Shown here: positions 1-64,000 of the stretch, one piece after another
How the letters are laid out: each line of letters begins with the position of its first letter
Position numbering within the stretch: the stretch's first letter is position 1
Sequence record: MT129654.1
Length of the DNA: 64,000 bases
Direction: 5' to 3' (one strand)
DNA from: Escherichia phage MN04
The notes under the pieces: model-generated
What the model saw: the letters and a program-made list of their open reading frames with translations, nothing else
Database searches by the model: none
Told to the model about the DNA's origin: nothing
Translations under genes and position numbers: made by a program

Positions 1-68
1 TTAAGGCCGTAGAATCATATAAAGTTACAACCGATGAATATGCTGATTGTTCTGGGCGAGCCGATGCG

Positions 69-482
69 GTGTATTTTAATGTTAAACTAACTCGTGAATA
101 TCTTTTGTCTTATGCCCCTTACCAATCCCAACAAAAGGACCCACAAATGGAACGTCGTATATCTATCGCTACCTCCACAGTATCATGTGACAGCGTAGGC
201 CAGTATGCAGCCTATGACAAATTCAAAACCACGGCTGTGCCTAGTCCATTCAATTCCGAACCGTATCATTGGAAAATTAAACCCGATAATTCTTTGGTTG
301 TTACTAACCCTACGATGAAACCTATTGAGACCTATTATGCAGATAGCATTCAGGAATCAATCCACCGTTTAAATGGTCAGATTGAAGATGAGAAAAAGAG
401 TATTCAAGACGTATTGATTCGCATCAAGAATATGGAAAACCAGCGTGACAAGCTCAGCGCGGCCCTATTAGCTCTAAAATAG
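69..482 (+). CDS. hypothetical early protein (137 aa)
   Basis: Six-frame ORF, co-oriented with the early gene block; no recognised motif. Start may lie upstream. Confidence 0.4.
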   Translation: MYFNVKLTREYLLSYAPYQSQQKDPQMERRISIATSTVSCDSVGQYAAYDKFKTTAVPSPFNSEPYHWKIKPDNSLVVTNPTMKPIETYYADSIQESIHRLNGQIEDEKKSIQDVLIRIKNMENQRDKLSAALLALK

Positions 483-483
483 T

Positions 484-513
484 GTTTACATCCAAGGACG
501 GATGGAGTATAAT
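484..513 (+). promoter_or_regulatory. early promoter (GTTTAC -35 / TATAAT -10), PeSL-like
   Basis: GTTTACA, 18-nt spacer, TATAAT, then CTATCAACTA and SD. Confidence 0.55.
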
Positions 514-541
514 CCTTTTATCAACTACTGAGGAGAATATC

Positions 542-1552
542 ATGACCCGTACTGAATACATTAATGCCTTTACTACGTATATCACTGCCAACACCCCTCC
601 ATTAACCCCATATGTGGTAATAGTTTCTAATATCAATAAATGGGTCGACCAAATTGATGATGCATTATCGCGCTGTTTCAAAGCTGAAATCGAAAAGATA
701 GCGGGTCGTTTGTTTATTCCTGATATCGTAGATACATTTAAAGGTTCTCGACTGCTTTCTCGACTGGTCAATAAGGACATCCTTTCTGAGTTCGGTAAAG
801 AGAAATATCCGGGTTCTAGCCATGTTGTTAGCTACAAATGGTTTGGTGATACCATAAAAGATTATGTCAAAATTAAAGGTATGGACCCTAGTAGTTTATT
901 TCCGCAACGTTGGGTTAGCGAATTCAAGGCTAACTCTGCATTAATTCTCAAAGCGGCCTCTAAAACTATAGTTTCCGGTGATTGTCGTACTATTCACCCG
1001 ATGGCTAATTGCATGATTAAAACAAATAGTTATAAAGGAAAAGCTATTATTTCTGTTATTTGGTCACCTAATAGGAAACCTAAAGATGATGCGGAAGTTG
1101 TAAAGTATCAAGATATTGCTTACGATACCTTGAATACTATCGAACAAGCCTTAGCTTTGATGAATACAGTAGAGAAATATGAGACCCAAGAAGTTAAACA
1201 CCACTTAGGCTGGAAAGGATATGAAGTTTTAGTAACAGTTCGCGAAATCAAATACCCTGTTCTAAAAACTGACGCTGAAATTTACCAAGAAAAATGTGAG
1301 GAAATTGTGAATACTGATAAAGAGCCTGCTACATTAGAAGACTTGATTAACGACTTGAACAGCCCTATCATGGCCCATACACCAATTACTAAATCCAAGT
1401 TACCGGAAATCGTTGCCTTAGAAAAAGCGTATAAAGATGCCTTGGCTATTAACAAAAAACTGACTGGCCAATATACTGCTGCCAAGAAACTTTGGGAAGA
1501 GTCTACCAATCGTTTAGACCGTCTTGAACAAGCCCTGGAGCTGTTGAAATGA
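542..1552 (+). CDS. hypothetical early protein (336 aa)
   Basis: Long ORF; start refined to ATG 542, preceded by CTGAGGAGAA SD and a PeSL-like promoter at 484-513. Confidence 0.5.
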   Translation: MTRTEYINAFTTYITANTPPLTPYVVIVSNINKWVDQIDDALSRCFKAEIEKIAGRLFIPDIVDTFKGSRLLSRLVNKDILSEFGKEKYPGSSHVVSYKWFGDTIKDYVKIKGMDPSSLFPQRWVSEFKANSALILKAASKTIVSGDCRTIHPMANCMIKTNSYKGKAIISVIWSPNRKPKDDAEVVKYQDIAYDTLNTIEQALALMNTVEKYETQEVKHHLGWKGYEVLVTVREIKYPVLKTDAEIYQEKCEEIVNTDKEPATLEDLINDLNSPIMAHTPITKSKLPEIVALEKAYKDALAINKKLTGQYTAAKKLWEESTNRLDRLEQALELLK

Positions 1553-1770
1553 AATACCAATTAGCTGACGATATTGACCAAACTATTCCTGATTGGAATG
1601 CTGTTATTAAAATTGTCGAACGCCGTGAAAAAGCTTCTAAGAATGTTCCGAACTGTCCGGAATGTGGTACTGAACAGGTTCAGTTAGTCCAATGGCGACA
1701 TAATCCGCTTCAGTACAAATGCCGACATTGTAAGCACAAATTTGAGCGAGATGAAAATGGCAAAGCGTAA
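1549..1770 (+). CDS. small zinc-ribbon protein (CPECG...CRHCKH)
   Basis: Two CxxC pairs in the translation; start overlaps the upstream stop (ATGA). Confidence 0.45.
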
Positions 1771-1993
1771 AGAATATGTAGAGGCTGCCGATAAGGCAGT
1801 CCGCGAACTCACCGTAGCTTATTATAAAGAGCATGGTAAATTCCCGGACAGTTATTCAGTATTGAAATCTGCTTTAACTCGTTCGTATAATAATATACTA
1901 TCTGATGTGTATGATTTAAAATACGAACACCTAGAAAAATATGGAACGGAACTTGACCGTTCTGAAGCATTCAAACAAGTATTAGGAATTTAA
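1742..1993 (+). CDS. hypothetical protein (83 aa)
   Basis: ORF in the tight gene array; start uncertain. Confidence 0.4.
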
Positions 1994-1994
1994 A

Positions 1995-2258
1995 ATGTTT
2001 AAAGTTTATGGGTATGATTCAAATATTCACCGTTGTGTTTTCTGTGATAATGCTAAACGACTACTTGATGTTAAGAAACAACCTTACGAATTCATTAACG
2101 TGATGCCGGAAAAAGGTGTATTTGATGATGAGAAGATTGCTGAACTCTTGGCTGCACTTGGTCGTGAATCTCAAGTAGGTTTGACTATGCCTCAGGTATT
2201 TGCTCCTGATGGAACTTCTATTGGTGGCTTTGACCAACTGCGAGCATATTTCAAATGA
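1995..2258 (+). CDS. nrdC: NrdC thioredoxin/glutaredoxin
   Basis: 87 aa, MFKVYGYDSNIHRCVFCDNAKRLL... near-identical in pattern to recalled T4 NrdC; CxxC active site. Confidence 0.85.
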   Translation: MFKVYGYDSNIHRCVFCDNAKRLLDVKKQPYEFINVMPEKGVFDDEKIAELLAALGRESQVGLTMPQVFAPDGTSIGGFDQLRAYFK

Positions 2259-2412
2259 TTGAATTATTGTTGGGTGTTTTGTATCTTATCATCGGCATTG
2301 GTTATGCTAAGACTCTAGCTAAATTAGATGATTCCGGTGACTTTTGTTCGTGGCTGACGTCTATGATTTGTTGGCCTTTATTTCTGGTTGGTGCTTCATT
2401 CTGGAACTTTAA

Positions 2413-2601
2413 ATGACTGAATTTGATATGGCTTATGGAACCTGCGCAAGAGAGTTTGCAAGTGAGTTTGATACTCCCGCGCCTAGTAAAGAAACCGTAT
2501 TGGCAAATCTCCCGGATTGGTTAAAAGAAGAAGCCACTGAATGGGGTTGGACTGATACTTGTGTACGTGACCAGCTATTTGAATTTATGGTGGAATTATG
2601 A
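2413..2601 (+). CDS. hypothetical acidic protein (62 aa)
   Basis: ORF, gene packing. Confidence 0.4.
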   Translation: MTEFDMAYGTCAREFASEFDTPAPSKETVLANLPDWLKEEATEWGWTDTCVRDQLFEFMVEL

Positions 2602-2906
2602 TTGAATTAAACGAACAGACCATTTTTCTAGGTGATGGCACCGAAGATGACCTAGAATATAAACTATACGAATATATGGTTTGGTTGGCTAAAGCAGAAG
2701 GTATTGACTTTGTTGTGGCTAATCCGTATGGTGAGAATACTGTTGTAATCGGTGACATTGCTTATGAAGTCCAATGGCAATACGTTGGGCTTGAATCTGA
2801 AGAATTTGAAGAAGATGAACATGGCGATTGGCATCCGGTTGGTCCTTGGTACTGGGACGACGGTGAGCCTGATTTTGAAGTATCAAGCTATTGGAGTGAC
2901 CAATGA
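2598..2906 (+). CDS. hypothetical acidic protein (102 aa)
   Basis: ORF with overlapping stop/start (ATGA). Confidence 0.45.
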   Translation: MIELNEQTIFLGDGTEDDLEYKLYEYMVWLAKAEGIDFVVANPYGENTVVIGDIAYEVQWQYVGLESEEFEEDEHGDWHPVGPWYWDDGEPDFEVSSYWSDQ

Positions 2907-3223
2907 CTATTGAAAATGAATTAGATGTTGATGCTGTTTTAAGCGAAATCATTGAAGACCATGATGCGTTTACTGAATCATACGAGTTTGAATTTTCGGA
3001 CTACCTGGTTCCGGTTGAATTAGGCGAATGGACACAAACCGGCAAATACCAATATCGCCAGGCAATTTATTTCAGCAAAAAACATAATGTGCATGTGGCT
3101 GTAAACGAAACTCGTACCGGCTCTTATCATACCGACTGGGACCATATGGTCCCGACTGTTGAACTGGTTAAGCTCCAAGAACGTGTCGTAACCCAAACTA
3201 TCCGAGAATGGATTACGCTATAA
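2903..3223 (+). CDS. hypothetical protein (106 aa)
   Basis: ORF with overlapping stop/start. Confidence 0.45.
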   Translation: MTIENELDVDAVLSEIIEDHDAFTESYEFEFSDYLVPVELGEWTQTGKYQYRQAIYFSKKHNVHVAVNETRTGSYHTDWDHMVPTVELVKLQERVVTQTIREWITL

Positions 3224-3340
3224 AACCATGGTATACCGCTCGATGGGAAACCGTCGAGCCAGAGGAACCGGTTTACAACGATTCCGAAATAGAGTATAAT
3301 GAACCTTCAAACAATGATTTAATCGATATGGAGTTTGGAT

Positions 3341-3514
3341 ATGAGTACCAAAATTGAAATTGGCCGTCATAAAGGCCGTCTGATTGAACATTCGCTTTAC
3401 GAGTTATCGGATTCAGGTTCTTTACCTGACCTAGAGTCTGATTTGATTAAAGCTGCAGCCGATTATATCCATTGGCTTGAAGCGCAACTCCGCTTTGCTG
3501 ATAAGGCGTTCTGA
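3341..3514 (+). CDS. hypothetical small protein (57 aa)
   Basis: ATG with GGAG upstream; stop overlaps the next start (ATGA). Not in the ORF track (<60 aa). Confidence 0.35.
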   Translation: MSTKIEIGRHKGRLIEHSLYELSDSGSLPDLESDLIKAAADYIHWLEAQLRFADKAF

Positions 3515-3699
3515 TGAAAACTGTATTAGTCTATACTGAAAAGTTAAATGGCGACAAGGTATGGAAACTTCTTATCAAAGGAAGTCCTAATGACCAGTTT
3601 ATGGCTACCTGCGTAGGATTATACACTCGTCCTACCAAAAAGATGATTCGTCAATTTAAACGGTTACACCGTATGTTTTACGGTACATTTGAAAAATAA
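3514..3699 (+). CDS. small basic protein with C-terminal RPTKKMIRQFKR motif
   Basis: Shares the PTK(R/K)xIRQ basic motif with ORFs at 27309 and 28339. Confidence 0.4.
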   Translation: MKTVLVYTEKLNGDKVWKLLIKGSPNDQFMATCVGLYTRPTKKMIRQFKRLHRMFYGTFEK

Positions 3700-3734
3700 T
3701 AAATACCCTTATCTAATAATGGTAAGGGTTTATT

Positions 3735-4208
3735 ATGTTGTTGACCGGCAAATTATACAAAGAAGAAAAACAAAAACTTTATGATGCACAATGTGGTAAG
3801 TGTTTGATTTGTAAACGTGAATTAAACCCTGATGTTCAAAGTAACCACCTTGACCACGACCATGAATTGAGCGGGCCAAAAGCTGGTAAGGTTCGTGGTT
3901 TACTATGTAACCTGTGCAATGCTGCAGAAGGACAAATGAAGCATAAGTTCAACCGTTCTGGTCTTAAAGGTCAAAACGTTGACTACCTCGAATGGTTAGA
4001 GAATTTGCTGGTCTATCTGAAATCTGATTACACTGAAAACAATATCCATCCTAATTTCGTTCCTGATAAAACCAAAGAGTTCAGTAGATTAGGTAAGGAA
4101 GAAATGATTGCTGAAATGCTTTCGCATGGAATGACTTATAATGAATCTGACACAAAGAAACAAATGGTCGATTCATTTAAAAAACAACTGAGGAAATCGC
4201 TTAAATGA
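3735..4208 (+). CDS. 49: recombination endonuclease VII (gp49)
   Basis: 157 aa; MLLTGKLYKEEKQK... and the HLDHDHEL...CNLCN zinc-site segment match recalled T4 endo VII. Confidence 0.9.
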   Translation: MLLTGKLYKEEKQKLYDAQCGKCLICKRELNPDVQSNHLDHDHELSGPKAGKVRGLLCNLCNAAEGQMKHKFNRSGLKGQNVDYLEWLENLLVYLKSDYTENNIHPNFVPDKTKEFSRLGKEEMIAEMLSHGMTYNESDTKKQMVDSFKKQLRKSLK

Positions 4209-4302
4209 TTAATTTTTATGCCTTAACCGAATCTATGAATGATATTATCCGGCGCATGGGTGTTGAGTATCCTGCTCAATGGTTATTTGTTGTAACTAAT
4301 AC

Positions 4303-4530
4303 ATGGACTATCGTATGAATAAATTTCGTAATGCTGCTTCTGATATCCTGGCCAATATTACATTTGTCCTGTTTATTGTGTGCCTTTTAATCCTGGTTAT
4401 CCCATTTGGATTGCTGTTTGTAATGATTGGTGCGCTGAGTACTGAAAAGGGTCTTGAAGGGTCTGAGTTCGAAAAACGAATCCAGGCTGTGCATAGTGTT
4501 ATTGCTAAAATGATGAAGGTGAAAGAATGA
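4303..4530 (+). CDS. small membrane protein (75 aa)
   Basis: Long hydrophobic stretch (FVLFIVCLLILVIPFGLLFVMIGAL). Confidence 0.4.
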   Translation: MDYRMNKFRNAASDILANITFVLFIVCLLILVIPFGLLFVMIGALSTEKGLEGSEFEKRIQAVHSVIAKMMKVKE

Positions 4531-4823
4531 AACGTTTTGAAGAGTATGTAGCTACTGATTGGGCGGCTTGGGACAAGTTTGGCCAAGAATGGTACTTCCA
4601 TGACTGTGACCTGAACCCGGAATTCTTTATCGGTAAGGAAGATGACCTTAAAGATATCTATGCTCTGTCAGAGATTCACGGTATTAAACCTACCGTCTAC
4701 TTCTCTTTTGATGATATGGGATTCCTTATCCAGATTTACATCCCGTATGGAACTAATGAAGACGAAGTTATCAAAACTTGGGACTACCAAGGAGTTATTT
4801 CCTGTGGACCAAAAGTTAACTAA
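4527..4823 (+). CDS. hypothetical protein (98 aa)
   Basis: ORF with overlapping start. Confidence 0.45.
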   Translation: MKRFEEYVATDWAAWDKFGQEWYFHDCDLNPEFFIGKEDDLKDIYALSEIHGIKPTVYFSFDDMGFLIQIYIPYGTNEDEVIKTWDYQGVISCGPKVN

Positions 4824-5121
4824 AATTGAGATTTATGGTATCCCTGAGACAGTCATGCGCTGTCCAGGGTGCATTGCAGTTCTATCGCTCCTAAATTCCC
4901 TTTCTATCCCACATACTTTCTATCCTGTGATTAACCAGACGCCGTCAGGCGCAGTATATGACAAGCCTCTTATAGTATCATTGGCCAAACGTGCTGGCTT
5001 CAAGAGCTTAGCTATACGCTATCCTGTAATCTTTGTTGATAATAAGAAAATAGAAAATATTCCTGCCTTCAAATCCCTTTTGATTGAGCTTGGCTATGAC
5101 CGAGATTTAATTGAAGATTAG
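4804..5121 (+). CDS. glutaredoxin-like CxxC protein (possible NrdH-like); start uncertain
   Basis: IEIYG-x7-RCPGC looks like a glutaredoxin beta1-CxxC; the only in-frame ATG upstream (4642) overlaps the neighbour, so GTG 4804 is proposed. Confidence 0.4.
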   Translation: MDQKLTKIEIYGIPETVMRCPGCIAVLSLLNSLSIPHTFYPVINQTPSGAVYDKPLIVSLAKRAGFKSLAIRYPVIFVDNKKIENIPAFKSLLIELGYDRDLIED

Positions 5122-5171
5122 TATTTACTTCCTCTCCTCATGTGTTATAGTCTATCCTATCAACACATGAG
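5122..5171 (+). promoter_or_regulatory. PeSL-like element with an 11-bp stem that includes the SD
   Basis: TATTTAC...TATAGT, plus inverted repeat CCTCATGTGTT / AACACATGAGG. Confidence 0.45.
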
Positions 5172-5180
5172 GAGAACATT

Positions 5181-5363
5181 ATGACCATCCAAGATAAAGA
5201 AATTAAAGCCGACCAGTATTATTTGGTAAATGGACGTGCGGTTCGTGTAATTGCTGCTAGTGATTCAGACGTATGGTATCGTGTACTAGACCATAAAAAT
5301 ATTCCATTGATGGTATGTGACGGTAGCTTGTTTTGTTCGATAGCTAAGGAAATTAAATTATGA
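5181..5363 (+). CDS. hypothetical protein (60 aa)
   Basis: ORF following a PeSL-like element whose stem contains the SD. Confidence 0.4.
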   Translation: MTIQDKEIKADQYYLVNGRAVRVIAASDSDVWYRVLDHKNIPLMVCDGSLFCSIAKEIKL

Positions 5364-5614
5364 GCCTGAAATTACATTCAATGAAAAATGTCATCACCCT
5401 TAATCTTGATGATGAGCGCCTGATTTTTCTCACCGTCACTGATAAGAATATTGAAATTGCAAATGGTCCTAAGACTTATTGCTGCCCAGTGAAGAATTGG
5501 AAGCATGTAACCTTTTTGACCCTGGCCGACCGTCTGAAAGACCTTAAGTTGGATTTGGATATCAAAGATATCCAGTACATTAAAAATCTTATTGGATACA
5601 AACTGTTGAGGTAA
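5360..5614 (+). CDS. hypothetical protein (84 aa)
   Basis: ORF, overlapping start. Confidence 0.4.
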   Translation: MSLKLHSMKNVITLNLDDERLIFLTVTDKNIEIANGPKTYCCPVKNWKHVTFLTLADRLKDLKLDLDIKDIQYIKNLIGYKLLR

Positions 5615-5616
5615 CT

Positions 5617-5910
5617 ATGGGTAAAACTATCCGTCGTAAAGAATTGCCATCTAGAGATTTTAATTGCATTGCTAGACGTAAAGCACCTGATGGCGTATCG
5701 GAAGAAACTTTGAATGAAAATATCTTCCGGTCAGATAAATGGAAACGCTTTAGCGGTGTTGATTCTGAAGTTAAGAATGAAATGAATCGCCAACTTCGTA
5801 AAGAAGTGAGAAAGCTGAAAAAAGATGTTTACAACGACGATGAACCTGATTACAATACTTCTCATCGAGTTGCAAAACGTAAATCAAACGAGTGCTATCG
5901 TTACAGCTGA
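5617..5910 (+). CDS. hypothetical basic protein (97 aa)
   Basis: ORF; Lys/Arg-rich. Confidence 0.4.
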   Translation: MGKTIRRKELPSRDFNCIARRKAPDGVSEETLNENIFRSDKWKRFSGVDSEVKNEMNRQLRKEVRKLKKDVYNDDEPDYNTSHRVAKRKSNECYRYS

Positions 5911-6049
5911 GGAAAATATGAATATCAAACGTATGCTTTTTAAACAAGGATTATACACCTTAAATGTTGCTCCAAAAGGCGATACGACTAAGTGGTCAGT
6001 AAATGACTGGATTGAATTTATTGATGAAAACGGCAACTGGAAAATTTAA

Positions 6050-6250
6050 ATGAATCCTGAATCTAAATTATCACAACGAATTGCTGAAGCCCGTCGTCAG
6101 TTCTTTGAAAATATGGTAGCTCAAGGTATTGATGACGAAGTTTTTCTAAACTGGTTTTGGAATAACAAATATTCAAAATGTGCAGGAGCAATATTAATAT
6201 CGGCCGCAATGATGTATGAAGGTTGGAAAGGCGCACTAGCACAAAAATAG
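6050..6250 (+). CDS. hypothetical protein (66 aa)
   Basis: ORF, gene packing. Confidence 0.4.
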   Translation: MNPESKLSQRIAEARRQFFENMVAQGIDDEVFLNWFWNNKYSKCAGAILISAAMMYEGWKGALAQK

Positions 6251-6279
6251 TTTACAAACTCTTGGGACCAGAGTATAAT
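6250..6279 (+). promoter_or_regulatory. early promoter, PeSL-like
   Basis: GTTTAC, 18 nt, TATAAT; the -10 sits in the loop of GGGACCA/TGGTCCC. Confidence 0.55.
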
Positions 6280-6319
6280 GGTCCCCACGGATTATAAATT
6301 TTAAACTGAGGAAATTATT

Positions 6320-6649
6320 ATGTCACAAGCTATTAAAAACGTACTGAACTCTTTCGCTTTCGATAAAGTTAATGAACTGATGAAAACTGGCTTTGTAACT
6401 CCTCAGGTTCTTGACCAATGGGTTGCTGAACTGTTACCAATCATGCACTCTAAAGACCAAAAAATTGGTAAGAACGGTATTCGTGAAATCCTGGTTCAAT
6501 ATATTCTTGATGAGTTTGATGTTGCTGCCTTCGGTGTTGAATCTAAAGCTTGGCACCCAGGTGAAATCACAGACAAAACCATCCGTCGTATGAAGAACCA
6601 ACGTAAGAAAAAATTCGTTGACCTGAAAATTGTTAAGGCTGCGAAATGA
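6320..6649 (+). CDS. hypothetical protein (109 aa)
   Basis: ATG preceded by CTGAGGAAATTATT TIR and a PeSL-like promoter at 6250-6279. Confidence 0.5.
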   Translation: MSQAIKNVLNSFAFDKVNELMKTGFVTPQVLDQWVAELLPIMHSKDQKIGKNGIREILVQYILDEFDVAAFGVESKAWHPGEITDKTIRRMKNQRKKKFVDLKIVKAAK

Positions 6650-6912
6650 TTAAAATAAAACTCTCTAATTACGATAAAAACTTGGAAATGATTGCTATGA
6701 AAGAAGAACTCCTGAATGATGTCCGCTTTACAGGTTATGCAGTCCAATTTAATGGTGATGGGGCTCTCCAGATTGAAGGTGACCACTTTATTATCGAATA
6801 TGAATTTAAACGGTACTGGCTATACGCTAAAGATGAAGTTGGCGGTATTGATTACGTCGATGAGTTTGATAATCTTGATGATGCATTAGAAGGAGCTCGA
6901 TTCCTACAATGA
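6646..6912 (+). CDS. hypothetical protein (88 aa)
   Basis: ORF, overlapping start. Confidence 0.45.
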   Translation: MIKIKLSNYDKNLEMIAMKEELLNDVRFTGYAVQFNGDGALQIEGDHFIIEYEFKRYWLYAKDEVGGIDYVDEFDNLDDALEGARFLQ

Positions 6913-7172
6913 AACCCATATCCACCACCCTCGCTTATGAAGGTCTCGGATTTTTCTTAATAGATAACTGTATGGATGTTGAGTTTGTTTGTGGTGAGAC
7001 TTCTTTAGTATGGAAGTCTCATATTTCCAAATACAACCATCGGGATTATCCGGAACTTTTTAAAGAATTTTGCGGATATATGTCCGAACATGGATGTACT
7101 GATACAATTTCTTATCCCGAGTTCATACAAATCCTTGAAACAGTATTTCAGGCTTATTGCTTACTCCGTTGA
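6909..7172 (+). CDS. hypothetical protein (87 aa)
   Basis: ORF, overlapping start. Confidence 0.45.
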   Translation: MKPISTTLAYEGLGFFLIDNCMDVEFVCGETSLVWKSHISKYNHRDYPELFKEFCGYMSEHGCTDTISYPEFIQILETVFQAYCLLR

Positions 7173-7238
7173 TGCTTTAAACGGGTCTCCAAATACTATG
7201 ATATAATAGACCTATGATTTGAGTTATCTGAGGTAACA

Positions 7239-7796
7239 ATGACCGAAATTAAACTGACTAAAAATAACTATGTAAATAATAAGGAGCTTCTGAAAGCCAT
7301 TACCCAGTGGAAAACGGAACTCCGAGAAAATACCGACCCTAATAAAATAGTTCGTCAGAACGACGTTATCGGCTTGGCTATTATGCTCATTGCTGAAGGC
7401 CTTTCTAAGCGTTTCAACTTCTCCGGATATACCCAATCTTGGAAGCAAGAAATGATTGCTGATGGAATCGAAGCCTCTATTAAAGGTCTTCATAACTTCG
7501 ACGAAACAAAATACGACAACCCACATGCATATATCACTATGGCTTGTTTTAATGCCTTTGTTCAGCGTATCAAGAAAGAACGTAAAGAAATGGCAAAGAA
7601 ATACAGCTACTTCGTCCATAACGTTTATGACGCCAATGACGACGACATGGTAGGTATCGCAGATGAAACTTTTATCCAGGATATTTACGACAAAATGACT
7701 CAGTATGAAACCTCTTTAGTTAAAGCGCCAGGGTCTGATAAGAGCGCTGAATCTAAAGTTGGTGAGCTGGATTTTTTATATGGAACTCAAGATTAA
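7239..7796 (+). CDS. 55: late-transcription sigma factor gp55
   Basis: 185 aa; [55 protein letters not shown] matches recalled T4 gp55. Confidence 0.9.
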
Positions 7797-8007
7797 CCTG
7801 GTAGGCCTTTTAGAAGAAGTAGATGGAGAGTATTCGGCAATTCCTTATGTTCTTAAAATGTATCTTAAGGATATTGCCAAGCTTCCTATTGTAATAGACC
7901 CAAAACACCCTGATTCGGTAGAAATTAAAGCTGAAAAAGGAACATTAACTTATAACTATCACGTTACCGACGAAGATTTTTATATAAAACTGAATTACAA
8001 GGATTAA
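7780..8007 (+). CDS. hypothetical protein (75 aa)
   Basis: ORF overlapping the 3' end of gene 55; start uncertain. Confidence 0.35.
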
Positions 8008-8008
8008 T

Positions 8009-8320
8009 ATGCAAAGCCATGACATTTCTCAATTGACTGATGAGCAAATTGAAGAAGCCCAGCAACGTTTAGAAGAGCACAATATTAAAGAAGCCAATTC
8101 GCAAGCGGCTAAGATTCTTAAGAAGAATGCTCGTGAAATCCGTCGTTTAAATCTCCATGCCCAAGGCGCTGTACTTGAAAACAACTTTGAAGCATATAAG
8201 TACGCTTTAATTAAATTACGCGGTATTTACCGTCAACCTGTTACTGATGAACTTGTTCAATTGATGTGGGAATCTACCCGCAAACAAATTTGGGAAATCG
8301 TCAATGGCTCTAGTAAATAA
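8009..8320 (+). CDS. hypothetical protein (103 aa)
   Basis: ORF, gene packing. Confidence 0.45.
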   Translation: MQSHDISQLTDEQIEEAQQRLEEHNIKEANSQAAKILKKNAREIRRLNLHAQGAVLENNFEAYKYALIKLRGIYRQPVTDELVQLMWESTRKQIWEIVNGSSK

Positions 8321-8592
8321 ACCCTTTAAACGGCTTCTTATTGGAGCCGCCTTCAGACTTCGCTCATACGGTAATATTTGTATTAAGCAGACCGAAACCG
8401 AATATAAAATGGTTGGGCAGTATTCCGATGAAATTTTTCGGATTGAGCCTGTAGCCAAGGTTTGGGTGGATTCACATCAACTTAAGAAGTGGTGGCAACG
8501 ATGATAACATGGACAGGTGGCTAATGAAAGACGAACATCCGGATTTTTAAGCTATGAATGACGAATACGAAAAAGTTTAAGAGGTTTTATGA

Positions 8593-8766
8593 ATGACGAA
8601 TTCGATGGATTTTGATAAGATTAAATCTGACAAAAATGAGATGATACTTAAATTTGAAGCTGCTCGTATTAAAGCGGAAAATGAAGGTATTATTACCTAT
8701 AAGCCTATCAAGTTCAGGTCTTCTCATGAACCTCTGTATGGTGTATTAATTGGTAAAGGAGCTTAG
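8593..8766 (+). CDS. hypothetical small protein (57 aa)
   Basis: ATG with GAGG upstream; ends at the terminator hairpin. Confidence 0.3.
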   Translation: MTNSMDFDKIKSDKNEMILKFEAARIKAENEGIITYKPIKFRSSHEPLYGVLIGKGA

Positions 8767-8778
8767 GCTCCTTTTTTG
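8757..8778 (+). terminator. intrinsic terminator
   Basis: GGAGCTTAGGCTCC hairpin followed by TTTTTT. Confidence 0.6.
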
Positions 8779-8800
8779 CTTTATATTCGGATGATAAAAT
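8777..8800 (+). promoter_or_regulatory. middle promoter candidate (MotA box + -10)
   Basis: TGCTTTA, 11-nt spacer, TAAAAT, upstream of the 47/46 unit. Confidence 0.45.
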
Positions 8801-8820
8801 GAACCAACTGAGGAGAACAT

Positions 8821-8964
8821 ATGGAATTACTTTTAGGATATGTCGTGTTATTCATGGCATTCTACACATTCACACGAGCCTGTTGGATAGGATTCTTTTC
8901 TACTCCTGATGGGTTCATCTCAATAATTTTATTTTGCATTGCGATAACGGTGCTCGGCTTATGA
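8821..8964 (+). CDS. small hydrophobic protein (47 aa)
   Basis: CTGAGGAGAACAT-ATG TIR; predicted TM peptide; stop overlaps the gene 47 start (ATGA). Confidence 0.35.
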   Translation: MELLLGYVVLFMAFYTFTRACWIGFFSTPDGFISIILFCIAITVLGL

Positions 8965-9983
8965 AAATATTAAACACAGGTGACTGGCACCTTGGAGTGA
9001 AGGCTGATGATGTGTGGGTACAAAATATCCAACGTCAAGGTATCCAAGACGCTATCAATTATTCTAAAGCAAATGGTATTACCGTGTGGATTCAATACGG
9101 TGATATCTTTGACGTTCGTAAAGCAATTACTCATAAGTGTATGGAATTCGCTCGCGAAATCTCTGATTTGCTTAAAGCTAATGGCATTACCATGTATACC
9201 ATTGTTGGTAATCATGATATGCACTACAAAAACACCCTAACTCCTAACGCTGCTTCTGAAGTTCTCGGTAAATACGACCATATCAAGGTTATTGAGAAAC
9301 CTACTACGGTTAACTTTGATGGCACCGAAATTGATTTGATTCCATGGATATGTGAAGAAAACACGACTGATATCATGGACCATATCAAAAATACCACAGC
9401 AGATTTCTGTATTGGACATTGGGAATTAAATGGTTTCTATTTCTATAAAGGAATGAAATCTCATGGTTTAGAACCTGATTTCCTTAAAAAGTATAAGCAA
9501 GTTTGGTCAGGCCACTTCCACACTATTTCTGATGCAGCAAACGTCAAGTACATTGGTACTCCATGGACCCTGACTGCAGGTGATGAGAACGACCCTCGTG
9601 GTTTCTGGATTTTCGATACCGAAACTCATAAAATGGATTTCATCATTAATGAAACCTGTTGGCATCGTAAGATTCATTATCCTAATGCGACTATCGATTA
9701 CAAAGATTTTACAAATATCGCAGTTCGTGTTATAGTCGATAAAATCGATGACGGCCTTACTAAGTTCGAATCAGAGCTTGAAAAGGTTGTTCACTCTTTA
9801 CGTATTGTGTCTAAGGTAGATAATAGTGTTGATATCGATGATTCTGAAGAGGAAGATGAAGTTAAATCCCTCTTGGATATGATGTATGATTATATCGACG
9901 CCCTTCCTGATGGCCACACTGAAGAAGACGTTAAAGCCCTTAAGACTATGGCCGCACAACTTTATAATGAGGTTACACGATGA
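8961..9983 (+). CDS. 47: recombination endonuclease subunit gp47 (Mre11-like)
   Basis: MKILNTGDWHLGVKADD..., GDIFDVRKAITHK, GNHDMHYKN metallophosphoesterase motifs; matches recalled T4 gp47. Start refined from the track's 8934. Confidence 0.9.
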   Translation: MKILNTGDWHLGVKADDVWVQNIQRQGIQDAINYSKANGITVWIQYGDIFDVRKAITHKCMEFAREISDLLKANGITMYTIVGNHDMHYKNTLTPNAASEVLGKYDHIKVIEKPTTVNFDGTEIDLIPWICEENTTDIMDHIKNTTADFCIGHWELNGFYFYKGMKSHGLEPDFLKKYKQVWSGHFHTISDAANVKYIGTPWTLTAGDENDPRGFWIFDTETHKMDFIINETCWHRKIHYPNATIDYKDFTNIAVRVIVDKIDDGLTKFESELEKVVHSLRIVSKVDNSVDIDDSEEEDEVKSLLDMMYDYIDALPDGHTEEDVKALKTMAAQLYNEVTR

Positions 9984-10243
9984 CTTTAGATGAATTCAAA
10001 AAATCGGGACTTGAACTGGAACACGACTGTATAGTTATTGACGATGATGGGCAACCTAGTACAATTAAGTTCTGGTTTGAAGCCGTGAGCACTCGTGATA
10101 CCGGCGAGCTTATTAAAGTTTATGTTGCTACCGATTGGGCTGTAGAATTTAGCTTTAATGTAATGGTAGATGATACTCCAGAAACATTAATTCATATGGC
10201 TGAATCATGCATCAAGGATGCTTATAACGATGAAGACTTTTAA
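9980..10243 (+). CDS. hypothetical protein (87 aa)
   Basis: ORF between 47 and 46; overlaps both neighbours slightly. Confidence 0.45.
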   Translation: MTLDEFKKSGLELEHDCIVIDDDGQPSTIKFWFEAVSTRDTGELIKVYVATDWAVEFSFNVMVDDTPETLIHMAESCIKDAYNDEDF

Positions 10244-11912
10244 GTTAAAAAAAGTAACGTATAAAAATATTATGTCGGTAGGGCAGCAGCCCATTACAAT
10301 CCAACTTGACAAGGTCCAAAAGACCTTAGTCACTGGTAAAAATGGTGCAGGGAAATCAACATTCCTTGAAGCTGTAACATTTGCTCTGTTCGGTAAGCCT
10401 TTTCGTGATGTTAAGAAAGGGCAGTTGATTAACTCAAGTAACAAGAAAGACCTTTTGGTCGAACTGTGGATGGAATATGATGGCAAAGAATACTATATCA
10501 AACGCGGGCAAAAACCCAACGTTTTTGAAATCTCTTGTGACGGTGAACGTCTTGATGAATCTGCCAGCAGTAAAGACTTCCAAGCGGAATTTGAACAGCT
10601 TATCGGAATGTCCTATGCAAGCTTCAAACAAATTGTCGTACTCGGCACAGCTGGATATACCCCTTTTATGGGCCTATCCACTCCTGCAAGAAGAAAACTC
10701 GTCGAAGACCTGTTAGAGGTTTCTGTATTAGCGGATATGGATAAGTTGAACAAATCTTTAATTCGTGAGACTAATAGCCAAATCCAAGTAATAGACGTTA
10801 AGCAAGATTCTATTACCCAACAAATTAAAATTTATAATGACAACGAAGAACGTCAACGTAAATTATCCGGCGAGAACGCCGCCCGCCTACAATTAATGTA
10901 TGATGAGCTCGTTAAAGAAGCCAGGACTGCGAAGGCGAGCATAGAATCCCTGACTGATGAATTACTCAATGTTATCGTAGATGATGACCCTAGCGACTCC
11001 ATGAGTGACCTGAGTAATAAAGGATTTGCAATCAAAAATGATATGGCAACCTTTACAAAGGTGGTTAAGTTATACGAAACTGGTGGTCACTGCCCTACGT
11101 GTATGCAAGGGTTAGAAGAGCACGGTAATATCCTTACTAAAATTAAGGATAAAAACTTTGAGCTTCAAAAATCTTTGGATAAGATTAATGAGCAATACCA
11201 AGAACTCAAGCTCATTAAGGACCAAGTAACCGAACAACGCAATAAAGCGTTGGCTATTAAATCTCAGATAGCTACTCATAAGCAGCAAGCCATTACTGCT
11301 GTAGAGAAAGCCAAAAAGGTTAAGGTATTAATTGACCAAGCGGCAGCTGAGTTCGTAAGTAATGCCGAAGAGATTGCTGTGCTTCAAGCAGAGCTTGATA
11401 AAATCGTCTCTACCAAATCGTCCTTGGTAATGGAAAAATATCATCGTGGAATTCTGACAGAAATGTTGAAGGATACTGGTATTAAAGGTTCCATTATTAA
11501 GAAATACATTCCTATCTTTAATAAGCAGATTAATTCTTATTTGAAGATTATGGAAGCGGACTACGTCTTTACCTTAGACGAAGAATTCAACGAGACGATT
11601 AAATCACGTGGACGTGAAGACTTTAGTTATGCTTCATTTTCACAGGGTGAGAAAGCACGTATTGATATCGCACTTCTTTTTACATGGCGTGATATTGCTT
11701 CTAAGGTATCAGGTGTTAATATCAGCACGTTAATTCTTGATGAAGTTTTTGATAGTGCCACGGATTCTGAAGGCGTTAAGAGCATTGCAACCATCTTGAA
11801 TAGCCTTGAGGATACGAACGTGTTCATTATCTCTCACCGAGACCATGACCCACAAGCTTATGGCCAACATCTTCAAATGAAGAAAGTTGGGCGATTCACG
11901 GTGTTAGAATGA
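10230..11912 (+). CDS. 46: recombination endonuclease subunit gp46 (Rad50/SbcC-like ATPase)
   Basis: Walker A GKNGAGKST, coiled-coil middle with CPTC zinc hook, C-terminal LDEVFDSATD signature; matches recalled T4 gp46. Confidence 0.9.
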   Translation: MKTFKLKKVTYKNIMSVGQQPITIQLDKVQKTLVTGKNGAGKSTFLEAVTFALFGKPFRDVKKGQLINSSNKKDLLVELWMEYDGKEYYIKRGQKPNVFEISCDGERLDESASSKDFQAEFEQLIGMSYASFKQIVVLGTAGYTPFMGLSTPARRKLVEDLLEVSVLADMDKLNKSLIRETNSQIQVIDVKQDSITQQIKIYNDNEERQRKLSGENAARLQLMYDELVKEARTAKASIESLTDELLNVIVDDDPSDSMSDLSNKGFAIKNDMATFTKVVKLYETGGHCPTCMQGLEEHGNILTKIKDKNFELQKSLDKINEQYQELKLIKDQVTEQRNKALAIKSQIATHKQQAITAVEKAKKVKVLIDQAAAEFVSNAEEIAVLQAELDKIVSTKSSLVMEKYHRGILTEMLKDTGIKGSIIKKYIPIFNKQINSYLKIMEADYVFTLDEEFNETIKSRGREDFSYASFSQGEKARIDIALLFTWRDIASKVSGVNISTLILDEVFDSATDSEGVKSIATILNSLEDTNVFIISHRDHDPQAYGQHLQMKKVGRFTVLE

Positions 11913-12100
11913 GTGATTTTATAACAGGCCAGCATTTGTTGGCCGTTCCAGAAATAAAGAGATATGTTTTAGTTAACAACTTCTCTGGAGACGAACATCT
12001 TGTTACTGAAGATTATCTCCAAAATGCTTTTAAGTCAGAATATGTTACAATCATGTCAAATAGAAATCCATCATGGTTTGTCTATGAGTACTTTGATTAA
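11909..12100 (+). CDS. hypothetical protein (63 aa)
   Basis: ORF, overlapping start. Confidence 0.4.
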   Translation: MSDFITGQHLLAVPEIKRYVLVNNFSGDEHLVTEDYLQNAFKSEYVTIMSNRNPSWFVYEYFD

Positions 12101-12102
12101 AT

Positions 12103-12126
12103 TGCTTTAAAATATTGATTTATAAT
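12103..12126 (+). promoter_or_regulatory. middle promoter candidate (MotA box + -10)
   Basis: TGCTTTA, 11-nt spacer, TATAAT, upstream of the 12157 ORF and gene 45. Confidence 0.5.
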
Positions 12127-12156
12127 ACATTTACCAACTAAATGAGAGAAAATATT

Positions 12157-12576
12157 ATGTTTGCTACTTCTAATGGCGTTACCGTTAAAGATATCCAAGT
12201 TAAAACCATCCGTACTGATTCCAACCCACATAATCAGAACCGTATCCGTAAATCATGGGTACTGAATATTGATACCGACTCTGCACGCCGATTGCAGTCT
12301 CTTCCACAAGAAACCAAGTTTATGCTGTACAGTATCATCGATAATGATGTATCTGATAAGTGGATTGAAATCATGCGTAAACACTTTAAAGATTCTTTGG
12401 CTGCAGGTGCTAAACTTGTTATCGACCGCGACGGTTCTGAACGTTTAGAAGATGATTATTGCGTCGACCCTGATGAGCAGTTGCTTGAAGCCGGTTCTAT
12501 TATTGCTTCCAAGATTCCAGAGTATATTGAATCTCTGCCTGAATCAATCCGTAAACAAATGATCGTAATTGCTTAA
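12157..12576 (+). CDS. hypothetical protein; RpbA-like by position only
   Basis: ORF between 46 and 45 behind a MotA-box promoter; no sequence-level support for the RpbA name. Confidence 0.4.
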   Translation: MFATSNGVTVKDIQVKTIRTDSNPHNQNRIRKSWVLNIDTDSARRLQSLPQETKFMLYSIIDNDVSDKWIEIMRKHFKDSLAAGAKLVIDRDGSERLEDDYCVDPDEQLLEAGSIIASKIPEYIESLPESIRKQMIVIA

Positions 12577-12601
12577 TAATTTGACTTGATAAGGAAACAT
12601 T

Positions 12602-13300
12602 ATGAAATTCTCTAAAGAAACCCTGAACATTCTTAAAAACTTCTCTGGTATTAACCCAGGCATTATGCTTAAACCAGGTAACACCATTCTGACCCGATCT
12701 GTTACCGGTGCAAGTTATGGTGAAGCTACTGTAAGTGATACCTTCGATATCGAAGCAGCAATCTATGATTTGAATGGCTTCTTAAGTATTCTGTCTTTGG
12801 TATCGGAAAGTGCTGAAGTTTCGGTAAGTGAAGACCAAACCACGTTAATTATTAAAGACCAACGTTCAACAATTAAGTGGCCTATTGCTGACCCAAGCAC
12901 AATCGCATTCCCAAGTAAAGCTATTCCGTTCCCTGTGGCTGAAGTTATTTTCGACCTGAAAGCCGAAGATTATCAACAGTTGATGCGTGTGTCCTCTGGT
13001 CTGAGTATTGATACATTTGCAATCACTGTAGACGATGGTAAAATTGTTATCAACGGTTATAAACAAGTCGACGATAAAGAATTAACTCGTCCATTGTATT
13101 CTCTGGTCGTGGCTGACCATGATGGTCCTGACTTTAAGTTCATCATTAACAAAACTAATATGAAAATGATGCCAGCCGATTATCATGTGTTGTTATGGGC
13201 GCGCGGTGAAGGCCAGGATGCTCGATTTGCAGCTAAGTTTGAAGGTACACAAGCTTCTTACGTATTAGCTATGGAAGCAGGCTCAAGCCACTCGTTCTAA
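12602..13300 (+). CDS. 45: sliding clamp gp45
   Basis: MKFSKETLNILKNFSGINPGIMLK... matches recalled T4 gp45 (about 228 aa). Confidence 0.9.
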   Translation: MKFSKETLNILKNFSGINPGIMLKPGNTILTRSVTGASYGEATVSDTFDIEAAIYDLNGFLSILSLVSESAEVSVSEDQTTLIIKDQRSTIKWPIADPSTIAFPSKAIPFPVAEVIFDLKAEDYQQLMRVSSGLSIDTFAITVDDGKIVINGYKQVDDKELTRPLYSLVVADHDGPDFKFIINKTNMKMMPADYHVLLWARGEGQDARFAAKFEGTQASYVLAMEAGSSHSF

Positions 13301-13361
13301 AGCATAGGGAGGAATTTCCTCCCTTGGAGTATAATGTAAAAACAAACCTGAGGAAATTAAT

Positions 13362-14321
13362 ATGCTTACAGTAAATAATAATGAATTCATGTGGGAACAG
13401 AAATATCGTCCAGGTACTTTATCTGAATGTATTCTGCCTGCTCATGATAAAGAAACTCTCCAAGCCATTGTTAATAAGGGCCTAATCCCTAACATTATCC
13501 TAGTCTCTGCTTCACCAGGCACAGGTAAAACTACCGTGGCTAAAGCATTGTGTGCCGATACAAATTCAGACATGTTGTTTGTTAACGGTTCCGACTGTCG
13601 TATTGATTTCGTTCGTAACGAACTTACTCGTTTTGCATCTTCTAAATCTATCGAAGGTAAACGTAAGGTAATTGTTATTGACGAATTCGACCGTGCTGGT
13701 GTTGCTGAAGCTCAACGCCACCTTCGTTCATTCTTAGAGGCCTATTCCTCAAACTGTTCTGTAATTATTACAGCAAACAATATTGATGGTATCATTGGTC
13801 CACTTCAATCCCGTTGTCGTGTAATTAAATTTGGTGAAGCCACTCCAGCTGACCAAACAGCCATGATGAAAGAAATGATTCATCGTGCAGTAGCAATTTG
13901 TAAAAATGAAAATGTTGAAGTCGAAGACCTTAAAGTTATTGCGGCTTTAGTTAAACAAAACTTCCCTGACTTCCGTAAAACAGTTAACCAACTGGACCGT
14001 TATTCCTCAAGTGGTAAAATCGATACAGGCATTTTGAGTATTGTAATGAATACCAATTCGCCTATTGATGAAGTAGTGGCTGCACTGAAAGATAAAAACT
14101 TTAAAGAACTCCGTGCATTAGCTCCACGTCATGTCAATGATTATGCCAACTTTATTATGACATTGGCTAACGAACTCTATGGTAAATTGCCTGGGCCGAG
14201 CATTGTTAGAATGTATGAAATCGTCGGTGAAAATAACCAATACCATGGTATTGCTGCTAACCCAGAAATTCACCTGACTTATCTGTTTATCCAACTTGCT
14301 CTGGAGCTCCAATGGCTATAA
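13362..14321 (+). CDS. 44: clamp-loader ATPase subunit gp44
   Basis: 319 aa; Walker A SPGTGKTT, DEFD Walker B, SRC motif (PLQSRCRV). Confidence 0.9.
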   Translation: MLTVNNNEFMWEQKYRPGTLSECILPAHDKETLQAIVNKGLIPNIILVSASPGTGKTTVAKALCADTNSDMLFVNGSDCRIDFVRNELTRFASSKSIEGKRKVIVIDEFDRAGVAEAQRHLRSFLEAYSSNCSVIITANNIDGIIGPLQSRCRVIKFGEATPADQTAMMKEMIHRAVAICKNENVEVEDLKVIAALVKQNFPDFRKTVNQLDRYSSSGKIDTGILSIVMNTNSPIDEVVAALKDKNFKELRALAPRHVNDYANFIMTLANELYGKLPGPSIVRMYEIVGENNQYHGIAANPEIHLTYLFIQLALELQWL

Positions 14322-14884
14322 GTCTTTTTGATGATGACGTTGAACTGAATGAACATGAAGTTGCTTGGAAACAACGTAACGACGCTGCTATTCAAGCCTT
14401 GGCCGATTCATTTAAAGAAAAGGCTGAAAACGAATTGTTTGCCATTATGAACGATATCACATACGGTAAAAAACAACGTAACTTGGCTCAATCAGAAAAC
14501 TATAACCAATTTTGGCTAGATAATAGTTTGAGCCAACACGTAGATTGCATTATGCAAGCCGCGATGGTTAACTGTCTTAAACTTGACGACCAAAGTCACT
14601 TCAATTATCTTTTACATGCTGTTCCTAAGGGTAAGAGATTTGGTAAATGGGCTAAGGCCCATGATGATGAAGTTAGTGTAGTTTTTATTACTCGTTTATT
14701 GATGAAATACCATTCAATTAATAATGATGACGCTTATCGTTATCTCGAGACTTATAAAATTAAAGGCCATCTTCCGGCAATGCTTAAGAAGATGAAAGGG
14801 TTGGTTACGGACGAGTTCCTGAAATCCGTAACTAAAAATGTGAAAGAACAAAAAGACTTGAAAAAGAAAGCATTGGAATGGTAA
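14312..14884 (+). CDS. 62: clamp-loader subunit gp62
   Basis: 190 aa; ...GKRFGKWAK... and C-terminal LKGLVTDEFLKSVTKNVKEQKDLKKKALEW match recalled T4 gp62; overlaps the 44 stop. Confidence 0.85.
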   Translation: MAISLFDDDVELNEHEVAWKQRNDAAIQALADSFKEKAENELFAIMNDITYGKKQRNLAQSENYNQFWLDNSLSQHVDCIMQAAMVNCLKLDDQSHFNYLLHAVPKGKRFGKWAKAHDDEVSVVFITRLLMKYHSINNDDAYRYLETYKIKGHLPAMLKKMKGLVTDEFLKSVTKNVKEQKDLKKKALEW

Positions 14885-14890
14885 ATTAAA

Positions 14891-15253
14891 ATGATTGAAA
14901 TTACTCTGAAGCAACCTGAAGACTTCCTAAAAGTGAAAGAGACCCTGACTCGTATGGGTATCGCTAATAATAAAGAAAAGAAACTATATCAATCCTGTCA
15001 CATTTTGCAAAAGCAAGGACGGTATTATATTGTCCACTTTAAAGAGATGTTGCGTATGGACGGTCGCCAGGTAGATATCGATGGTGAAGACTACCAACGC
15101 CGCGATTCTATCGCCCAGCTTCTTAAGGATTGGGGACTTATTGATATTGTAGACGATTCTGAATTGTTCGAAATTACTAATAATTTCCGTGTCATTTCCT
15201 TTAAACAAAAAAATGACTGGGAACTATTGTCTAAGTATACCATTGGTAATTAA
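14891..15253 (+). CDS. regA: translational repressor RegA
   Basis: 120 aa; MIEITLKQPEDFLKVKETLTRMGIANNKEK... nearly matches recalled T4 RegA. Confidence 0.9.
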   Translation: MIEITLKQPEDFLKVKETLTRMGIANNKEKKLYQSCHILQKQGRYYIVHFKEMLRMDGRQVDIDGEDYQRRDSIAQLLKDWGLIDIVDDSELFEITNNFRVISFKQKNDWELLSKYTIGN

Positions 15254-15254
15254 T

Positions 15255-15455
15255 ATGATTCTTGAAATTGAAACGTGTGAACGTCTTAAAGAGGTGTACG
15301 GGCTTTCACCAACTCAAACTGTTTTTGACCTTTCCGAAGAGCTCCAAATAGAATTTCAAAAGGACCTCCATAAGTTACTACATCCAGGTCAGCAAGTCTT
15401 CCAGGCTATGATTAGAACTAAGGCGAAGATGGCAATCCGACTATTAAACGTTTGA
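15255..15455 (+). CDS. hypothetical small protein (66 aa)
   Basis: ATG immediately after the regA stop; followed by a terminator. Confidence 0.35.
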   Translation: MILEIETCERLKEVYGLSPTQTVFDLSEELQIEFQKDLHKLLHPGQQVFQAMIRTKAKMAIRLLNV

Positions 15456-15473
15456 CAATAGAAATTTAAGCAA

Positions 15474-15495
15474 AGGGACTTCGGTCCCTTTTTGG
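15474..15495 (+). terminator. intrinsic terminator upstream of gene 43
   Basis: AGGGACTTCGGTCCCT hairpin followed by TTTTT; then GGAGTATAAT. Confidence 0.6.
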
Positions 15496-15551
15496 AGTAT
15501 AATTATTCATCAACAAACAAAAGACAATCACTCGTCTATAAAGGAAATGAA

Positions 15552-18263
15552 ATGCAAGAATTCTATTTGACAGTCGAACAAATCGGTGATAATATTCTCG
15601 AACGTTACATCGATAAAAATGGTAAAGAACGTAGTCGTGAAGTTCCTTACAAGCCTACAATGTTTATGCATGCCAACCCAGAGCAAGCCGTAAAATATAT
15701 TGACATCTACGGTAAGGGCTGTGTTAAGAAAGAATTCGATTCAATGCGCGATGCTTCTCAGTGGATGAAGCGCATGGACGATATGGGTCTCGAAGCCCTT
15801 GGTATGGACGACTATAAATTAGCCTATTTGTCTGATACCTATCGTAAAGAAATCAAGTATGATTCTTCCAAGATTCGTATTGCTAACTTCGACATCGAGG
15901 TAACATCTCCTGATGGATTCCCTGAACCTGCTCAGGCTAAACATCCTATCGATGCCATTACTCACTACGACTCGATTGATGATAAATTCTATGTATTTGA
16001 CCTTTTAGTTTCACCTTATGGTACGGTCGAAGAGTGGTCGATTAAAATCGCTGAGAAACTCCAAGACGAAGGTGGTGACGAAGTTCCACAAGAAATCATT
16101 GACAAAATCGTTTATCTTCCGTTTAATTCTGAAGAAGAAATGATGCTTGAGTATCTGAATTTCTGGCAACAGAAAACTCCTGTGATTTTGACTGGATGGA
16201 ATGTTGAATCATTTGACGTGCCATACGTTTATAACCGTCTTAAAAATCTGTTTGGCGAGAACACTGCTAAGCGATTAAGCCCACATCGTAAGACTCGTGT
16301 TAAAGTTATCGAGAATATGTACGGTGTTCGTGAAATTATTACACTGTTCGGTATCTCTGTTCTGGATTATATCGACCTTTATAAAAAATTCAGCTTTACC
16401 AACCAGCCTTCTTATTCTCTGGATTATGTTTCTGAATATGAATTGAAAGTAGGTAAGTTGAAATATGATGGTCCTATCTCCAAGTTACGTGAGACGAACC
16501 ACCAACGATATATTTCCTATAACATTATCGACGTATATCGTGTTGTACAGATTGATATGAAACGCCAGTTCATTCTTCTGAGTTTGGACATGGGTTACTA
16601 TGCCAAGATGCAGATTCAGTCGGTGTTCAGTCCAATTAAGACTTGGGACGCTATTATCTTTAATAGCCTTAAAGAACAGGGTAAAGTTATTCCTCAGGCC
16701 AAATCGCATGCGGTTCAACCTTATCCGGGTGCTTTCGTTAAGGAACCGATTCCTAACGCGTACAAATATGTAATGAGTTTCGACCTTACATCTCTGTACC
16801 CGAGTATCATTCGACAAGTGAATATAAGCCCAGAGACCATCGCAGGGACATTCGCTAACGCACCGATACATGAATATATTGCCGGAACTGCTCCGCGTCC
16901 TAGCGACACCTACAGTTGCTCTCCTAACGGCATGATGTACTATAAAGACCGTGATGGTGTGATTCCTACAGAAATCACGAAGGTGTTCTTACAGCGTAAA
17001 GAACATAAAGGTTATATGCTTGCAGCTCAACGTAACGGTGAGTTAATTAAAGAAGCATTAGAAAATCCTAATCCGTCTGTTGATAGCCCACTGGATATCG
17101 ATTATCGTTTCGACTTCTCTGACGAAATCAAAGCCCAGATTAAAAAATTGTCAGCATCTTCTTTAAAAGAAATGTTATTCAAAGCCGAACGTACTGAAGT
17201 CGCAGGTATGACTGCTCAGATTAACCGTAAGTTGCTTATCAACTCCCTTTATGGTGCACTTGGTAACGTATGGTTCCGTTACTATGACCTCAGGAACGCA
17301 ACTGCAATCACATTGTTTGGTCAAATGGCCCTCCAATGGATTGAACGTAAGGTTAACGAATATCTGAATAGCGTGTGTAAGACTGAAAACCAGAAGTTCG
17401 TGCTTTATGGTGATACCGACTCCATTTATGTTAAGGCTGATGCAATTATCAATAAAGTAGGCGAAGATAAATTCCGTGATACTAACCACTGGGTTGACTT
17501 CTTAGATAAATTTGCACGTGAACGTATGGAACCAGCTATTGATGCAGGCTTCCGTGAGATGTGTGAATACATGAACAATAAACAGCACTTGATGTTCATG
17601 GACCGAGAAGCTATCGCTGGTCCTCCACTTGGTTCTAAAGGTCTTGGTGGATTCTGGACAGGCAAGAAACGTTATGCACTGAACGTTTGGGACATGGAAG
17701 GTACTCGTTATGCCGAACCACACTTGAAAATCATGGGTCTCGAAACCCAGAAATCAAGTACACCTAAAGCGGTTCAGAAAGCACTGAAAGAATGCATCCG
17801 TCGTATGCTTCAAGAAGGCGAGGCCTCTTTGCAAGAGTATTTCAAACAGTTTAATAAGGAATTTAACGAATTAGACTATGTAAGCATTGCTGCAGTATCC
17901 AGTGCTAACAACATTGAGAAATATAATGAAGGTGGTTTCCCTGGTTCTAAATGTCCGTACCACATCAAAGGTTGCTTAGCTTACATGCGTGCTTCTGCTG
18001 GTGATTTGACAATGCCTCGAATCGTTGATGGTGAAAAGGTATATGTACTGCCACTTAAAGAAGGCAACCCGTTCGGTGAAGCTTGTATGGCATGGCCGTC
18101 AGGTATTGAACTTCCGATTCAGATTCGTGACCAAGTCCTCCGTTGGATGGACTACAACGTACTGTTCCAAAAGACCTTTATCAAACCTCTGACCGGTTTT
18201 ACTGAGTCTGCTAAAATCGACTACGAGAAAAAAGCAACATTATTTGACATGTTCGACTTTTAA
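15552..18263 (+). CDS. 43: DNA polymerase gp43 (family B)
   Basis: 903 aa from ATG 15552 (MQEFYLTVEQIGD...); exo motifs FDIEV and YNIID, pol motifs DLTSLYPSII and YGDTDS; very close to recalled RB69 gp43. The track start 15492 is an in-frame upstream extension. Confidence 0.95.
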   Translation: MQEFYLTVEQIGDNILERYIDKNGKERSREVPYKPTMFMHANPEQAVKYIDIYGKGCVKKEFDSMRDASQWMKRMDDMGLEALGMDDYKLAYLSDTYRKEIKYDSSKIRIANFDIEVTSPDGFPEPAQAKHPIDAITHYDSIDDKFYVFDLLVSPYGTVEEWSIKIAEKLQDEGGDEVPQEIIDKIVYLPFNSEEEMMLEYLNFWQQKTPVILTGWNVESFDVPYVYNRLKNLFGENTAKRLSPHRKTRVKVIENMYGVREIITLFGISVLDYIDLYKKFSFTNQPSYSLDYVSEYELKVGKLKYDGPISKLRETNHQRYISYNIIDVYRVVQIDMKRQFILLSLDMGYYAKMQIQSVFSPIKTWDAIIFNSLKEQGKVIPQAKSHAVQPYPGAFVKEPIPNAYKYVMSFDLTSLYPSIIRQVNISPETIAGTFANAPIHEYIAGTAPRPSDTYSCSPNGMMYYKDRDGVIPTEITKVFLQRKEHKGYMLAAQRNGELIKEALENPNPSVDSPLDIDYRFDFSDEIKAQIKKLSASSLKEMLFKAERTEVAGMTAQINRKLLINSLYGALGNVWFRYYDLRNATAITLFGQMALQWIERKVNEYLNSVCKTENQKFVLYGDTDSIYVKADAIINKVGEDKFRDTNHWVDFLDKFARERMEPAIDAGFREMCEYMNNKQHLMFMDREAIAGPPLGSKGLGGFWTGKKRYALNVWDMEGTRYAEPHLKIMGLETQKSSTPKAVQKALKECIRRMLQEGEASLQEYFKQFNKEFNELDYVSIAAVSSANNIEKYNEGGFPGSKCPYHIKGCLAYMRASAGDLTMPRIVDGEKVYVLPLKEGNPFGEACMAWPSGIELPIQIRDQVLRWMDYNVLFQKTFIKPLTGFTESAKIDYEKKATLFDMFDF

Positions 18264-18265
18264 GT

Positions 18266-18295
18266 GTTTACATACCACATGGAACGTGGTAGTAT
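18266..18295 (+). promoter_or_regulatory. early promoter, PeSL-like
   Basis: GTTTAC, 18 nt, TAGTAT, then CTATCAACTACATGAGGAA. Confidence 0.5.
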
Positions 18296-18325
18296 CCTTC
18301 CTATCAACTACATGAGGAAATTATA

Positions 18326-18562
18326 ATGGAAGCTTTAATCGTTAGTGCTGGTGTTTTAGGATTTGGTTCTCTGGTTATTATGTTCATTGGTTACTTTTTA
18401 CCATGGATTCTGGCTCTTCTGCGAGGCACTCGTAGCAATGTTGGAATCTTCTTCCTTAATCTCCTGTTAGGATGGACTATGATTGGTTGGGTAGTGGCTT
18501 TAATCTGGGCTATCGTCGCTGAACGTAAATCAAACGCACAAATCATTATCGTTAAACAATGA
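18326..18562 (+). CDS. small two-TM membrane protein; Imm-like by position
   Basis: 78 aa with two hydrophobic helices, directly downstream of 43 where T4 has imm; no sequence-level confirmation. Confidence 0.4.
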   Translation: MEALIVSAGVLGFGSLVIMFIGYFLPWILALLRGTRSNVGIFFLNLLLGWTMIGWVVALIWAIVAERKSNAQIIIVKQ

Positions 18563-18703
18563 AGATAATTATTTTATTTCTTATAATGGCTGCCTTTACC
18601 ATTTATTGGGCAGTGGCAATTCCTCCAATGATTCCAACATTAATCATGGGATGGATTATTCTTATAGCACAAATTAAGTATAACTGTTTTAATTGAGGAT
18701 ATT

Positions 18704-19204
18704 ATGAAAAAGTTAATTATCGCAATGAGTATGCTCCTATCAGGTTGCGCAGTCCAATACGGTGATGCAGTTTCGGCTGATGAAGTTGGTAAAGCTCGTA
18801 TCGCAGCTGAACAGAAACAATTCGACGGCGAAATGAAATTCCGTGCCGGTTCTGGACTTGTGTATACCCGAGCTAATAATCAATGTGGTAATAACTGTGC
18901 AAAATATGCTCAAAGGGAAATCGAATTCCAACGTGAACAAGAGTCTAAGCGTGAAGCGGTACTAGCCAAACACCAGGCAGAAATGAAGCGCCAAGATGAT
19001 TTGTACAAAAAGCAGAAACTGTATTCTATGTGTGTAAACCATATCAATTTACAGATTTCTGTCCATGAGGCTCGTTATTACGAAATGCTCGAAACCGAGA
19101 GCTTCGATAAGGCTCGTGATTATAAGAAACAAATCAACAAGCTTAAGACCAAAGTGCCTGCTGCAGTAGAACAGTGCATGGAATACGGTAAAGATAAGAT
19201 TTAA
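18704..19204 (+). CDS. putative lipoprotein (166 aa)
   Basis: Signal peptide with lipobox LLSGC. Confidence 0.5.
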   Translation: MKKLIIAMSMLLSGCAVQYGDAVSADEVGKARIAAEQKQFDGEMKFRAGSGLVYTRANNQCGNNCAKYAQREIEFQREQESKREAVLAKHQAEMKRQDDLYKKQKLYSMCVNHINLQISVHEARYYEMLETESFDKARDYKKQINKLKTKVPAAVEQCMEYGKDKI

Positions 19205-19264
19205 GCAATAGAAATTTATTAAAAATAGTGTATAATGTACCTACATTCACTTGAGGAACAGATA

Positions 19265-20938
19265 ATGAAAAAGGTTGTTATTTTAGGCGCAGGTCTTGGC
19301 TCACGGTTGTATCCAATTACTAACGAAATCCCGAAGGTATTGGTTAACTATAAACAACATACGGTATTAAAGCATTTGTATGATTTGTATAGTAACCAAT
19401 CAGATGAAATTATTCTGGTTATTCACAGCAAATTTAACGACCTCGTTAAAGGCTATATTAAATCCATTAACATGATTACTGGTGATAAGCCTAAATTCAC
19501 TATTCGTAACGTTGATGTTGCTAATGGTTCAGCTCATGCTATCGATTGCATTGCCGAAGATATCATTGGCCATAACGTCCTGTTTAACTGGTGTGACATC
19601 ATTCCTGAAGGTCATAAAGTTGAGTGGGGTAACGACTACTGTTATACCTATGGAACTGACTGTCGTTTTACATTTGAAGAACCGTACTTACGTGAAATTG
19701 GCACTGGTGGTGGCGTAGTTGGTTTATATCAGGTGGCTAATTGGACAGGTTTCGACCGTTCTAATTACGGTGAAGACCTTGCTGATAACCTGGATTCAAT
19801 GGTCTATTTGACTGAACGTAAACTGGACTTTGTAGTTGATGTCGGTGACAAATTGAAACTGGCTAAGGCCCATGAAGATTCTGAAATTAACCGTGAATTT
19901 AATAAATTAGAATTCACCGAGAATCTGGCTATTAAAGTACCAACTAACGAATTAGGTAAAGAAATTCAATCTAAAGAAATCAATTGGTATAATTCTATTG
20001 ATTCTGAATTCGTTCCTAGCATTGTAGACTTTTCTCCAGGCGAATTCATTAAAATGGAACGTATCTTTGGTCGGACCATGGCAGATGCCTACCGGTTTAT
20101 GTCCAAAGAAACTAAAGTCCTCATGGTTTATAAGGTCATTAGTGCATTACGTTCATTCGGTGGAACTATTGATAATCCGTCCGATGAACAATGGTATTCC
20201 GATGTTAAGAAAGAAGTATTGGACAAGGTCCTTATTCGTAATGCTTCTATTGCCGGATTGATTGAAGGCTTTGCTCCACAAGGCATTACCCATGTTAACG
20301 ATTTCAAAGTAGGCGACCCTGAAAAACTTCTCCGCCATGCACTAGAAATTCTGTCTGAACATAAAGAACCGTACCAACTTATTCATGGCGACCCACACTA
20401 CAGTAATATTATGCTGTCGGACGAAGGTGATATTAAAATCATCGACCCACGTGGTTATTTCGGTAATAGTTCTAAAGGCCCTGCGATTTATGATGAAGCT
20501 AAGGTGCTTTATTCTATCGATGGCTATGACAAATTTAACTCAGACCCTCTATGGGGTGGATTAACCCGTAACGGAACTCGTGTATTCGTTGATATTGAAA
20601 AGGTTATGCCTTTAGACGATATCCCTATGTGCACATTTAAGCACAAGCTCTGGATTGCTGTTATTTGGATGGCTCTGGCAGGTTACTTTAAGAATAACCC
20701 TCTGAAAGCTCTGGGTGCTTATTATAACGGTTTGTACCAACTGAGTGTGCTGCTGAAGCGGCATCCTCGTAAGCGTAAGCTTATTACAGGTGAATTTGTC
20801 GATGAAGTTCGTGACCCTATCACGGCCCAAATTATTACTCGTTGTCCTGATAAGTGGGTTTTGCTTGACCAGGAAACTGGTGTAAAATATAAACCTACAG
20901 GTTCTACTGAACTCCACAAACAATGGAAGAAAATTTAA
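19265..20938 (+). CDS. bifunctional nucleotidyltransferase / APH-choline-kinase-like kinase fusion
   Basis: N-terminal ILGAGLGSRLYPIT (sugar-1-P/LicC-type nucleotidyltransferase G-x-G-x-R motif); C-terminal LIHGDPHYSNIM...IIDPRGYFG (Brenner kinase motif plus metal-binding DxG). Function inferred from motifs only. Confidence 0.6.
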   Translation: MKKVVILGAGLGSRLYPITNEIPKVLVNYKQHTVLKHLYDLYSNQSDEIILVIHSKFNDLVKGYIKSINMITGDKPKFTIRNVDVANGSAHAIDCIAEDIIGHNVLFNWCDIIPEGHKVEWGNDYCYTYGTDCRFTFEEPYLREIGTGGGVVGLYQVANWTGFDRSNYGEDLADNLDSMVYLTERKLDFVVDVGDKLKLAKAHEDSEINREFNKLEFTENLAIKVPTNELGKEIQSKEINWYNSIDSEFVPSIVDFSPGEFIKMERIFGRTMADAYRFMSKETKVLMVYKVISALRSFGGTIDNPSDEQWYSDVKKEVLDKVLIRNASIAGLIEGFAPQGITHVNDFKVGDPEKLLRHALEILSEHKEPYQLIHGDPHYSNIMLSDEGDIKIIDPRGYFGNSSKGPAIYDEAKVLYSIDGYDKFNSDPLWGGLTRNGTRVFVDIEKVMPLDDIPMCTFKHKLWIAVIWMALAGYFKNNPLKALGAYYNGLYQLSVLLKRHPRKRKLITGEFVDEVRDPITAQIITRCPDKWVLLDQETGVKYKPTGSTELHKQWKKI

Positions 20939-21321
20939 TGTCGCATCGAGTAGAAAATAAGCCACATTTATGTTTTGATATCGATAACACAATCACGATT
21001 TGGAACCATGACCGTGATTATGAGAACTTTAAACCGGACACCGAAATGGTGTCCATGATTAATAAGCTTTATGATGAAGGGTACGAGATTACATTGTTCA
21101 CCGCGCGTGGCATGACTTCATGTGGCCCAGGTCGAATCTTGGTTGAAGTAGTTCCTGCATTGGTTAAGAACCTTGAAAAGATTGGATTGAAATATCATAA
21201 TCTGCTTACACATAAGCCGAGTTATACTTTTATCATCGATGACCGAGCAATCCGTCCCGACCACTTTAAAGAAATGGTTCGTGAAGGAACTCTTGATAGT
21301 TATAAGGCCTATCATCCATGA
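20938..21321 (+). CDS. HAD-superfamily phosphatase-like protein
   Basis: LCFDIDNTIT (HAD motif I DxDxT) and TLFTARG; small KdsC-sized protein. Confidence 0.5.
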   Translation: MSHRVENKPHLCFDIDNTITIWNHDRDYENFKPDTEMVSMINKLYDEGYEITLFTARGMTSCGPGRILVEVVPALVKNLEKIGLKYHNLLTHKPSYTFIIDDRAIRPDHFKEMVREGTLDSYKAYHP

Positions 21322-21854
21322 ATCCAAAAATCATTGTTATAGACGGCCCGGATAATTCCGGGAAGTCCACTTTAATTAAAAATCTGTTATCCAATAAGAA
21401 ATACCGCCTTATTGATTTTCCTAAAAAGATTAATGGTAAGTGTATTTCATTAGGAACTGATAACGATAAGGCTTTAGTTGAAACTCTGTATAAGTTTTTA
21501 GACCCTAATTTCGTTTATATCCTTGACCGTGGTTATCCAAGTAATATTGTTTACTCAGGATTCCTTCGTGGTGAAATGGACCCTTATGTAGAACTGGAAG
21601 ATTGGAAAGGGTTTAAATCTGAATTTAACGTTATCGAGGTTATTTTAACTCGCAATCCATTAGACGAAGACTTCGAAGACGACCTTATTAAATTAACCAA
21701 AGATGAGTTCAACCTAACTATCCGGCAATACGAAACATGTTTTGAAAACGTGTTTAAAATCTTAAATCATGACGGCCATAATAATTTGCTTAATGTTGAT
21801 ATGGTAGAATTAAAACGTCTGAACGAATATATTGAAAATAAGGTGAATAGATGA
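21318..21854 (+). CDS. P-loop small-molecule/nucleotide kinase-like protein
   Basis: Walker A IVIDGPDNSGKSTL at the N-terminus; 178 aa. Confidence 0.5.
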   Translation: MNPKIIVIDGPDNSGKSTLIKNLLSNKKYRLIDFPKKINGKCISLGTDNDKALVETLYKFLDPNFVYILDRGYPSNIVYSGFLRGEMDPYVELEDWKGFKSEFNVIEVILTRNPLDEDFEDDLIKLTKDEFNLTIRQYETCFENVFKILNHDGHNNLLNVDMVELKRLNEYIENKVNR

Positions 21855-22549
21855 AACACATTACCGCTGTTAGTTTTGAAAATGCATTTAAACAAATGAA
21901 CGAAGAAATCCTGGAAGCTCCACAGTTTGCAGTTGATTCTCGTATCGGACGTTGTTATGAAATTGGTTCTGCTTCGGTAGAAGTACTGGATGCAAGCACC
22001 TATAAATTCACCGATCCTCGTATTAATCGTATTAGTTATGAATATGCCGAATCTTTCTGGAAGTTTATGATTTCTGGTGGTACTGACGCCGCCGAAGCAT
22101 TTAAGGAATACCCTAATGTTGCTAAGTTCATTGATAAGCCGAAAAGTGACGTATTGCCTGCAAACTTCAACACTTTCTATGGACCTCGAATTGTGGCCCA
22201 ACTCCCAGCCTTACTTAAAGAGCTTAAAGAAAAGCCTAACTCAAGACGCGTTGTGTTCCAGATTCTCCAAGAACAAGACCAAGCCCTCCTTGATTCTGAC
22301 GAATCCTTAGAATATCCTTGCACCGATTCGGTAACGTATTATATTCGTGATGGACGTCTGTATGCACACACTCATATGCGTTCACAGAACTGTGCTATTG
22401 TTATGCAGCTGGATTTCTATCTGCAGGGTAAACTGATGGCATTTATTGCTGAACAGTGCGGTGTCGGTTTAGGTACATATTCCCACACCATGGTAAGTGC
22501 ACACGTGTTTGAACGTGATTTTGACTACGTCCGAGGTTTCCTGAAATGA
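21851..22549 (+). CDS. 42: thymidylate-synthase-family pyrimidine hydroxymethylase (divergent dCMP hydroxymethylase, gp42 position)
   Basis: NSRR and CTDSVTYYIRDGRL...MRSQN align to the catalytic-Cys region of recalled T4 gp42, at lower identity than the neighbouring core genes. Confidence 0.6.
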   Translation: MKHITAVSFENAFKQMNEEILEAPQFAVDSRIGRCYEIGSASVEVLDASTYKFTDPRINRISYEYAESFWKFMISGGTDAAEAFKEYPNVAKFIDKPKSDVLPANFNTFYGPRIVAQLPALLKELKEKPNSRRVVFQILQEQDQALLDSDESLEYPCTDSVTYYIRDGRLYAHTHMRSQNCAIVMQLDFYLQGKLMAFIAEQCGVGLGTYSHTMVSAHVFERDFDYVRGFLK

Positions 22550-23439
22550 GTTTGTTTATCGTTCCTATTTTCAGTATGCGTAGTTACGAAACAGGTGAAT
22601 ATGCCGTCCTTAAGGACGGCAATTTTCAACTCCATTTAAATCGTGCTCGTCCAGGTGATTATCTGGCTTATCCTAGAAATTCGAGCGATATCAAAGAATG
22701 CATTGAATTATTCCCAGATCTGAATTTCGTACCACTTTGGTATAAAGAAAATGCTTATGAAACCCGTAAACATTTCTGGTCTGAAAATGAGTTTGTAGTC
22801 GATTCACTAATCGAATACTACGATTGCTCAGGACTGGTAACCGATATCACTGGTTACGATGGTGCTCATACTGTACAATTCAACTTTAATATCACAATGG
22901 ACCCTGAAGTTCCTCGTTATTATATCGACGAGTTCATTGATATTGATGTGGCTTCAGTTGAACGTTCACTTTATACTACAGTCCTGAATCAATGCCAGAA
23001 AGACGTCTTGGTGTCACGAGGTGCATCCTCTGATAAGATTTTTGTAGACCAAAAGGTAATTAATCCTGCAGTAATTGAGCGTTACTCTGAAGGTCTAGCG
23101 CCTATTAAAATTGATGGTATTTTCCATCCATTCCGTATTTCAGATAAGTGTTATCAATTCGAAAGAGTTGTAGACCAAGCTGCCGCTGAAGGTGCTCGTC
23201 TTTATATCACCGATCCGAATGATTCATTTAAGCGCGAAGACTATCGTCCTGATGTAGAGATTATTAAATTCAAACCAAGTAAGGTTGAATATTATCAAAT
23301 TCTGAAATCAAGACCACATATCATTTATCATGAGAACCCAGGTTTAGTATTCCATCCTGGTCTGGCTGAATTCATTTATTTCGGTGCCAATATTCATTCT
23401 GAATACGAAATGCCACGTTATGAGGACGTAGTATGCTAG
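22546..23439 (+). CDS. hypothetical protein; candidate DNA glycosyl/modification transferase (occupies the T4 beta-gt position)
   Basis: 297-aa ORF between the gp42-like gene and uvsX; functional call is by synteny only, no recognised motif. Confidence 0.35.
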   Translation: MSLFIVPIFSMRSYETGEYAVLKDGNFQLHLNRARPGDYLAYPRNSSDIKECIELFPDLNFVPLWYKENAYETRKHFWSENEFVVDSLIEYYDCSGLVTDITGYDGAHTVQFNFNITMDPEVPRYYIDEFIDIDVASVERSLYTTVLNQCQKDVLVSRGASSDKIFVDQKVINPAVIERYSEGLAPIKIDGIFHPFRISDKCYQFERVVDQAAAEGARLYITDPNDSFKREDYRPDVEIIKFKPSKVEYYQILKSRPHIIYHENPGLVFHPGLAEFIYFGANIHSEYEMPRYEDVVC

Positions 23440-23642
23440 GTCCTCTATTGCTTTTTATAGGTTTGTTATTATTCTCTTTCGGAGCCTTGCTATTACTAGT
23501 GTGGCTCGAGAAACGAGAAGTTCGGAAGATAGTCGATAAGGCTATCAACCGAGGAATTAAGTAATGCTGTAGCTGTGAAGTGATATAATTACCCTATCTT
23601 AAAACGTGAGAAAAAATATAATGATGCCTATGGAAAAATATA

Positions 23643-24815
23643 ATGTCTGATTTAAAATCCCGTTTGATTAAAGCTTCTACTTCTAAAATGACTGCCGACC
23701 TGACCAAATCTAAATTGTTTAATGGTCGTGACGAAGTTCCTACTCGTATTCCTATGCTTAATATTGCATTGGGTGGTGCATTGAATGCAGGCTTACAATC
23801 AGGTTTGACAATCTTTGCTGCACCGTCTAAACACTTTAAAACGTTGTTTGGATTAACTATGGTTGCGGCGTATATGAAGAAATATCCAGACGCAATTTGC
23901 TTGTTCTATGACTCTGAGTTCGGTGCTTCAGAATCTTATTTCCGTTCAATGGGTGTTGACCTGGAACGTGTGGTTCATACGCCAATCCAGTCAGTCGAAC
24001 AACTGAAGGTTGACATGACCAACCAATTAGAAGAAATTACTCGTGGCGAAAAGGTTATTATCTTTATCGACTCCATCGGTAACACTGCTTCTAAGAAAGA
24101 AACCGAAGATGCTTTGAACGAGAAAGTTGTAGGTGATATGACTCGTGCTAAGTCTCTGAAATCTCTGTTCCGTATCGTAACACCTTATCTGACTATCAAG
24201 GATATTCCTTGTGTAGCAATTAACCATACGGCTATGGAAATTGGTGGAATGTATCCTAAAGAGATTATGGGTGGTGGTACTGGTATTCTGTACTCTGCTT
24301 CTACTGTGTTCTTTATCTCTAAACGTCAGGTTAAAGATGGCACCGAGCTCACTGGTTATGACTTCACCCTGAAGGCCGAAAAATCTCGTACTGTTAAAGA
24401 GAAATCAACGTTCCCAATTACTGTGAACTTTGAAGGTGGTATTGACCCATTCAGTGGATTGCTCGAAATGGCTACTGATATTGGCTTTGTTGTGAAACCT
24501 AAAGCTGGTTGGTATAATCGTGCATTCCTTGACGAAACCACAGGTGAAATGGTTCAAGAAGAAAAATCATGGCGTGCTAAAGCTACCGATTGTGTCGAGT
24601 TCTGGGGACCACTGTTTAAACATGCTCCATTCCGTGAAGCAATCGAGAATAAGTATAAGCTCGGTGCAATTAATTCTATTAAAGAAGTCGATGATGCGGT
24701 GAACGACCTTATTAACTCTCGTGTCTCTAAGAACGTTGCTGTTAAATTAGGTGGCAATGCCCAAAGTGCCGCTGATATCGAAAACGATTTAGAAGAGATG
24801 GATTTAGATGACTGA
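23643..24815 (+). CDS. uvsX: recombinase UvsX (RecA-like)
   Basis: 390 aa; MSDLKSRLIKASTSK..., Walker A-like region, EDALNEKVVGDMTRAKSLKSLFRIVTPY; matches recalled T4 UvsX. Confidence 0.95.
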   Translation: MSDLKSRLIKASTSKMTADLTKSKLFNGRDEVPTRIPMLNIALGGALNAGLQSGLTIFAAPSKHFKTLFGLTMVAAYMKKYPDAICLFYDSEFGASESYFRSMGVDLERVVHTPIQSVEQLKVDMTNQLEEITRGEKVIIFIDSIGNTASKKETEDALNEKVVGDMTRAKSLKSLFRIVTPYLTIKDIPCVAINHTAMEIGGMYPKEIMGGGTGILYSASTVFFISKRQVKDGTELTGYDFTLKAEKSRTVKEKSTFPITVNFEGGIDPFSGLLEMATDIGFVVKPKAGWYNRAFLDETTGEMVQEEKSWRAKATDCVEFWGPLFKHAPFREAIENKYKLGAINSIKEVDDAVNDLINSRVSKNVAVKLGGNAQSAADIENDLEEMDLDD

Positions 24816-25137
24816 TTTATCTGATTTAGATAATTTTGTTAAAGATACTGAAGAGGGTCCTAGTGACCCTCGTTATTATGAGAAATCGTTAGATATAATC
24901 CGTAAGTCAATGGGTTCTGTTAAGCAGGAAATTATGCTTACATTACCCGATGGCACTGCTCACATCGTTTATGTGATGAATATTGTTATTGAGAAAGATG
25001 GAAAAGTGTCGGTTGATTTCGGAACGCCTTCCGAAGACCGAAAAGAAGAGCTAGCGCTTCATGTAGAAAAATGTGTTACAATGCAAATACAAGAAGAACT
25101 GGATAAAATTAAATCTAAGAGGTGGTGGAAGTGGTAG
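24808..25137 (+). CDS. hypothetical protein; gp40-like by position
   Basis: 109-aa ORF between uvsX and 41, as in T4; no sequence confirmation. Confidence 0.4.
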   Translation: MTDLSDLDNFVKDTEEGPSDPRYYEKSLDIIRKSMGSVKQEIMLTLPDGTAHIVYVMNIVIEKDGKVSVDFGTPSEDRKEELALHVEKCVTMQIQEELDKIKSKRWWKW

Positions 25138-26561
25138 AAACTATTTTGGCTCAACTGCTAGGCAATAGTGATTATTTCACTAAGGTCTGGCCTTATATGA
25201 ATGATTCTTATTTTGACCAGGGTCCGGCAAAGACCCTTTTCAAAGAAATCAAAAAACATGTCAATGAATATAATGCGGTGCCTTCTAAAAATGCTTTGAG
25301 TATTGCATTAGATAACAGCACCCTTTCAGAAGTTGAACACCAAGGAGCTAAAGAGCTTTTAAGTTCACTGAACGCTGGCCCTGAAGACCAAGAATGGTTG
25401 GTTAAAGAGACAGAGAAATATGTTCAGAAGGCAGCGATGTATAATGCCACTTCAAAAATTATTGAAATTCAAACTAATGCCGACCTTCCGGTTGAGCAAC
25501 AAAATAGAAAACTCCCAGGTATTGGTGCTATTCCAGATATCATGCGTGATGCATTATCGATTTGTTTCGATTCTGAATTAGGCCATGACTGGATGGATGA
25601 CTATGAAGAACGTTTTAAAAGTTATTCCGATAAAGCACGTAAGGTTCCATTCCGTCTTAATATTCTGAATAAGATTACTAAGGGTGGCGCTGAGTTTGGT
25701 ACTGAAAACGTATTGTTGGCAGGAACAAACGTAGGTAAGTCTCTGGGTCTGTGTTCATTGGCTGCTGATTACCTTCAATCCGGTTACGATGTTCTTTATA
25801 TCTCCATGGAGATGGCAGAGGAAGTATGCGCTAAGCGTATCGATGCTAACCTTCTAGATGTATCACTGGATGATATTGATGATGGTCACGTCTCATGGCC
25901 TGAATATAAAGCTAAGATGGATAAGTGGCGTTCAACTGCTACTTTAGGTCGTTTAAAGATTAAACAGTATCCTACTGGTGGTGCTAATGCCGATACATTC
26001 CGTGCATTATTAAACGAATACAAGCTCAAACAAAACTTTGTCCCACAGGTCGTTATCGTCGACTACTTGGCTATCTGTGCTTCATCCCGTACGAAAGTTT
26101 TCTCTGAAAACAGTTATGGATTGATTAAGATGGTTGCCGAAGAACTACGTGGACTTGCAGTAGAGAAGAAATTATTGTTGTGGACTGCAGCCCAGACTAC
26201 TCGTGGTGCGAACGTTGCCGCCGAAATCGATATGGCTGATATCGCTGAATCCTTTGGTATTGCACATACTGCAGACTTCATGTTAGGTGTGGTCGAGACA
26301 GAAGAGTTTGCTCAGATGGGTATGCAGATGGTTAAGCAGCTTAAATCTCGTTATGGTGATAAGAGCTACTACAACAAATTTAAGATTGGTGTTAAGAAAG
26401 GAAACCAGCGTTGGTATGAAGTTGAAGACGATTCTAACCCAGGCCCAGTGAACACCGTTCGTGAGGCTACAGGTGAAATGAACCGCCAAGCAGAGGTCAA
26501 TCGCCAGTCGCGTGTTAATAGAAGCGATTTAGACGATTTAGCAGCATCTATCAAATTTTAA
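25122..26561 (+). CDS. 41: replicative helicase gp41 (DnaB-like)
   Basis: 479 aa; GTNVGKSLGLCSLAADYL Walker A and IVDYLAIC; matches recalled T4 gp41. Confidence 0.95.
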   Translation: MVEVVETILAQLLGNSDYFTKVWPYMNDSYFDQGPAKTLFKEIKKHVNEYNAVPSKNALSIALDNSTLSEVEHQGAKELLSSLNAGPEDQEWLVKETEKYVQKAAMYNATSKIIEIQTNADLPVEQQNRKLPGIGAIPDIMRDALSICFDSELGHDWMDDYEERFKSYSDKARKVPFRLNILNKITKGGAEFGTENVLLAGTNVGKSLGLCSLAADYLQSGYDVLYISMEMAEEVCAKRIDANLLDVSLDDIDDGHVSWPEYKAKMDKWRSTATLGRLKIKQYPTGGANADTFRALLNEYKLKQNFVPQVVIVDYLAICASSRTKVFSENSYGLIKMVAEELRGLAVEKKLLLWTAAQTTRGANVAAEIDMADIAESFGIAHTADFMLGVVETEEFAQMGMQMVKQLKSRYGDKSYYNKFKIGVKKGNQRWYEVEDDSNPGPVNTVREATGEMNRQAEVNRQSRVNRSDLDDLAASIKF

Positions 26562-26586
26562 GGAGCTTCGGCTCCTTTTTTTTGTT
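26561..26586 (+). terminator. intrinsic terminator after gene 41
   Basis: AGGAGCTTCGGCTCCT hairpin plus T9. Confidence 0.7.
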
Positions 26587-26592
26587 TTAAGG

Positions 26593-26621
26593 GTTTACTT
26601 CTCCTGTAGGCATGATACTAT
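26593..26621 (+). promoter_or_regulatory. early promoter, PeSL-like
   Basis: GTTTAC, 17 nt, TACTAT with TG at -15, then AGACCTATCAACT. Confidence 0.55.
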
Positions 26622-26645
26622 AGACCTATCAACTTGGAGAACAAA

Positions 26646-26963
26646 ATGAAAACCATCGACTGTAAAGCGGAATATAAAGTGTATTACCATGGAAGTTGTA
26701 GTGTTGCTAATATTGGTAATATGCTTTGTCCTCCTGAGGAAACAGGAGTTCTGTCTGAAACTGGTCGTAAGAAAAACCTAAATCGTGTGTTCTTTACTGA
26801 AGATATCGGTTTGGCTAAGATTTATGCTGGACGAGCTGCTCGTTCGGTGGGAGGAGAACCTCGTCTTTATCGTGTAATTGCTCCGGTAGATGTGGTTTGT
26901 TTAAATGATACCAAAGGCGCTACGGTTTATCACGCTGAATGGGCCTTCTGTGAGGAAATCTAA
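26646..26963 (+). CDS. hypothetical protein (105 aa)
   Basis: ATG with GGAGAA SD after a PeSL-like promoter. Confidence 0.45.
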   Translation: MKTIDCKAEYKVYYHGSCSVANIGNMLCPPEETGVLSETGRKKNLNRVFFTEDIGLAKIYAGRAARSVGGEPRLYRVIAPVDVVCLNDTKGATVYHAEWAFCEEI

Positions 26964-27167
26964 ATGTATAAATTAGAGAACGTAGTGTTTATTGGTTGGT
27001 TTGAAAATGGTAATATGTTTACCAAAGAAACTGCGCTGGATGTTAGTGACCAAAAAATGATTGAATGGGTTACAGTGCAGTATGCAGAAGTGAATAATGC
27101 ACTGGTGAAAGCCTTTGTTAATGACAATAAAGTTTTTGAATATGATGCCCGCATTGAGGAAATCTAA
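26964..27167 (+). CDS. dmd: Dmd-like antitoxin (discriminator of mRNA degradation)
   Basis: VVFIGWFENGNMFTKE...QYAEVNNALVKAF resembles recalled T4 Dmd, in the 41-61 interval as in T4. Confidence 0.7.
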   Translation: MYKLENVVFIGWFENGNMFTKETALDVSDQKMIEWVTVQYAEVNNALVKAFVNDNKVFEYDARIEEI

Positions 27168-27308
27168 ATGGAAGAGGTTGAATGTGTAGTATGTGGTTGT
27201 TCGGTATGTGAAGACCAGGCAGTATTTGATGCTTGGGACAACGCAACTTGTTTAGACTGCGATAGCGAATACGAAGAAATTGCTCATAAACATGAAGACG
27301 AGGAATAA
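27168..27308 (+). CDS. small Cys-rich acidic protein (46 aa)
   Basis: CVVCGCSVC...CLDC; start overlaps the dmd stop. Confidence 0.35.
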   Translation: MEEVECVVCGCSVCEDQAVFDAWDNATCLDCDSEYEEIAHKHEDEE

Positions 27309-27548
27309 ATGAATATTGTATTAATGAAGCCAACCCCTAGCTCTTTTTGGAATAAATCTTTTGGTAAGCATAATATGTTTATCCAACGCACCGTAAGCAG
27401 CTGGGAACTAGTTCTTTCAGTAGGTCATAATGATTATGAACAGGAATATGTAGAGTTCTTCGAATTTCCTGTGAAGCCTACTAAGCGTCAGATTCGTCAG
27501 ACCAAACGTAAATTCCGTAAAATTTATTTGGAAGATTCGTTAAAATAA
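27309..27548 (+). CDS. small basic protein with PTKRQIRQTKRKFRK motif
   Basis: Paralogue of the 3514 and 28339 ORFs by shared C-terminal motif. Confidence 0.4.
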   Translation: MNIVLMKPTPSSFWNKSFGKHNMFIQRTVSSWELVLSVGHNDYEQEYVEFFEFPVKPTKRQIRQTKRKFRKIYLEDSLK

Positions 27549-27549
27549 A

Positions 27550-27579
27550 GTTTACATCGGTCTATGGTAGTGATACTAT
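27550..27579 (+). promoter_or_regulatory. early promoter, PeSL-like
   Basis: GTTTAC, 18 nt, TACTAT, then AGACCTATCCACT. Confidence 0.55.
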
Positions 27580-27607
27580 AGACCTATCCACTAATGAGGA
27601 GTTAAAA

Positions 27608-27901
27608 ATGAAAAAGTTATTAATCGCAGCAATCCTTACAGTAGCATCATGTGGCACGGCTCCGGTAACTGCCGGATTGGATAAAGACCTTTGTGAATGG
27701 TCTATGACTGCAGACCAAGAGTCAGTTGAACATCAGATTTATGCCGATATCATGAACATCACTAAACGTGACCGTCCTGACATGGTTAAAGAAGTGTCCG
27801 ACCAATTAGCTTCAACCGGTGTTATGCAGTACAACTATGTTTTGTATTGTGACGCTAATTTCGATAACAAAAACATTGTTAAAGAGGTTACAGGTGAGTA
27901 A
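27608..27901 (+). CDS. secreted/lipoprotein-like small protein; Sp-like by size and position
   Basis: 97 aa, signal peptide with a Cys (ILTVASCG); same size and locus as T4 sp. Confidence 0.45.
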   Translation: MKKLLIAAILTVASCGTAPVTAGLDKDLCEWSMTADQESVEHQIYADIMNITKRDRPDMVKEVSDQLASTGVMQYNYVLYCDANFDNKNIVKEVTGE

Positions 27902-27902
27902 A

Positions 27903-28337
27903 ATGATTAACAGAACTTTGGTTATTAAAAAGCTTCGTTGTAAAAATCCAAACGCACAAGCATACAGGATGTTTTGGAGCGACGACCATCAGTACCTAGG
28001 TTATTTTATTGTTGATAGCGACGATAGAATTGTATTCGCTCATAAACTTCTTAACAGAGAATTAAACCATTGGCAAGAACTTATTGCTGTTAAGTCTAAA
28101 TTATTTTCGCTCAATGCAATGCACCAATTGGTTTATTTTTTCGCTGACGGGTTTCCGGACAAGGTTGAATTTGAAGGATTCGAATTTAAAGATATCCACC
28201 CGGGCAACGAATTGAACGACCGCGTTAATATGGATATCCCTAGCAAGTATATCAAAAACAGTCTGTTGAAAATTCTGGAAGCTCCGGTTTATTCAATTGA
28301 CGACCAGATTTTTAATGCCTTTATGAACCGAGGTTGA
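27903..28337 (+). CDS. hypothetical protein (144 aa)
   Basis: ATG right after the upstream stop; the track's longer ORF (27819) overlaps the preceding gene. Confidence 0.45.
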   Translation: MINRTLVIKKLRCKNPNAQAYRMFWSDDHQYLGYFIVDSDDRIVFAHKLLNRELNHWQELIAVKSKLFSLNAMHQLVYFFADGFPDKVEFEGFEFKDIHPGNELNDRVNMDIPSKYIKNSLLKILEAPVYSIDDQIFNAFMNRG

Positions 28338-28338
28338 T

Positions 28339-28560
28339 ATGTTTGTCTTAACTCAATTCTCTAAAGCAGTGTATAGTTACTCTTGTCAGTGGGAAGTCTT
28401 TATTGATTCTCCTTCGCCCAAGTACGGCGTTTTTGGACGAGTAACTACTCAGGCTTACGTTGCACGACCTACTAAAAGACAGATTCGTAAGCTTAAAAAG
28501 GCACACCGTCAACTGATTAAAAGAAGGGAACAATATGAGTGCAATGTGTACGGGCTCTAA
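28339..28560 (+). CDS. small basic protein with RPTKRQIRKLKK motif
   Basis: Paralogue of the 3514 and 27309 ORFs. Confidence 0.4.
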   Translation: MFVLTQFSKAVYSYSCQWEVFIDSPSPKYGVFGRVTTQAYVARPTKRQIRKLKKAHRQLIKRREQYECNVYGL

Positions 28561-28726
28561 GATTTCTGTATTCGAACTGTTCGAAGAATATGAAATCGTA
28601 TCAAAAGACCAAGAAGCTATCCATATTATTGCAGGTGATGGCGTAACTTGGATTATCCCACTTTACCACGAAGATACGTATGAAGTCACTGATGCAAATG
28701 GTGATAAAGCTATTTTCGTAATATAA
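28535..28726 (+). CDS. hypothetical protein (63 aa)
   Basis: ORF; start uncertain. Confidence 0.35.
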   Translation: MSAMCTGSKISVFELFEEYEIVSKDQEAIHIIAGDGVTWIIPLYHEDTYEVTDANGDKAIFVI

Positions 28727-28729
28727 ATA
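28722..28729 (+). promoter_or_regulatory. late promoter consensus TATAAATA
   Basis: Exact TATAAATA about 14 nt before the SD of the 28743 small ORF. Confidence 0.4.
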
Positions 28730-28742
28730 AGGCCAGGAGCCT

Positions 28743-28904
28743 ATGAAATCTTTTAAAGAAGTTATGAACGAAGATATGGTCGCAGGCGATGCTGGTGGAA
28801 ATCCATCTAATATTGCCTCCGGAACTACCTCAGGCGCAGTCGTCAACAAAGGGCCTGAACAAATCCCATCTAAAAAGCGTAAAGAAAAATCCGAAAACGA
28901 ATGA
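28743..28904 (+). CDS. small Gly/Lys-rich protein (53 aa) behind a late-promoter consensus
   Basis: TATAAATA at 28722-28729, then GGAG and ATG 28743. Not in the ORF track (<60 aa). Confidence 0.35.
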   Translation: MKSFKEVMNEDMVAGDAGGNPSNIASGTTSGAVVNKGPEQIPSKKRKEKSENE

Positions 28905-28942
28905 TATAATGGCTCTATTAATTTAGAGCCCAAGGAAAAATA

Positions 28943-29971
28943 ATGTCATATGTCGATAGAGAATTTGCTGTACGTGCCTTGAATTACCAACCTAAATTCA
29001 GACAAGTAACTGGTAGTGATTTTAAATTAAATTGTCGTTGCCGTGTATGTGGTGACTCCCAAAAAGATGAAAACAAAGCTCGATTCTGGGCCTATCCGGC
29101 CAATGACGGCTCTGTAATGCTACACTGTTTTAACTGTGATTATTCGGCAGGAATTAAGAAGTACCTATACGAATATGAGCCTGATTTATATCGCGAATAT
29201 ATTCTTGAGAAACATAAAGAGCAATCGTTCGGGAGACAAGCTGCACCTAAGGTGGAGATATCTGAAAAAATTAAAGCTAAGATGCCTGTCATTGAAAAGC
29301 TTAATTTCTGTGAACGATTAGATAGAATGCCGAAAGACCATCCTATTATTAAGTATGTAACTCTGCGGTGCATTCCTGAAAATAAATGGAATCGGTTATG
29401 GTTTACTAAAGAATGGCCTGCATTGGTGAATTCTGTTAATCCAGGGACCTATTCCAAAGAAATGCCTGAACCACGTTTGGTTATTCCAATTTTCAATAAG
29501 AATAAGCAAATTGAAAGTTTTCAGGGCCGAGCCTTACGTAAAGATGCTCCACAAAAATATATTACAATAAAAGCTCATGACCAAGCTACAAAAATATATG
29601 GAATGGATACAGTTGACGAACGTCAATTGGTGTGGGTAATGGAAGGTCCTATTGATTCATTATTCGTACCTAATGCAATAGCAATTACTGGTGGGTCGTT
29701 GGACTTGGCTATGGTTCCGTGTAAAGAAACTCGTGCCTGGGTAATGGACAATGAACCCCGTCATCCTGACACAATTAAGCGTATGCAACGATTAGTTGAT
29801 GCCGGCGAAAGGGTCCTATTCTGGGACAAGGCTCCATGGCCTTCTAAAGATATAAATGATATGGTTATGAAAGATAAAGCTGATATAAATGATATATTGA
29901 CGTATATGAAAGCTAATATAGCCCAAGGGTTAATGGCAAAAATGAGGCTTTCAAAATATTCTAAAATTTAG
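28943..29971 (+). CDS. 61: DNA primase gp61
   Basis: 342 aa; zinc ribbon CRCRVCGDS...CFNC and VMEGPIDSLF Toprim; matches recalled T4 gp61. Confidence 0.9.
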   Translation: MSYVDREFAVRALNYQPKFRQVTGSDFKLNCRCRVCGDSQKDENKARFWAYPANDGSVMLHCFNCDYSAGIKKYLYEYEPDLYREYILEKHKEQSFGRQAAPKVEISEKIKAKMPVIEKLNFCERLDRMPKDHPIIKYVTLRCIPENKWNRLWFTKEWPALVNSVNPGTYSKEMPEPRLVIPIFNKNKQIESFQGRALRKDAPQKYITIKAHDQATKIYGMDTVDERQLVWVMEGPIDSLFVPNAIAITGGSLDLAMVPCKETRAWVMDNEPRHPDTIKRMQRLVDAGERVLFWDKAPWPSKDINDMVMKDKADINDILTYMKANIAQGLMAKMRLSKYSKI

Positions 29972-30168
29972 ACAGGAACTCCGCTAAAGAATCCAATTAT
30001 GCTTAATACGTGTTCCATTGTAACCGCTGGTAAAATTACCCCTTGGCTAGCGGCTACAGGAACTACTAAAAGATTCCAAAGGAATACGTCTAGCGCAAGA
30101 AAACCTAACATCATTTTCTTGTCTTTCTTTTCAGCCAATTTCCAGATTTGGTAAAAAATACTACCCAT
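29968..30168 (-). CDS. small hydrophobic protein on the opposite strand (66 aa)
   Basis: Strong SD (AGGAGG, 6 nt before ATG) on the - strand between 61 and 56; hydrophobic C-terminal half. Confidence 0.45.
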   Translation of the reverse strand: MGSIFYQIWKLAEKKDKKMMLGFLALDVFLWNLLVVPVAASQGVILPAVTMEHVLSIIGFFSGVPV

Positions 30169-30262
30169 GTTATCCTCCTGTTAAATTAATATTTATTCGC
30201 TTTAATCTAGCAGTTTATAATTATCTAACTTACTAACAAATGAATTGATAAGGAAAAATATA

Positions 30263-30784
30263 ATGGCTCATTTTAATGAATGTTCTCAACTGATTGCCGG
30301 TGCCGATAAAGCTGAAGAAGCTTATTTTAATGCTCTGATTCACGAAGATAAAGACCCTCTGCAGGTTATGCTTGATATGCAGAAATCTTTGCAGGTTCGT
30401 TTAGCTAAAGATAAGCCTGAATATAATCGTCATCCTGATGATTTGGCCACTGCGGGTGAAGTTGTCGATTGGCTTCGCAACCAGAAAGATTATATTGATG
30501 ACGAATTCCGTGAACTTCTGACTTCTCTTGGTGGTATGAGTAATGGTGAAAAAGATGCATCTGCAGTATGGAAGCCTTGGAAAGCTCAACATGCTGAACG
30601 TCGTGAAACCCTGATTAACGATTTGTCTCCTGAAGACCAGCTCGAAATTAAATTCGAAATGATTGATATTCTGCACTTTGTTCTGAATATGTTCCAGGGT
30701 CTTGGACTGACCGCTGAAGAAATCTTTAAACTGTATTACCTTAAAAATGCCGAGAACTTTGCTCGTCAAGACCGAGGTTATTAA
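30263..30784 (+). CDS. 56: dCTPase/dUTPase gp56 (MazG-like)
   Basis: 173 aa from ATG 30263; at the T4 gene 56 locus; function from recalled homology. Confidence 0.75.
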   Translation: MAHFNECSQLIAGADKAEEAYFNALIHEDKDPLQVMLDMQKSLQVRLAKDKPEYNRHPDDLATAGEVVDWLRNQKDYIDDEFRELLTSLGGMSNGEKDASAVWKPWKAQHAERRETLINDLSPEDQLEIKFEMIDILHFVLNMFQGLGLTAEEIFKLYYLKNAENFARQDRGY

Positions 30785-30786
30785 GT

Positions 30787-30794
30787 TATAAATA
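30787..30794 (+). promoter_or_regulatory. late promoter (TATAAATA) for soc
   Basis: Exact TATAAATA about 20 nt before the soc SD; soc is a late capsid gene in T4. Confidence 0.6.
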
Positions 30795-30825
30795 CACCTG
30801 TAATTAAACAACAAAGGAGTTAATT

Positions 30826-31059
30826 ATGGGTGGTTTCGTTAATATCAAAACCTTTACGCATCCAGCTGGTGAAGGTAAAGAAGTTAAAGGTACTGAGGTT
30901 TCAGTCCCGTTTGAAATCTATTCAAATGAGCATCGTATTGCCAATGCTCATTATCAGACTTTCCCTTCGGCCGTTGCAGCCTATACTACTGTAGTGACTG
31001 ATGCAGCCGATTGGCGAACTAAGAACGCGGCGATGTTTACGCCAACTGATATTGTTTAA
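30826..31059 (+). CDS. soc: small outer capsid protein Soc
   Basis: 77 aa; FVNIKTF...AHYQTFPS matches recalled T4 Soc; exact late promoter TATAAATA 30787-30794 upstream. Confidence 0.8.
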   Translation: MGGFVNIKTFTHPAGEGKEVKGTEVSVPFEIYSNEHRIANAHYQTFPSAVAAYTTVVTDAADWRTKNAAMFTPTDIV

Positions 31060-31064
31060 TTATA

Positions 31065-31088
31065 AGGAACCTTCGGGTTCCTTTTTTC
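31065..31088 (+). terminator. intrinsic terminator after soc
   Basis: AGGAACCTTCGGGTTCCT hairpin plus T6. Confidence 0.7.
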
Positions 31089-31097
31089 GTTTTAGTA

Positions 31098-31127
31098 GTT
31101 TACTTTACGAGTAGGCCATGTTAAGAT
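31098..31127 (+). promoter_or_regulatory. early promoter, PeSL-like (weaker -10)
   Basis: GTTTAC, 18 nt, TAAGAT. Confidence 0.4.
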
Positions 31128-31153
31128 AGATGTATCTTATAGAGGAGAACACT

Positions 31154-31363
31154 ATGTTAAATCGTTGGATTAAACCAAATAAAACTTTGGATGAAATTAT
31201 CGCTAATCACGTATTGAAAAAGTACTTCTATACTCCTTGGTATACCGAAGTTATTGTCCATTCATTTATGATGCATGAAGACGGTTCTATCGAATTTAAT
31301 GCCGAAATCCGTCACGAGACTGATGATATTGATAAGGTTGAATTTAAACGAGGTTTCCTATGA
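31154..31363 (+). CDS. hypothetical protein (69 aa)
   Basis: AGAGGAGAA SD before ATG 31154, downstream of a PeSL-like promoter. Confidence 0.4.
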   Translation: MLNRWIKPNKTLDEIIANHVLKKYFYTPWYTEVIVHSFMMHEDGSIEFNAEIRHETDDIDKVEFKRGFL

Positions 31364-31677
31364 TTCGTTGGCTTAAGAATTTTTTCAAGACCACTCCTGG
31401 TGAAGGTGTAGTTCCTATCTCAGGTCCGAAGGAATATGTTTATGTAGGCGATGGTATGATGGAAGAAGTTACCCGTCAACCTGAAAAGGCGGGTAATGTG
31501 GATGCCAAGGCTATTCCTTTGAATTCTAAAAAGTTTAAAGAACATCTAGAAGCTAGTCGAACAAGCCATATTGATACCACTCCTATTATGGTTGCGGCTG
31601 CCGTTAGTTCTTGGACCGGCGATTCGTCTTATTCTGACTCAGGAAGCTGTGACTCATCGTCCGGCTCGTGTGATTAA
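31360..31677 (+). CDS. hypothetical protein (105 aa)
   Basis: ORF, overlapping start; Ser/Cys-rich C-terminus. Confidence 0.45.
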   Translation: MIRWLKNFFKTTPGEGVVPISGPKEYVYVGDGMMEEVTRQPEKAGNVDAKAIPLNSKKFKEHLEASRTSHIDTTPIMVAAAVSSWTGDSSYSDSGSCDSSSGSCD

Positions 31678-31877
31678 TGAAACCTTTATCATGGCTTAAA
31701 GATTGGCTAGACCGTCCTGGTGATTATCTTGATGACGGTTGGTTAGACCAAGCTAATGCAGAAATGAAACGTGAATCCGAGGAATGGATTCTTAAAGGCA
31801 TCCGTGACGAACGCGAAAAGAAATTAGAACGCGAGGCCCTTAGGATTATGCGTGATATCTATGGGGATAAATCATGA
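31677..31877 (+). CDS. hypothetical protein (66 aa)
   Basis: ORF, gene packing. Confidence 0.4.
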
Positions 31878-32027
31878 CTATTGAAGAAGCTGAAGCACGT
31901 ACTAAAGAGGCAATGGATTTGCTTCTTAAAATTGGTAGTAAAATGATGGAAGAAAACGAGAAATACATCCAGGAAAATAAAATTCCGGATGGTCCTTTAG
32001 TAGGTAAACTAAAAAGAGGAAAACATA

Positions 32028-32519
32028 ATGAAAGTCTATGAACTCGAATTCCATGTACGTGATTCATCAGGCCAAACGCATCCTTATGATGCTACGGCGT
32101 GTCTTATCTTTGTCGACAATGGTATGAATTCTATAACCCAGTTAGAAACACGATTAAAAGATATTAAGCTGCCAGAAAATATTCTGATGAAGGCTTACCA
32201 TAACAAAAATGTTGATGTCGCTGAGGGATGCCCTTTTAGTGTGGCTCAAGCCTTGCATATCAAAGGCTATCGTTACCCGGCGGACCCGTATGCCGAAGGA
32301 ACAATGGATATTTTCTATAAAGATAGAGATAGAATGGCTACTGAACGTCTTAAAGGTCGTACTTATCTGATTTCTACCGTCGAAGACCTGACGGAGGTAG
32401 AATGTCAGATTTGGAAACACTTTGATATTGGTTTGCGTTTTACCCCGACCGAAGAAGCTATTCGTGATGCTAAGTTACGAGCTCGTATGTATGGTTATGG
32501 TCCTATCGGTGGTTACTAA
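32028..32519 (+). CDS. hypothetical protein (163 aa); Mrh-like by position only
   Basis: ORF between soc and the mod genes. Confidence 0.4.
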
Positions 32520-32707
32520 TGGACTTATTTGATATGTTTGTCATTCCGGACCCTGAGCCTGAAACAACTCAGGAGCCGCCTGTTGACCTTGTCAACGAAC
32601 TTGATATGATTATACAGAAGCACGGTTTTAAGTTGCCTAAAGATGCCCTGGCTGACCTTGCTTCTTACTATCAAGACCCTCCACCATGGGCACCTTGGGT
32701 AAAATAA
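32519..32707 (+). CDS. hypothetical acidic protein (62 aa)
   Basis: ORF, overlapping start. Confidence 0.35.
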   Translation: MDLFDMFVIPDPEPETTQEPPVDLVNELDMIIQKHGFKLPKDALADLASYYQDPPPWAPWVK

Positions 32708-32940
32708 TGAATTGGCTAACTAATATACCTACATCGGCATTAGATATCGACCGTAAACAAGCCCGTAAGGAAATCGAGCAAAAAAATATTCAGGCAAAAG
32801 CTCCTAAGATTACGGCCAAGGCGCCGGAAATAAAAAGCTCTTATGAAACAAAAAGCTCTTATACTTCATATACCCAATCCCTAACAGGCCAAGCCGCTGA
32901 CATTGCGGTGTTTGGCGTCCCACTCGGTGTGTTTAAGTAG
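32707..32940 (+). CDS. hypothetical protein (77 aa)
   Basis: ATG overlapping the upstream stop. Confidence 0.4.
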   Translation: MNWLTNIPTSALDIDRKQARKEIEQKNIQAKAPKITAKAPEIKSSYETKSSYTSYTQSLTGQAADIAVFGVPLGVFK

Positions 32941-32997
32941 TTTACACCTCCTCCCTTCATGTTATAATGACCTCTAAATCACTGGAGGTCATATGAA
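32940..32997 (+). promoter_or_regulatory. early promoter plus SD-sequestering stem-loop before modB
   Basis: GTTTACA...TATAAT, then ATGACCTC / GAGGTCAT inverted repeat enclosing GGAGG and the ATG. Confidence 0.5.
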
Positions 32998-33562
32998 CAT
33001 CGAACAAAAATGTCTTTATCAAGACCGAATCAATTCCAAATTTTCAAAATCTGAACAAGCGTTGTTAGAGAAATGTCTGGATGCCAAAAAAGACCCTAAC
33101 TTCCATTACGACCTAGACAAACTGGTTCGTAAGCATGTCACTTCAGTGGTTCCGGTAGAGCTTTATCGTGGGATTACCACCAGAGAACTTGGGCAATTAG
33201 AGCTCCTTTCAGTAGGATGTCAATGGTCTCCTGGCCGGGTTACTTCTTTTAGTACACAATACTCTCAGGCTTGCCAGTTCGCAGGGTCATGGGAATATGG
33301 AACCAAAACCATTTTAAGTCTCAGGAATGCACCCTTCATTTTTGACTACTACAATCATGCTATCGACCTTGTTCTTGCAGGGAGTGCGGACGAACTTGAA
33401 ATAGATGAAACCCGTATTGACCTCTATGATATGGTCGAAACCGAATGTGAGTTCATGGTCTCTAGCCTATCACGATTTGAGATTGTTGAAATCGAAACTA
33501 TCAAAAGAGACCCATACGACATCGAGTACAAAATAATTCATTTAAAAATGTTGGATTTTTAG
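32993..33562 (+). CDS. modB: ADP-ribosyltransferase ModB-like
   Basis: R-S-E-type hints (LYRGIT, S-x-S, acidic E-x-E region); paralogous to the next gene; soc-dda locus as in T4. Confidence 0.5.
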   Translation: MNIEQKCLYQDRINSKFSKSEQALLEKCLDAKKDPNFHYDLDKLVRKHVTSVVPVELYRGITTRELGQLELLSVGCQWSPGRVTSFSTQYSQACQFAGSWEYGTKTILSLRNAPFIFDYYNHAIDLVLAGSADELEIDETRIDLYDMVETECEFMVSSLSRFEIVEIETIKRDPYDIEYKIIHLKMLDF

Positions 33563-33591
33563 TTTACAGGCAAGGAAGCTTGTGGTACTAT
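33562..33591 (+). promoter_or_regulatory. early promoter, PeSL-like
   Basis: GTTTAC, 18 nt, TACTAT. Confidence 0.5.
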
Positions 33592-33616
33592 CTTTCTATC
33601 AACTGAGGAGAATAAT

Positions 33617-34231
33617 ATGTTATATCCAAGCCATAAATTAGCAGAATTTATCAACAATGCCAAATGCGACGATTTCCGTGAGAATACCCAGATAGAAATT
33701 GATGAGGTGTATTCTGATTTAGAACAGAGCACGCTCTGGCAGTGTATGGAAAATAAACCTGATTCTATCCAGGAAACTCTGAACAAAATTATTCGTAAGA
33801 ACCTGACTTCTGTAGTGCCTGATAAGCTCTATCGCGGTATATCTAAAAAGACCCTGAAGTATCTAGAGTCCACAATGTGTGTGGGTGCGGTAATTGAATT
33901 CGACCGCGTGATGAGCTTCTCTAAAGACTTCAACGTAGCAAGGAATTTCGCATCTTATAACTTCTACGGCACATTTAATATCTTTTGTATTAATGATGCG
34001 CCATTTGTGTACAATTATCAGGAAGAAATCTTTAAAATGTTATGTGCTGCGCCCCCTGAAGAGTTCCCAGGCGCATTTCCTGAATCTACACGTGTAGCAA
34101 ACTTACAATTAATTAATGATGAAGATGAGATGATGTTCCCTGCGGGAACTACGCTGCGCGTAGACTCTATTGAGAGAAATCCTAAATGGAATAATTACAC
34201 CATTTGGAATCTTTCCGTTCTTTCTTACTGA
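33617..34231 (+). CDS. modA: ADP-ribosyltransferase ModA-like
   Basis: LTSVVPDKLYRGIS block shared with the upstream paralogue (HVTSVVPVELYRGIT); position matches T4 modA. Confidence 0.5.
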   Translation: MLYPSHKLAEFINNAKCDDFRENTQIEIDEVYSDLEQSTLWQCMENKPDSIQETLNKIIRKNLTSVVPDKLYRGISKKTLKYLESTMCVGAVIEFDRVMSFSKDFNVARNFASYNFYGTFNIFCINDAPFVYNYQEEIFKMLCAAPPEEFPGAFPESTRVANLQLINDEDEMMFPAGTTLRVDSIERNPKWNNYTIWNLSVLSY

Positions 34232-34300
34232 ACCACCCGGTTTAATTGAAAGGCAAAGTCCTTGATTCATTATACTGTTGAAAATTTAAAGCAAAAAAGT

Positions 34301-34329
34301 GTTTACTTTATTAAGCAACATGATACTAT
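34301..34329 (+). promoter_or_regulatory. early promoter, PeSL-like
   Basis: GTTTAC, 17 nt, TACTAT, then AGACCTATCAACT. Confidence 0.55.
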
Positions 34330-34368
34330 AGACCTATCAACTAATCGTCCGTAAGATGAGAAAATATC

Positions 34369-35118
34369 ATGCCTACTATTAAAACTAACGATGAATTTGA
34401 GTTAAAGGTTTACAACCGCCGCAAACACACCAAAGCTTCTGCTTATAAACGCGGTAAGGACTTCAATCTGTCCAGTAAGTATGTTCGTAGACTTCTCGAA
34501 CAAAAAGTGTGCGCTTATTCAGGCGAGTACTTTGATGAAAATTCAGTTAATGATAAGATTTCATTTGAACGTTTTAACAACGATATCGGTTATATTGAGG
34601 GTAATGTAATCCCAGTTAAAGTTAAGTATAACAGCTTACGTGCCGATTTGTCCCTTGATGAACTGAAACGTGCTCAGACTCGTTTAGCAGTTCGTATTTC
34701 AGGTAGTTCTAAAATGCCTAATAGTTTTAAAGTTACTCCTGATAACTATTATAAAATCCGTAAAATCGTTAAAAATATAAAAGATACCCAAAGAGGTCTT
34801 AAAAAACGTGAAAAACGTCTTAAAGACCTTATTAAATCGGGAGCTACTGATAAGACTCCTTCTGTTATCGCGGTTAAGGCCCGTATCCATGGTTCTAACG
34901 CTTCAATAGGTACTATGGAAAAAGGTCTTAAATCTTTAATTGGTGGGCCTGATTGGCGTGTTAAGTTTAAATTGTCTGAAGCAGAAACGCGTTACGATAT
35001 GTATGATAAAATTATTCAAGGTCTGGAGCGTTTAGAACACCTTTCTTTTATTGACAAATTGAAGTTGAAAAAAGGTCTTCCGCTGAATGCTTCAATTTTT
35101 TCACTGATTAGAGGTTAA
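34369..35118 (+). CDS. hypothetical protein (249 aa); Srd-like by size and position only
   Basis: ORF between modA and dda where T4 has srd; basic, coiled-coil-like C-terminal half. Confidence 0.4.
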   Translation: MPTIKTNDEFELKVYNRRKHTKASAYKRGKDFNLSSKYVRRLLEQKVCAYSGEYFDENSVNDKISFERFNNDIGYIEGNVIPVKVKYNSLRADLSLDELKRAQTRLAVRISGSSKMPNSFKVTPDNYYKIRKIVKNIKDTQRGLKKREKRLKDLIKSGATDKTPSVIAVKARIHGSNASIGTMEKGLKSLIGGPDWRVKFKLSEAETRYDMYDKIIQGLERLEHLSFIDKLKLKKGLPLNASIFSLIRG

Positions 35119-35119
35119 C

Positions 35120-35419
35120 GTGATGTACTATGCATACGTATTAGTTCACAAGGACAAAGATGGGTATGAAATTCCATTAGAAGATGCCGGTGAAGTGACT
35201 TTGTATTCGACAAAGATTGGAGCCGACACTGCTTTAGAGGCTTATGAAATCTCAACAAAAAGATATCTTCGGCTTGGACGCCTTGAAACAGTGTGCACGC
35301 CAAGAAAGTGGTGGTTTGATAAGTGGGAAACTAAAACGGTTTTTCCTACCAAAGAACGGGCCCGAGAATTAAAATTGATTTTAGACACTTTATATGTTAA
35401 GCGAGTAAAATTGGCATGA
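35120..35419 (+). CDS. hypothetical protein (99 aa)
   Basis: ORF immediately upstream of dda. Confidence 0.45.
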   Translation: MMYYAYVLVHKDKDGYEIPLEDAGEVTLYSTKIGADTALEAYEISTKRYLRLGRLETVCTPRKWWFDKWETKTVFPTKERARELKLILDTLYVKRVKLA

Positions 35420-36747
35420 TTACATTTGAAGACTTGAATATTGGGCAACGGACGGCCTTTAAAGAAATCATTGAAGCTATTAAACGACGTAAGGGCGAAT
35501 GGATTACATTGAATGGTCCTGCTGGTACAGGTAAAACGACCCTTACTAAATTTATCCTTGACCACTTAGTCAAGAATGGCGAACTCGGAGTTATTTTGAC
35601 CGCACCTACACACGCGGCCAAGAAGGTATTGTCGAAACTCGCAGGCCAAGAAGCATCGACAATCCACCGAATCTTAAAGATTAACCCGACTACATACGAA
35701 GACCAGGATATTTTTGAACAACGTGAAGCTCCTGACTTGAGCAAATGTAATGTTCTTGTGGTCGACGAAGGCTCAATGATTGACGGTAAGTTGTTTAAGA
35801 TTATCGAAGCTTCAGTTCCGCCATGGTGCACTGTACTGGGGATTGGCGACCGAGCTCAGTTACAACCTGTAGAACCAGGAAGTGATGGAAGTCCTCAGTT
35901 GTCTCCATTCTTTACCCATCCTAAAATTAAACAGCTACACCTTACTGAAGTAATGCGTAGTAATGCTCCTATCATTGAGGTTGCTACTGAAATCCGTAAT
36001 GGTGGATGGTTCCGAGATTGTATATTCGAAGGTCACGGTGTCCATGGTTTTAAATCTCAAACGGCTTTAAAAGATTTTATGATGAATTATTTTTCCATCG
36101 TAAAAGATGCTGATGCCTTGTTTGAGAACAGGATGTTTGCTTATACAAATAAATCAGTTGAAAAACTGAATAGCATTATTCGTAAAAAGCTTTATGAAAC
36201 CGATACGCCTTATATCAAGGGCGAAATCCTCGTGATGCAAGAGCCTTTTATTAAGGAACTTGAATACGACGGTAAGAAATTCTCTGAAACCATTTTTAAT
36301 AACGGCCAGATGGTTCGTATTTTAGATGTGAACCACACCTCATTGTTCTTGTCTGCCAAGGATGTAGGCACTCGCCAGATGATTAATTACTGGGACCTCC
36401 AGGTTGAATCTGTTGATGAGGATGACGAGTACTATGTAGAACACTTGAAAGTTATTGATGAGGCTTCAGTTGAGAAGTTCCATTATTTCTTGGCTAAGGT
36501 GGCTACTGAGTACAAGGCTATGCGTGGAACAGGTAAGAAACCTAAGTGGGCTGATTTCTGGAAAGCTAAGAGAATGTTCACTAAGGTTCGAGCTCTTCCG
36601 GTGAGCACTGTCCATAAATCACAGGGTCTTACTGTCCAAAACAGTTTCATCTATACTCCGTGCATGCACATGGCAGATGCCAATTTAGCTTCACAGCTGG
36701 CTTATGTTAGTATTACCCGTGCTCGCACTGATGCCTATTATGTTTGA
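35416..36747 (+). CDS. dda: Dda DNA helicase (SF1B)
   Basis: 443 aa; Walker A GPAGTGKTT and VLVVDEGSM; matches recalled T4 Dda. Confidence 0.9.
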   Translation: MITFEDLNIGQRTAFKEIIEAIKRRKGEWITLNGPAGTGKTTLTKFILDHLVKNGELGVILTAPTHAAKKVLSKLAGQEASTIHRILKINPTTYEDQDIFEQREAPDLSKCNVLVVDEGSMIDGKLFKIIEASVPPWCTVLGIGDRAQLQPVEPGSDGSPQLSPFFTHPKIKQLHLTEVMRSNAPIIEVATEIRNGGWFRDCIFEGHGVHGFKSQTALKDFMMNYFSIVKDADALFENRMFAYTNKSVEKLNSIIRKKLYETDTPYIKGEILVMQEPFIKELEYDGKKFSETIFNNGQMVRILDVNHTSLFLSAKDVGTRQMINYWDLQVESVDEDDEYYVEHLKVIDEASVEKFHYFLAKVATEYKAMRGTGKKPKWADFWKAKRMFTKVRALPVSTVHKSQGLTVQNSFIYTPCMHMADANLASQLAYVSITRARTDAYYV

Positions 36748-36754
36748 GGAAAAT

Positions 36755-36994
36755 ATGATTAAAGTAACTAAAGACCAATTTTATAAGTTGAAATTCGAGA
36801 CGGAATATATTATTAAGGTCAACCCAGACGATACAAATATCCGTGGCAAGGCTCATAAGGTCTTGCATTCACTTAAAGAGATTGAAAGTGATTTTATTGC
36901 AGTGCAAAAACTGATGGACGACAATATCTCTTCGGTTTATATTGAAGACTATACTGTTGGCCAAATCCGAGACCTTATGAGGTACGTTAAATGA
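36755..36994 (+). CDS. hypothetical protein (79 aa)
   Basis: GAGGAAAAT-ATG TIR; ORF between dda and dexA. Confidence 0.4.
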   Translation: MIKVTKDQFYKLKFETEYIIKVNPDDTNIRGKAHKVLHSLKEIESDFIAVQKLMDDNISSVYIEDYTVGQIRDLMRYVK

Positions 36995-37665
36995 AAGATA
37001 TAATTATTGACTTCGAAACCTTTGCCACTACCCAAAATGCAGCAGTTATCGACCTCGCCGTAATTGCTTATGACCCTAATCCAGAGGTAGTAGAATCGTT
37101 TGAAGAGCTTACTCAACGCGGTCTTCGTATTAAATTTGATTTGGCTTCTCAACGCGATAAACGTCTGTTCTCTAAAAGCACATTGCAGTGGTGGAAAGAA
37201 CAAGGACCTGAAGCACGTAAAAACCTGGCTCCGTCCGAAATTGATGTGAGTACTTCTATCGGCATTGGTAATTTCCTGGAATACTGCCGTAAAAACGAAG
37301 TGGACCAATGGAAATCCCAGATGTGGTGCCGCGGAATGTCCTTTGACTTTCCGATCTTAGTCGACCTTATTCGTGATGCTTATCGTTCTGAAGGTGTTCC
37401 TGAGAACGAAATCGATACAACTAAGTTGGAACCGGTTAAATTCTGGAACCAACGTGATATCCGCACGGCCATTGAAGCCTATTCACTGACGCGTGGATTA
37501 AGCATGTGCCCTCTGCCTAACGGAACATTGAATGGCTTTGTAGCCCATGACTCTATCCATGACTGTGCTAAGGATATCTTGATGCTGAAATATGCCCAAC
37601 GATATGCTTTAAACCTGGAAGATGTTCCTGAGAATCCAGACCCATTAAGTGTAAAAAATCGATAA
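36991..37665 (+). CDS. dexA: exonuclease A (DexA)
   Basis: 224 aa; IIIDFETFATTQNAAVIDLAVIAYDPNPEVV and CRGMSFDFPILVDLIRD match recalled T4 DexA. Confidence 0.8.
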   Translation: MKDIIIDFETFATTQNAAVIDLAVIAYDPNPEVVESFEELTQRGLRIKFDLASQRDKRLFSKSTLQWWKEQGPEARKNLAPSEIDVSTSIGIGNFLEYCRKNEVDQWKSQMWCRGMSFDFPILVDLIRDAYRSEGVPENEIDTTKLEPVKFWNQRDIRTAIEAYSLTRGLSMCPLPNGTLNGFVAHDSIHDCAKDILMLKYAQRYALNLEDVPENPDPLSVKNR

Positions 37666-37669
37666 AAGT

Positions 37670-37698
37670 GTTTACTTCTCCTCATGACATGATATTAT
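37670..37698 (+). promoter_or_regulatory. early promoter, PeSL-like with stem-loop
   Basis: GTTTAC, 17 nt, TATTAT; TCCTCATG / CATGAGGA inverted repeat. Confidence 0.5.
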
Positions 37699-37725
37699 CT
37701 ACCCTATCAACATGAGGAGAACAAA

Positions 37726-38229
37726 ATGAAAATTTATCGAGTTGAGTCATCGTTCAGTATCTTAGATGATGGAAACGCTATCACAATACGACGAGACCTC
37801 TGTACTCAAATGACTCCGTATAGAAGTACAATGGACTCATGGAGTGAAGGCTGGTTATTGGAAGTAGGTTTCGACAGACCCAATTTTAAGCATCGTCATA
37901 CCATCAATAAAAATATTCCACTACCAAGTCAAGATAAGTTGCTGGTAGAAAATTCTAATAAAACCATTAGAACTAAGTGGAAACGGCCTGATTATGAAGA
38001 CTGTGATGATTATATTCCAGGTTGGTTTGTTAACCTCTACCATTTTGCTTTTGCCAGTGAGTATGATATGATGCGCTGGTTCACTCGTGAAGAGCGTAAA
38101 GAATTATCTTCTAAAGGATTCTATCTTGCCGTTTACGAAATACCTGAAGATGAGGTAGTCATTGGTGACCGCCAAGTAATGTTCCGCAAGTCCCATGCTG
38201 AACTCGTAGATTTTATTGAAATGAGATAA
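37726..38229 (+). CDS. hypothetical protein (167 aa)
   Basis: GAGGAGAA SD behind a PeSL-like promoter. Confidence 0.5.
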   Translation: MKIYRVESSFSILDDGNAITIRRDLCTQMTPYRSTMDSWSEGWLLEVGFDRPNFKHRHTINKNIPLPSQDKLLVENSNKTIRTKWKRPDYEDCDDYIPGWFVNLYHFAFASEYDMMRWFTREERKELSSKGFYLAVYEIPEDEVVIGDRQVMFRKSHAELVDFIEMR

Positions 38230-38231
38230 TT

Positions 38232-38783
38232 ATGAAATTTAATTATAATCCCAAATACACACCGAACCCGGCGGCCAAATTGATTGATTTTGATGTTTTA
38301 AGCACTTATGCAGCCCCTATTGAACCATTAGAAATTAAGGAAACCACTATGACTACTCAGACTATCGAAATCGGTAAAACCTACAAACTGGTTGAACCTG
38401 AAATTAAAACTAAGGCCTTGATTTCTGGTTATAAAACTCTGACTGATGTTTTTGGCGAAGGCGAATTTATTGTTGAAGAATTCGCTAAAAGTGAGTGGTT
38501 TGACAAATCTTACGTCATCCACGGTCGCCGGTTAGATAATAACAAAATAGAGAAAAACCTGGTTTATGAAGATGAATTTGGGCTTTTCCGTGAAGTCGGA
38601 GTCGAACAAGACCCTACAGACCTGTTGTGTGCTGCTGTGGCTATCCGTCGTCCTTTTGATAATCCTATCTGTGGTTGGGTAACAGACCAGTGGATTGAAG
38701 ATGGTGTTGAACTCCTGAACGTTGTACATGCTGGTGATTTTAGCGTAGTACCTCGTAGTGCAGTGGTTAATGTATTGAATTAA
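38232..38783 (+). CDS. hypothetical protein (183 aa), tandem paralogue A
   Basis: C-terminal W(V/I)TDQW(I/V)E(D/G)GV(E/K)L..V...G.F.VVP shared with the 38857 ORF. Confidence 0.5.
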   Translation: MKFNYNPKYTPNPAAKLIDFDVLSTYAAPIEPLEIKETTMTTQTIEIGKTYKLVEPEIKTKALISGYKTLTDVFGEGEFIVEEFAKSEWFDKSYVIHGRRLDNNKIEKNLVYEDEFGLFREVGVEQDPTDLLCAAVAIRRPFDNPICGWVTDQWIEDGVELLNVVHAGDFSVVPRSAVVNVLN

Positions 38784-38785
38784 TA

Positions 38786-38814
38786 GTTTACTTTATCGAG
38801 AGCCATGTTATAAT
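38786..38814 (+). promoter_or_regulatory. early promoter, PeSL-like
   Basis: GTTTAC, 17 nt, TATAAT; -10 in the loop of GAGAGCCAT/ATGGCTCT. Confidence 0.55.
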
Positions 38815-38856
38815 GGCTCTTATGGATTATAATCCTTTAACCAAGAGAGAAAAATT

Positions 38857-39408
38857 ATGATTACTATCGGTGAAATTGTTCGTGTATCCAAAGAATCTCG
38901 CTCAAAAGCCGCAGGTCGTTTTGTTGAAGTTGCAGGTATTCGTACCAATTTAGTAGGTGGAATTAAAGAAGTTAAAGTGCGTATTATTCCTAAAAATGGC
39001 CAGACCGAAACCGAATTTGCTTATGTTCGCCCTAAATTTTTAAAATCGACTGAATTTACCGGATACATCGCTCCTGTAGTTGAAGAAGTTGAATCCCATG
39101 ATGGGTATGTATGTGAAAGCAATGATATTCGCGGCGTAGTAGCTCAAGACGTTGAAACTATTGACCAATCTCATGTCGGCGTTGATTTCAAATGGAAATT
39201 AGGTCGAGGAGTGTGTTTTAATACTCCTAAACCGTTCAAATATGTTGACGAACCTTTTGGTACTTACGAAACCAGTAGCATGTCTGGTTACATCACAGAC
39301 CAGTGGGTTGAAGGTGGCGTTAAGCTCTATAACATCGTGTTCCTTGGAACCTTTAAGGTTGTTCCTGAAAGCTTTATTGTTGAATATGCTAACATTCACC
39401 GTGCATAA
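38857..39408 (+). CDS. hypothetical protein (183 aa), tandem paralogue B
   Basis: Same length and conserved C-terminal block as the 38232 ORF. Confidence 0.5.
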   Translation: MITIGEIVRVSKESRSKAAGRFVEVAGIRTNLVGGIKEVKVRIIPKNGQTETEFAYVRPKFLKSTEFTGYIAPVVEEVESHDGYVCESNDIRGVVAQDVETIDQSHVGVDFKWKLGRGVCFNTPKPFKYVDEPFGTYETSSMSGYITDQWVEGGVKLYNIVFLGTFKVVPESFIVEYANIHRA

Positions 39409-39569
39409 AGTTTAAAAAACAGTATACAATACGGTAGGGTAGTGATAAGATTACCCTATCAAAACAAATGAGTGAAATGGAGAATAAAAATGTTTGCACC
39501 TTATATTATGATTACAGTTATCGTTATCTGTCTGTATCTTTTAATTAAAGCTTGTTAAGGAGATTTAAA

Positions 39570-39791
39570 ATGACTACTAAAATCACTGCAAACTCGACTC
39601 GTGAAGAATTTGAAGATGTTCTGTTCAACCCTGATTTAATCGTGGTTCAAAAGGAACATTCTGATACGTTTTCTCATTTATCGTCGGTTTATGTATACGA
39701 AAATCAAGGTGATAAAAACCCTATGTATGCAGTGTTCCGTGAAATCACTGCTGAAGGCACCGACTTCTGGAAGGAAACTTACAATGCTTAA
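39570..39791 (+). CDS. hypothetical protein (73 aa)
   Basis: AAGGAG SD before ATG 39570. Confidence 0.4.
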   Translation: MTTKITANSTREEFEDVLFNPDLIVVQKEHSDTFSHLSSVYVYENQGDKNPMYAVFREITAEGTDFWKETYNA

Positions 39792-40287
39792 TCAAGAACT
39801 TGAATTTGAAAAAGGTAAATGGTACTATTTTAAAGATGACGCGGCAGAAGCTGAATTCCGTAAGCTGAATTCCCATAATATTAGGACTCCTAATAATTCT
39901 TCTATAGCAGATATTATTGTCAATTCTGAAGGTTTTTGCCCTGTTAGATTAGCGGCAGGTTATGTGATGAACGTGGACTTGGCTTATGGTGATAACATTG
40001 ATATGGTTTTATATCCAAGCGAGCGTAAATTCTTTACGGAAATGGTTGTAGTTGACAGTGAAGACGAATGGGCCGAAGATGGTTTTTCTGAAGAAGACCG
40101 GTCTGAACCGAGTGATTTCCCTTTGACTAAAATCACTATGGAAATGGGTTTAGTTGGCGGTGAAGACCAGTCTGAAGACGCAGCCCCATATGAACCGAGT
40201 GATTTCCCTTTGACTAAAATCACTATCTCCAATAATTCTGAAGCCTGGACTGTTTACCGGATGTTGAAAGCCCACTTTAAGGAATAA
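39784..40287 (+). CDS. hypothetical acidic protein with internal 11-aa repeat (EPSDFPLTKIT x2)
   Basis: ORF; nucleotide direct repeat inside the CDS. Confidence 0.45.
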   Translation: MLNQELEFEKGKWYYFKDDAAEAEFRKLNSHNIRTPNNSSIADIIVNSEGFCPVRLAAGYVMNVDLAYGDNIDMVLYPSERKFFTEMVVVDSEDEWAEDGFSEEDRSEPSDFPLTKITMEMGLVGGEDQSEDAAPYEPSDFPLTKITISNNSEAWTVYRMLKAHFKE

Positions 40288-40288
40288 T

Positions 40289-40465
40289 ATGCCACTTTAT
40301 GATTACAAATGCCAATCCGAAGACTGTGCAAAAGAATACGAAAAAATCAAGAAAATCTCTGAAAGAGATAATGATGTTTGCCCTGATTGCCATCGGTTGG
40401 CTGTTCGGTTAGTTTCAGCTCCTAAACATGTTAACGGCGGGTTCTATGACCTGCTAACTAAGTGA
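40289..40465 (+). CDS. small zinc-ribbon protein (58 aa), FmdB-like
   Basis: MPLYDYKCQSEDC...CPDCH; two CxxC pairs. Not in the ORF track (<60 aa). Confidence 0.4.
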   Translation: MPLYDYKCQSEDCAKEYEKIKKISERDNDVCPDCHRLAVRLVSAPKHVNGGFYDLLTK

Positions 40466-40471
40466 GAAATT

Positions 40472-40732
40472 ATGAAATATGTTAATCGTTCTATTGCAGC
40501 TCTTGTACTAGCAGTTTCGTTGGTTGGTTGTACTGATGCTGATAATGCCACCCGTGTATTGGATGCAAATGGCTACGAACAAATCCAAATCACAGGATAC
40601 AACTTATTTGGCTGTTCTGAAGATGATTTCCAACGTACAGGCTTTATTGCTGTAGGGCCGACAGGTAAAAGGGTTGAAGGAACAGTTTGTTCTGGGTTAT
40701 TCTTTAAAAAGTCAACCATTCGGTTTGATTAA
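40472..40732 (+). CDS. putative lipoprotein (86 aa)
   Basis: Signal peptide with lipobox LVGC; followed by a terminator. Confidence 0.45.
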   Translation: MKYVNRSIAALVLAVSLVGCTDADNATRVLDANGYEQIQITGYNLFGCSEDDFQRTGFIAVGPTGKRVEGTVCSGLFFKKSTIRFD

Positions 40733-40750
40733 GGGCTTCGGCCCTTTTAT
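40733..40750 (+). terminator. intrinsic terminator candidate
   Basis: GGGCTTCGGCCC hairpin plus a short T-run. Confidence 0.45.
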
Positions 40751-40774
40751 GCTTTAAGTGAAATGGGATAATAT
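40750..40774 (+). promoter_or_regulatory. middle promoter candidate (MotA box + -10)
   Basis: TGCTTTA, 12-nt spacer, TAATAT, upstream of gene 39. Confidence 0.45.
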
Positions 40775-40798
40775 TCTCCTACTACATGAGGAAATAAC

Positions 40799-42616
40799 AT
40801 GATTAAGAATGAAATTAAAGTACTGTCCGACATTGAACATATCAAAAAACGTAGTGGGATGTATATTGGCTCAAGTGCTAATGAAGCTCACGGTCGATTC
40901 CTGTTTGGTAATTTTACCCAGGTGAACTATGTTCCAGGGCTAGTTAAATTAATTGACGAAATCATTGATAACTCTGTCGATGAAGCTATTCGTACCAATT
41001 TTAAATTTGCAAATAAAATCGATGTTCAAATTAAGAATAATCAGGTTTCAGTTTCTGATAATGGCCGTGGTATTCCTCAAGCAATGGTTACCGACCAAAA
41101 CGGTGAACAAATTCCGGGCCCTGTAGCTGCATGGACTATTCCAAAGGCCGGTGGTAACTTTGGAGATGACGCCGAGCGTAAAACAGGCGGCATGAACGGT
41201 GTTGGTAGTAGTTTAACTAATATCTTCTCTGTTTTGTTCACAGGCATCACCTCTGATGGTGAGAATGAGATTACTGTTAACTGTTCCAACGGAATGGAAA
41301 ACAAAGGTTGGTCTACTAAGAAATCTAAAGGTAAGGGTACTTCGGTTATATTCACCCCAGACTTTAACCATTTCGAAGAAAATAGTCTGTCCCAAATTTA
41401 TCTGGATATTACATTAGACCGTCTTCAAACACTGGCCGTAATTTATCCAGATATCCAATTTACTTTTAATGGTAAAAAAGTAGATGGCAACTTTAAAAAG
41501 TATGCTAAGCAATTTGGTGAAGACTTTGTAATCCAAGAAACCGATAATGTTTCGATGGCATTTACTCCTTCTCCGGACGGGTTCCGTCAACTGACGTATG
41601 TAAACAATATCCATACTAAGAACGGTGGTCACCACGTTGAATGTGTGTTTGATGATATCTGTGAGCACCTTCTGCCTGGTATTAAAAAGAAATATAAAGG
41701 AATCGAAGTAACTAAGGCTCGTGTTAAAGAATGCCTTACTATGGTAATGTTCATTCGTGATATGAGCAATATGCGTTTTGATTCGCAGACTAAAGAGCGA
41801 TTAACCTCTCCGTTTGGCGAGATTCGTAACCATATCCAAATTGATGCTAAGAAAATTGCAACGGCTATTCTTAAGGTCGATGGGTTGATTATGCCTATCG
41901 TCGAAGCCGCTTTAGCACGTAAACTCGCTGCCGAAAAAGCCGCCGAAACAAAAGCTGCTAAGAAAGCTTTGAAAGCCAAGGTCCATAAGCATATTAAAGC
42001 CAATATGTATGGCAAAGATGCTGATACGACTTTATTCCTTACGGAAGGTGATTCTGCAATGGGTCCTTTCATTGAAGTTCGTAATAAAGACCTCCAAGGT
42101 GGTTATCCGTTACGCGGAAAGGTTATGAATACCTGGGGTATGACTGCTGCTGATATCATGAAGAACAAAGAATTGTTTGATATCTGTGCAATCACTGGAC
42201 TGGTTATTGGTGAACCTGCAGATAAAACCAACTATCGTAATATCGCTATCATGACTGACGCCGATGTGGATGGTACTGGTTCGATTTATCCTTCGTTATT
42301 AGCTTTCTTTAGTCAGTGGCCGGAATTGTTTGAACAGGGACGAATTCGTTTCTGTAAGACTCCTGTAATCATTGCTCAGGTTGGTAAAGAACAGGAATGG
42401 TTCTATGATGTACCTAGTTATACCAAAGCTAAGGACTCTCTACCAAAACATTCCATTCGATATATTAAAGGTTTAGGTTCTCTTGAGAAAGCTGAATATC
42501 GTCGAATGATTCAAGACCCTAAATTTGATGTGGTTCAATTACCTGAAGATTGGAAAGAACAGTTCGAAATGCTCCTAGGGAATGACCCACAGCTGCGTAA
42601 GGCTTGGATGTCATAA
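40799..42616 (+). CDS. 39: DNA topoisomerase II large subunit gp39, fused 39+60 form (GyrB-like)
   Basis: 605 aa continuous ORF; GHKL ATPase region (IDEIIDNSVDEA, GRGIP) and Toprim LFLTEGDSA. Confidence 0.9.
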   Translation: MIKNEIKVLSDIEHIKKRSGMYIGSSANEAHGRFLFGNFTQVNYVPGLVKLIDEIIDNSVDEAIRTNFKFANKIDVQIKNNQVSVSDNGRGIPQAMVTDQNGEQIPGPVAAWTIPKAGGNFGDDAERKTGGMNGVGSSLTNIFSVLFTGITSDGENEITVNCSNGMENKGWSTKKSKGKGTSVIFTPDFNHFEENSLSQIYLDITLDRLQTLAVIYPDIQFTFNGKKVDGNFKKYAKQFGEDFVIQETDNVSMAFTPSPDGFRQLTYVNNIHTKNGGHHVECVFDDICEHLLPGIKKKYKGIEVTKARVKECLTMVMFIRDMSNMRFDSQTKERLTSPFGEIRNHIQIDAKKIATAILKVDGLIMPIVEAALARKLAAEKAAETKAAKKALKAKVHKHIKANMYGKDADTTLFLTEGDSAMGPFIEVRNKDLQGGYPLRGKVMNTWGMTAADIMKNKELFDICAITGLVIGEPADKTNYRNIAIMTDADVDGTGSIYPSLLAFFSQWPELFEQGRIRFCKTPVIIAQVGKEQEWFYDVPSYTKAKDSLPKHSIRYIKGLGSLEKAEYRRMIQDPKFDVVQLPEDWKEQFEMLLGNDPQLRKAWMS

Positions 42617-42823
42617 TAAATACGTACGGTACATGAGTACCGTATAAAAGGAGACTTTATGAGAAAGTACTGGGTTACGCTCGTCACAGGTGAATATGGT
42701 TATCTCTGGACAGATACACGTCCTCTTTTTGCAGAGTACGTTACTATCACAGTTGAAACATGGGACGGCGAAGTTTACCAAACCCGTGGTCAAGTTTATA
42801 GAGTCGATTCAAGCAACTAATTA

Positions 42824-42846
42824 AGGGCCGCAAGGCCCTTTTTTGG
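42824..42846 (+). terminator. intrinsic terminator
   Basis: AGGGCCGCAAGGCCCT hairpin plus T6. Confidence 0.65.
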
Positions 42847-42895
42847 GGTTTACAACAGATTAAAAGTGTGATACGATTCTCTAAGAGGTGAGAAT

Positions 42896-43219
42896 ATGAT
42901 TATGCAAGATAATAGTATAGTGAACACTGGCAACTTGGCTTTGTCTTTTATGGAGACCGCAATTCGCAATTGTAAAGACGAAGGAGTAGTGATTACAAGC
43001 GGCAAGGGACTAGAATATCTCAAGGCTGTAAAATCTATTGCCTTAAAGATTAAAGATAACCAGGCGCTCTCTCCTGTTGTCCAGGAAAAGGTTCTAGAGA
43101 TATTGTATCGCCACAGAGAGCACAAAAGTACAATGGGTTCTATGAGAAGAATTCTGGCTGAACTAGGTTCTACCAGAGAATATGTTCAACATGAGGTAGT
43201 TAAAAATGACAAACTTTAA
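42896..43219 (+). CDS. hypothetical protein (107 aa)
   Basis: GAGGTGAGAAT-ATG TIR. Confidence 0.45.
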   Translation: MIMQDNSIVNTGNLALSFMETAIRNCKDEGVVITSGKGLEYLKAVKSIALKIKDNQALSPVVQEKVLEILYRHREHKSTMGSMRRILAELGSTREYVQHEVVKNDKL

Positions 43220-43409
43220 AGTCAACATTGATTTGTTTGATAAAGCTGTCCACAAAGAATTCCGGCTAATCCAGAGATTTTTTGATATCAATGCAGCTGA
43301 AGATTTTAAAGAACGCTTTAAAGAAATCAGATATAAAATACTCAACGACATCGCTACTAAGGAAGAGCTCCTTGAAGTAGCAGATATTTTTAAACGTAAC
43401 CTGAATTGA
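43206..43409 (+). CDS. hypothetical protein (67 aa)
   Basis: ORF upstream of rIIA. Confidence 0.4.
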   Translation: MTNFKVNIDLFDKAVHKEFRLIQRFFDINAAEDFKERFKEIRYKILNDIATKEELLEVADIFKRNLN

Positions 43410-43416
43410 GAAAAAT

Positions 43417-45627
43417 ATGATTATTGAAACCGAAAAAGAACAAATCATTGGCAACGGCTCTAAGTCCACAGGATTTACTATCCAGGCTTCGCCTAAGGTC
43501 TTTAAAATTCTTTCATCAGACCTTTATAGTAATAAGGTACGTGCCGTAGTTCGTGAACTAATTACCAACATGATTGATGCTCATATTCTGAATGGTAATA
43601 AAGAACGTTGGAAAGTACAGGTTCCTGGTAAGCTCGACCCTCGCTTTGTGTGCCGTGATTTCGGCCCAGGTATGAGCGATTTCCAGATTCGTGGTGATGA
43701 AAACGAAACCGGTTTGTATAACTCTTATTTCGCATCATCTAAAACTGCTTCTAATGATTTCATCGGCGGCTTTGGCCTTGGTTCAAAATCTCCGTTCAGT
43801 TATACCGAAACGTTTAATATTACCTCATGGCACAATGGCGAAGTTCGCGGTTATGTAGCTTATATGGATGGTGATGGGCCGCAGATTAAACCTACTTTCG
43901 TAGAACCTATGCAGCCAGGTGATAAAACAGGTATCGAAATCACGGTTCCTGTCGATGAAGAAGATTTCCGTAAGTTTGAAACTGAAGTTCGATATATCAT
44001 GCGTCCGTTCATTGGACTTGGCGATGTTGACGGTGTTGAAGTTGATTATTTCCCTGAATTTGAAGACTACTATCCTGTAACCACTACAAATTATGGCAGC
44101 TTCGAACGTTCAGGACTTTATGCAGTTTATGGTGGTATTGTTTATCCATTGGATTCTGCTTATAATAAAGGCACATGGATGCGTACTCGCCATGATGTAG
44201 TTTATATTAAGTTCCCTATGGGTTCGCTGGATATTGCTCCGTCTCGTGAAGTGTTGTCTCTTGATAAACGTACGATGGAAAATATTGCAACCCGTATCGA
44301 AGCACTGGATGCAGTGGTCTTTAAAAACGATACACAAGAATGGGTTGAATCTGATAATCCACGCCATGTTTATCGCGACCTTTCTAACCTTGGTTACAGT
44401 GCTCGTGACTATCTTACCAAAAAAGGTGGGACTAGCCTGTTTACTACAGAAAAATTGACATATGAGAAATTATACCAACGTTACACACTTCAAAACGACC
44501 TTATTAATTTAGGTGTGGTTTACGAAATCGTTTCAGACCCACGTTTGAAACGAATTAAGCCGAGTGGTAATACTTCTTCGGTGGCAGGACTTAGTAGCCT
44601 ATTAGGCATTAATAATAAAGAAATCCATATTGTTTATGATGATGAAAAGGGTCGTGTGCCACTAGTTCGAGGACTTTGGGCTCTGGCAATGGACAACAGT
44701 GCTTCGGCTAAGAAAATTGTTAAAGAGAACAATATTCCTAAATACGGAACCGACCTTATTTTTGTCGACCCAAATTCAATGCTGCAAATGCAACAACTTG
44801 AAAAGGTTAAAGAACTTTTTAAAGGTGACACTATTCATTTTTATAAAGTCTCTGAACTGAATAAAATTGTTAAGCCATGGATTCCGGTTACTGTCCGTTC
44901 ATCAGAACCTCGTCCTAAAACACCAAGTGCTTATCGTTGGTTCATTAAAGACGGACGTTGGCAACAAGAGACCTTGTACTTAACTGCTGCAGAAGCAGAA
45001 GAAATTACAGGGTACGTATTGTTTGGTAGTCGTTCTGATATCATGGGAATGGACGAAGCTTATGGTATCTTTGACATCAACACCACTACCATGTGTCGTA
45101 TGGCTAATTTGATTGGTGCTACCGAATTCCATATCATTCGTCCTCAAATTGCCAAAAAGATTAAAAAGTTAGGCCAATGTGAATGCTTGATGGAAACCAC
45201 GTTAGAAGCTTATGCCCAAGCCTTAGACGAAGTAGATGTTGACGATTACCTTGGTAGTAACACCCGTGCAAGATATTATCTTGAAATCATTGCCAAGTTC
45301 CCTGAGCTAGGTTTCATGACCAAGTATTTCAGTGATAAGCCGGTGTCTGAAGCATATACTCGTCTGAGCAATTTCTATGATATATTCCGTTATATGAATT
45401 TCCATGGCTATATCACTGATGACAAGCTTTCAGTTATCAAGAAAATTTGTAACACGACGTTCTATACGTTAACCGAAAATGCTTCAAGTAACAATGATAA
45501 AATGACTATACAGTTTGAATCTGATTACCATTTAGTTTCGGACTACATGTATCGTCGTGGAACATCCATTACCGAGGCTTCTGTAGCTCAAATCGTTAAA
45601 TTCATGAAAGCCGTGGAAGCGGCTTAA
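43417..45627 (+). CDS. rIIA: rIIA protein
   Basis: 736 aa; MIIETEKEQIIGNGSKS... and VVRELITNMIDAH N-terminal block match recalled T4 rIIA. Confidence 0.85.
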   Translation: MIIETEKEQIIGNGSKSTGFTIQASPKVFKILSSDLYSNKVRAVVRELITNMIDAHILNGNKERWKVQVPGKLDPRFVCRDFGPGMSDFQIRGDENETGLYNSYFASSKTASNDFIGGFGLGSKSPFSYTETFNITSWHNGEVRGYVAYMDGDGPQIKPTFVEPMQPGDKTGIEITVPVDEEDFRKFETEVRYIMRPFIGLGDVDGVEVDYFPEFEDYYPVTTTNYGSFERSGLYAVYGGIVYPLDSAYNKGTWMRTRHDVVYIKFPMGSLDIAPSREVLSLDKRTMENIATRIEALDAVVFKNDTQEWVESDNPRHVYRDLSNLGYSARDYLTKKGGTSLFTTEKLTYEKLYQRYTLQNDLINLGVVYEIVSDPRLKRIKPSGNTSSVAGLSSLLGINNKEIHIVYDDEKGRVPLVRGLWALAMDNSASAKKIVKENNIPKYGTDLIFVDPNSMLQMQQLEKVKELFKGDTIHFYKVSELNKIVKPWIPVTVRSSEPRPKTPSAYRWFIKDGRWQQETLYLTAAEAEEITGYVLFGSRSDIMGMDEAYGIFDINTTTMCRMANLIGATEFHIIRPQIAKKIKKLGQCECLMETTLEAYAQALDEVDVDDYLGSNTRARYYLEIIAKFPELGFMTKYFSDKPVSEAYTRLSNFYDIFRYMNFHGYITDDKLSVIKKICNTTFYTLTENASSNNDKMTIQFESDYHLVSDYMYRRGTSITEASVAQIVKFMKAVEAA

Positions 45628-45641
45628 TCTAAGGAAATATT

Positions 45642-46610
45642 ATGTACAATATTAAATGTCTATCCGAATCTGAACAGGTTGAAATCGTTAAGTTATATAT
45701 TTCTGGTAATTATACCCAACAAGAACTAGCCGACTGGTATAGTGTATCAGTTGATACAATCCGCAGAGTTTTGAATAACCATAAAGAAGCAGGACAAGCA
45801 CAAGTGGTTATTACCGGAAATATTACGGTAACGGTTCCTAACGAGCCTCGTGTAGTTCCGGTTGAAGTTACTATTGGTGGCTCTCGTCCGGAAATTATCT
45901 GGAACGCCAGTTCTAAATTCGTATCCATCACTGAAGGTCGTACAGTATGGAATACTACTAATAAGAACAAACACTTTGATGCCATCGTACAGGCCCTTAA
46001 AGAATCCCGTTTTGATGATGCGATTAAACTGATTTCCATTAAAGAAGCTGTTAAGGCTTTCGTTAAAGGTAACGTTCGTATTGAAGGTGGACGTCTGGTT
46101 TATCAAGGTATCGAATTGCGTTCAGGGTTGATTGACCGTATTATCACCTCAATGGAAAATGGCGAAGATTTTGAATTCTACCTGCCGTTCCTTGAGAATC
46201 TGTTAGAAAACCCAAGCGAAAAAGCTGTACAGCGTCTGTTCGACTTCCTGGTCGCGAACGATATCAAAATCACTGAAGACGGCCACTTTATCGCATGGAA
46301 AGTTGTTAATTCCGATTACACCGACTGCCGTACTGGTACGTTTGATAACTCGCCAGGTAAGCCAGTTAAAATGCCTCGTTCGCGTGTAAATGATGACGAC
46401 GAAGTAACTTGTTCAAGTGGTCTGCACGTTTGCTCTCGTAGCTATATTGGTCATTTTGGTAACTCTAACTGTAAAGTAGTTTCATGCAAAGTTAACCCGC
46501 GTGATGTTGTTAGTATCCCAGTTGATTATGGTGATGCTAAAATGCGTGTATGTTATTATGAAGTTCTGGAAGACGTCACTGAACAGTTCGCAAACGAATA
46601 CAAATACTAA
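45642..46610 (+). CDS. rIIB: rIIB protein
   Basis: 322 aa; MYNIKCLSESEQVEIVKLYISGNYTQQELADW... and C-terminal KMRVCYYEVLEDVTEQF match recalled T4 rIIB. Confidence 0.85.
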   Translation: MYNIKCLSESEQVEIVKLYISGNYTQQELADWYSVSVDTIRRVLNNHKEAGQAQVVITGNITVTVPNEPRVVPVEVTIGGSRPEIIWNASSKFVSITEGRTVWNTTNKNKHFDAIVQALKESRFDDAIKLISIKEAVKAFVKGNVRIEGGRLVYQGIELRSGLIDRIITSMENGEDFEFYLPFLENLLENPSEKAVQRLFDFLVANDIKITEDGHFIAWKVVNSDYTDCRTGTFDNSPGKPVKMPRSRVNDDDEVTCSSGLHVCSRSYIGHFGNSNCKVVSCKVNPRDVVSIPVDYGDAKMRVCYYEVLEDVTEQFANEYKY

Positions 46611-46648
46611 ATCAATAAACGGAGGCTCCGGCCTCCTAAGAGGAAATT

Positions 46649-46846
46649 ATGTTAGATTACCAAGCACGTGTAATTGATGAATATGCCCAACTGGTCTTGA
46701 AAATTAATGCACTTGAAGAGTTTATTAAAGGCGTCGTTTTTGAAACTCTTGATATCCGTCAACAAGGGTTACTGATTGCACAACTGGATGCAATGGGTGC
46801 ATATGCTCATTGTTTAGAGGTTCGTATTTCTTATTTCGGTGAGTAA
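46649..46846 (+). CDS. hypothetical protein (65 aa)
   Basis: AAGAGGAAATT-ATG TIR after an rIIB-distal hairpin. Confidence 0.4.
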   Translation: MLDYQARVIDEYAQLVLKINALEEFIKGVVFETLDIRQQGLLIAQLDAMGAYAHCLEVRISYFGE

Positions 46847-46847
46847 A

Positions 46848-47165
46848 ATGATTAATTTCATGAACGTCGGCGACGAAGATATCAAAGATAGTTATCTCCA
46901 AGGTAATCATGTGGCCGATAAGGTTTATTGTGTGGATGTAATCAAATCTGATAAAGCTACAGGCCATCTTTTTGCAACAGATGTGATTTTCGATTCAGTT
47001 GAAAACCTTAAAAAATTAGACCACAGTAAATTGAGTGAAAACTCTCGTATCTATTTTGGTAATGTTCACGTCGAAGAATTGTATATTGGTGGTGATTATG
47101 AATCCGTCAAATCCGGGACTAGTTCGACTGTCGAAGATGCCGACATTTACCCTGAAGACATCTGA
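46848..47165 (+). CDS. hypothetical protein (105 aa)
   Basis: ORF, start refined to ATG 46848. Confidence 0.4.
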   Translation: MINFMNVGDEDIKDSYLQGNHVADKVYCVDVIKSDKATGHLFATDVIFDSVENLKKLDHSKLSENSRIYFGNVHVEELYIGGDYESVKSGTSSTVEDADIYPEDI

Positions 47166-47178
47166 TTTAACGGGTGAA

Positions 47179-47655
47179 ATGAAGGTCAAGATTAAGGATA
47201 CCGTATTGTATTCCTTAAGCCAGGACCCATCCCAAGATAAGAAAGAAGTATTGACTCGGTGTGTTATTGCAACGTATGCAGAGTACATGGTGGCTGATTG
47301 GTTGAAAGGATATGTCAACAGTGGTCTGGAAGACCATGACGACCCTTATACCTACGCCTGGGACGTTTTAGCCCATCCTATGTACTGTGGACTACGTGTA
47401 GAGGTCAAGACCCACCAATCTGATTCTAAGTGGATTTCCTGCACTACAGGATACTCAGGTGACTTCCCTTATGGAACAGGGATAAACCTAGGACCGCTCT
47501 TGAATCATAAAGTTGCAGACTGTATAATTATATTCGACACTTCAGTAAATGAGGCAGGCGACGTCCTGTTCACTCCTAAGTTCTCTGGTGACAGAGAATC
47601 CATCAAAAAGCTAGTCCGTAAGAGTAATTACAACGGCTGGTATCTCGCCTTATAA
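47179..47655 (+). CDS. hypothetical protein (158 aa); sits where T4 has denB, not verified
   Basis: Start chosen at ATG 47179 to avoid overlap; the track's 47035 start overlaps the upstream ORF. Confidence 0.35.
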   Translation: MKVKIKDTVLYSLSQDPSQDKKEVLTRCVIATYAEYMVADWLKGYVNSGLEDHDDPYTYAWDVLAHPMYCGLRVEVKTHQSDSKWISCTTGYSGDFPYGTGINLGPLLNHKVADCIIIFDTSVNEAGDVLFTPKFSGDRESIKKLVRKSNYNGWYLAL

Positions 47656-47669
47656 TTTTAAAAATAAGT

Positions 47670-47699
47670 GTTTACATACACCATGGATGGTGTTACTAT
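47670..47699 (+). promoter_or_regulatory. early promoter, PeSL-like
   Basis: GTTTAC, 18 nt, TACTAT, then CTATCAACTACATGAGAGG. Confidence 0.55.
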
Positions 47700-47730
47700 C
47701 TTCCTATCAACTACATGAGAGGAAAACAAA

Positions 47731-47991
47731 ATGGATATCAAATTATATTACGCTAAACACAAAGTTACGGGTAAAGTTGTTGCCGCAATGTACGATGCAT
47801 CAGGTGAAGATGTTATTACGGAATTATCCCTTTCTAATTGTAGATTTCTTCGTCCTTTGATAGCGTCAAAAAAAGATTTACAAAAACTTATCGACGGTAA
47901 ATTAGATAATGTCGATGATATAGATATCCATTATGAACTCCGCCATGCACTGAATGATGGGTTTATGGAAATAAAAGAGCTAGTATTATGA
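47731..47991 (+). CDS. hypothetical protein (86 aa)
   Basis: GAGAGGAAAA SD behind a PeSL-like promoter. Confidence 0.45.
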   Translation: MDIKLYYAKHKVTGKVVAAMYDASGEDVITELSLSNCRFLRPLIASKKDLQKLIDGKLDNVDDIDIHYELRHALNDGFMEIKELVL

Positions 47992-48081
47992 GTAGCAAAA
48001 TGTGGTGCCTTATTTGGATAGCCTGTATCCCAGTGATTTGCGTATGTTTTAGTTTATTGTTGTGGAAATTGGCATAAATCA

Positions 48082-48110
48082 GTATACATCTCCATTAGAC
48101 ATGATATTAT
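48082..48110 (+). promoter_or_regulatory. early promoter, PeSL-like (variant -35 GTATAC)
   Basis: GTATAC, 17 nt, TATTAT, then AGACCTATCAACT. Confidence 0.45.
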
Positions 48111-48420
48111 AGACCTATCAACTAATGGAGATGATTATGAAAAACTTACTTAAAGCAATTTGGAACATGTTTGTGTTATTGGTTGTATTGAGCATTTTCC
48201 CAATAGTTTTTATGATTGACCATGTACGTGTATTCTTTAACTTCTGAGGAAAATATTATGGGTAATCGAATTTATAAAGTAAAGTTGCATGGTAAAGTGA
48301 TTACTACCGTTAGTTTTAATTTTTATATCAGCGCTGACTGCGCCCGCGATATCCTCATCGAGGAAGGATATAGCGAATACATCCAAATTGAAGAAGTTCT
48401 TTAATTCTGAGGAAAATATT

Positions 48421-48645
48421 ATGAAACTTTTTAAAGATATCGCAGTTGGTGAAAAATTTGTCTTAGGTAATGGTCAACAATTGATTCGCATTTCTCCTTT
48501 AATGGATAATAGTGAGCGGCCCATTCGTACTGAAAACTGTTTGGATTATCCTTTTTATCAAAAGCGTTTTGCTATTGAAAATAATACCGAGTGTTTCACG
48601 GTTGATGAACTGATGGAATTATCAGAAGAAGTCGACTCTGAATAA
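48421..48645 (+). CDS. hypothetical protein (74 aa)
   Basis: CTGAGGAAAATATT-ATG TIR. Confidence 0.4.
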   Translation: MKLFKDIAVGEKFVLGNGQQLIRISPLMDNSERPIRTENCLDYPFYQKRFAIENNTECFTVDELMELSEEVDSE

Positions 48646-48659
48646 TTGAGGAAAATATT

Positions 48660-49004
48660 ATGTCTAAAGTATTTTTTGGTAATTCTAAAGTTATGTTCTT
48701 TGAGCAACTCAGTCTTAAAGAGGCATTGGCAGCCTTCAATCAAGAACTGGTTACTGGGTTAGATTCAAAAACTATGGCAAGTGCGGATTTCGTTTTCGTT
48801 CAAGACCCGGATACAGGGTTTTATCGATTCATCAAATTCCGTATGAGCATGGACCCTGACTATCGTAGTGCTTACTATGTGAGTTACGAAAATGTTATCG
48901 AAGAATTACGTGATACCTATGGACGTGCTTTGAACCCACTGAATAAGGTTTATAATGCGTCCTTTTATACGAGCGGATTTATTTTAGAACAGCTACAAAA
49001 ATAG
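48660..49004 (+). CDS. hypothetical protein (114 aa)
   Basis: TTGAGGAAAATATT-ATG TIR. Confidence 0.45.
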   Translation: MSKVFFGNSKVMFFEQLSLKEALAAFNQELVTGLDSKTMASADFVFVQDPDTGFYRFIKFRMSMDPDYRSAYYVSYENVIEELRDTYGRALNPLNKVYNASFYTSGFILEQLQK

Positions 49005-49032
49005 TTTACAACCTCGAGAATCATGTTATAAT
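49004..49032 (+). promoter_or_regulatory. early promoter, PeSL-like
   Basis: GTTTAC, 17 nt, TATAAT; flanking near-palindrome GAGAATCAT/ATGGTTCTC. Confidence 0.55.
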
Positions 49033-49081
49033 GGTTCTCGTTGACTGGATAACAAAACATTAATCTACTGAGGAAATTGAT

Positions 49082-49531
49082 ATGAATACTTATATGACTC
49101 GCGGTAACGTTCTGTCTGCTGGTGCTACTACTGTTGCTTATGTTAAGAATGGCGAATACCAAAATGGTAAGCCTTCTAAAGAAATCTCAGCCCAGCCAGG
49201 CTTCTACTTCTTTGTTAAAGGTGAAGCAGATTCTCGTGTCGTAGCCGCTCGCTTTTATGTCGGCAACCAACGTTCAGCTCAAGGTCTTGATGGTATTGTG
49301 GCTAACATTCGTAAGAAACGTTCGCAATCAGCTCGTACTATGGCTGTGAATGGTGTAGTGTATGAAGTTCTTTATGTACCTGCTTCTAAAATGAAACCAC
49401 TGACTACAGGTTTTGGTAAGGGTCAAATTGCAATGGCTTTCACTCGCAACCATAGTTCCGACCTTCAGACCCTGGAAGAAATGAACCGCATGTTGGCTGA
49501 TAACTTTAAATTCGTTCTGCAGGCTTACTAA
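49082..49531 (+). CDS. ndd: nucleoid disruption protein Ndd
   Basis: 149 aa; RFYVGNQRS...[17 protein letters not shown]...TRNH...[19 protein letters not shown] matches recalled T4 Ndd. Confidence 0.85.
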
Positions 49532-49608
49532 TGAGCAATTTCCATAACGAACATGTGATGCAGTTCTATCGTAACAATCTTAAAACTAAAGGCGTCTTCG
49601 GACGCTAA
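49531..49608 (+). CDS. stp: Stp peptide (anticodon-nuclease activator / restriction inhibitor)
   Basis: 25 codons, [25 protein letters not shown], essentially identical to the recalled 26-residue T4 Stp; start overlaps the ndd stop. Confidence 0.8.
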
Positions 49609-49618
49609 TGAGGAAAAT

Positions 49619-49780
49619 ATGATTATCCTAGTTTTTATTGAACTTATTATGGCTATGGTTTGTTCAGTTTGCTTCTTTTTAGGTGTATGGACCCCTGGTC
49701 CGGTATTCTTAAGTTTTCTGTTTATTGGCTGGGTTCTTTCTACTTTTGTCGGTTTACTTAAGACGATTAAAAATGATTAA
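49619..49780 (+). CDS. small membrane peptide (53 aa); Ac-like by size and position
   Basis: AGGAAAAT-ATG; hydrophobic core; sits between stp and 52 where T4 has ac. Confidence 0.35.
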   Translation: MIILVFIELIMAMVCSVCFFLGVWTPGPVFLSFLFIGWVLSTFVGLLKTIKND

Positions 49781-49917
49781 GAAAATCTTGGGCTACTCGG
49801 TAGCCCTTGCTGCTTTATTGGTAGCACTGTATTATGGAGTAATATTCGGTCTTATCCAAGTTGTGCTTTTTATTTCCGATGTTATTATGGTTATTCATTC
49901 ACTAGTATGGTAAAATT

Positions 49918-51297
49918 ATGGCTGATGTAATTGATACCCTTTTTAAACAATCCTTAGATGTTTACGATGATGCTTTTACTCGTCGTGACTTAAAAAGCAT
50001 TATCGACAATGAAGCGCTGGCTTATGCAATGTATACTGTCGAAAACCGCGCCATTCCAAATATGATTGATGGCTTTAAACCTGTACAACGTTTTGTAGTT
50101 GCTCGTTGTCTTGATATGGCTCGTGGTAATAAAGAAAAATTCCACAAACTAGCTTCTATTGCAGGTGGTGTAGCCGACCTTGGATATCACCACGGTGAAG
50201 GTTCTGCTCAAGAAGCAGGTGCTCTGATGGCTAACACATGGAACAACAACTTCCCACTGTTGGATGGCCAAGGCAACTTTGGTTCTCGATTAGTTCAAAA
50301 GGCTGCAGCCTCTCGTTATATTTTTGCACGAATTGGAACTAATTTCGCAAAGGTTTATAAGGATACAGAATATGCTCCGGTTCATGCGGATGTCGAACAT
50401 AAGCCACCAGCTTTTTATCTGCCTATTATTCCTACTGTTCTTCTTAATGGTATTTCCGGTATTGCGACTGGTTATGCAACTAATATTCTTCCTCATAGTT
50501 TTGATTCTGTTAAGAAAGCTGTATTGCAGGTTCTTCAAGAAAAACGCGTAACCAAGCCTAAGGTGGCTTATCCGGAATTCCGTGGCGATGTGGTTGAGAT
50601 TGAACCAGGTAGTTATGAACTACGAGGCACGTATAAGTTCACATCTCGAACCCAAATGCATATCACAGAAATCCCGTACAAATACGACCGTGAAACGTAC
50701 GTGGCCAAGGTACTGGACCCTTTAGAAGACAAAGGGTATATCACGTATGATGACGACTGTGACGAGAATGGTTTCGGCTTCAAGGTTAAGATTCGTAAAG
50801 AATATGAATTGCCTACTGAAGAAAATAAGAAGCATGAAAAAATCATGAAGGACTTCGGGTTAATCGAACGTCGTTCGCAAAACCTGACCGTCATTAATGA
50901 GAAAGGTAAACTTAAGGTTTACGAAGATGTAGTTGAACTGATTCGTGATTTCGTTGAGGTCCGTAAGACCTTTGTACAAAAACGTATTGATGGTAAAATC
51001 ATCGAAACCGAAGAAGCTTTCAAACTGGCATTGGCTAAAGCTACATTCATTAAAGATGTTATTGATGGTGTGGTGGTTATCCAAGGTAAGACCCGTAAAG
51101 TTTTAACCGAAGAATTGGCCAGCAATAAAGTCTACGGTGAATACGCTGATAAACTCGTAGCAATGAATATTTTCCATATCACGTCCGATGAAGCTAAGAA
51201 ACTGGCTTTGGAAGCCAAGGCTAAGAAAGAAGAGCACCAATACTGGAAAACCACTGATGTTGTAACTGAGTATGTTAAAGATTTGGAGGCTCTATGA
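49918..51297 (+). CDS. 52: DNA topoisomerase II medium subunit gp52 (GyrA-like)
   Basis: 459 aa; ENRAIPNMIDGFKPVQRF (GyrA-type segment). Confidence 0.9.
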   Translation: MADVIDTLFKQSLDVYDDAFTRRDLKSIIDNEALAYAMYTVENRAIPNMIDGFKPVQRFVVARCLDMARGNKEKFHKLASIAGGVADLGYHHGEGSAQEAGALMANTWNNNFPLLDGQGNFGSRLVQKAAASRYIFARIGTNFAKVYKDTEYAPVHADVEHKPPAFYLPIIPTVLLNGISGIATGYATNILPHSFDSVKKAVLQVLQEKRVTKPKVAYPEFRGDVVEIEPGSYELRGTYKFTSRTQMHITEIPYKYDRETYVAKVLDPLEDKGYITYDDDCDENGFGFKVKIRKEYELPTEENKKHEKIMKDFGLIERRSQNLTVINEKGKLKVYEDVVELIRDFVEVRKTFVQKRIDGKIIETEEAFKLALAKATFIKDVIDGVVVIQGKTRKVLTEELASNKVYGEYADKLVAMNIFHITSDEAKKLALEAKAKKEEHQYWKTTDVVTEYVKDLEAL

Positions 51298-51398
51298 GCC
51301 TTGGAGTCGAGTTCTTGTTACTCTGTATCTTTGCTGTTATCCTAGGCCTGGCGACAGGCTTAGCTATAGGTTTAATAGCAGCCCACTTTAAAAAGTAA
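51294..51398 (+). CDS. small hydrophobic peptide (34 aa)
   Basis: ATG overlapping the gene 52 stop; single predicted TM helix; followed by a terminator. Confidence 0.3.
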   Translation: MSLGVEFLLLCIFAVILGLATGLAIGLIAAHFKK

Positions 51399-51420
51399 GG
51401 AACCTTCGGGTTCCTTTTTG
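51398..51420 (+). terminator. intrinsic terminator after gene 52
   Basis: AGGAACCTTCGGGTTCCT hairpin plus T5 (same sequence as at 31065). Confidence 0.65.
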
Positions 51421-51438
51421 GGTTTAGTGCAAAAAAGT

Positions 51439-51467
51439 GTTTACATCTGCTTTAAACATGATACTAT
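51439..51467 (+). promoter_or_regulatory. early promoter, PeSL-like (duplicate copy 1)
   Basis: GTTTAC, 17 nt, TACTAT, then AGACCTATCAAATAAATGAACTGAAAC. Confidence 0.55.
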
Positions 51468-51515
51468 AGACCTATCAAATAAATGAACTGAAACAAACAA
51501 CCCGGAGATACAAAA

Positions 51516-51743
51516 ATGAAATTTAAAATCGAAAACGAAATCGTTAAAGCTAAAAATGCTCTGACTGCTAACAAACTGGTTGTAGATGGTATTGAATATG
51601 ATATCTGTGGAGTTCGTGAAGAAAAACCCGGTGTTCTGACTTTCTTCACAATGATTTTTAAATTTAAAGGTGACACAGAATTCAAACAGTTTGATTTTGC
51701 CCCTGAAGACGAAATCGAAGTTCGTAATCTGAACATTAAGTAA
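51516..51743 (+). CDS. hypothetical protein (75 aa), flanked by duplicated PeSL-like elements
   Basis: ORF with GGAG SD between two near-identical ~60-bp cassettes. Confidence 0.45.
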   Translation: MKFKIENEIVKAKNALTANKLVVDGIEYDICGVREEKPGVLTFFTMIFKFKGDTEFKQFDFAPEDEIEVRNLNIK

Positions 51744-51782
51744 GTACTTTATTAGAGCTCTTGAAAAAGAGCTCAAAATAAA

Positions 51783-51811
51783 GTTTACTTCTGCTTTAAA
51801 CATGATACTAT
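51783..51811 (+). promoter_or_regulatory. early promoter, PeSL-like (duplicate copy 2)
   Basis: Near-identical to the 51439 copy over about 60 bp. Confidence 0.55.
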
Positions 51812-51848
51812 AGACCTATCAAATAAATGAACTGAAACGGAGATTAAA

Positions 51849-52484
51849 ATGTCTAAAATTACTTATATCATCAAAGCTTCTGAAGACGCCCTGAATGAAA
51901 AAACCGCTTCAATCTTAGTACATATCATCAAGCATAACTTCATCACTTCAGGCGAAGTCCGTGAAGCCCTGAGTGAACAATTTAGTGCAGCGGTAGTTAA
52001 CTCTAACATTGGTGTATTGATTAAGAAAGGATTCATCGAAAAATCTGGTGATGGACTGGTGGCTACGGGTGAAGCAATGGACCTAGTTCAAAAAGCTGCT
52101 GACCTGTTCGCTTCTGAAAATGCTCCAGAGATGTTGGAAAAACGTAAAACTCGCAGTTCACGTGGTGTTACTCCTGAAATGGTAGTATTGGCTGGTGAAG
52201 TTAAATCTTTGTTAGAAGACCGAATCGAGATTCGTGAAATCGCTGAAAACCGTAGCAATCTTGAAGTTCGATTCGCTAAACGTACCAACGGTATTCGTCA
52301 AATCGAAGTCCGTCGTGACGGAATGATGCGTATCTTCGGTTATAATATGACCGATAAAGAAAAACAAGTGTTTACTTCCTTGAATCTTGATGTTAAGATT
52401 AAGACTGGTGGTAAGAATACTTATATCGACTTCCAAAACGTATCATCTGAAGTTATCAAAACCGTAACCAACGCAATTATCTGA
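51849..52484 (+). CDS. motA: middle-transcription activator MotA
   Basis: 211 aa; MSKITYIIKAS...NSNIGVLIKKGFIEKSGDGL matches recalled T4 MotA (also 211 aa). Confidence 0.85.
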   Translation: MSKITYIIKASEDALNEKTASILVHIIKHNFITSGEVREALSEQFSAAVVNSNIGVLIKKGFIEKSGDGLVATGEAMDLVQKAADLFASENAPEMLEKRKTRSSRGVTPEMVVLAGEVKSLLEDRIEIREIAENRSNLEVRFAKRTNGIRQIEVRRDGMMRIFGYNMTDKEKQVFTSLNLDVKIKTGGKNTYIDFQNVSSEVIKTVTNAII

Positions 52485-52498
52485 CTGAGGAAATTATT

Positions 52499-52828
52499 AT
52501 GAACAAGCTGAATATTGTTAATGAACTTCGTCGTTGTGCAGAACCTACTCAAGAAGGTTGGGATATTTGGTACCATGGCGCTTATCTCGGCACTATTGTT
52601 AAGATTAAAGCAGGTAAATACTTAATCATCCGTGGTGGTTCTGAAGCTTCTATGGGAATTCGTAAGAACTTTATGGCAGCCATCAGCACCTTTGTTCCAG
52701 CTGCTTATGAAGTCTATAAAGCCGACTACAAAGAATACCAGGAATCACAACCGGTTATTCGTTCAATTGGTGTTAATAAAGCTCAACAGAAAACTTTATG
52801 GCAACGTGTTAAAGGATGGTTCAAATGA
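52499..52828 (+). CDS. hypothetical protein (109 aa)
   Basis: CTGAGGAAATTATT-ATG TIR. Confidence 0.45.
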   Translation: MNKLNIVNELRRCAEPTQEGWDIWYHGAYLGTIVKIKAGKYLIIRGGSEASMGIRKNFMAAISTFVPAAYEVYKADYKEYQESQPVIRSIGVNKAQQKTLWQRVKGWFK

Positions 52829-53163
52829 TTCCGATGGAACTTAACTGGGACGGCGAAGGTCATTCCCTTAAATTGATTGAAGAACAGCGTAATGATTGGG
52901 ACGAGCGTGTAGCTTTAGTAAACGGTATTAAGAAAATTTACCAACTCAACCTTCATATTGACAATGTTCATCTTGAATTTGGTATGCAGTTATTGCGGTT
53001 TCTTGAGATTATTTTTATAGAAAAGGTAAACATAACTTCGCATGGTGCTGGCCAATCGGTTGTTATTAAATTATCATCCTATTATAAAGGTGATTTAATT
53101 GAAACAGCCACCAAAATTCAAGAATTTGCTAAAGATAACGGCCATAAGGTGATTTTCAAATGA
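52816..53163 (+). CDS. hypothetical protein (115 aa)
   Basis: ORF, overlapping start. Confidence 0.45.
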
Positions 53164-53648
53164 ATCCATTAAAAGGTAAAGAATTATCCTTTAAAGACCG
53201 TATGGCTTTATTAGATAAAGCTCTTTCTCGTGAAACACCTGAAAGCTTAGCAGCTAAATTACGAGCCTATGGTGATTACACTGAATATTCGGAAGAGGAT
53301 GTTTTGGAAGAGGTTCCTGAAATCTGTTGGCAGATTGCTCATTGGAACAACAATGAAAAATATCAGCGACGAATTGTGTGTGCAGCCAATCGCTTTAAGT
53401 TAAAAGACGGCGGGACTTTGGTTATTCCTGGCGCGCGTCATTATTCAAAAGATATGGCGGAAGTGCTTGACCAAGTAAGTGATAAACTTGTGTCAGAGCA
53501 TGTTTGCGGTGATGACCAAGGATTTATCGACCAATACTCAAATTATTGGACTCGCGAAGAAGCAATGATTATTGCAACATATGCTAATCAAGTTCGTATT
53601 GAACGTGGTGGTAGTGAAAAAGAACTTTACTCTGAGGACCTTTACTAA
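53160..53648 (+). CDS. hypothetical protein (162 aa)
   Basis: ORF, overlapping start. Confidence 0.45.
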
Positions 53649-53929
53649 TGAATCTTAAACAACTCCAGATTGATGCAATCGAAGCCCATATCAACCATAT
53701 TAAACGTCTGAATGTTATGGTGGAAGATAATTGGGGAACTTATGTCAACCAACCGGCTTGGGATGCATTAGATCATGAATATATAAAGAATATTAGTTCT
53801 AAGACAATTCATGGGAATATGGAAGGGTTGAAGCCGTTCCTACGTGATATGTATATTGCAACTAATAAAGAAATTATCAGTTCTCTTGAATATCAATTAA
53901 GGAAATTACGTGAACAATCTTGTAGCTAA
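53648..53929 (+). CDS. hypothetical protein (93 aa); Arn-like by size and position only
   Basis: ORF between motA and asiA where T4 has arn; no sequence confirmation. Confidence 0.3.
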   Translation: MNLKQLQIDAIEAHINHIKRLNVMVEDNWGTYVNQPAWDALDHEYIKNISSKTIHGNMEGLKPFLRDMYIATNKEIISSLEYQLRKLREQSCS

Positions 53930-54232
53930 GCACGATTTCAATAAGGCTTCGGTCCATAAGGACAAGAAGAAAAATTTTAAAGAGTCCAAGCGTAAGCAGA
54001 AACATAAGGGTAAAGGGTATGAGTCATAACTTAGAGAATACCGTAACAGGTATGCGTACGCGTGAGCAGGAGTGCTTTGAGGAATTCCTAGGAGCTGATT
54101 TTAAGTTCCAGGAACCTATTGAAGAAATGTATCAGGAATATGTTAAAAAGAACGAAGAACATGTTTACAATCCATAAGGATATGTTATTATAGCCTTATC
54201 AGATAATGTCGTACTGAATTGAAGAGAATATT

Positions 54233-54508
54233 ATGACTAAAATTGAAATCGTTTCCGAAATTGCTACTATTGTTTCCATTTTGATTAAAACGGATTGTGA
54301 AGACATCATGCAACGCCGTGATGAGTTTATTGCCTTTTTGAATGAGTTGGGTATTCGTAATGAACATGGAAAGGAACTTAACGGTCTATCTTTTAATAAA
54401 CTCTTTAAGTCTTTAACTGAAGATGAACGTGATACTCTTATTGAGCAATTTAATGAAGGGTATGAAGATATACACCGTTATCTAATGATGTATACCTCCA
54501 ATTTTTAA
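54233..54508 (+). CDS. asiA: anti-sigma70 factor AsiA
   Basis: 91 aa; IVSILIK...FIAFLNELGI...LIEQFNEGYEDIHRYLMMYT matches recalled T4 AsiA. Confidence 0.8.
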   Translation: MTKIEIVSEIATIVSILIKTDCEDIMQRRDEFIAFLNELGIRNEHGKELNGLSFNKLFKSLTEDERDTLIEQFNEGYEDIHRYLMMYTSNF

Positions 54509-55158
54509 CGAGTTCGACCTAATGTCCTCCCGGCCTGACCACACATAGACGAAAGTCTAGGAAATCCTAAATCCGGTTTGATGTCATACCAGTATAATGA
54601 TATCGAACCGGCATAGATGTTATCCAAATTAAAAAACGGACATGAAAACATATACGTGAAATGGGTTTTCTTCTTTGTAGGAAGGAACACAGTTTCTGTA
54701 CTTGATTCAAAATAATTCCCGTTAACTCCCGCCATATACTCCACTGACGTTTTGTCAATCGGAAATCCTCCCGTATTTTTTGCGTCTACCGTTTCCGGTA
54801 ATTTACCCTCATAAGCAACCATGTCCACAAAATAATTCATGTTGGTTGGTCTAAAAGAATATATTGCTGTGAAGTCTGCGCCTGAAGAAGAATGCACTAT
54901 TCGGAGCTGCTCGATAGCCGCAATTTTAAATCTATTGTCCTGGTCTTGTCTAATCATTTCAGTATAAGAGGCATAAGTTGTCTCTTTATAAAAGTTTAGA
55001 ATATATTCGCCTTTATACCAAACCAGTGCCATAAAGAACAATAATATTACGACTAGGACCCGGGAAAAAACTACTTTCCCGGAAGAAGTATCTTTAAAAA
55101 TTCTATCAAGAAGTCCAAAAAGTAGGTCTGATAATGAAAATCCTACTTTTGGTTCCAT
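54505..55158 (-). CDS. t: holin T
   Basis: 217 aa; DLLFGLLDRIFKD, single N-terminal TM, YSFRP...YFVD..AYEGKLP, CPFFNLDNIYAG match recalled T4 T; late promoter TATAAATA just upstream. Confidence 0.9.
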   Translation of the reverse strand: MEPKVGFSLSDLLFGLLDRIFKDTSSGKVVFSRVLVVILLFFMALVWYKGEYILNFYKETTYASYTEMIRQDQDNRFKIAAIEQLRIVHSSSGADFTAIYSFRPTNMNYFVDMVAYEGKLPETVDAKNTGGFPIDKTSVEYMAGVNGNYFESSTETVFLPTKKKTHFTYMFSCPFFNLDNIYAGSISLYWYDIKPDLGFPRLSSMCGQAGRTLGRTR

Positions 55159-55176
55159 ACTTTTCTCCTTTAAAGA

Positions 55177-55184
55177 TATTTATA
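55177..55184 (-). promoter_or_regulatory. late promoter (TATAAATA) for holin t
   Basis: Reverse complement of TATTTATA gives exact TATAAATA on the - strand, just upstream of the t SD. Confidence 0.6.
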
Positions 55185-55200
55185 ATTTAATACTTTCGTA

Positions 55201-55974
55201 TTATAACCAAGAGCCGTAGATAGTGCCTGTAGCGCCCCATGATGGGGCGGAACCGAATACTGCTCTACCAGGAGCACCACCACCCGACCTGGATAAGTTT
55301 TTACCCCATCCATCTCCGCCCCAACCTCCAGCATCACCGCCATTGCCTCCGCCGAATTGGGAAGTGTAACCGGCGCCACCTGGACCATCATAACTAGCAT
55401 TGCCACCTGGCCAATTAACACCACCGCCGCCGAGACCAAATGGTCTGCCGCCACCGCCACCTGCTGTAGAATTTGCAGGCCAACTATTCTGTAATGATAC
55501 GGCACCGCCGCCACCACCACCGGAGGCTATCACACCATAATTCCAAATGCGAAGTCGCCCACCAATATCATTTTGGATTACGTCACCACCATTAGTGCCT
55601 GGGCTTCCATTTACGCTACCATTACCACCTCGGCCCCACATATGAACACCACCATGAATATTCAAAGTAACATATTCGTTAGGGGTATCACCGTACATAA
55701 AGAACAACGGAACATCTTTAGTATATGATACTAAGTTGCCTGTGATATTAAACACTATAGGAGCACCGCCGGCTTCAAAACAACGGTCTCTAAACCATTG
55801 CCCGTTAAAGTTATGGTCGGCCCCAAGCGTGTGAATTACTTCAACAGATCGACCTATCATATTACTCATCCAAAAAGGAACACCCATTCTTAATCTTACG
55901 GCTGCTCCTGCCATCCAAGGGTCTCCAGTTTGTACCCTTGCAGACCATCCTACCCACGGTCCTTCAACTGCCAT
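55201..55974 (-). CDS. 38: long tail fibre adhesin gp38 (T2-type, glycine-rich)
   Basis: 257 aa from the ATG behind GGAGG (the track's TTG start rejected); poly-Gly motifs ([25 protein letters not shown]) between conserved N- and C-terminal parts. Confidence 0.8.
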
Positions 55975-56005
55975 ATAAACCTCCAAGGGGCCTAAGCCCC
56001 TCTTA

Positions 56006-59000
56006 TTATTTTAACAATGATTTAACTAAAGCTTTAAGTTCTTCAATCTCTGATTTCAATTCTGTTATTTCGGCAGTATGCTCATTGATTGCAGCTGTAT
56101 TTAAACCAATTACACCGTTATAGTTCAAACGAAGTAAAGCTTCACTATTAGGGTCACCTTCAACCAATTCAGGTAAAATAGCTTGAACTTCTTGGGCAAT
56201 TAAACCAGCATTAGGTTCCCATTTCTGATTACCTTCCTCATCTAGGCCTCGCTTCTGCATATAAGTGTAACCGTTAATTTTAGAAAGCTTCTGAGAAGCA
56301 TTTTCAAATTTAACAAGGTCTTTTTTAACGCGAATATCAGAACGAACATAAACATCACGGACATATGTAGAATAGGCATCACTTTGTTGGATTAAATGAC
56401 CAAAAGAAATAATAGCCCTTCCTGTTTCGGTCCACAAAGCACCGGTGGTATCCCAAAGACCTTGATGGATATGGTAAGAGCTAGACCAAGATGCAATATG
56501 CATACCATTGGCAACCATATTGATTCGGCCATCACCGCCGTGTGATAATCCTGTGTCATTATCACCAATAGCAATACTAGGAGAGCCTAATCCGTTAACA
56601 GTTCCAACACCAATGGCAGGAGTCTGGACTAAAGTCGGGGCGTAAAATAAACCGCTAGAGTGGAATTCGAAAATACCTACAGGACCGTCGCCACGCTCGG
56701 CATTACCTACTCGAATTATCGCTTGTCCCCATGCTTGTGGAGTACGACGCATGCCTAATTCAACAGAAGTAGTATAACCCTGACCACTAATTACAGATCG
56801 GCCTTTAATAATGGGATAATAACTGTCTTCACCCACACTACCAAACTCAAGGAAATAAGGTGCTTCTAAGCCCCATTGGTCACCCCATGCACCAGATTTA
56901 TGTGCAATCCAGTTGGAACCGTTCATATAAATACGGTCTCGGTTTACATTGAATACTGAAGCACCTTGTGGAGATAAAACAACCTCACCATTATGGGTGA
57001 TATTAATACCACCTTGGGATTGGAAGCTCCAGAAGGCTAAACCGTTATCAGCACCACCATTACCTACATACCAGTTATCAACACCACCTTTTTTACCCTT
57101 AACATAACCAGCTTCATCTGCCGGATAATCAATAACAATAGCGTCTGAATTGGTTTTAAGAGTTAAGCGGCCTGTCATTGTGTCCCCGCCTTTACCAACA
57201 CGAGTATTCACCGCTGCGTCAAGGTTAGTAGCACCGCTATACTTGTTCCAAATAGAACCTGCAATATTACCATCAGTATTCATGAAAGCTGTACCGGCAT
57301 ATAAGCGGTTCTGAGCCATGAAGTTACCTTCTTTGGTAAAGCGCCAATATTTTAATCCTGTAGCATCACCATCACCAAGCAAATCACCTTGAGCAACAAT
57401 TCGATATTCACTTGTAGCTCGGTCCATACCTTGAGTAACAGTTACGTTCGAATCAATATTTTTCTGCTTAGTAATAGGGTAAAATGCTTGAGTTGCAGCA
57501 TCGAGCGTTTGATATACCAGAGCTTTAGTCGTGTTCTGGTTGGCATAAGATGCACCGTTACTATTAGGGAATTCTAATGCACCATTACCCCTAAAATAAA
57601 CCTGGTCTGCTTCTAAGTTAGGGATTTTAACCCGACCGGTGTCTAACATAATACTTAATGGGCGTAATGGACCCAATCCGCCACTTTCACCAGCATTAAC
57701 ATTGGTTGGGATAATATGTAGCTGGTCTTCTGAATTTCGAAAAATAACACCATACTTATCATTCCAAATACGAAGACCACTAGCAGCGCGGACTTTAATT
57801 TCATTGGAAACATATAGATTGCGTTTTAAAGATGTATCTTGACTGACAGACAATCCTTCGACGATGTTCATCGTGCCGTTTAAATAAGATTCGACTTTAC
57901 CTGCCGTATTTCGTTGAATATAGTGCATCCAGCCGGTAGCATCAGATGTTTCCAATACGTTTTTACGAGAACCACCTACCGTATTAAAAGTGTCACCCCA
58001 ACCTTTGAGCTCTATATTATCAACTGAACTATATCCTGAGGTACTTCCTTTAAAAAGCACAGTGGAAGCGTTACCACGACCGTCAATATTAACCGAACCA
58101 CCACGGACTTCAACGTTACCAGGAGTAACCAACAACCCACCATCAGTGTTAACGTTTGTTACACCTTTACCACGGAAATAATGGTGGTATTTACCACTCT
58201 GATGATAACCTAAAAGAGTCTGCCCATCACCAAAGCCGTTTTTATCATTAGTAGTATTAACAATAACTAATGGATAGTTTTGAGCTGTAGGAAGAATTAA
58301 ATCAGAACCGTTGGTTGAATAACCCGCAACTAACTGTTTAAGGCTTGTAACTTCAGTCGGAGTTGTAAGTAAAGTATAAGCTCCATTATTAACTGTATGG
58401 AACTGGCCGTCTTGTTTCCATTTCAAACCTGTGTTATTGTCACCAAGAGCAATTGAAGCCGTCCCTAATTCAGAATATCCTTTAGGGCCACCTGGAAGAC
58501 CTACAGAAATAGAATGACCGGCTTTCAATCCACCTGCCCAGTTAAACGACAAAATATAAGTGTCTAAGCCATCTCCGGAATACCAGGCTATTCCGTCATT
58601 AACATTAACTTCGTGGAAAATACCTGCTCCTACAGCATTTCGCATAACACGGAGGTGGTTAATAGCCGTTTCGCTTTCTGCCAATGGAGTGTTATTTGAT
58701 AATGAAGATATATCGTAATCGCCGGCGGCTTTACCGTCGGTAATAACTTTATTAGTATAAATTATTGGAGATTTTACCGATGTTCCACCAGAAATAGATG
58801 GAGCATAAAATAAACCGTCACCGTTGAATGCAAAAATATTAGATGTTGAATTAGTGTAATCCTGAACACGAACATTTAAGATTTGCTTGGTATCCCCAGC
58901 ACGGTTTTGAGAATAAATTATGCCTCTTTCACGCGCATCAGCCAAATCCTGGAATCGAACGTGGGTAGTTCCTGCACCCCGTACAAGAACTTCACCGTTA

Positions 59001-59320
59001 TCTGTCATTAGGCGAGATTTTGCTGTGATATCACCATTTGCTGTTATACTTCCGGATGTCGTATAACTACCTGTTTGGGTAAAAGCACCCTTCAGGGCAT
59101 AATCGCCGGTCTGGTTGTAGTTACCGTTATGAATAACGTTTCCGTCGATATTACCACCTTTAGCAAAGCCAAGGTCGATAATCGCTCCAGTGTCATCTTT
59201 GGTAAATAACAAACGGTCTTTTAAGTTAATAGCCAGCTCGCCTTCAGCCAACTGCGCTGGCGTAGGACGTACACCAGCTACTTTACTTCTTTTAAATTGT
59301 ATCTGTTTTAAAGTAGCCAT
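56006..59320 (-). CDS. 37: long tail fibre distal subunit gp37
   Basis: 1104 aa; [36 protein letters not shown] matches the recalled T4 gp37 N-terminus; C-terminal intramolecular-chaperone-like domain. Confidence 0.9.
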
Positions 59321-59328
59321 AATGCCTC

Positions 59329-59976
59329 TTAATAATAACCAAAATCTTGAATAGAATCTTTTTGAACAATCTGGTCAAAGCGAGGAACGTGTCCTGCACC
59401 AGAGGCCGGATTCCGTGAAATAAAGTTAGGAGCCGCTAGCACTCCATCCATTATTTGCATGTCAGTATTATTTATTTGGACCTGTTTTGCGTTATCTACT
59501 AATGACAATCCAACTTGAGCTTTAGTAGGGGTGTTGCCTGGGCTGAATACGCGGCCTGATTCATCATATACTTGACGGAATAATGAATCACCCATTACGG
59601 TAAGACGTTTAGCCCCAACTGTTGTATTTGGGTCAAATATCATAAACGGAGTACCATCTTCCGTTTCATATCCAAAAGCACCTTTAATACGGAAAGAAGC
59701 TGTGAACGGAGCCCCGCCGGTTCTTGCTCCTAATTTAATACCATATCCATTAGTATCATTAAAGGTCAAACCTTTTTCAAAATACACGTTGTTCTTATAA
59801 TTACCGCCGTTAGCTTTTGAAACGAAATCGTTATCAACTGCTTGAGGTTTATTATACTCGGTGTAAACTTTATATGTTTTGTAAAGAAGGTCATTTGATA
59901 CAGGCGTTAAGGGGAAATTACCTTGGTGCCATAATACCGAACCTCCTGCTGTAGAACCTAATTTTAAATCTGCCAT
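59329..59976 (-). CDS. 36: long tail fibre subunit gp36
   Basis: 215 aa; MADLKLGSTAGGSVLWHQGNFPL...HVPRFDQIVQKDSIQDFGYY matches recalled T4 gp36 termini. Confidence 0.85.
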   Translation of the reverse strand: MADLKLGSTAGGSVLWHQGNFPLTPVSNDLLYKTYKVYTEYNKPQAVDNDFVSKANGGNYKNNVYFEKGLTFNDTNGYGIKLGARTGGAPFTASFRIKGAFGYETEDGTPFMIFDPNTTVGAKRLTVMGDSLFRQVYDESGRVFSPGNTPTKAQVGLSLVDNAKQVQINNTDMQIMDGVLAAPNFISRNPASGAGHVPRFDQIVQKDSIQDFGYY

Positions 59977-60033
59977 TTTGAGTTTCCTTTGGGAGTTATA
60001 GCCTTTTATATATATTTATGGCTGTAGAAAACG

Positions 60034-60058
60034 AAAAAAAGGAACCCGAAGGTTCCTT
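60034..60058 (-). terminator. intrinsic terminator after gene 35 (- strand)
   Basis: Reverse complement reads AAGGAACCTTCGGGTTCCTTTTTTT. Confidence 0.65.
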
Positions 60059-61178
60059 AATATTTTTCTCTAAATTCAGCGACCCAAACCTGACCAGGTT
60101 TAGTGCCTGTTTTATCATATAGCTGGGCTATGGTAGTACCCATATTTTTAGTTTCCGTACCAAAGTTCATACGAATACCGTTAACACCAAATTCAGCAGG
60201 TTTTGGCTGAGGTTCTGATTCAGATATCTCACCGAACATAACATTTCGAACTCCGCCTTGGCCAGCCGAAGCTGTTTTTCTGGCATAAAGGGTAAAGTCT
60301 GTAGTACCTTCAGGAACCATTACTACCCGTTCAAACGTCATCCATGCACCAGCAGGAACGTTGGAAGGAACGTCCATATTAACTGTCCCAGTTAAAGCAC
60401 CTGAAGCATTAAAAAATCTAACAGACATCTGAGAAGTCCCGACGTCTTTTAAAGCCTGGTCGCACATCATTTGAAACTTAAGGTAAAAGAATTCACCTGG
60501 TTTCATATTATAATCTGTTAATGGGGTAGTAGGAGATTCGGTGGGAAATCGCTTAATTTCATCTCCCTCATTGCTTAGATAAGTGCTTTCGTCTTCAACA
60601 ATTCTGACAGGATATCCTGTACCACCGACGTCGCTGATATCATCAAATACCACTTCTAATGGAGTAGAAACATCTTCGACAAGCACCCCATCATTATAAA
60701 GCACATGTTCCATTACTATAGCATTCCTTCCCGAAACATAAAATGCTGAATAAGACGGCTCGAAGCGGTCTATTAGCCATTTAGATGGAAATGCGGTACT
60801 TCCTGCTGCATGGAACCAATCGATAAGTTTTTGTGAAGCATTTAATCTACCGGAAGATACTAAACAAACTATTCTATTGGCTGGTATAGAATTTATATAC
60901 GTTATAAAAGCTTCAGAAATAACATCAAAATCTTTTGTAAAACTATAAGTTTTGTTAGCCACTATTTTGGGTTCAGCACTAACATCGATTTCTATAAGGT
61001 TTAATCCATTTTGAAAATTTTGGGAACCGAAGTTCCCATCTTGAAATTTAACATATGCCTTTGTGGTAGACTTAGTACAACTACCCGCTATACTAAGTTT
61101 ATACCTTACGGCATTGTTTTCAGATAATGTAGGAACCTGGACATATCCTTGTCCAAATTCTGCCATAAATCTTTCCAT
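60057..61178 (-). CDS. 35: long tail fibre hinge protein gp35
   Basis: 373 aa ORF in the conserved 34-35-36-37 order; size matches T4 gp35. Confidence 0.8.
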   Translation of the reverse strand: MERFMAEFGQGYVQVPTLSENNAVRYKLSIAGSCTKSTTKAYVKFQDGNFGSQNFQNGLNLIEIDVSAEPKIVANKTYSFTKDFDVISEAFITYINSIPANRIVCLVSSGRLNASQKLIDWFHAAGSTAFPSKWLIDRFEPSYSAFYVSGRNAIVMEHVLYNDGVLVEDVSTPLEVVFDDISDVGGTGYPVRIVEDESTYLSNEGDEIKRFPTESPTTPLTDYNMKPGEFFYLKFQMMCDQALKDVGTSQMSVRFFNASGALTGTVNMDVPSNVPAGAWMTFERVVMVPEGTTDFTLYARKTASAGQGGVRNVMFGEISESEPQPKPAEFGVNGIRMNFGTETKNMGTTIAQLYDKTGTKPGQVWVAEFREKY

Positions 61179-61186
61179 AATACCTC

Positions 61187-64000
61187 TTATTCAATCCACT
61201 CAAATTTAACGGATTTAGTGACCGGGTCAGGAATAATGCGAACGTTACCAATACGTAACCAATCAAGGATTGTAATGTTACCCATTGTAGCGTTATCAGC
61301 AGGCAATGCACCAACCTCTTCCGCAGAAGGAGGGTTATCTGCGGTATAGACCATAGAGAACGTAGTCCATGCGTTTTTATTTTTCTGCCAGGTGCGAGTA
61401 TAACGAATAGTACCACCATTCAATCCTGTAGGATAGCACACCCAATCCTGATAACATGAATCCAATGTATTACCAAACTGTGTTAACGTACCAGGATATT
61501 TAACTTCCTTATCACGAACAGAATAATCAAACCAAGTACCACGTAATTTCTGACCTGATGTACCGAGAACTTCGTCACCAAAACTACCGTCTTCGTTACG
61601 ATAACGAATAGCCGGGGAACTAAATGCACCCGTTTCTGTCAACCAACCAGAAGCATTCCATATCTCATCAGAAACACCTGCAGGTTTAGTTTGGACCGTA
61701 TCGATATTAACCTGACGTTTAGTTTTCATCGTCCAATAACCTGGGAACAGGTTAAATGTAGCCGAATCATTGATATCGACAGACCAGAAGCCAACTGTTT
61801 CTGCAGTAGGGGCCTGGGATGCTAATGTAGGTTTAACACCAACAGAGCGGACGTATTTTTGAGCAACCAAACCATTGTTTGCCGATACTTGCCCTGTAGA
61901 AACGATAGTACCTGAAGTAGTTACGTTTTGCAATGAAGACAGAGCAGAAGCATTTAGTGTGGTTGTAGAAACACCGTTAGAAGTGGTTATACCTGTGATA
62001 TTAGCATTCTTAGAAATACTAATGGAACCACTATTAACAGCAAAGTCACCAGTCGTATTAAAGGTCCAGTAGGAAGATTCTAAAGAACCCGGCGATGGAA
62101 GATAATGTATTTTAAAATCACGAGTTCCATCGTTTACAGTGCCTAAAGAGAATGTACCTTGCCCTAAACGTTGTTTAACAATAGGATGGAACTTGGCATC
62201 CGGGGTCGAATTTATCTCGGCAAAAATCGGAGCTAAAGTATCGCCTTGAGAGTTCCAAGTACCGGCACCTGACTGTGGTCCTACAAATTTAATAGATTTA
62301 CCTGAGCTAACAGATACATCATTTTTAAAAGTAGAATTCCCGGTTACTTCCAGAGAACCTAAAATAGTGTTGCCGGTAATATTAGCAGTACTAGAAGACA
62401 CCAGAGGAGCCGCCAGGTTCAATTGTTTGGTCAGGATTAAAGAACCATTAACCGTTTGGTCGACGTCTCTACGAATGAACTGAAGTGAATCCAGACCATC
62501 CAATTTCTCGGAGTTCACAGCCGTAGCATTTATAGGTAAAAAGTTCTGTAAAGTTTTATTCATCTCGTAAGATGAAACCGCATAACCTGTTTTAGGATAG
62601 TTGGCTGCATTCAGAACAGTATCGTCGTTCTCATAAAGGCCTGTACCTGAGTTAAATTTAACACCAGAACCGGTAACTTTATTTCCTGAGTAAGTCAAAG
62701 CACCTTCGGTCAATTTAACAAATCCACGACGAAGTGCAGTAGCTTCCCAAGTGGTTTCGGACTGTACTACATATTTTAAACCAGAAGGGCTTACAGCCAG
62801 AACTTTAGAAGTTCCTGCAGTGGTTTCGGTATTCGTTGCAACACGAATAATACCTTCAGAACTTTCAGTAGATTTTTTAGAGTGTAATTTCAAAGGAGTG
62901 ATGATGGTTTTGTCATCAGTGCCAACATTGACTTCGGTCTGGGTAGCCAGACGAGCGGTACCACGTTGGGTCTCATTTGCTTCTCTAATATCTAGTGTAT
63001 AATGGTTCCATAAGGTTCCTGATTCAATCAAACCGCTGGCTGCTGAGACAGAAGTTCTAGCAGTATCATTAAGTCTTGTTTTAATTTTCAACGGAGTTGA
63101 AATAACATTATCTAACGTACCAGCATCAAATTCTGCTTGGGTTGCAATTCTAGCAATACCAGTCAATCCTTCCGTAGCTTTCCTGTCATTTAACGTTTTA
63201 GGCGTTACCGCACGAGTATAATCTGTTCCAGTATCGGTCTCTACTTGCGTAGCAATTTCAATTAACCCTGTACGAGTATCAAGAGCCACACGGGCATGCA
63301 ACGTTTCAGGAGAAACCGCACTGTTAGCAAATCCGCTAGCAGACTGTCCAGTATTAACTTCTGACTGGGTAGAAAGATATACTGTACCTTGTTGGGCTTG
63401 AGTAGCTTTATATTGGTCAAGTGCTTTAGGAGAAATAACCAAATTGCCTACGTTCTTATTATAAACGTTAGTACCTACAGTGTCCCTAGCAGTCGCAGGA
63501 GTGGTGTCCACCGTAGAGGTATATTTTACAATACCTGAAAGACTTTCAGTGCCCTGGCGCGTCTGTAGCTTCTTAGGAGTAATAATGGTGGTATCGTCAA
63601 CACCAGCATCAGTTTCCTGTTGCGTAGCAATTTCAGCTACACCACGACGAGTTTCGGTTGCAGTACGTTCGTTTAATTTCTTAGGAGAAATAATCAAATC
63701 GTCCTGGAATGCGAAGGTTGTGTCCTGGTTCACCTGAGCAGTAGTAGCAATACGAGCAATACCACGACGAGTTTCAGTGGCAACACGATTGGCTAAAGTC
63801 TGCGGAGTAATTGCAAGTTCTTTTTCAGGATTATTTTCATGGTCGACGTTTGCCTGGGTCTGAGACGCAAGGGCAATAACACCTAGACGAGCACGAGTTA
63901 AATCATCCTTAGAATCAACACGTTCTACCGTAGGAACGTTCTGAGCAACAACCCAATATTTACCACCTGTAGTGGTGTCTTCGATATAACTCAGTTCAAT
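61187..64000 (-). CDS. 34: long tail fibre proximal subunit gp34 (partial; N-terminus beyond the window)
   Basis: C-terminus GTLTQFGNTLDS..YQDW..YPT...ALP.DNATMGN.TI.D.LRIGNVRI.PDPV.K.VKFEW.E and internal PKKLNERTATETRRGVAEIATQQET repeats match recalled T4 gp34; the frame is still open at the window edge. Confidence 0.85.
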   Translation of the reverse strand: MELSYIEDTTTGGKYWVVAQNVPTVERVDSKDDLTRARLGVIALASQTQANVDHENNPEKELAITPQTLANRVATETRRGIARIATTAQVNQDTTFAFQDDLIISPKKLNERTATETRRGVAEIATQQETDAGVDDTTIITPKKLQTRQGTESLSGIVKYTSTVDTTPATARDTVGTNVYNKNVGNLVISPKALDQYKATQAQQGTVYLSTQSEVNTGQSASGFANSAVSPETLHARVALDTRTGLIEIATQVETDTGTDYTRAVTPKTLNDRKATEGLTGIARIATQAEFDAGTLDNVISTPLKIKTRLNDTARTSVSAASGLIESGTLWNHYTLDIREANETQRGTARLATQTEVNVGTDDKTIITPLKLHSKKSTESSEGIIRVATNTETTAGTSKVLAVSPSGLKYVVQSETTWEATALRRGFVKLTEGALTYSGNKVTGSGVKFNSGTGLYENDDTVLNAANYPKTGYAVSSYEMNKTLQNFLPINATAVNSEKLDGLDSLQFIRRDVDQTVNGSLILTKQLNLAAPLVSSSTANITGNTILGSLEVTGNSTFKNDVSVSSGKSIKFVGPQSGAGTWNSQGDTLAPIFAEINSTPDAKFHPIVKQRLGQGTFSLGTVNDGTRDFKIHYLPSPGSLESSYWTFNTTGDFAVNSGSISISKNANITGITTSNGVSTTTLNASALSSLQNVTTSGTIVSTGQVSANNGLVAQKYVRSVGVKPTLASQAPTAETVGFWSVDINDSATFNLFPGYWTMKTKRQVNIDTVQTKPAGVSDEIWNASGWLTETGAFSSPAIRYRNEDGSFGDEVLGTSGQKLRGTWFDYSVRDKEVKYPGTLTQFGNTLDSCYQDWVCYPTGLNGGTIRYTRTWQKNKNAWTTFSMVYTADNPPSAEEVGALPADNATMGNITILDWLRIGNVRIIPDPVTKSVKFEWIE

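What the first reader, a model, noticed from the sequence alone, without database searches (positions are those of the whole stretch)
13306..15502. Hairpin followed by TTGGAGTATAAT upstream of genes 44 and 43
At 13306-13335 (GGGAGGAATTTCCTCCC then TTGGAGTATAAT) and at 15474-15502 (AGGGACTTCGGTCCCT TTTT then GGAGTATAAT), a stable hairpin is immediately followed by the same GGAGTATAAT element. Both lie in the leaders of genes whose T4 homologues are translationally regulated (RegA targets; gp43 autogenous operator). They may be conserved leader structures or promoters abutting terminators.
Basis: partly seen in the sequence, partly recalled or inferred. Interest (0 to 1): 0.35.

Follow-up and report, generated by a model that had tools for sequence, protein, structure and literature searches.

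The report
Terminator hairpins abutting T4-type promoters
The two hairpin-plus-GGAGTATAAT elements are ordinary T4-type transcription punctuation, a stem-loop ending the upstream genes followed by a sigma-70 -10 box; the one before the DNA polymerase gene matches phage T4's mapped middle promoter P43, and neither hairpin is a translational operator.

Summary
The window is a Dhakavirus (JS98/JS10-like T4-type coliphage). GGAGTATAAT occurs exactly three times, against 0.13 expected. All three copies are intergenic and on the coding strand, and two directly follow stable hairpins.

Site B lies upstream of gene 43. It is the ortholog of T4's own GGGGCTTCGGCCCC-TTATTT-GGAGTATAAT. The published start site of T4 middle promoter P43 (29933) lies 5 nt downstream of that TATAAT. 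Site B is therefore an intrinsic terminator (UUCG-loop stem plus T5) abutting the -10 box of P43.

The true gp43 translational operator is a different hairpin, downstream at 15522-15537. It has an invariant loop AAUnACUC and a covarying stem.

Site A lies upstream of gene 44. It is the stem-loop found after gene 45 in nearly every T4-like lineage sampled (all but Morganella MP1 and two loci with extra DNA there) and predicted as a terminator in RB69, RB43 and KP15. It is followed by a perfect but unsupported -10 box: no -35, no MotA box, no TGn. That box is degenerate in the nearest genera, and no T4 promoter is listed there. Whether site A is an active promoter is uncertain (about 0.3).

GGAGTATAAT or GAGTATAAT is a recurrent -10 context in T4 promoters (P39, P43, P45.2 and an early promoter). 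A secondary role of the GGAG as a RegB cleavage site is not excluded. Verdict: already known and ordinary.

The parts
13306..13324 (+). Site A hairpin, 6 nt after the gene 45 stop codon (13298-13300): AGGGAGGA-AUU-UCCUCCCU. Only two U follow it, so it is an attenuator or 3'-end-stabilising stem-loop rather than a strong terminator.
   Evidence: Sequence. Fold of -12.5 to -14.1 kcal/mol, z = -3.26. A hairpin sits at the same place in nearly all T4-like lineages sampled, with different stems: 88% of cells paired and all 8 pairs with double-sided changes. It is predicted as the terminator '44<--45' in RB69 and RB43 and annotated as a terminator in KP15.
13326..13335 (+). Site A GGAG (13326-13329) plus a perfect sigma-70 -10 hexamer TATAAT (13330-13335). 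This is a candidate promoter for genes 44-62-regA with a predicted start near 13341-13342. Function is unverified.
   Evidence: There is no -35 (GGGAGG sits at that position), no TGn and no TGCTT MotA box. T4 has TATAAT at the same distance from the gene 44 ATG (27 vs 26 nt). The nearest genera have TATTAA, TACAAA or TATTGA, and other genera have nothing. No T4 promoter is listed here.
13350..13364 (+). Gene 44 ribosome-binding region GAGGAAAUUAAUAUG (SD at 13350-13354, AUG at 13362-13364). This is the part of the leader that corresponds to the T4 gene 44 RegA target.
   Evidence: Near-identity with T4 AAUGAGGAAAUUAUG and conservation across genera. RegA sites are unstructured and overlap the RBS (PMC3014915).
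15472..15493 (+). Site B intrinsic terminator: AAAGGGAC-UUCG-GUCCCUUU stem-loop with a U run to 15493. It ends the 45-44-62-regA(-small ORF) transcription unit.
   Evidence: Fold of -10.0 to -11.5 kcal/mol. A U-tract follows it in most lineages. Stems covary: 95% of cells paired and 7 of 8 pairs with double-sided changes. Terminators are annotated at this position in the Morganella MP1 and KP15 records. The consensus scan called it only on the minus strand, because the A/T tracts are counted as stem.
15475..15484 (+). GGGACTTCGG in the terminator loop: a degenerate MotA-box-like core (ACTT). It lies 16 nt upstream of the -10 hexamer; canonical T4 promoters have 13-15 nt and T4 P43 has 17 nt.
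   Evidence: Relative to the published T4 P43 start (29933), the GCTT of the T4 loop sits at -31..-28, the canonical MotA-box core position. An ACTT core is known from T4 P46. RB69-like, Moon-like, Roth20 and S16-like phages instead carry a separate TGCTAT or TACTTTA box between the hairpin and the -10.
15494..15503 (+). Site B GGAG (15494-15497) plus the -10 hexamer TATAAT (15498-15503). This is the ortholog of the -10 region of T4 middle promoter P43, with a predicted start near 15508-15510.
   Evidence: T4 carries the identical GGAGTATAAT, and the P43 start at 29933 is 5 nt after the hexamer. TATAAT is conserved across Tequatro-, Mosig-, Dhaka-, Karam-like and Roth20 lineages.
15522..15537 (+). 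The true gp43 translational operator hairpin: AGAC-AAUCACUC-GUCU. It lies inside the P43 5'-UTR, upstream of the SD (AAGGA, 15541-15545) and the AUG (15552-15554).
   Evidence: Orthologous to the T4 operator AGCCU-AAUAACUC-GGGCU (PMC3014915). The loop AAUnACUC is invariant in 11 lineages. The stem is 93% paired, with 4 of 5 pairs showing double-sided changes.
484..513 (+). Third exact GGAGTATAAT: a classical T4-type early promoter, GTTTAC-17 nt-TATAAT.
   Evidence: 6 such promoters in the window against 0.11 expected.
8755..8800 (+). Another terminator-plus-middle-promoter junction in the same window: AAAGGAGCTTAGGCTCCTTTTT, then TTTGCTTTA, 12 nt, TAAAAT. It is the ortholog of the T4 P47 arrangement.

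Best explanation
Both elements are transcription punctuation of the T4 type: a stable stem-loop that ends or attenuates the upstream unit, directly followed by the -10 region of a sigma-70 promoter for the next gene.

Site B (shown by orthology):
- Transcripts of the 45-44-62-regA(-small ORF) unit end at an intrinsic terminator (15472-15493).
- RNA polymerase with AsiA-remodelled sigma-70 and MotA then initiates at the P43 ortholog. Its -10 is TATAAT at 15498-15503, and its degenerate MotA-box core lies in the terminator loop.
- The start is near 15508-15510, giving a leader of about 43 nt.
- That leader carries the real gp43 operator hairpin (15522-15537) and the SD, where gp43 represses its own translation.

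Site A (partly inferred):
- The conserved stem-loop after gene 45 has a poor U-tract. It probably attenuates read-through and/or protects the 3' end of gene 45 mRNA.
- The TATAAT behind it may add a weak, -10-only or MotA-assisted start for 44-62-regA. This step is unproven.

The shared GGAGTATAAT is not a special element. It is a recurrent -16..-7 context of T4-type early and middle promoters.
For: - The window is 99% identical to JS10, and JS10 encodes MotA and AsiA.
- T4 has the same hairpin-GGAGTATAAT upstream of gene 43.
- Hinton 2010 Table 1 gives the P43 start at 29933, which is 5 nt after that TATAAT.
- The hairpin-plus-TATAAT arrangement recurs upstream of gene 43 in most of the T4-like lineages sampled. 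Stems covary and the MotA-box placement varies.
- KP15 has an overlapping terminator and 'putative middle promoter' annotated at the corresponding place just after regA, there upstream of a small ORF.
- In T4, GGAGTATAAT is also the -10 region of P39. GAGTATAAT occurs at P45.2, P43, P39 and an early promoter, and nowhere else in the first 50 kb.
- Terminator-then-middle-promoter junctions also occur at T4 P39, P47 and PmobB and at window 8755-8800.
- MotA-type motifs (19 vs 5.2 expected) and GTTTAC early promoters (6 vs 0.11) are enriched in the window.
- The operator hairpin downstream is conserved with covariation.
- The 45/44 hairpin is conserved with covariation and predicted as a terminator by others.
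Against: - No transcript-end data exist for any Dhakavirus, so the function of site B rests on orthology to T4.
- The MotA-like core at site B is ACTT and sits one nucleotide further from the -10 than the canonical range (16 vs 13-15 nt).
- The published T4 P43 start is only 4 nt beyond the hexamer, against 6 nt at 24 of the 30 T4 middle promoters examined. The geometry of P43 is therefore atypical.
- Site A lacks a U-tract, so it may not terminate at all.
- Site A also lacks a -35, a TGn and a MotA box. Its TATAAT is not conserved in the nearest genera.
- T4, which has TATAAT at the same place, has no promoter listed there.
- The hairpin windows used for the covariation counts were anchored on predicted hairpins, which biases those counts upward.
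Confidence: 0.82

Rival explanations
1. One reading: the hairpins are RNA operators in the 5' leaders of genes 44 and 43 that bind RegA or gp43 and control translation.
For: Both genes are translationally regulated in T4 (PMC3014915). The hairpins are present in read-through transcripts coming from upstream promoters.
Against: - The hairpins lie upstream of the -10 box and of the mapped T4 P43 start.
- The known gp43 operator, with loop AAUAACUC, is a different hairpin. Its ortholog sits at 15522-15537 with an invariant loop.
- RegA targets are unstructured RBS sequences.
- The stems of the reported hairpins change freely in sequence between lineages. That fits a terminator, not a sequence-specific protein site.
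Confidence: 0.03
2. RNA-level reading, not exclusive of the best explanation. In read-through transcripts, GGAGUAUAAU is a RegB/S1 endonuclease site. Cleavage between G and A would separate the upstream mRNA, left with a protective 3' hairpin, from the gene 44 or gene 43 message.
For: - RegB cuts intergenic GGAG followed by an A-rich stretch; the consensus is GGAGRAYARAA.
- GGAGUAUAAU(A) in T4 matches positions 6-9 and 11.
- The GGAG is single-stranded in the predicted folds.
- RegB is reported to stimulate gp43 synthesis.
- GGAG is kept at the gene 43 site in at least five lineages, even where the hairpin has moved away (Roth20, RB69-like).
- TGGAGUA is kept at the gene 44 site in the genera nearest to Dhakavirus, even though the -10 match decays there.
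Against: - Position 10 is U, which is rare in cleaved sites.
- In this window position 11 is U (site B) or G (site A), although A at position 11 is among the most conserved features of cleaved sites.
- GGAG is replaced by GTAG or GAA in some lineages at site B.
- T4 has no GGAG at the 45/44 site.
- GAG before TATAAT is equally common at promoters whose own transcripts do not contain it.
- Most middle transcripts are RegB-resistant.
- I could not see the list of cleaved T4 sites (Figure 3A of PMC1702504).
Confidence: 0.2
3. PeSL-type reading, not exclusive of the best explanation. The hairpin-promoter blocks are mobile regulatory cassettes whose main significance is as recombination junctions for shuffling small ORFs.
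For: - Arbiol et al. 2010 mention PeSL-like sequences in the plastic g43 locus of JS98.
- A small ORF family is present or absent immediately upstream of the terminator/P43 block within four genera. The junction lies at the start of the block.
- Extra DNA sits between genes 45 and 44 in L009 and L011.
- Sites A and B share the 13-nt stretch TTGGAGTATAATG in several Dhakaviruses (12 nt, TTGGAGTATAAT, in this window).
Against: - PeSLs are defined with a strong sigma-70 -35/-10 early promoter. Neither site has a -35.
- Site B is positionally conserved with T4 P43 rather than mobile.
- No recombination product was observed here.
Confidence: 0.15

Closest known systems
Phage T4 regA-43 intercistronic terminator plus MotA-dependent middle promoter P43 (Guild et al. 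1988; Hsu & Karam 1990; listed in Hinton 2010, PMC2988021, Table 1)
   Same: The position is the same: after regA (or the small ORF) and before gene 43. Both have a UUCG-loop GC hairpin, a T-run and then the identical GGAGTATAAT. Both have the operator hairpin and SD downstream in the same order and at similar spacing.
   Different: The stem sequence is GGGAC/GUCCC instead of GGGGC/GCCCC, so the loop core is ACTT rather than GCTT. The loop core lies 16 nt from the -10 rather than 17 nt. An extra small ORF precedes the block. There are no experimental data for this phage.
T4 terminator-to-middle-promoter junctions at P39, P47 and PmobB
   Same: A UUCG-loop terminator is directly followed by a middle promoter. 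P39 even carries GGAGTATAAT.
   Different: Those promoters have a separate canonical MotA box ((T/A)GCTTTA) between the hairpin and the -10. Sites A and B have the hairpin itself in the -30 region.
Gene 45-distal stem-loop of T4-like phages (TransTerm '44<--45' in RB69 and RB43, Nolan et al. 2006; 'putative terminator' in the KP15 record)
   Same: Site A's hairpin sits at the same place, just after the gene 45 stop codon, with comparable stability.
   Different: The Dhakavirus stem is GGGAGGA/UCCUCCC with a 3-nt loop instead of a UUCG tetraloop. It is followed by UUGGAG rather than a U-tract, and then by a perfect TATAAT.
PeSL (promoter-early stem-loop) cassettes of RB49/phi1 (Arbiol et al. 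2010, PMC2839356)
   Same: An intergenic composite of a stem-loop terminator and a sigma-70-type promoter. One PeSL subclass has the stem-loop over the -35 region. The authors mention JS98's g43 locus.
   Different: There is no -35 hexamer. Site B is a middle promoter, not an early one. The blocks are not a dispersed high-copy repeat family in this window.
gp43 translational operator (Tuerk & Gold 1990; Petrov & Karam 2002)
   Same: It lies in the same leader region of gene 43.
   Different: It is a different hairpin (15522-15537, loop AAUCACUC), downstream of the promoter. The reported hairpin has neither the loop sequence nor the position.

Membership tests
Intrinsic (Rho-independent) terminator | GC-rich stem-loop just downstream of a stop codon | tested here: met
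   Site A: 8 bp, -12.5 to -14.1 kcal/mol, 6 nt after the gene 45 stop. Site B: 8 bp with a UUCG loop, -10 to -11.5 kcal/mol.
Intrinsic (Rho-independent) terminator | U-tract immediately 3' of the stem | tested here: inconclusive
   Site B meets it: UUUUU at 15489-15493, with U-rich tails in most lineages. Site A does not: UUGGAGUA, with only 2 U. Most orthologs of site A also lack a run.
Intrinsic (Rho-independent) terminator | Structure conserved through compensatory changes | tested here: met
   Site A: 88% of cells paired and 8 of 8 pairs with double-sided changes. Site B: 95% paired and 7 of 8 pairs. In both cases 0 of 500 shuffles reached the observed values. The windows were anchored on predicted hairpins, so the counts lean towards the structure.
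Intrinsic (Rho-independent) terminator | RNA 3' ends at the U-tract in vivo | not testable with these tools
   No Term-seq or S1 mapping data exist for Dhakaviruses.
T4 MotA/AsiA-dependent middle promoter | Excellent sigma-70 -10 element (TAtaaT) | tested here: met
   TATAAT at 13330-13335 and 15498-15503.
T4 MotA/AsiA-dependent middle promoter | MotA box (a/t)(a/t)(a/t)TGCTTtA 12 +/- 1 bp upstream of the -10 | tested here: inconclusive
   Site B has GGGACTTCGG, with the ACTT core 16 nt before the -10 (canonical range 13-15 nt). The experimentally MotA-dependent T4 P43 has its GCTT at 17 nt. Site A has no CTT core; it has AATT at the equivalent position.
T4 MotA/AsiA-dependent middle promoter | Orthology to an experimentally mapped middle promoter | tested here: met
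   Site B corresponds to T4 P43, with its start at 29933. Site A has no listed T4 counterpart.
T4 MotA/AsiA-dependent middle promoter | The phage encodes MotA and AsiA | tested here: met
   JS10, 99% identical over the locus, has motA and asiA annotated. MotA-type motifs are enriched in the window, 19 against 5.2 expected.
T4-type early promoter | -35 GTTTAC(A/T) 17 +/- 1 bp upstream of TATAAT | tested here: not met
   GGGAGG (site A) and GGGACT (site B) occupy the -35 position. The third GGAGTATAAT at 504-513 does meet this feature.
gp43 translational operator | Hairpin with an 8-nt loop AAUAACUC-like, followed by the SD, within the gene 43 mRNA leader | tested here: not met
   The reported hairpin has a UUCG loop and lies upstream of the -10. 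The feature is met by 15522-15537 instead.
PeSL cassette | Strong sigma-70 promoter with both -35 and -10 boxes, combined with a stem-loop | tested here: not met
   The -10 and the stem-loop are present, but there is no -35.
RegB/S1 cleavage site | Single-stranded GGAG followed by RAYARAA | tested here: inconclusive
   GGAG-UAUAAUG (site A) and GGAG-UAUAAUU (site B) match at positions 6-9 only. The GGAG is unpaired in the predicted folds.
RegB/S1 cleavage site | RegB-dependent cut in vivo | not testable with these tools
   This needs primer extension on RNA from wild-type versus regB-mutant infection.

The most novel reading that the evidence does not exclude
GGAGUAUAAU is read twice. As DNA it is the -10 region of a promoter. 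As RNA, in read-through transcripts, it is a RegB/S1 cleavage site placed right behind a protective hairpin. Early polycistronic RNA would then be cut into a stabilised upstream message and a separately regulated gene 43 (and, in Dhakaviruses, gene 44) message. This would give a mechanism for the reported stimulation of gp43 synthesis by RegB.
Probability: 0.15. Interest if true: 0.35.

Novelty: already known. Interest (0 to 1): 0.12.

Why it matters
It matters little beyond annotation. The analysis places the terminator, the P43-type promoter and the true gp43 operator correctly in a Dhakavirus. That helps anyone engineering JS98-like therapeutic phages or reading their transcriptomes.

Two minor points may interest T4 specialists:
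- In the compact form of P43, the UUCG loop of the terminator occupies the MotA-box position.
- It is still open whether the perfect -10 box behind the gene 45 hairpin is a functional promoter in Dhakaviruses.

Tried and rejected
- The Rfam scan of 12000-16500 at E <= 1 found nothing.
- The T4 records in the phage collection carry no promoter or terminator features. The P43 position was therefore taken from Hinton 2010, Table 1.
- Four papers are not held in the library: Hsu & Karam 1990, Yeh et al. 1998 (PMC107123), Petrov & Karam 2002 (PMC137073) and Miller et al. 2003 (PMC150520). I could not read the original mapping of termination and processing sites.
- I could not see Figure 3A of Durand et al. 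2006, which lists the RegB-cleaved T4 sites. No genome-wide start-site map of T4 was found.
- A collection scan with TGGAGTANNNRGT...TGAGGAAA was badly designed. It excludes the Dhakavirus variant and mostly returned unrelated contigs, so it was not used.
- The first MAFFT alignment of site B hairpins (A1) misplaced two sequences. It was replaced by A3.
- Late promoter: rejected, because there is no TATAAATA near either site.
- Early promoter: rejected, because there is no GTTTAC at -35.
- A mini-ORF starting at the A/TTG before GAG: rejected, because it has no SD and is not conserved.
- An anti-SD role for the UCCUCCC arm of hairpin A: rejected, because the arm sequence is not conserved in other lineages.
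Full report
**What the window is.** A 4-kb stretch around the finding is 99% identical to Escherichia phage JS10 and 98% identical to JS98 (Dhakavirus, Straboviridae). Gene order on the + strand is the T4 replication cluster:
- gp47, gp46, 45.2 and rpbA (12142-12576)
- gp45 (12602-13300)
- gp44 (13362-14321)
- gp62 (14312-14884)
- regA (14891-15253)
- a small ORF (15255-15455)
- gp43 (15552-18263)

**Observation.** Both elements are present as described.
- Site A: hairpin AGGGAGGA-ATT-TCCTCCCT at 13306-13324, GGAG at 13326-13329, TATAAT at 13330-13335.
- Site B: hairpin AAAGGGAC-TTCG-GTCCCTTT at 15472-15491, T run to 15493, GGAG at 15494-15497, TATAAT at 15498-15503.
- The exact 10-mer occurs three times against 0.13 expected; none of 100 shuffles reached three. 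All three copies are on the + strand and intergenic.
- The hairpins fold at -14.1 kcal/mol (z = -3.3) and -11.5 kcal/mol (z = -2.6).
- The third copy (504-513) is a textbook T4-type early promoter, GTTTAC-17 nt-TATAAT.

**Site B is T4's terminator plus P43.**
- T4 itself reads TAAGCAAGGGGCTTCGGCCCCTTATTTGGAGTATAATATATCAAGAGCCTAATAACTCGGGCTATAAACTAAGGAATATCTATG upstream of gene 43.
- Hinton's compilation of experimentally identified T4 middle promoters places the P43 start at 29933 (refs Guild 1988; Hsu & Karam 1990). That base is the C five nucleotides after the TATAAT.
- Relative to that start, the GCTT of the terminator's UUCG loop lies at -31..-28. This is the position Hinton gives for the MotA-box core.
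- The hairpin-GGAGTATAAT block is therefore a terminator whose loop region overlaps the upstream part of a MotA-dependent promoter.
In T4 it is AGCCU-AAUAACUC-GGGCU. In the window it is AGAC-AAUCACUC-GUCU at 15522-15537, followed by the SD and AUG.
- Across 11 lineages the operator loop AAUnACUC is invariant and the stem covaries: 93% of cells paired and 4 of 5 pairs with changes on both sides.

**Comparative picture for site B.** I compared 32 IMG/VR loci and 7 GenBank phages.
- A stem-loop with a U-rich tail follows regA (or an inserted small ORF) in most lineages. The stems differ: GGGAC/GTCCC, GGGGC/GCCCC, GGAGCC/GGCTCC, GGGCC/GGCCC, GGCC/GGCC and others. On 10 distinct sequences, 95% of cells are paired and 7 of 8 pairs show double-sided changes. 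The windows were anchored on predicted hairpins, which biases the counts upward.
- TATAAT is kept in Tequatro-, Mosig-, Dhaka- and Karam-like phages and in Klebsiella phage Roth20.
- RB69-like, Moon-like, S16-like and Roth20 phages place a separate TGCTAT or TACTTTA MotA box between the hairpin and the -10. T4, the Dhakaviruses and several others have the compact form.
- More distant phages use other promoter types behind the terminator: TGTTATAAT in Acinetobacter phage Apostate and a full -35/-10 PeSL in RB49-like Brandy. KP15 has TGTTATATT behind its regA-distal terminator and TGTTACAAT just upstream of gene 43. Aeromonas 44RR has no promoter there.
- Other annotators marked a terminator in Morganella MP1, and an overlapping terminator plus 'putative middle promoter' just after regA in KP15.
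- JS10 encodes MotA and AsiA.
- The window is enriched for MotA-type motifs, 19 against 5.2 expected.

**GGAGTATAAT is a common promoter context, not a special element.**
- In the first 50 kb of T4, GAGTATAAT occurs four times, all at promoters on the transcribed strand: P39 (GGAGTATAAT), P43 (GGAGTATAAT), P45.2 (AGAGTATAAT) and an early promoter.
- In the window, three of the six GTTTAC early promoters have GAG before TATAAT; the other three have TGT.
- Terminator-then-middle-promoter junctions are also seen at T4 P39, P47 and PmobB and at window 8755-8800.

**Site A.**
- The stem-loop just after gene 45 is present in almost all lineages examined, again with unrelated stems. On 14 sequences, 88% of cells are paired and all 8 pairs show double-sided changes.
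- TransTerm predicted it as '44<--45' in RB69 and RB43, and the KP15 record calls it a terminator.
- In most lineages, including this window, no U-tract follows. It is more likely an attenuator or a 3'-end-protecting structure than an efficient terminator.
- The TATAAT behind it is exact only in Dhakaviruses and in T4-like phages, which read GGCC(C)TTTATAAT at the same distance from the ATG (26-27 nt).
- In the genera closest to Dhakavirus it reads TATTAA, TACAAA or TATTGA, all lacking the critical T at -7. RB69-like, Moon-like and other phages have nothing -10-like.
- There is no -35, no TGn and no TGCTT box.
- T4's lists show no middle promoter at 45/44. Pe35.3 is the only early promoter named for the 35.7-27.2 kb stretch.
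- I therefore rate an active gene 44 promoter in this phage at about 0.3.
- The RegA-type target on gene 44 is the unstructured RBS GAGGAAAUUAAUAUG (13350-13364), which is nearly identical to T4's, and not the hairpin.

**RegB.**
- RegB cuts intergenic GGAG followed by RAYARAA, and it is reported to stimulate gp43 synthesis.
- GGAGUAUAAU matches that consensus partly: positions 6-9 here, plus position 11 in T4.
- GGAG is conserved at site B in several genera even where the hairpin has moved. TGGAGUA persists at site A where the -10 decays.
- Against this, GGAG is replaced by GTAG or GAA in some lineages and is absent from T4's site A. It is equally typical of promoters whose own transcripts do not contain it.
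- I could not access the list of cleaved T4 sites. This remains a non-exclusive possibility at about 0.15-0.2.

**Verdict.** Site B is an ortholog of a promoter and terminator described in T4 decades ago. Site A is the well-known gene 45-distal stem-loop followed by an unverified -10 box. Novelty: already known. Interest: low.

Noticed in passing
window 15255-15470: The small ORF between regA and the terminator/P43 block is a homolog of JS10 EpJS10_0047 (71 aa). The window copy lacks one A in an A-run (about 15424), which shifts the last 15 codons, so the ORF ends at 15455 instead of the conserved ...TIEI* at 15468. This is either a real frameshift or a homopolymer sequencing error.
   Followed up: partly
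loci L004-L035, region between regA and gene 43: The same small-ORF family is present or absent immediately upstream of the terminator/P43 block within several genera. It is present in most Dhakaviruses, L011, T4-like L020 and L025, and Moon-like L028-30. It is absent in T4, Dhakavirus L007, L015, L031 and the RB69-likes. This fits the 'plastic g43 locus' remark of Arbiol et al. 2010.
   Followed up: partly
window 6250-6290, 38786-38825, 49004-49045: Three early promoters have their -10 box in the loop of a hairpin, which is PeSL-like. An example is GTTTACAAACTCTTGGGACCAGAGTATAATGGTCCCC, and almost the same promoter occurs in T4 at about 7.19 kb. The other two are GAGAGCCATGTTATAATGGCTCTT and GAGAATCATGTTATAATGGTTCTC.
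   Followed up: no
window 8755-8800: Terminator AAAGGAGCTTAGGCTCCTTTTT runs directly into a canonical MotA box (TTTGCTTTA), then 12 nt, then TAAAAT. This is the ortholog of the T4 P47 arrangement.
   Followed up: partly
L009 and L011, upstream of gene 44: These two relatives carry extra, coding-looking DNA between genes 45 and 44 instead of the short hairpin spacer. It is probably an inserted gene, perhaps a homing endonuclease.
   Followed up: no
window 12560-12602: Upstream of gene 45 there is a good MotA box (AATTGCTTAA) but only a poor -10 (GATAAG or TAAGGA) and no TATAAATA late promoter. T4 has a P45 middle promoter at the corresponding place. The canonical middle promoter in this stretch is at 12098-12126, upstream of rpbA.
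   Followed up: no
T4 P43 (AF158101 29933-29965): The published P43 start is only 4 nt beyond the TATAAT, whereas 24 of the 30 T4 middle promoters examined have 6 nt. Measured from that start, the GCTT in the terminator loop is at the canonical MotA-box position. The geometry of P43 is therefore set as if by the MotA box, with the -10 two bases too far downstream.
   Followed up: partly

Follow-up and report, generated by a model that had tools for sequence, protein, structure and literature searches.

Results and Discussion

Organization of the dmd locus

The window analysed here, by which we mean the whole stretch of 64,000 nucleotides, represents a JS98-like Dhakavirus (Tevenvirinae) coliphage genome, with 98-99% nucleotide identity to phages dhaeg, CLB_P2, JS10 and JS98. 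In the 1.2 kb around dmd, the Escherichia phages dhaeg and CLB_P2 share 98.7% identity with the window, JS10 shares 98.5%, and JS98 shares 97.9%. When the JS98 proteins were mapped onto the window the gene order of T4 was found to be kept (uvsX, 40, 41, dmd, 61.4, sp, 61.1, 61, 56, followed by modB/modA, srd, rIIA, rIIB, denB, ndd, stp, motA, asiA, t and gp37). The features considered in this study are collected in Table 1.

Table 1. Coordinates of the features discussed in the text (numbering of the window).
Feature	Position	Strand	Remarks
Gene 41 (helicase)	25122..26561	+	JS98 protein mapping
Intrinsic-terminator-like hairpin, AAGGAGCTTCGGCTCCTT then T-run	26560..26587	+	Directly after the gene 41 stop codon
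T-even early-type promoter motif, GTTTAC-N17-TACTATAGAC	26593..26625	+	In front of the four-gene unit
All copies of GTTTAC-N17-TACTATAGAC	26593, 34301, 37670, 48082, 51439, 51783, 54163	+	Before the dmd unit, srd, motA, asiA, others
105-aa ORF (JS98 orf34, RB69 orf040c-like; PHROG 2110)	26646..26963	+	Opens the unit; minimal ADP-ribosyltransferase fold (predicted)
GAGGAAATCTAAATG, copy 1	26952..26966	+	Encodes E-E-I-stop of the 105-aa ORF; Shine-Dalgarno and ATG of dmd
dmd (discriminator of mRNA degradation), 67-aa Dmd antitoxin, orthologue of T4 gene 61.5	26964..27167	+	Family models, structures, synteny
GAGGAAATCTAAATG, copy 2	27156..27170	+	Encodes E-E-I-stop tail of Dmd; Shine-Dalgarno and ATG of the 46-aa ORF
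46-aa acidic ORF (PHROG 13952, unknown function)	27168..27308	+	Directly 3' of dmd
gp61.4/TifA homologue (DUF7279, PF23945), 79 aa	27309..27548	+	Last gene of the dmd unit; 52% identical to T4 TifA
Next early-type promoter, TTTACA-17-TACTAT with TG extension	27551..27579	+	Before spackle
sp (spackle periplasmic protein; T4 61.3)	27608..27901	+	Conserved synteny 3' of dmd
144-aa ORF in the slot of T4 AdfA (61.2)	27903..28337	+	Follows spackle
Second DUF7279/TifA paralogue	28339..28560	+	71.4 bits; downstream of spackle
ndd	49082-49528	+	In the window
stp	49531-49605	+	In the window; divergent from JS98
motA	51849-52478	+	In the window
asiA	54233-54505	+	In the window; divergent from JS98
Holin t	54508-55158		Divergent from JS98
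gp37	56012-59320		Divergent from JS98

The hairpin that follows the stop codon of gene 41 is, by its sequence, the end of the transcription unit upstream of the dmd unit. Behind it is the promoter motif GTTTAC-N17-TACTATAGAC. The window has 7 copies of it, each on the + strand, whereas 0.69 are expected, and in none of 100 shuffles was the number of 7 reached. Because copies are located just 5' of srd, motA and asiA, and because motA and asiA belong to the early genes of T4, we read this motif as the early promoter of the phage, of which it is probably the consensus. Between this promoter and the near-identical one in front of spackle we predict an early unit of four genes, consisting of the 105-aa ORF with a putative ADP-ribosyltransferase (ART) fold, dmd, the 46-aa ORF and tifA. 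In T4, dmd and tifA constitute a two-gene unit under an early promoter (PMC9391042). The string GAGGAAATC-TAA-ATG is present at both ends of the 67-aa ORF, with the Shine-Dalgarno inside the end of the preceding gene, and therefore each stop codon abuts the next start codon; these stop/start junctions suggest that the genes of the unit are translationally coupled.

The first-pass annotation had placed dmd in one host-takeover and anti-defence set with stp, ndd, asiA and motA. All four genes are indeed in the window, but they are 22-27 kb distant from dmd, and the only link with it is the shared block of early genes on the + strand. Copies of the early-promoter motif of the dmd unit are located just 5' of motA and asiA, and none was found before ndd or stp in the motif search of the window. 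The same annotation had passed over functionally relevant neighbours of dmd (the TifA homologue, spackle, the second TifA-like paralogue, and the upstream ART-fold ORF), all of which are in the transcription unit of dmd itself or in the next one.

Some mosaicism relative to JS98 can be recognized in the window. While most other genes are 98-100% identical, stp, AsiA, holin t and gp37 are exceptions: the stp product has 80% identity to JS98 orf257, and AsiA, holin t and the gp37 tail fibre are, respectively, 78%, 80% and 57% identical to their JS98 counterparts. The T4 Stp sequence matches the stp product of the window at 100% over 25 residues.

Identity and conservation of Dmd

The ORF listing contains an ATG-to-TAA frame of 67 aa with exactly the limits given for dmd in Table 1, and a GAGG Shine-Dalgarno is located 7 nt 5' of its ATG. 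The translated product matches Pfam family PF17587 (Dmd) with E = 2.3e-20 and 73.1 bits (curated cut-off 27) over profile positions 3-59 of 60, and PHROG 2102, 'Dmd discriminator of mRNA degradation', with E = 4.6e-33 over positions 1-63 of 63. Two PDB chains are matched over their full length, 5i8j_A (E = 8.1e-22) and 5hy3_B (E = 7.9e-17), the latter being the T4 antitoxin Dmd in complex with the toxin LsoA. The multiple alignment places the protein at 100% identity with JS98 Dmd (ABX11059.1), at 68% with the sequence of 5I8J, and at 58% with T4 Dmd. A tblastn search with the same protein returned 781 phage records, nearly all from T-even phages of Escherichia, Shigella and Yersinia, and mostly labelled dmd or antitoxin. 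The values of dN/dS are 0.19 with respect to the orthologue of Mosigvirus Shf125875 and 0.17 with respect to T4, and dmd is therefore under purifying selection. A 64-aa ORF on the opposite strand (26960..27154) was also considered, and was dismissed in view of the strong family homology of the + strand frame.

Size and position agree with what is expected of a Dmd. The family consists of small single-domain proteins of about 60 aa, and the surplus in the 67 aa of the window protein is accounted for by 3 aa inserted in a loop and by a tail of 4 aa. The gene lies 3' of gene 41 and 5' of 61.4/tifA and sp, in an early-type unit, with two extra ORFs interleaved with respect to T4: while the order in T4 is 41 - dmd - 61.4 - sp, in JS98 it is 41 - orf34 - dmd - (46 aa) - 61.4 - sp. 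On the basis of its sequence, then, the 67-aa ORF is a member of the Dmd family, orthologous to T4 gene 61.5, and a Dmd fold is implied by the 68% identity to 5I8J. This is what the first-pass annotation had proposed in likening the ORF to T4 Dmd; it had also indicated that a lack of significant similarity on proper alignment would speak against the assignment, and the alignment, once carried out, returned significant similarity at the level of 58% identity, in agreement with the Pfam, PHROG and PDB matches.

The comparison with characterized proteins brings out some differences. T4 Dmd (gene 61.5) belongs to the same Pfam family and length class as the window Dmd, and shares with it the genomic slot and the early promoter; nonetheless, 42% of the aligned positions differ. 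Furthermore, in the window protein three residues are inserted in a variable, poorly conserved loop (residues about 27-32), and the C-terminus is extended by four residues, IEEI, which are encoded by the repeated junction GAGGAAATCTAAATG. At the level of the locus, T4 is without both extras of the window, as it has neither the ART-fold ORF in the gap between 41 and dmd nor the 46-aa ORF in the gap between dmd and tifA. The closest solved structure is that of the 64-aa Dmd of entry 5I8J (E = 8e-22, 68% identity over residues 1-63), which differs from the window Dmd in being without the IEEI tail and in having a loop one residue shorter. This entry is labelled T4 Dmd in one paper, yet its sequence differs from that of T4 Dmd. 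At the opposite end of the scale, the Dmd proteins of JS98 and dhabil are 100% identical to that of the window, and the Dhakavirus locus of JS98, JS10 and dhabil has the same gene order, 98-99% identical DNA, and no relevant difference; the window is another isolate of the genus.

In T4 Dmd, residues W31 and N40 are reportedly required for binding to LsoA. The corresponding residues in the window protein are W35 and N44; in a set of 8 diverse Dmd sequences the asparagine is invariant (8/8), and the tryptophan is found in 7/8. The Dmd of Mosigvirus Shf125875, a Shigella phage (L005:1251-1454), has an arginine at the position of T4 W31. In the same record the frame of the ART-fold ORF (L005:931-1380) runs on into dmd, as the result of a frameshift or of an error in sequencing.

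A short direct repeat at the borders of dmd

The 15-mer GAGGAAATCTAAATG is present in exactly 2 copies in the window, against 0.01 expected, and the two copies are found at the two borders of the dmd ORF, where each one encodes both the end of one gene and the translation start of the next (Table 1). In two distant T4-like metagenomic contigs, L008 (2210-2641) and L010 (2214-2641), no gene is called between the homologues of the 105-aa and 46-aa ORFs, this comparison covering only the gap between the two homologues; in L008 the first leads directly into the second through the same junction, ...CEEI-stop-ATG-GAA-GAA. Phages fDHCT2 (L006:763-957) and 04086 (L007:764-958) have, in addition to the canonical dmd and in tandem 5' of it, a divergent paralogue of 64 aa with 50-56% identity, while the window has a single copy. 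In this extra paralogue GCCF replaces GWF near the N-terminus, and a further GAGGAAATCTAAATG 15-mer delimits it in fDHCT2.

Given the repeats at its borders, the direct junction in L008, and the bounded extra copy in fDHCT2, dmd looks in this lineage like a cassette that would have been inserted, and sometimes re-inserted, by microhomology at a short repeat that has an older gene on either side. An insertion of this type recalls the amplifications of dmd-tifA by microhomology that have been observed in the laboratory (PMC9391042). The second paralogues in the related phages also suggest that one Dmd variant is not enough to cover all toxins. Since the 46-aa ORF and the ART-fold gene are directly adjacent in L008 and L010 without dmd between them, the older partner of the 46-aa ORF seems to be the ART-fold gene rather than dmd.

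The genes flanking dmd

The 105-aa ORF occupies a slot, between gene 41 and dmd, in which T4 has no gene. It was found in 609 phage records, from T4-like phages of Escherichia, Klebsiella, Acinetobacter, Aeromonas, Vibrio and others, and the family comprises 122 protein clusters. Its conservation is unusually strong, with at least 62% identity in most members and 18 invariant positions, among which are H15-G16, R41, K43-N44-L45, F49, T51, Y60 and R63. The protein is predicted to have an ART fold, for which the Arr and Tpt1-KptA branches were considered. Membership of Arr by sequence failed (PF12120, 15 bits versus a cut-off of 25; NF033144, 12.9 bits versus 130). As no PDB sequence was matched at E ≤ 1 by a profile of the family, the ART assignment is one by predicted fold only. 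When the family was inspected for the NAD/catalytic motifs (H ... Y/F ... acidic, or the Arg/His tetrad of Tpt1), residues H15 (in YHGS), R41, K43, N44, F49, T51, Y60 and R63 were found to fit the first two motifs, while no conserved catalytic Glu/Asp could be assigned in the alignment. A few records label the protein 'putative ADP-ribosyl transferase'. Literature searches on RB69 orf040c, and on Arr/ADP-ribosyltransferase in Straboviridae, found nothing functional.

The description of the adjacent Cys-rich 46-aa ORF as uncharacterised, also put forward in the first-pass annotation, holds: the ORF is real, and only PHROG 13952 was matched (E = 4.7e-30), with no match in Pfam, NCBIfam or PADLOC. 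It is present in 57 phage records, from Dhakavirus and some Mosigvirus, and is unannotated in JS98 and JS10. In a large protein collection it forms three clusters, to which an exhaustive HMM search of the representatives added three distant 46-aa relatives; three repetitive proteins from the same search were rejected as spurious. Of its cysteines, only C6, C9, C28 and C31 (CxxC-x18-CxxC) are conserved across the sequences, C11 and C14 being variable; an AVFD motif and the acidic tail are conserved as well, and the calculated pI is about 4.05. With dN/dS of about 0.04 the ORF is under purifying selection, a value to be read with the caveat that dS is saturated. An AF2 model based on an alignment of 4 sequences (pLDDT 47.9, pTM 0.18) had no secondary structure and was unusable. 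It is a reasonable guess that the protein is a four-Cys zinc knuckle.

On the other side of the 46-aa ORF, the 79-aa product matches DUF7279 (PF23945) with 70.8 bits (cut-off 24.5), and the basic cluster PTKRQIRQxKR is conserved between it and T4 TifA; the PTKRQIR part of this cluster is kept in both DUF7279 paralogues (27309-27548 and 28339-28560). T4 gp61.4 is TifA, an inhibitor of the toxin ToxN (PMC9391042). More generally, TifA (gp61.4) and AdfA (gp61.2) of T4 are small early proteins of the same cluster which, like Dmd, directly neutralise toxins of toxin-antitoxin systems (PMC9391042, PMC11825919), but are unrelated to Dmd in sequence and have other targets (ToxN, DarT). The 144-aa ORF in the AdfA slot was tried as AdfA and rejected, as the match is confined to the last 14 residues (SIDDQIFNAFMNRG), which are 100% identical to those of T4 AdfA, while the remainder is unrelated. 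Because these last residues alone match, the ORF is either a chimera or a replacement in which the 3' junction has been conserved, and it is a further indication that cassettes are exchanged at conserved gene ends. When six ORFs at the dmd locus were scanned with PADLOC and NCBIfam, nothing useful was returned.

Probable inhibition of RnlA and LsoA by Dmd

In T4, Dmd is an early protein, without which the host RNase LS/RnlA cleaves middle and late mRNAs and the infection collapses; cleavage by RnlA is inhibited in vitro by purified Dmd (PMC3014915). Both RnlA and LsoA, its homologue on a plasmid, belong to the HEPN toxins of type II toxin-antitoxin systems, and the site at which Dmd binds is the groove that separates the second TBP-like (NRD) domain from the HEPN domain (PMC8266594, citing Otsuka and Yonesaki 2012 and Wan et al. 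2016). A literature search on Dhakavirus and dmd found nothing functional, and we infer from T4 the activity of this orthologue against RnlA and LsoA, as well as the timing of its expression, its binding, and the toxins that it would actually neutralise. On these premises the window protein is very probably a Dmd orthologue that acts as a direct protein inhibitor of toxins of the RnlA/LsoA class. As in T4, it would be made immediately after infection. The shut-off of host transcription would lead to the decay of the labile antitoxins RnlB and LsoB, and Dmd would bind the HEPN endoribonuclease toxins RnlA and LsoA thus freed, at the groove that the N-repeated domain forms with the HEPN (Dmd-binding) domain; the cleavage of middle and late phage mRNAs would be blocked in this way, and the infection would not be aborted.

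It might be argued, in contrast, that the window protein is a true member of the Dmd family whose specificity has shifted toward other HEPN toxins of the RnlA/LsoA family in the natural hosts of Dhakavirus, and that it might not inhibit the RnlA of K-12 or the plasmid-borne LsoA. The identity to T4 Dmd is, after all, just 58%, and both the inserted loop residues and the extended tail set the two proteins further apart; the arginine of Shf125875 at the position of T4 W31 also speaks for a shift. Nevertheless, W35 and N44 are conserved in the window Dmd. E. coli K-12 MG1655, the strain on which the close relatives dhaeg and dhabil were isolated, carries rnlAB, and therefore a working counter-measure is expected; the growth on it of phages with an identical or near-identical Dmd speaks against a shift. 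The two tandem dmd paralogues of fDHCT2 and 04086, with their mutual identity of 50-56%, are what would be expected if the targets differ, but T4 Dmd covers both RnlA and LsoA (Otsuka and Yonesaki 2012, as cited in PMC8266594 and PMC9391042). On balance we regard a shifted specificity as improbable.

Even smaller is the chance, in our opinion almost negligible, that the 67-aa ORF has no current function, being a remnant (decayed or unexpressed) or having arisen by chance. Apart from the overlapping 64-aa ORF on the opposite strand no support for such a reading was found, and it is contradicted by an ORF that is intact and of full length with respect to the family profile, by the presence of both a Shine-Dalgarno and an early promoter, and by the purifying selection (dN/dS about 0.18) and the conservation of the gene in hundreds of phage genomes. 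Thus, direct inhibition of RnlA/LsoA-class toxins is the reading that we prefer.

Significance of the locus

The identification of dmd has, in itself, little significance: it is a well-studied antitoxin gene, already known and annotated as dmd in relatives whose DNA is 98-99% identical. Its value is rather that of an anchor for the locus, as it shows the early unit 3' of gene 41 to be a modular anti-toxin island containing Dmd, TifA, the TifA paralogue, and the chimeric ORF in the AdfA slot. The two small genes beside dmd are more interesting than dmd itself, and both the 105-aa gene (ART fold, about 600 T4-like phage genomes) and the 46-aa gene are reasonable candidates for new counter-defence functions.

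We put forward as a tentative idea, with the odds somewhat against it, that the ART-fold 105-aa protein and the four-Cys 46-aa peptide that flank the dmd cassette might constitute a new counter-defence module, because both ORFs are predicted to be co-transcribed with members of the Dmd and TifA families, which are proven anti-toxin factors. For example, an NAD-dependent enzyme might modify a host defence protein or RNA, and the small Cys protein might be its partner or regulator; AcrIF11 is an ART that modifies a CRISPR complex. Of the two ORFs, the one with the ART fold is widespread and strongly conserved, and the 46-aa ORF is rarer.

Follow-up and report, generated by a model that had tools for sequence, protein, structure and literature searches.

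[quoted passage not shown] IPII and IPIII start MKTYQEFIAE, and IPI starts MKTFKEF. The prohead protease gp21 also makes short head peptides from gp22, gp67 and gp68 by cutting after Glu inside the prohead, and in the major capsid protein the first approximately 25 residues of the mature form gp23* (residues 66–91; PDB 5VF3, 6UZC and 7VS5) make up the N-fist. Late transcription in T4-type phages uses a promoter consensus defined at −13 to −6 (PMC1524935). In 2006 gene 61.1 appeared among just five ORFs that are conserved between T4 and five T4-like genomes and had no identified function (PMC1524935), and its entry in a genome-wide screen of 2025 still reads ‘UNKNOWN’. Searches of the literature for gp61.1, for the N-fist and for the CTS peptide string turned up neither an assigned function nor any mention of the similarities described here. 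We propose, giving the idea roughly an even chance, that gp61.1 is produced at both early and late times and is taken into the prohead, where gp21 cuts it to leave a 43-residue N-fist-like peptide.

The window analysed here, a stretch of 64 000 nucleotides from Escherichia phage MN04 (MT129654.1), is approximately 99% identical to Escherichia phage JS98 (99.4%). Its ORF at 28743–28904 on the + strand (53 aa plus a TGA stop; product MKSFKEVMNEDMVAGDAGGNPSNIASGTTSGAVVNKGPEQIPSKKRKEKSENE, with six Gly and seven Lys) is identified by sequence comparison as gene 61.1 of a JS98-type (Dhakavirus) T4-like phage: the counterpart ORF is named 61.1 in the JS98 annotation, and the protein is 100% identical to gp61.1 of JS98 and JS10. 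The phrog_1823 profile matches it over residues 1–53 (E = 5.1e-32) and tblastn finds matches in 1,440 phage records, similarities that show 61.1 to be a real, widely conserved gene. Upstream lie gene 41, encoding a DnaB-like helicase (25122–26561, in agreement with the JS98 annotation), and a 63-aa ORF (28535–28726, +) that corresponds to JS98 orf28 and phrog_3249. Directly downstream is gene 61, encoding the DNA primase (28943–29971, +; phrog_47, E = 1e-97, and JS98 annotation), an order kept in every T4-like lineage that we examined; T4 itself has 2 nt between the two genes. Such strict synteny with the primase in every lineage could alternatively indicate a replication-linked role. 61.1 is also bordered by an anti-defence island holding dmd, tifA (61.4, DUF7279), spackle, an AdfA-like 61.2 and a second DUF7279 ORF. 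We take 61.2 to be AdfA as context only, its Pfam match being sub-threshold.

The central part of the protein provides the clearest link to the capsid. By profile and BLASTP comparison, codons 11–38 (DMVAGDAGGNPSNIASGTTSGAVVNKGP; 28773–28856, +) encode a paralogue of the gp23* N-fist (T4 residues 66–93). A phmmer search of the PDB with gp61.1 returned gp23 (E = 0.0024), and with a profile of the 61.1 family gp23 was the only match (E = 1.3e-7). BLASTP against the phage's own (JS98) gp23 gave 38% identity over 45 residues, and exhaustive and reciprocal profile searches with the family recovered divergent gp23 proteins (P0076 and P0078). These sequence comparisons show that residues 11–38 are homologous to the N-fist. 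The two share the pattern G-D-x-G-x-N-x-x-N-I-A-x-G-x-T-S-G-A-V-x-x-x-G-P, and both start directly after a hydrophobic-x-Glu protease site. What gp61.1 contains is the equivalent of T4 gp23 residues ~58–94, comprising the maturation site and the N-fist; the HK97-type A/P domain (Pfam PF07068) is missing, so that, unlike in gp23*, the segment is free-standing and has no HK97-fold body. Pfam and NCBIfam gave no match for either the short or the long forms of gp61.1 (Pfam at E ≤ 10), because the Pfam Gp23 model begins after the N-fist; JS98 gp23 itself matches PF07068 from residue 86 onward. Lacking a match to that model, gp61.1 counts as a paralogue of a single gp23 segment and not as a capsid protein. 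Past the GP motif, where gp23 has its N-arm, codons 39–53 (EQIPSKKRKEKSENE; 28857–28901, +) encode a conserved EQIP motif and then a Lys/Arg-rich charged tail, as seen in the family alignment. Residues 11–53 hold six K/R and six D/E, and the net charge of the predicted mature part is therefore close to zero; the T4 orthologue is slightly acidic, and some long forms have a net basic tail. AlphaFold2 run on the family alignment gave an essentially disordered prediction (pLDDT 66, pTM 0.19).

Ahead of this core, codons 1–10 (MKSFKEVMNE; 28743–28772, +) resemble the CTS of the T4 internal proteins and end, by motif comparison, in a putative gp21 site, M-N-E10/D11. The pattern common to the IPs and gp61.1 over these 10 residues is MK[TS][YF].E[FV][IVLM].E. 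T4 gp61.1 starts MKTFKEFIKE, and the T2/T6-type protein starts MKTYKEFIKE, to be compared with MKTYKEFIAE in JS98 IPIII. The N-terminus of gp61.1 has the best CTS score of the 661 ORFs in the window (z = 4.1; relatives reach 5.8–6.9), and in 128 kb of JS98 sequence the pattern M[KL][ST][FY].[ED][FV] was confined to gp61.1 and ORFs of the internal-protein type. At the targeting positions the window protein has F4 but V7, where relatives have Y/F4 and F7, and with S3, F4, V7 and M8 its CTS is more degenerate than that of any other family member. At the processing positions, M8-N9-E10 has the hydrophobic residue 8 and Glu10 of the motif for what is a putative cleavage; P3 is Met, not Leu/Ile, and P1' is Asp, not Ala/Ser as in known gp21 substrates. 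Across the family Glu10 is invariant and P3 is L/I/V/M throughout, and hydrophobic-x-Glu immediately before MVAGD is almost universal in 57 family clusters, including the 155-aa forms (...LPLFE then DMVAGD). E10 aligns exactly with E65 of T4 gp23, the maturation-cleavage Glu, and D11 aligns with A66. Many genera have, in place of the 10-residue CTS, an N-terminal domain of ~105 residues; this showed no BLAST similarity to JS98 gp20, gp21, gp22, gp23, gp24, gp67 or gp68, and no separate copy of it was found in the window or in the T4 or JS98 loci.

The likeness to the internal proteins extends to the genes, which are dispensable, lie on the early strand and have early and/or late promoters; JS98 orf135, like 61.1, bears a CTS and has TATAAATA upstream. 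There are also differences. The predicted mature part of gp61.1 is only 43 residues long, is a homologue of a gp23 segment and is not basic overall, in contrast to the basic mature form of IP-type core proteins. Whereas IP genes are hypervariable, 61.1 has been conserved throughout the T4-like genera and always occupies the same place next to the primase gene. Its packaging and cleavage are putative. The proposed peptide is also akin to the short products that gp21 makes from gp22, gp67 and gp68, but these are scaffold breakdown fragments, whereas 61.1 would be a dedicated gene with a capsid-protein motif.

Turning to expression, the T4-type late promoter consensus TATAAATA is matched exactly at 28722–28729 (+). 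Taken as −13 to −6, it supplies the element required by gp55/gp33/gp45-dependent late promoters, which need no −35 element. A GGAG Shine-Dalgarno sequence follows 6 nt past the motif and 3 nt ahead of the ATG (28736–28739, +). The sequence-only reading had described this exact consensus and GGAG, and an ATG at 28743 opening a 53-aa ORF just upstream of primase; all are present, the primase being borne out by phrog_47 and the JS98 annotation, and only the spacing of ‘about 14 nt’ needs adjusting, as 13 nt lie between motif and ATG. In the JS98-type lineage, then, an exact gp55-type late promoter consensus stands 13 nt before the 61.1 start codon. The proximal late promoter of the T4 lysozyme gene e is built in the same way, with TATAAATA, 13 nt containing a Shine-Dalgarno sequence, an ATG and a predicted leader of ~8 nt, and the motif before 61.1 looks like a genuine late promoter.

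A rival view, which we think unlikely, is that 61.1 is an ordinary early gene and its TATAAATA an unused by-product of an AT-rich junction with a TAA stop. The gene would then be expressed from early and middle operon transcripts only and work with the primase/replication module, its capsid-like sequence being a leftover. The motif does overlap the stop codon of orf28 (TAA, 28724–28726), and the four copies of TATAAATA in the window are not above chance (6.8 ± 2.8 expected), as a fortuitous origin would have it. Since the count by itself lends no support, position and conservation were used instead. Three of the four window sites sit 13–31 nt upstream of a same-strand ORF start, a placement that goes beyond chance; apart from 61.1, the genes concerned are soc (30826) and holin t (55158, minus strand), both of them canonical late genes. 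In JS98, 19 of 23 exact sites examined sit 13–48 nt upstream of a gene start; the spacing at 61.1 is the shortest among them, which could be held against a working promoter, but it is also the spacing of T4 gene e.

Comparison between lineages bears on the same question. Seven of the 12 lineage representatives carry NATAAATA at most 35 nt ahead of 61.1, as against only one of 103 other same-strand ORFs at the same loci (Fisher p = 1.4e-7, for lineages that are not independent), and that sole neighbour is soc, a distribution that counts against chance. The exact TATAAATA precedes 61.1 in Dhakavirus, Gaprivervirus, Kanagawavirus and the uncultured contig L033, and has been kept although the flanks and upstream ORFs differ between them, which again argues for use. 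G/C/A-ATAAATA (NATAAATA) is found at this place in CC31-type, Acinetobacter Kimel-type and L039 phages. The early-gene view draws on the remaining lineages: Mosigvirus, S16-like phages, PM2 and L028 have only [AG]TTAAATA before 61.1, while T4 and its close relatives, where 61.1 is transcribed early, have no TATAAATA there and instead carry TATGAATA inside the end of 61.2, the curated T4 record annotating no promoter features in the 61.1 region. It also draws on the strict synteny with gene 61. Against it, strong purifying selection acts in very divergent phages on Glu10, on the N-fist core and on the residues that resemble a CTS, and a leftover would not persist so.

The T4 61.1 transcript is classed as early, and gp61.1 was not detected in the time-resolved T4 proteome. 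An ‘early’ transcript is shared by T4 ipII, ipIII and e, whose proteins are ‘late’, and in this respect the early class of 61.1 is compatible with a model in which the gene is expressed at both times. The lack of a laboratory fitness cost when 61.1 is knocked down is compatible with the model too. Gene e, like 61.1, is also covered by early transcripts. These are said, in work by McPheeters et al. in 1986, to hide the ribosome binding site (RBS) in a hairpin, so that only the late RNA is translated. Control of this type was rejected for 61.1: unlike at gene e, no RBS-hiding structure is predicted, the fold of 28670–28790 being no better than that of shuffled sequences (z = +0.28). With 61.1 placed in an early operon, and its RBS predicted to be free in read-through transcripts, late-only expression of the gene is unlikely. 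The earlier suggestion of a late promoter driving 61.1 is thus supported by the exact consensus, the gene e geometry and the retention across genera, but not as an exclusively late arrangement. Late transcription would probably start at an A, 6 nt past the motif (28735, +), as predicted from the −13 to −6 rule and the gene e spacing, and would leave an 8-nt leader, AGGAGCCU. At the other end of the gene, a conserved TATAAT and then a hairpin (GGCTCTA-TTAATT-TAGAGCC) lie between 61.1 and 61 (28905–28930, +; fold z = −2.88); two of the eight pairs are compensatory in a five-sequence alignment, and several lineages have a hairpin with a T-run 3' of 61.1. Hairpin and T-run together would give a compact transcription unit, and the hairpin at 28905–28930 may mark where a short late 61.1 transcript ends, or may gate the expression of primase.

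In the model that we prefer, 61.1 would be translated early from read-through operon transcripts and late also from its own short-leader transcript starting at ~28735, which would top up the supply while heads are built. The propeptide would carry gp61.1 into the prohead scaffolding core, as for IPI–III, where a gp21 cut after Glu10 would free an intrinsically disordered peptide of 43 residues, with a new N-terminus that imitates the one of gp23*. The predicted semi-tryptic peptide from this N-terminus is DMVAGDAGGNPSNIASGTTSGAVVNK, with DMVAGDSGGNPENISIGTTSGAVVNK as the T4 counterpart. The freed peptide might then stay in or on the head, or act transiently during maturation by contending for partners of the gp23 N-fist region, candidates being the scaffold core before expansion and, afterwards, neighbouring capsomers and the Soc site. 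This fate is the least certain step of the model. The prohead has openings of 14–17 Å through which scaffold fragments are thought to exit, and the 43-residue peptide might leave rather than remain; gp61.1 is absent from a list of T4 prohead core components, and the main text of a mass-spectrometry paper on T4 heads does not mention it. The possible virion association raised in the sequence-only reading is accordingly favoured at the level of sequence only, by the CTS-like N-terminus, the gp23-register site and the N-fist core. Besides possible escape through the openings, the degenerate CTS of the window protein and its charge-neutral peptide count against the model, as do the missing motif in T4, the lineages with only [AG]TTAAATA, the early T4 transcript and the undetected protein.

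Also unlikely, in our judgement, is that gp61.1 is a capsid-mimic decoy or anti-defence peptide which, in the cytoplasm or after ejection, would tie up a host factor or immune sensor directed at the major capsid protein, its head-targeting features being relics of a gene 23 origin or a delivery route to the next host. This would fit the location at the edge of an anti-defence island, the homology to a surface or N-terminal segment of gp23 and not to its fold, and the early T4 transcript; knock-down of 61.1 in T4 had no fitness cost in the laboratory, so the gene is dispensable in that host, and CTS-bearing internal proteins such as IPI* are ejected anti-restriction factors. Anti-defence genes are, however, usually patchy, whereas 61.1 is kept beside primase in essentially all T4-like lineages, and a purely cytoplasmic role requires neither a protease site in gp23 register nor a late promoter. 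Nor is any known sensor reported against the N-fist. The Lit-activating Gol peptide, just downstream of the N-fist at about gp23 residues 93–122, falls in a region missing from gp61.1.

A further, very unlikely possibility is that gp61.1 is a dedicated ‘free N-fist’, loaded by its CTS and cut by gp21. It might then dock in the head at lattice sites without a partner gp23 N-fist, for example next to the portal or the gp24 vertices, or modulate the Soc sites, and so be a structural or cementing part of T4-type heads that has gone unrecognised; or it might be ejected with the DNA and, as a mimic of the capsid protein, blind a host system that senses it. Very unlikely as well is a transient modulator of assembly or maturation, which would enter the prohead or meet gp21/gp22 as a competing substrate, or as a competitor for the scaffold-binding gp23 N-terminus, and tune cleavage timing, expansion or head length before its fragments exit: the cleavage-site register and N-fist homology are common to this and our main model, the gp23 N-terminal region (A66D, A94V, G97S) does affect head length and probably contacts the scaffold, and exit through the openings, as for scaffold peptides, would account for no such peptide among listed head components, but the T4 knock-down was without fitness effect and the conserved charged tail is left with no role.

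The prohead-loaded N-fist-like peptide remains our preferred reading. Several records label members of the 53–155-residue 61.1 family ‘major capsid domain-containing protein’ or ‘major capsid protein’; both names are misleading and need correction. The reading also suggests a single pattern, [YF]xxF[IL]xE, common to the targeting signal of the internal proteins and the end of the gp23 propeptide. The putative late promoter, specific to certain lineages, offers sequence evidence of a route by which an early-operon gene may be rewired to late supply. Reading 61.1 as a CTS, a prohead-protease site and an N-fist copy gives this long-unexplained gene a concrete, cheaply testable hypothesis. If it is true, one of the best-studied virus assembly pathways would gain an extra component; and if gp61.1 were a free N-fist, it would be a phage component of a kind not seen before, the paralogue of a capsid fragment that travels by the route of the internal proteins.

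The ORF at 28743-28904 (+), whose 53-residue product is the protein quoted in the sequence-only reading, is a real gene. Around it the window is 99.4% identical to the reverse strand of the JS98 record (Escherichia phage, Dhakavirus, Straboviridae), where the same ORF is annotated as gene 61.1, 'similar to bacteriophage T4 gp61.1 hypothetical protein'. It sits in a replication and early region that runs from helicase gene 41 (25122-26561) through an RB69-orf040c-like ORF, dmd, 61.4, spackle, the 61.2 homologue (27906-28337), two extra small ORFs (28339-28560 and 28535-28726, the latter directly before 61.1) and 61.1 to primase gene 61 (28943-29971), with gene 56 and soc downstream. The gene directly 3′ of 61.1 is the primase gene in every T4-like lineage examined. 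The product matches phrog_1823 (E = 5e-32), tblastn located 61.1 in 1,440 phage records, with Escherichia, Klebsiella, Shigella, Aeromonas, Acinetobacter, Enterobacter and Vibrio among the hosts, and a profile run exhaustively against 1.84 billion representative proteins yielded 57 clusters. Gene 61.1 was one of five conserved T4-like ORFs without an identified function (Nolan et al. 2006, PMC1524935), and a 2025 CRISPRi-ART screen still listed it as 'UNKNOWN', T4 knock-down having no fitness effect.

The exact T4-type late promoter consensus, TATAAATA, is present at 28722-28729 (+) as originally claimed, followed by a GGAG Shine-Dalgarno (28736-28739, +) and the ATG at 28743; the gap to the ATG is 13 nt rather than 'about 14', a trivial imprecision. 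The TAA stop of the upstream ORF falls within the motif. There is no enrichment by count (4 copies in 64 kb versus 6.8 ± 2.8 expected), yet three of the four copies sit 13-31 nt before a same-strand ORF start, the two besides the 61.1 copy preceding genes that are classically late, soc (30826) and t, the holin gene (54505-55158, minus strand). The remaining copy (56926-56933, +), antisense within tail-fibre gene 37 (56006-59320, minus strand) and with no ORF downstream, is probably a chance occurrence. Across the JS98 sequence, 19 of 23 exact sites examined (the window's four included) lie 13-48 nt before a gene start, the 61.1 spacing being the shortest, and the T4 lysozyme gene e has an identical layout of TATAAATA, 13 nt with GGAGG, and ATG. 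As the late consensus spans −13 to −6 (PMC1524935), transcription is predicted to start at A28735, giving a predicted late leader of 8 nt, AGGAGCCU, with the Shine-Dalgarno at its 5′ end.

Despite lineage differences in spacer sequence and upstream ORF, the exact motif is kept before 61.1 in Dhakavirus (JS98, VR5; 13 nt to the ATG), Gaprivervirus (16 nt), Kanagawavirus (13 nt) and the uncultured contig L033 (24 nt). Variants precede the gene in CC31-type phages (GATAAATA, 12 nt), Acinetobacter Kimel-type phages (CATAAATA, 19 nt) and locus L039 (AATAAATA, 16 nt); the −13 position is loose in non-T4 phages (PMC1524935). Mosigvirus (RB69-like), S16-like phages, PM2 and locus L028 have [AG]TTAAATA only, while T4-type phages have TATGAATA within the end of 61.2 instead. 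That T4 lacks the motif before 61.1, together with the strict synteny with primase, could indicate that the motif is fortuitous and that 61.1 is an early-only gene tied to primase. We consider this doubtful, because NATAAATA occurs within 35 nt upstream of 7 of 12 61.1 genes but of only one of 103 other same-strand ORFs in the same loci, that one being soc (Fisher p = 1.4e-7, which overstates independence since the lineages are related), and because the capsid-like features described below are under strong purifying selection. Judged by position and conservation, the consensus before 61.1 stands above chance, and in this lineage the promoter probably works; it is an addition that varies among lineages rather than a universal feature of 61.1.

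The proposed late promoter is supported by sequence, as an exact consensus kept in some of the lineages compared. Late-only expression is probably wrong, the gene lying in a co-oriented early operon. The ribosome binding region of 61.1 folds no more strongly than shuffles of it do (z = +0.28), and masking of the gene e kind is therefore not predicted in early read-through RNA. T4 61.1 has an early transcript class and an undetected protein, and T4 ipII, ipIII and e have 'early' transcripts and 'late' proteins (PMC9697503 Table S2); an early class is therefore compatible with a head-related product.

Other elements were observed nearby. The interval from the 61.1 stop to the primase ATG (28902-28942) contains a conserved TATAAT, which recurs after 61.1 in eight compared loci (L013, L016, L023, L024, L028, L034, L038 and L039); together, the TGA stop and TATAAT read TGATATAAT, which resembles an extended −10. 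Directly after it comes a GG-initiated hairpin (GGCTCTA-TTAATT-TAGAGCC, 28911-28930, fold z = −2.88) whose stem has compensatory changes across genera and which, in some lineages, is made terminator-like by a T-run after it. A short late 61.1 transcript could terminate at this hairpin, or the hairpin could act as a gate on the expression of primase; T4, in which 61.1 and the primase gene are 2 nt apart, lacks the TATAAT-hairpin element. Further upstream, a strong intrinsic-terminator-like hairpin (AAGGAGC-TTCG-GCTCCTT, then TTTTTTGTTT; 26560-26587, +) overlaps the gene 41 stop (ORF end 26561) and divides gene 41 from the small-ORF cluster.

When a single gp61.1 sequence was compared with all PDB chains (phmmer), the sole match was T4-type gp23, the major capsid protein, at residues 58-96 (E = 0.0024); a 10-sequence family profile again matched only gp23 (E = 1.3e-7). 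Identity to the same phage's gp23 is 38% over 45 residues, and the exhaustive profile search also recovers gp23, as an N-terminal fragment and a divergent 624-residue protein (P0076, P0078). In gp23 the alignment takes in the maturation site as well as residues 66-91, which make up the N-fist (PMC7136217). The N-fist, the first ~25 residues of mature gp23*, is disordered within the unexpanded prohead, moves on capsid expansion to the outer surface, where it touches four subunits, and forms the Soc binding site with the I-domain linkers (PMC9958956, PMC9546572). The register is exact: gp61.1 Glu10 corresponds to gp23 Glu65, after which the prohead protease gp21 cuts, and Asp11 aligns with Ala66, residue 1 of gp23*. 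gp61.1 has no Pfam match because the Pfam Gp23 model starts only at about residue 86. Some databases label family members 'major capsid (domain-containing) protein', but gp61.1 is not a capsid protein. An AlphaFold2 monomer was of low confidence and largely unstructured (pLDDT 66), as would be expected from homology to a segment that becomes ordered only once docked.

The start of gp61.1 resembles the capsid-targeting sequence (CTS) of T4 internal proteins. IPII and IPIII start MKTYQEFIAE and IPI starts MKTFKEF (T4 record); gp61.1 starts MKTFKEFIKE in T4, MKTYKEFIKE in T2/T6-type phages and MKSFKEVMNE in the window, and JS98 CTS-bearing ORFs start MKTYKEFIAE, MKTYQEFITE, MKTYNEFIAE, MKTYNEFLNE and MKTYQEFIKE. 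In 128 kb of JS98 the pattern M[KL][ST][FY].[ED][FV] is confined to these ORFs and gp61.1. Scored against the CTS set, the window's version has the top score among 661 ATG-ORFs (z = 4.1), with relatives at z = 5.8-6.9. Targeting is determined by CTS residues 4 and 7 and processing by residues 8 and 10 (PMC9026906), where gp61.1 has, in that order, Y/F, F (V in the window), I/V/L/M and an invariant E; read directly, gp23 has the same pattern ahead of its cleavage site (F59-x-x-F62-L63-x-E65). A hydrophobic-x-Glu directly before [MV][VTI][AGS]GD is almost universal among the 57 clusters, and the tail carries a conserved EQIP, then a Lys/Arg-rich charged stretch. A basic mature protein is a feature of CTS-bearing internal proteins that gp61.1 does not share, its putative 43-residue mature peptide being about charge-neutral in JS98 and T4; in other respects it would work like one of them, which makes it a candidate for incorporation into heads.

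Other N-termini were noted. The second-best CTS-like start in the window, MKRFEEYVAT of a 98-codon ORF (4527-4823, +) without a Pfam match, lacks Glu10, and this is probably not a CTS protein. An unannotated 97-codon minus-strand ORF starting MKTYQEFIKE (ATG at position 24553 of L026, JS98 48001-98000), in the ipI locus with trna.4 and 57B on either side, is probably an internal head protein gene that the JS98 RefSeq annotation missed. Beyond the window, two paralogues of vertex protein gene 24 lie in tandem in JS98 (106204-108768; L003 8205-10769), and both have L-x-E-S at residues 8-11, as would fit processing by gp21.

Short gp61.1 (50-70 aa, CTS-like start) occurs in Tequatrovirus, Dhakavirus, Gaprivervirus, Kanagawavirus and PM2-like phages. 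Many other genera, including Mosigvirus, S16-like phages, CC31 (where it is annotated as 61.1) and Acinetobacter Kimel, have a long form of 154-158 residues (phrog_2086), its genes lying at about 2170-2650 in each locus (L016, L017, L023, L027-L032, L034-L039). Here a conserved ~105-residue N-terminal domain (Y..[KR]F..L...F..W.A...GIID..G..L[KR].P.T..EK..YT.FH..VR..K) takes the place of the CTS, ending LP[LMV]FE before DMVAGD. It had no Pfam or NCBIfam match and no BLAST similarity to JS98 head proteins, and may be a long propeptide. A few ~250-residue forms (L033 2198-2935; P0040, P0060, P0065) add a C-terminal domain, which follows the Lys-rich stretch and opens with MNEV..F.QFVE, another CTS-like string, giving the look of a fusion between two CTS-type genes.

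We propose that gp61.1 would be produced early and its supply topped up late, that the propeptide (the long N-domain in other genera) would carry it into the scaffolding core, that gp21 would cut after Glu10, and that the released N-fist-like peptide would act in or on the head. Targeting to the prohead and processing there we regard as evenly balanced. The peptide might dock at sites without a partner N-fist, a possibility raised by the disorder of portal-facing N-fists (PMC7136217); it might compete for scaffold with the gp23 N-terminal region, to which the head-length mutations A66D, A94V and G97S map (PMC9958956, PMC9546572); or it might be ejected with the DNA or exit by the 14-17 Å prohead pores.

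The stretch upstream of 61.1 (dmd, tifA, spackle and an AdfA-like 61.2) looks like an anti-defence island. Two ORFs match Pfam DUF7279 (E about 1e-19) and have in common a basic PTKRQIR motif: 27309-27548, the homologue of 61.4/tifA, which in T4 is a ToxN inhibitor, and 28339-28560, one of the pair that this lineage carries as an insertion between 61.2 and 61.1, which thus seems to be a second, divergent tifA-like gene. The C-terminal 15 residues of the 61.2 homologue match Pfam AdfA (Anti-DarT factor A) below threshold (E = 0.006). Since 61.1 borders these genes, and since CTS proteins like IPI* counter restriction after being ejected, gp61.1 might be a capsid-mimic decoy or anti-defence factor; its near-universal presence at a fixed position and the protease-site register with gp23 make this unlikely. 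A transient assembly modulator not retained in the head, a sub-case of the proposed prohead model that would account for decades of T4 head biochemistry without such a peptide listed, seems more improbable still.

The suggestion that the product is 'possibly virion-associated' gains from the CTS-like start, the protease-type site in gp23 register and the N-fist homology. Overall, sequence evidence gives the original interpretation partial support, along more lines than were first given. The gene itself and its automatic flagging as a 'capsid domain' were already known. The searchable literature, which mostly excludes subscription journals and so leaves an earlier mention possible, assigns gp61.1 no function and does not mention a CTS in it, a gp21-type site in gp23 register or N-fist homology. 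The element is not strange in kind: gp61.1 would be a precursor in the style of the internal proteins, with a paralogue of the capsid N-fist as its cargo, under a lineage-specific late promoter. This offers a precise and inexpensive way to test a T4-family gene that is conserved yet has been without an assigned function since at least 2006.

Follow-up and report, generated by a model that had tools for sequence, protein, structure and literature searches.

A dam.1-type gene with late-type signals and a predicted membrane product, read against genes 61 and 56 of a Dhakavirus

The early region of the phage studied here contains a small ORF that is read against its neighbors, gene 61 and gene 56. 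It raises the question of whether the ORF is a gene, when it would be expressed, and what its product would do. We addressed this question in the window, which is the whole stretch of 64,000 nucleotides that was analyzed. The source phage is a JS98-like Dhakavirus, and bases 28900 to 30800 are 99.2% identical to Escherichia phage JS98.

The opposite-strand ORF and its T4 homolog

A sequence-only reading of this DNA had described a 66-aa ORF on the minus strand between genes 61 and 56, with a near-perfect Shine-Dalgarno (SD) sequence. We confirmed both the ORF, which has an ATG start, and its SD sequence. The locus has the following features.

28943..29971, plus strand: gene 61, DNA primase (PHROG 47, E=1.3e-97; JS98 annotation)
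29968..29971, both strands: convergent stop-codon overlap of 4 nt (TTAG) between the TAA of the ORF and the TAG of gene 61
29968..30168, minus strand: CDS of a 66-aa Dam.1-family protein (ATG 30166-30168, TAA 29968-29970; from the ORF list)
30174..30179, minus strand: Shine-Dalgarno sequence AGGAGG, 5 nt before the ATG (direct sequence reading)
30190..30197, minus strand: late-promoter-like box AATAAATA (TATAAATA with A at -13), 21 nt before the ATG
30199..30221, plus strand: possible MotA-type middle promoter for gene 56 (GCTTTA, 11 nt, TATAAT; sequence reading)
30263..30784, plus strand: gene 56, dCTPase (PHROG match; JS98 annotation)
30826..31059: soc, after gene 56

The product of the ORF is MGSIFYQIWKLAEKKDKKMMLGFLALDVFLWNLLVVPVAASQGVILPAVTMEHVLSIIGFFSGVPV, and the minus strand reads CAGGAGGATAAC-ATG at its start. 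A GGAG/AGGAGG box precedes the homologs that we compared, except for the promoterless second copy in phage VR25, which has GGTGG. The putative gene 56 promoter resembles the T4 middle-promoter consensus, and it stands back-to-back with the late-promoter box of the ORF. No terminator-like site was predicted in 29300 to 30400. The dam.1-type gene is present as a single copy within the 64-kb window.

The sequence-only reading had also stated that T4 has dam near this locus instead of the ORF. This was wrong. In the T4 reference (NC_000866), dam is at 16846..17625 and gene 61 is at 17935..18963, and there is an unannotated gap of 309 bp between them. The gap holds a 66-aa ORF on the opposite strand (NC_000866 17738..17938), with the product MVQKLMALVNAIKGNKKRIAFTISTMVGILLWNFILSPVAIAHGVNIPVVTLDTFVDLAFALVGLI. 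Because T4 carries this homolog beside dam, we rejected the idea that the ORF of the window is a replacement of dam. The T4 homolog is unannotated in both reference records, NC_000866 and AF158101. T4-type homologs are named dam.1 (hypothetical) in T4T, RB32ORF030w in RB51, and RB69ORF029w in RB69.

T4 Dam.1 and the window protein have the same length of 66 aa, and their genes overlap the stop codon of gene 61 to the same extent. The two also have in common an LWN-x4-P-x-A-x3-G-x3-P-x-V motif, the position and orientation relative to gene 61, and the upstream block ATAAATAttaatttaa-AGGAGGAT. However, the overall identity of the two proteins is only about 18%. The window protein represents a distinct JS98-type subfamily with an MGSIFYQIWKL N terminus, and the neighbor on the other side is gene 56 in the window but dam in T4.

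The convergence with gene 61 was found in the window and in 12 other genomes, that is, in all Tevenvirinae genomes examined. The convergent genes overlap by up to 24 nt or lie up to 18 nt apart in T4, RB69, VR25, Marfa, Q7622, and CGG4-1, and likewise in Kosakonia 305, PEi20, PM2, Roth20, and STP4-a. The gene 61 side is invariant, whereas the opposite neighbor varies and can be dam, gene 56, a homing endonuclease gene, or an unknown gene. CGG4-1 and STP4-a have different Dam.1 subtypes at the same slot, and Gapriverviruses such as VR25 carry tandem duplicates of the dam.1-type gene. RB49 (Krischvirus) has no homolog at its 56-61 locus, because a mere 14 nt separate the two genes there.

Conservation and spread of the family

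An opposite-strand frame of this size might be a chance ORF that makes no product, lying in a regulatory spacer with the promoter of gene 56 or an origin region. The ORF is unannotated in the JS98, JS10, and IME08 records as well as in the T4 references, and the spacer also seems to hold the middle-type promoter for gene 56. However, we estimated from base composition that the chance of a 66-codon open frame at 39% GC is p~0.01, and conservation speaks more strongly for a gene. The codon comparison of the window with Marfa gave a pS of 0.80 and a pN of 0.13, so that pN is far below pS and synonymous sites are saturated. The dN/dS ratio was 0.17 for the window versus PM2, and 0.07 for Kosakonia 305 versus PEi20. 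The frame, the length (62 to 74 aa in Tevenvirinae), and the motif are kept across genera whose flanking DNA no longer aligns. These conservation data effectively refute the chance-ORF reading, to which we give almost no weight. The 66-aa ORF is a real gene under purifying selection, and it is syntenic.

The window protein matched the PHROG 2024 profile over its full length (E=6.5e-28; residues 1 to 64 of a 65-position profile). The same profile was matched by all 19 diverse family members in our alignment, with E-values down to 1e-31. Proteins that are 100% identical to the window product are found in other Dhakavirus genomes, for example UP19, where they are labeled hypothetical. The sequence-only reading had proposed a look at close relatives, and the ORF is indeed present in them. 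A tblastn search with the JS98-type protein of the window matched 121 phage records, which span Dhakavirus, Gaprivervirus, Marfavirus and other Klebsiella phages, Kanagawavirus, Mosugukvirus, and Gelderlandvirus. A T4-type query matched 693 records, and a third-subtype query matched 279 records, mostly of Klebsiella phages; the three record sets overlap. A profile search of 1.84 billion representative proteins returned 16 clusters in all, and the Dam.1 family is therefore narrow. The family is already catalogued (dam.1 / PHROG 2024), but it is uncharacterized.

Distant homologs occur in a different type of phage. They are the proteins P0077, P0074, and P0075 and an unannotated 57-aa ORF of phage DCP80. 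The gene order in this second lineage is a J-like tail tip protein, a TM/coiled-coil protein, endonuclease VII, and then the homolog, in what looks like a late cluster. The homolog is followed by proteins of about 180 aa and about 100 aa at three of the four loci, the exception being L020. A T4-lysozyme-type endolysin gene lies at most 1.3 kb from the homolog at two of the four loci (L015 and DCP80), but not in L020. The link with endolysin is a loose one, and the adjacency is not seen in the window or in T-even phages, in which the gene sits between 61 and 56 or dam. A late box of the Aeh1 type, CTAAATA, is located 20 nt upstream of the L015 homolog (PMC1524935).

Late-promoter motif and predicted membrane topology

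Of the 14 Tevenvirinae genes examined, 12 have a late-promoter-type motif (NATAAATA) upstream, at a distance of 13 to 21 nt from the ATG. The upstream boxes are as follows.

Marfa, Q7622, Kosakonia 305: perfect TATAAATA
This window, RB69: AATAAATA
T4 (NC_000866 17709-17716), PM2: GATAAATA
VR25 first copy, PEi20, Roth20: CATAAATA
Two Gelderlandviruses: TATTAAATA, which is off-consensus

In VR25, only the first of the two tandem copies has a motif, and the second copy follows it as in an operon. The box in the window is an A(-13) variant, predicted as a promoter from its sequence. In a list of 50 T4 late promoters, 32 are perfect and 9 have A at -13, so that A(-13) is the variant seen most often in T4 (PMC2988020). 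Relatives commonly have T or A at -13 (PMC1524935). The site before the RB69 homolog is absent from a published list of RB69 late promoters that was made with an HMM.

The two strands of the 64-kb window together have only nine NATAAATA sites, whereas we estimated from base composition that roughly 30 would be expected. Further sites among the nine precede endonuclease VII gene 49, 61.1, soc, and holin gene t. The motif is therefore informative here, because it is rare in the window and otherwise marks these genes. In T4, soc, 49, and t are late genes in early regions, and they have the same promoter-type motif shortly before a strong SD sequence. In the window, soc is only 650 bp from the dam.1-type gene and has a perfect TATAAATA. 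However, soc and 49 have the same orientation as the early genes, whereas the dam.1-type gene is on the opposite strand, like t. Both the strand and the late-type signal of the 66-aa ORF thus match those of holin t. These motifs indicate that the dam.1-type gene is probably a gp55-dependent late gene, and the box would place its transcript start near 30184 (about 17722 in T4). With no predicted terminator separating the ORF from gene 61, late transcription of the ORF would continue into the primase gene in the antisense direction. In Roth20, a GC-rich hairpin lies within the 18-nt gap between the homolog and gene 61.

All Lys and Arg residues of the window protein are at positions 10 to 18. 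The sequence-only reading had noted a hydrophobic C-terminal half; the protein is hydrophobic, but the hydrophobic part extends over residues ~19 to 66 and is not limited to that half. The Kyte-Doolittle plot with a 19-residue window has its maximum of 2.05 at residues 21 to 39. An AF2 model built from a 21-sequence alignment (mean pLDDT, 72.8) has helices at 2 to 11, 14 to 41, and 51 to 62 and a loop at 42 to 50. For the RB69 homolog, RB69ORF029w, Nolan et al. predicted one TM segment at 21 to 41 and no signal peptide (PMC1524935 additional file 2). The TM helix that the sequence-only reading had wished to see predicted is thus borne out by hydropathy, the AF2 model, and the published call. 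However, the helix is only marginal on the Hessa scale (by hand calculation rather than from a tool) because of D27, N32, and P37.

Among the 19 diverse family members, P37 is invariant, and W31, N32, P47, and G63 are conserved in at least 90%; an acidic residue follows the loop. The window protein contains the core motif W-N-x4-P ... G-x3-P ... acidic as W31, N32, P37, G43, P47, and E52. The Dam.1 subtypes differ in the N-terminal segment and the C-terminal helix. The Lys cluster before the helix predicts an N-in topology by the positive-inside rule, and from hydropathy, the AF2 model, and the TM call for the RB69 homolog, we infer that the protein is inserted into the membrane in this orientation. 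The conserved Asn and Pro inside the TM helix suggest a specific helix-helix contact. We rejected a lipoprotein or a spanin, since the sequence has no Cys. A secreted protein was rejected because no signal peptide was predicted for the RB69 homolog. The sequence-only reading had supposed a late or independently regulated membrane protein, and this view is partly supported, by the late motif in 12 of 14 genes and by the predicted helix. Superinfection exclusion and lysis timing, which it had named as possible functions, are candidates only, and no sequence or fold match to Imm, Sp, holins, or antiholins was found.

We then compared the protein with characterized families. The window protein had no Pfam match at an E-value of 10 or below, and neither it nor other family members had a significant NCBIfam match. 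With the window protein and 19 diverse members, nothing beyond PHROG 2024 was significant in PHROG, Pfam, or NCBIfam. Weak, short, and nonsignificant matches were given by one or two of the 19 members each (GTA_holin_3TM, E=0.081; phrog_3427, E=0.0023; phrog_11161, E=0.012), and some of these were to holin families. A Foldseek search of BFVD with the AF2 model returned only family members plus noise, and the profile search of 1.84 billion representatives gave no link to any characterized family. We found nothing in the literature on dam.1, RB69ORF029w, RB32ORF030w, or T4Tp032, and the HIDEN-SEQ preprint does not mention the dam.1 locus. The database labels "Holin," "DNA packaging ATPase," and "dCTP pyrophosphatase" on homologs are unsupported; the "Holin" label is on one UniRef entry, a T4-type homolog.

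Candidate roles of the protein

We consider it reasonably likely, judging from signals and predicted structure taken as a whole, that the gene encodes a late inner-membrane protein. The gene is the Dhakavirus copy of T-even dam.1 / RB69ORF029w / PHROG 2024, and it would be a late gene within an early region. In this scenario, gp55-RNA polymerase probably transcribes it from the AATAAATA box, a putative late promoter 21 nt upstream of the start codon, and translation would then start from the strong AGGAGG site. The 7-kDa product would probably be inserted N-in into the inner membrane. It would consist of a short N-terminal helix, a Lys-rich cytoplasmic anchor (K14 to K18), and one TM helix at ~19 to 41, with the Trp-Asn...Pro motif that is conserved in the family near the periplasmic end of the helix. 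The conserved G-x3-P loop, acidic E52, and a short hydrophobic C-terminal helix would follow. The conserved polar Asn and the Pro within the helix suggest contact with another copy of the protein or with a partner membrane protein.

What such a protein might do is a more speculative matter. Our leading candidate, held only tentatively, is an accessory protein, and not a holin, that tunes late envelope events; the timing of holin-dependent lysis or lysis inhibition would be the most plausible of these. The distant homologs of the second lineage offer one lead, because their surroundings may be a late or lysis neighborhood. Small holins and antiholins, such as class II holins and T4 RI and RIII, are similar to it in size, membrane anchoring, and presumed late expression. 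Holins have at least one TM domain, which is also predicted in the window protein; its second hydrophobic segment is a borderline TM candidate. However, holins have a hydrophilic, highly charged C-terminal tail, whereas the C terminus of the window protein (IIGFFSGVPV) is uncharged and the charge lies toward the N terminus. The window protein showed no significant similarity to the holin or antiholin families, either in sequence or in fold. T4 t mutants reportedly do not lyse, so the Dam.1 protein cannot be a redundant holin. ORF52 of phage BSPM4 is a 64-aa, single-TM holin modulator encoded outside the lysis cassette (PMC11657625). Its likeness to Dam.1 is by analogy, in architecture only, including the location away from the endolysin gene. 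A bolder version, which we regard as doubtful, is that Dam.1 is an overlooked late component of T-even lysis control, acting as a TM partner of holin T that sets lysis timing or takes part in lysis inhibition, and that its promoter may in addition silence primase mRNA by convergent antisense transcription.

The same predicted location in the inner membrane would also suit a late superinfection-exclusion or immunity protein that, like Imm or Sp, blocks the entry of secondary-phage DNA or envelope damage. T4 Imm and Sp are likewise small T-even envelope proteins from the same early-region neighborhood, and the locus is near sp in these genomes. The exchange of divergent subtypes between close relatives (CGG4-1 versus STP4-a) and the tandem duplicates in Gapriverviruses form a pattern that is typical of conflict genes. 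However, exclusion must act early, and Imm and Sp are accordingly encoded by early genes on the early strand; the dam.1-type gene, by contrast, has late-type signals and is on the opposite strand. Neither the window protein nor other family members matched PF14373 (Imm_superinfect) or PF25676 (T4_Spackle), and no fold match to Imm or Sp was found; true Imm and Spackle genes are present elsewhere in related loci. The central motif is also conserved and not diversifying, and an exclusion role is therefore unlikely in our judgment. We regard as improbable a morphogenetic or virion-associated role, in which the small hydrophobic protein would be a membrane-bound helper of head assembly or a particle component for DNA passage at the inner membrane. 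Its putative late-class regulation would be like that of structural genes, and the second-lineage homolog adjoins tail-tip and EndoVII genes. The protein could also have been easily missed by virion proteomics, because with Lys and Arg confined to positions 10 to 18, trypsin would leave one hydrophobic peptide of ~48 residues. However, there was no match to a structural family, and the gene is outside the structural operons in T-even phages. The absence at the RB49 locus, together with the lack of homologs from other T4-like groups among the 16 clusters, suggests that the protein is not part of the shared virion machinery.

A quite different reading holds that the locus is mainly regulatory, with late antisense transcription into the 3' end of gene 61 shutting down the early mRNA and the peptide being secondary. 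The invariant convergence with gene 61, usually with an overlap of its stop codon, would agree with this, as would the lack of a predicted terminator between the two genes in the window. Some sites are also known in T4 where transcription uses one strand at one time and the other strand at another (PMC2988020). However, the amino acid sequence is under strong purifying selection, and the SD sequence is conserved. In addition, Roth20 has its hairpin between the two genes, and the second-lineage homolog is not convergent with a primase gene. We therefore regard a mainly regulatory role as very unlikely, and a late inner-membrane protein is the reading that we prefer.

A late inner-membrane protein of this kind could be a further player in lysis timing, in lysis inhibition, or in the biology of the envelope late in infection. 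This phage family has T4 as its reference model, yet NC_000866 and AF158101 omit the conserved dam.1 gene. Therefore, genome-wide T4 studies that are based on these records never score it; a time-resolved RNA-seq and proteomics study of T4 used NC_000866, which leaves dam.1 unannotated. The ~48-residue tryptic peptide would also make the protein nearly invisible to standard shotgun proteomics. Because of its wide conservation in Tevenvirinae, its late-type signals, and its probable membrane location, the gene is a cheap and well-defined knockout target. A practical outcome is an annotation fix for T4, JS98, JS10, IME08, and other genomes, with removal of the three wrong labels from the homologs.

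The T4 homologue and the names of its relatives

In the T4 reference records (NC_000866 and AF158101), the dam-61 interval is 309 bp long and unannotated. An intact 66-aa homologue of the small gene lies inside this gap in both records, and is accompanied there by an SD sequence and an GATAAATA box.

17738..17938 of NC_000866 (4239..4439 of the T4 locus, L003), + strand: T4 homologue

Its one annotation, as dam.1, is in the T4T record, HM137666. Elsewhere in public records, the homologues of CGG4-1, dhaeg and dhabil are labelled "dCTP pyrophosphatase", those of several Klebsiella phages go under "DNA packaging ATPase", and UniRef lists the OE5505 homologue as "Holin". These three names are wrong or unsupported.

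Transcription signals around the small gene and elsewhere

Late boxes before the holin t and gene 49 homologues served as the internal positive control for the late-box motif in the window.

3735..4208, + strand: endonuclease VII gene 49 homologue, late box upstream at 3698 (+)
28722..28729, + strand: perfect TATAAATA
28743..28904, + strand: gene 61.1
30199..30221, + strand: candidate MotA-type middle promoter of gene 56
54505..55158, - strand: holin t homologue (217 aa, PHROG 860), late box upstream at 55184 (-)

Because a perfect TATAAATA is found 13 nt upstream of its ATG, 61.1 may also be transcribed late, and possibly the downstream primase gene 61 is as well. The candidate promoter of gene 56 consists of GCTTTA and TATAAT separated by an 11-nt spacer, and looks like a MotA-type middle promoter. 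It is oriented back-to-back with the small gene's late box, at a distance of 1 nt. In Roth20, the small gene and gene 61 are separated by 18 nt (about 1693..1710 of locus L013), and this gap holds a GC-rich hairpin, AAGGGGCTTTGGCCCCT, that may be a bidirectional terminator. A hairpin of this type is absent in the window.

Tandem copies and exchange of subtypes

In Gapriverviruses (VR25, and the tblastn matches for SP18, RZ, P896 and VR20), the gene is present as a tandem pair of paralogues, of which the first is RB69-like and the second JS98-like.

1495..1692 and 1701..1901 of the VR25 locus (L006): tandem copies

In several of these phages, the second copy gives a match that is partial (residues 28 to 65) or split, which suggests decay. 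CGG4-1 (L009) and STP4-a (L014) are both Gelderlandviruses and hold different subtypes in an identical slot beside gene 61. This difference within one genus points to a cassette-like exchange of small-gene subtypes.

DCP80 and the second lineage

The 141-kb DCP80 record (PQ671644.1; locus L022, positions 1 to 45000) is labelled Gaprivervirus and contains two family members. It combines T4-like early genes (motA, ndd and rIIA) with a structural module that is not of T4 type (large terminase, J-like tail tip, EndoVII and endolysin), and is either a mis-assembly or a genuine mosaic lineage. The same structural module recurs in three metagenomic contigs with distant homologues (L015, L019 and L020), and in L020 a T4_Cef homologue lies close by.
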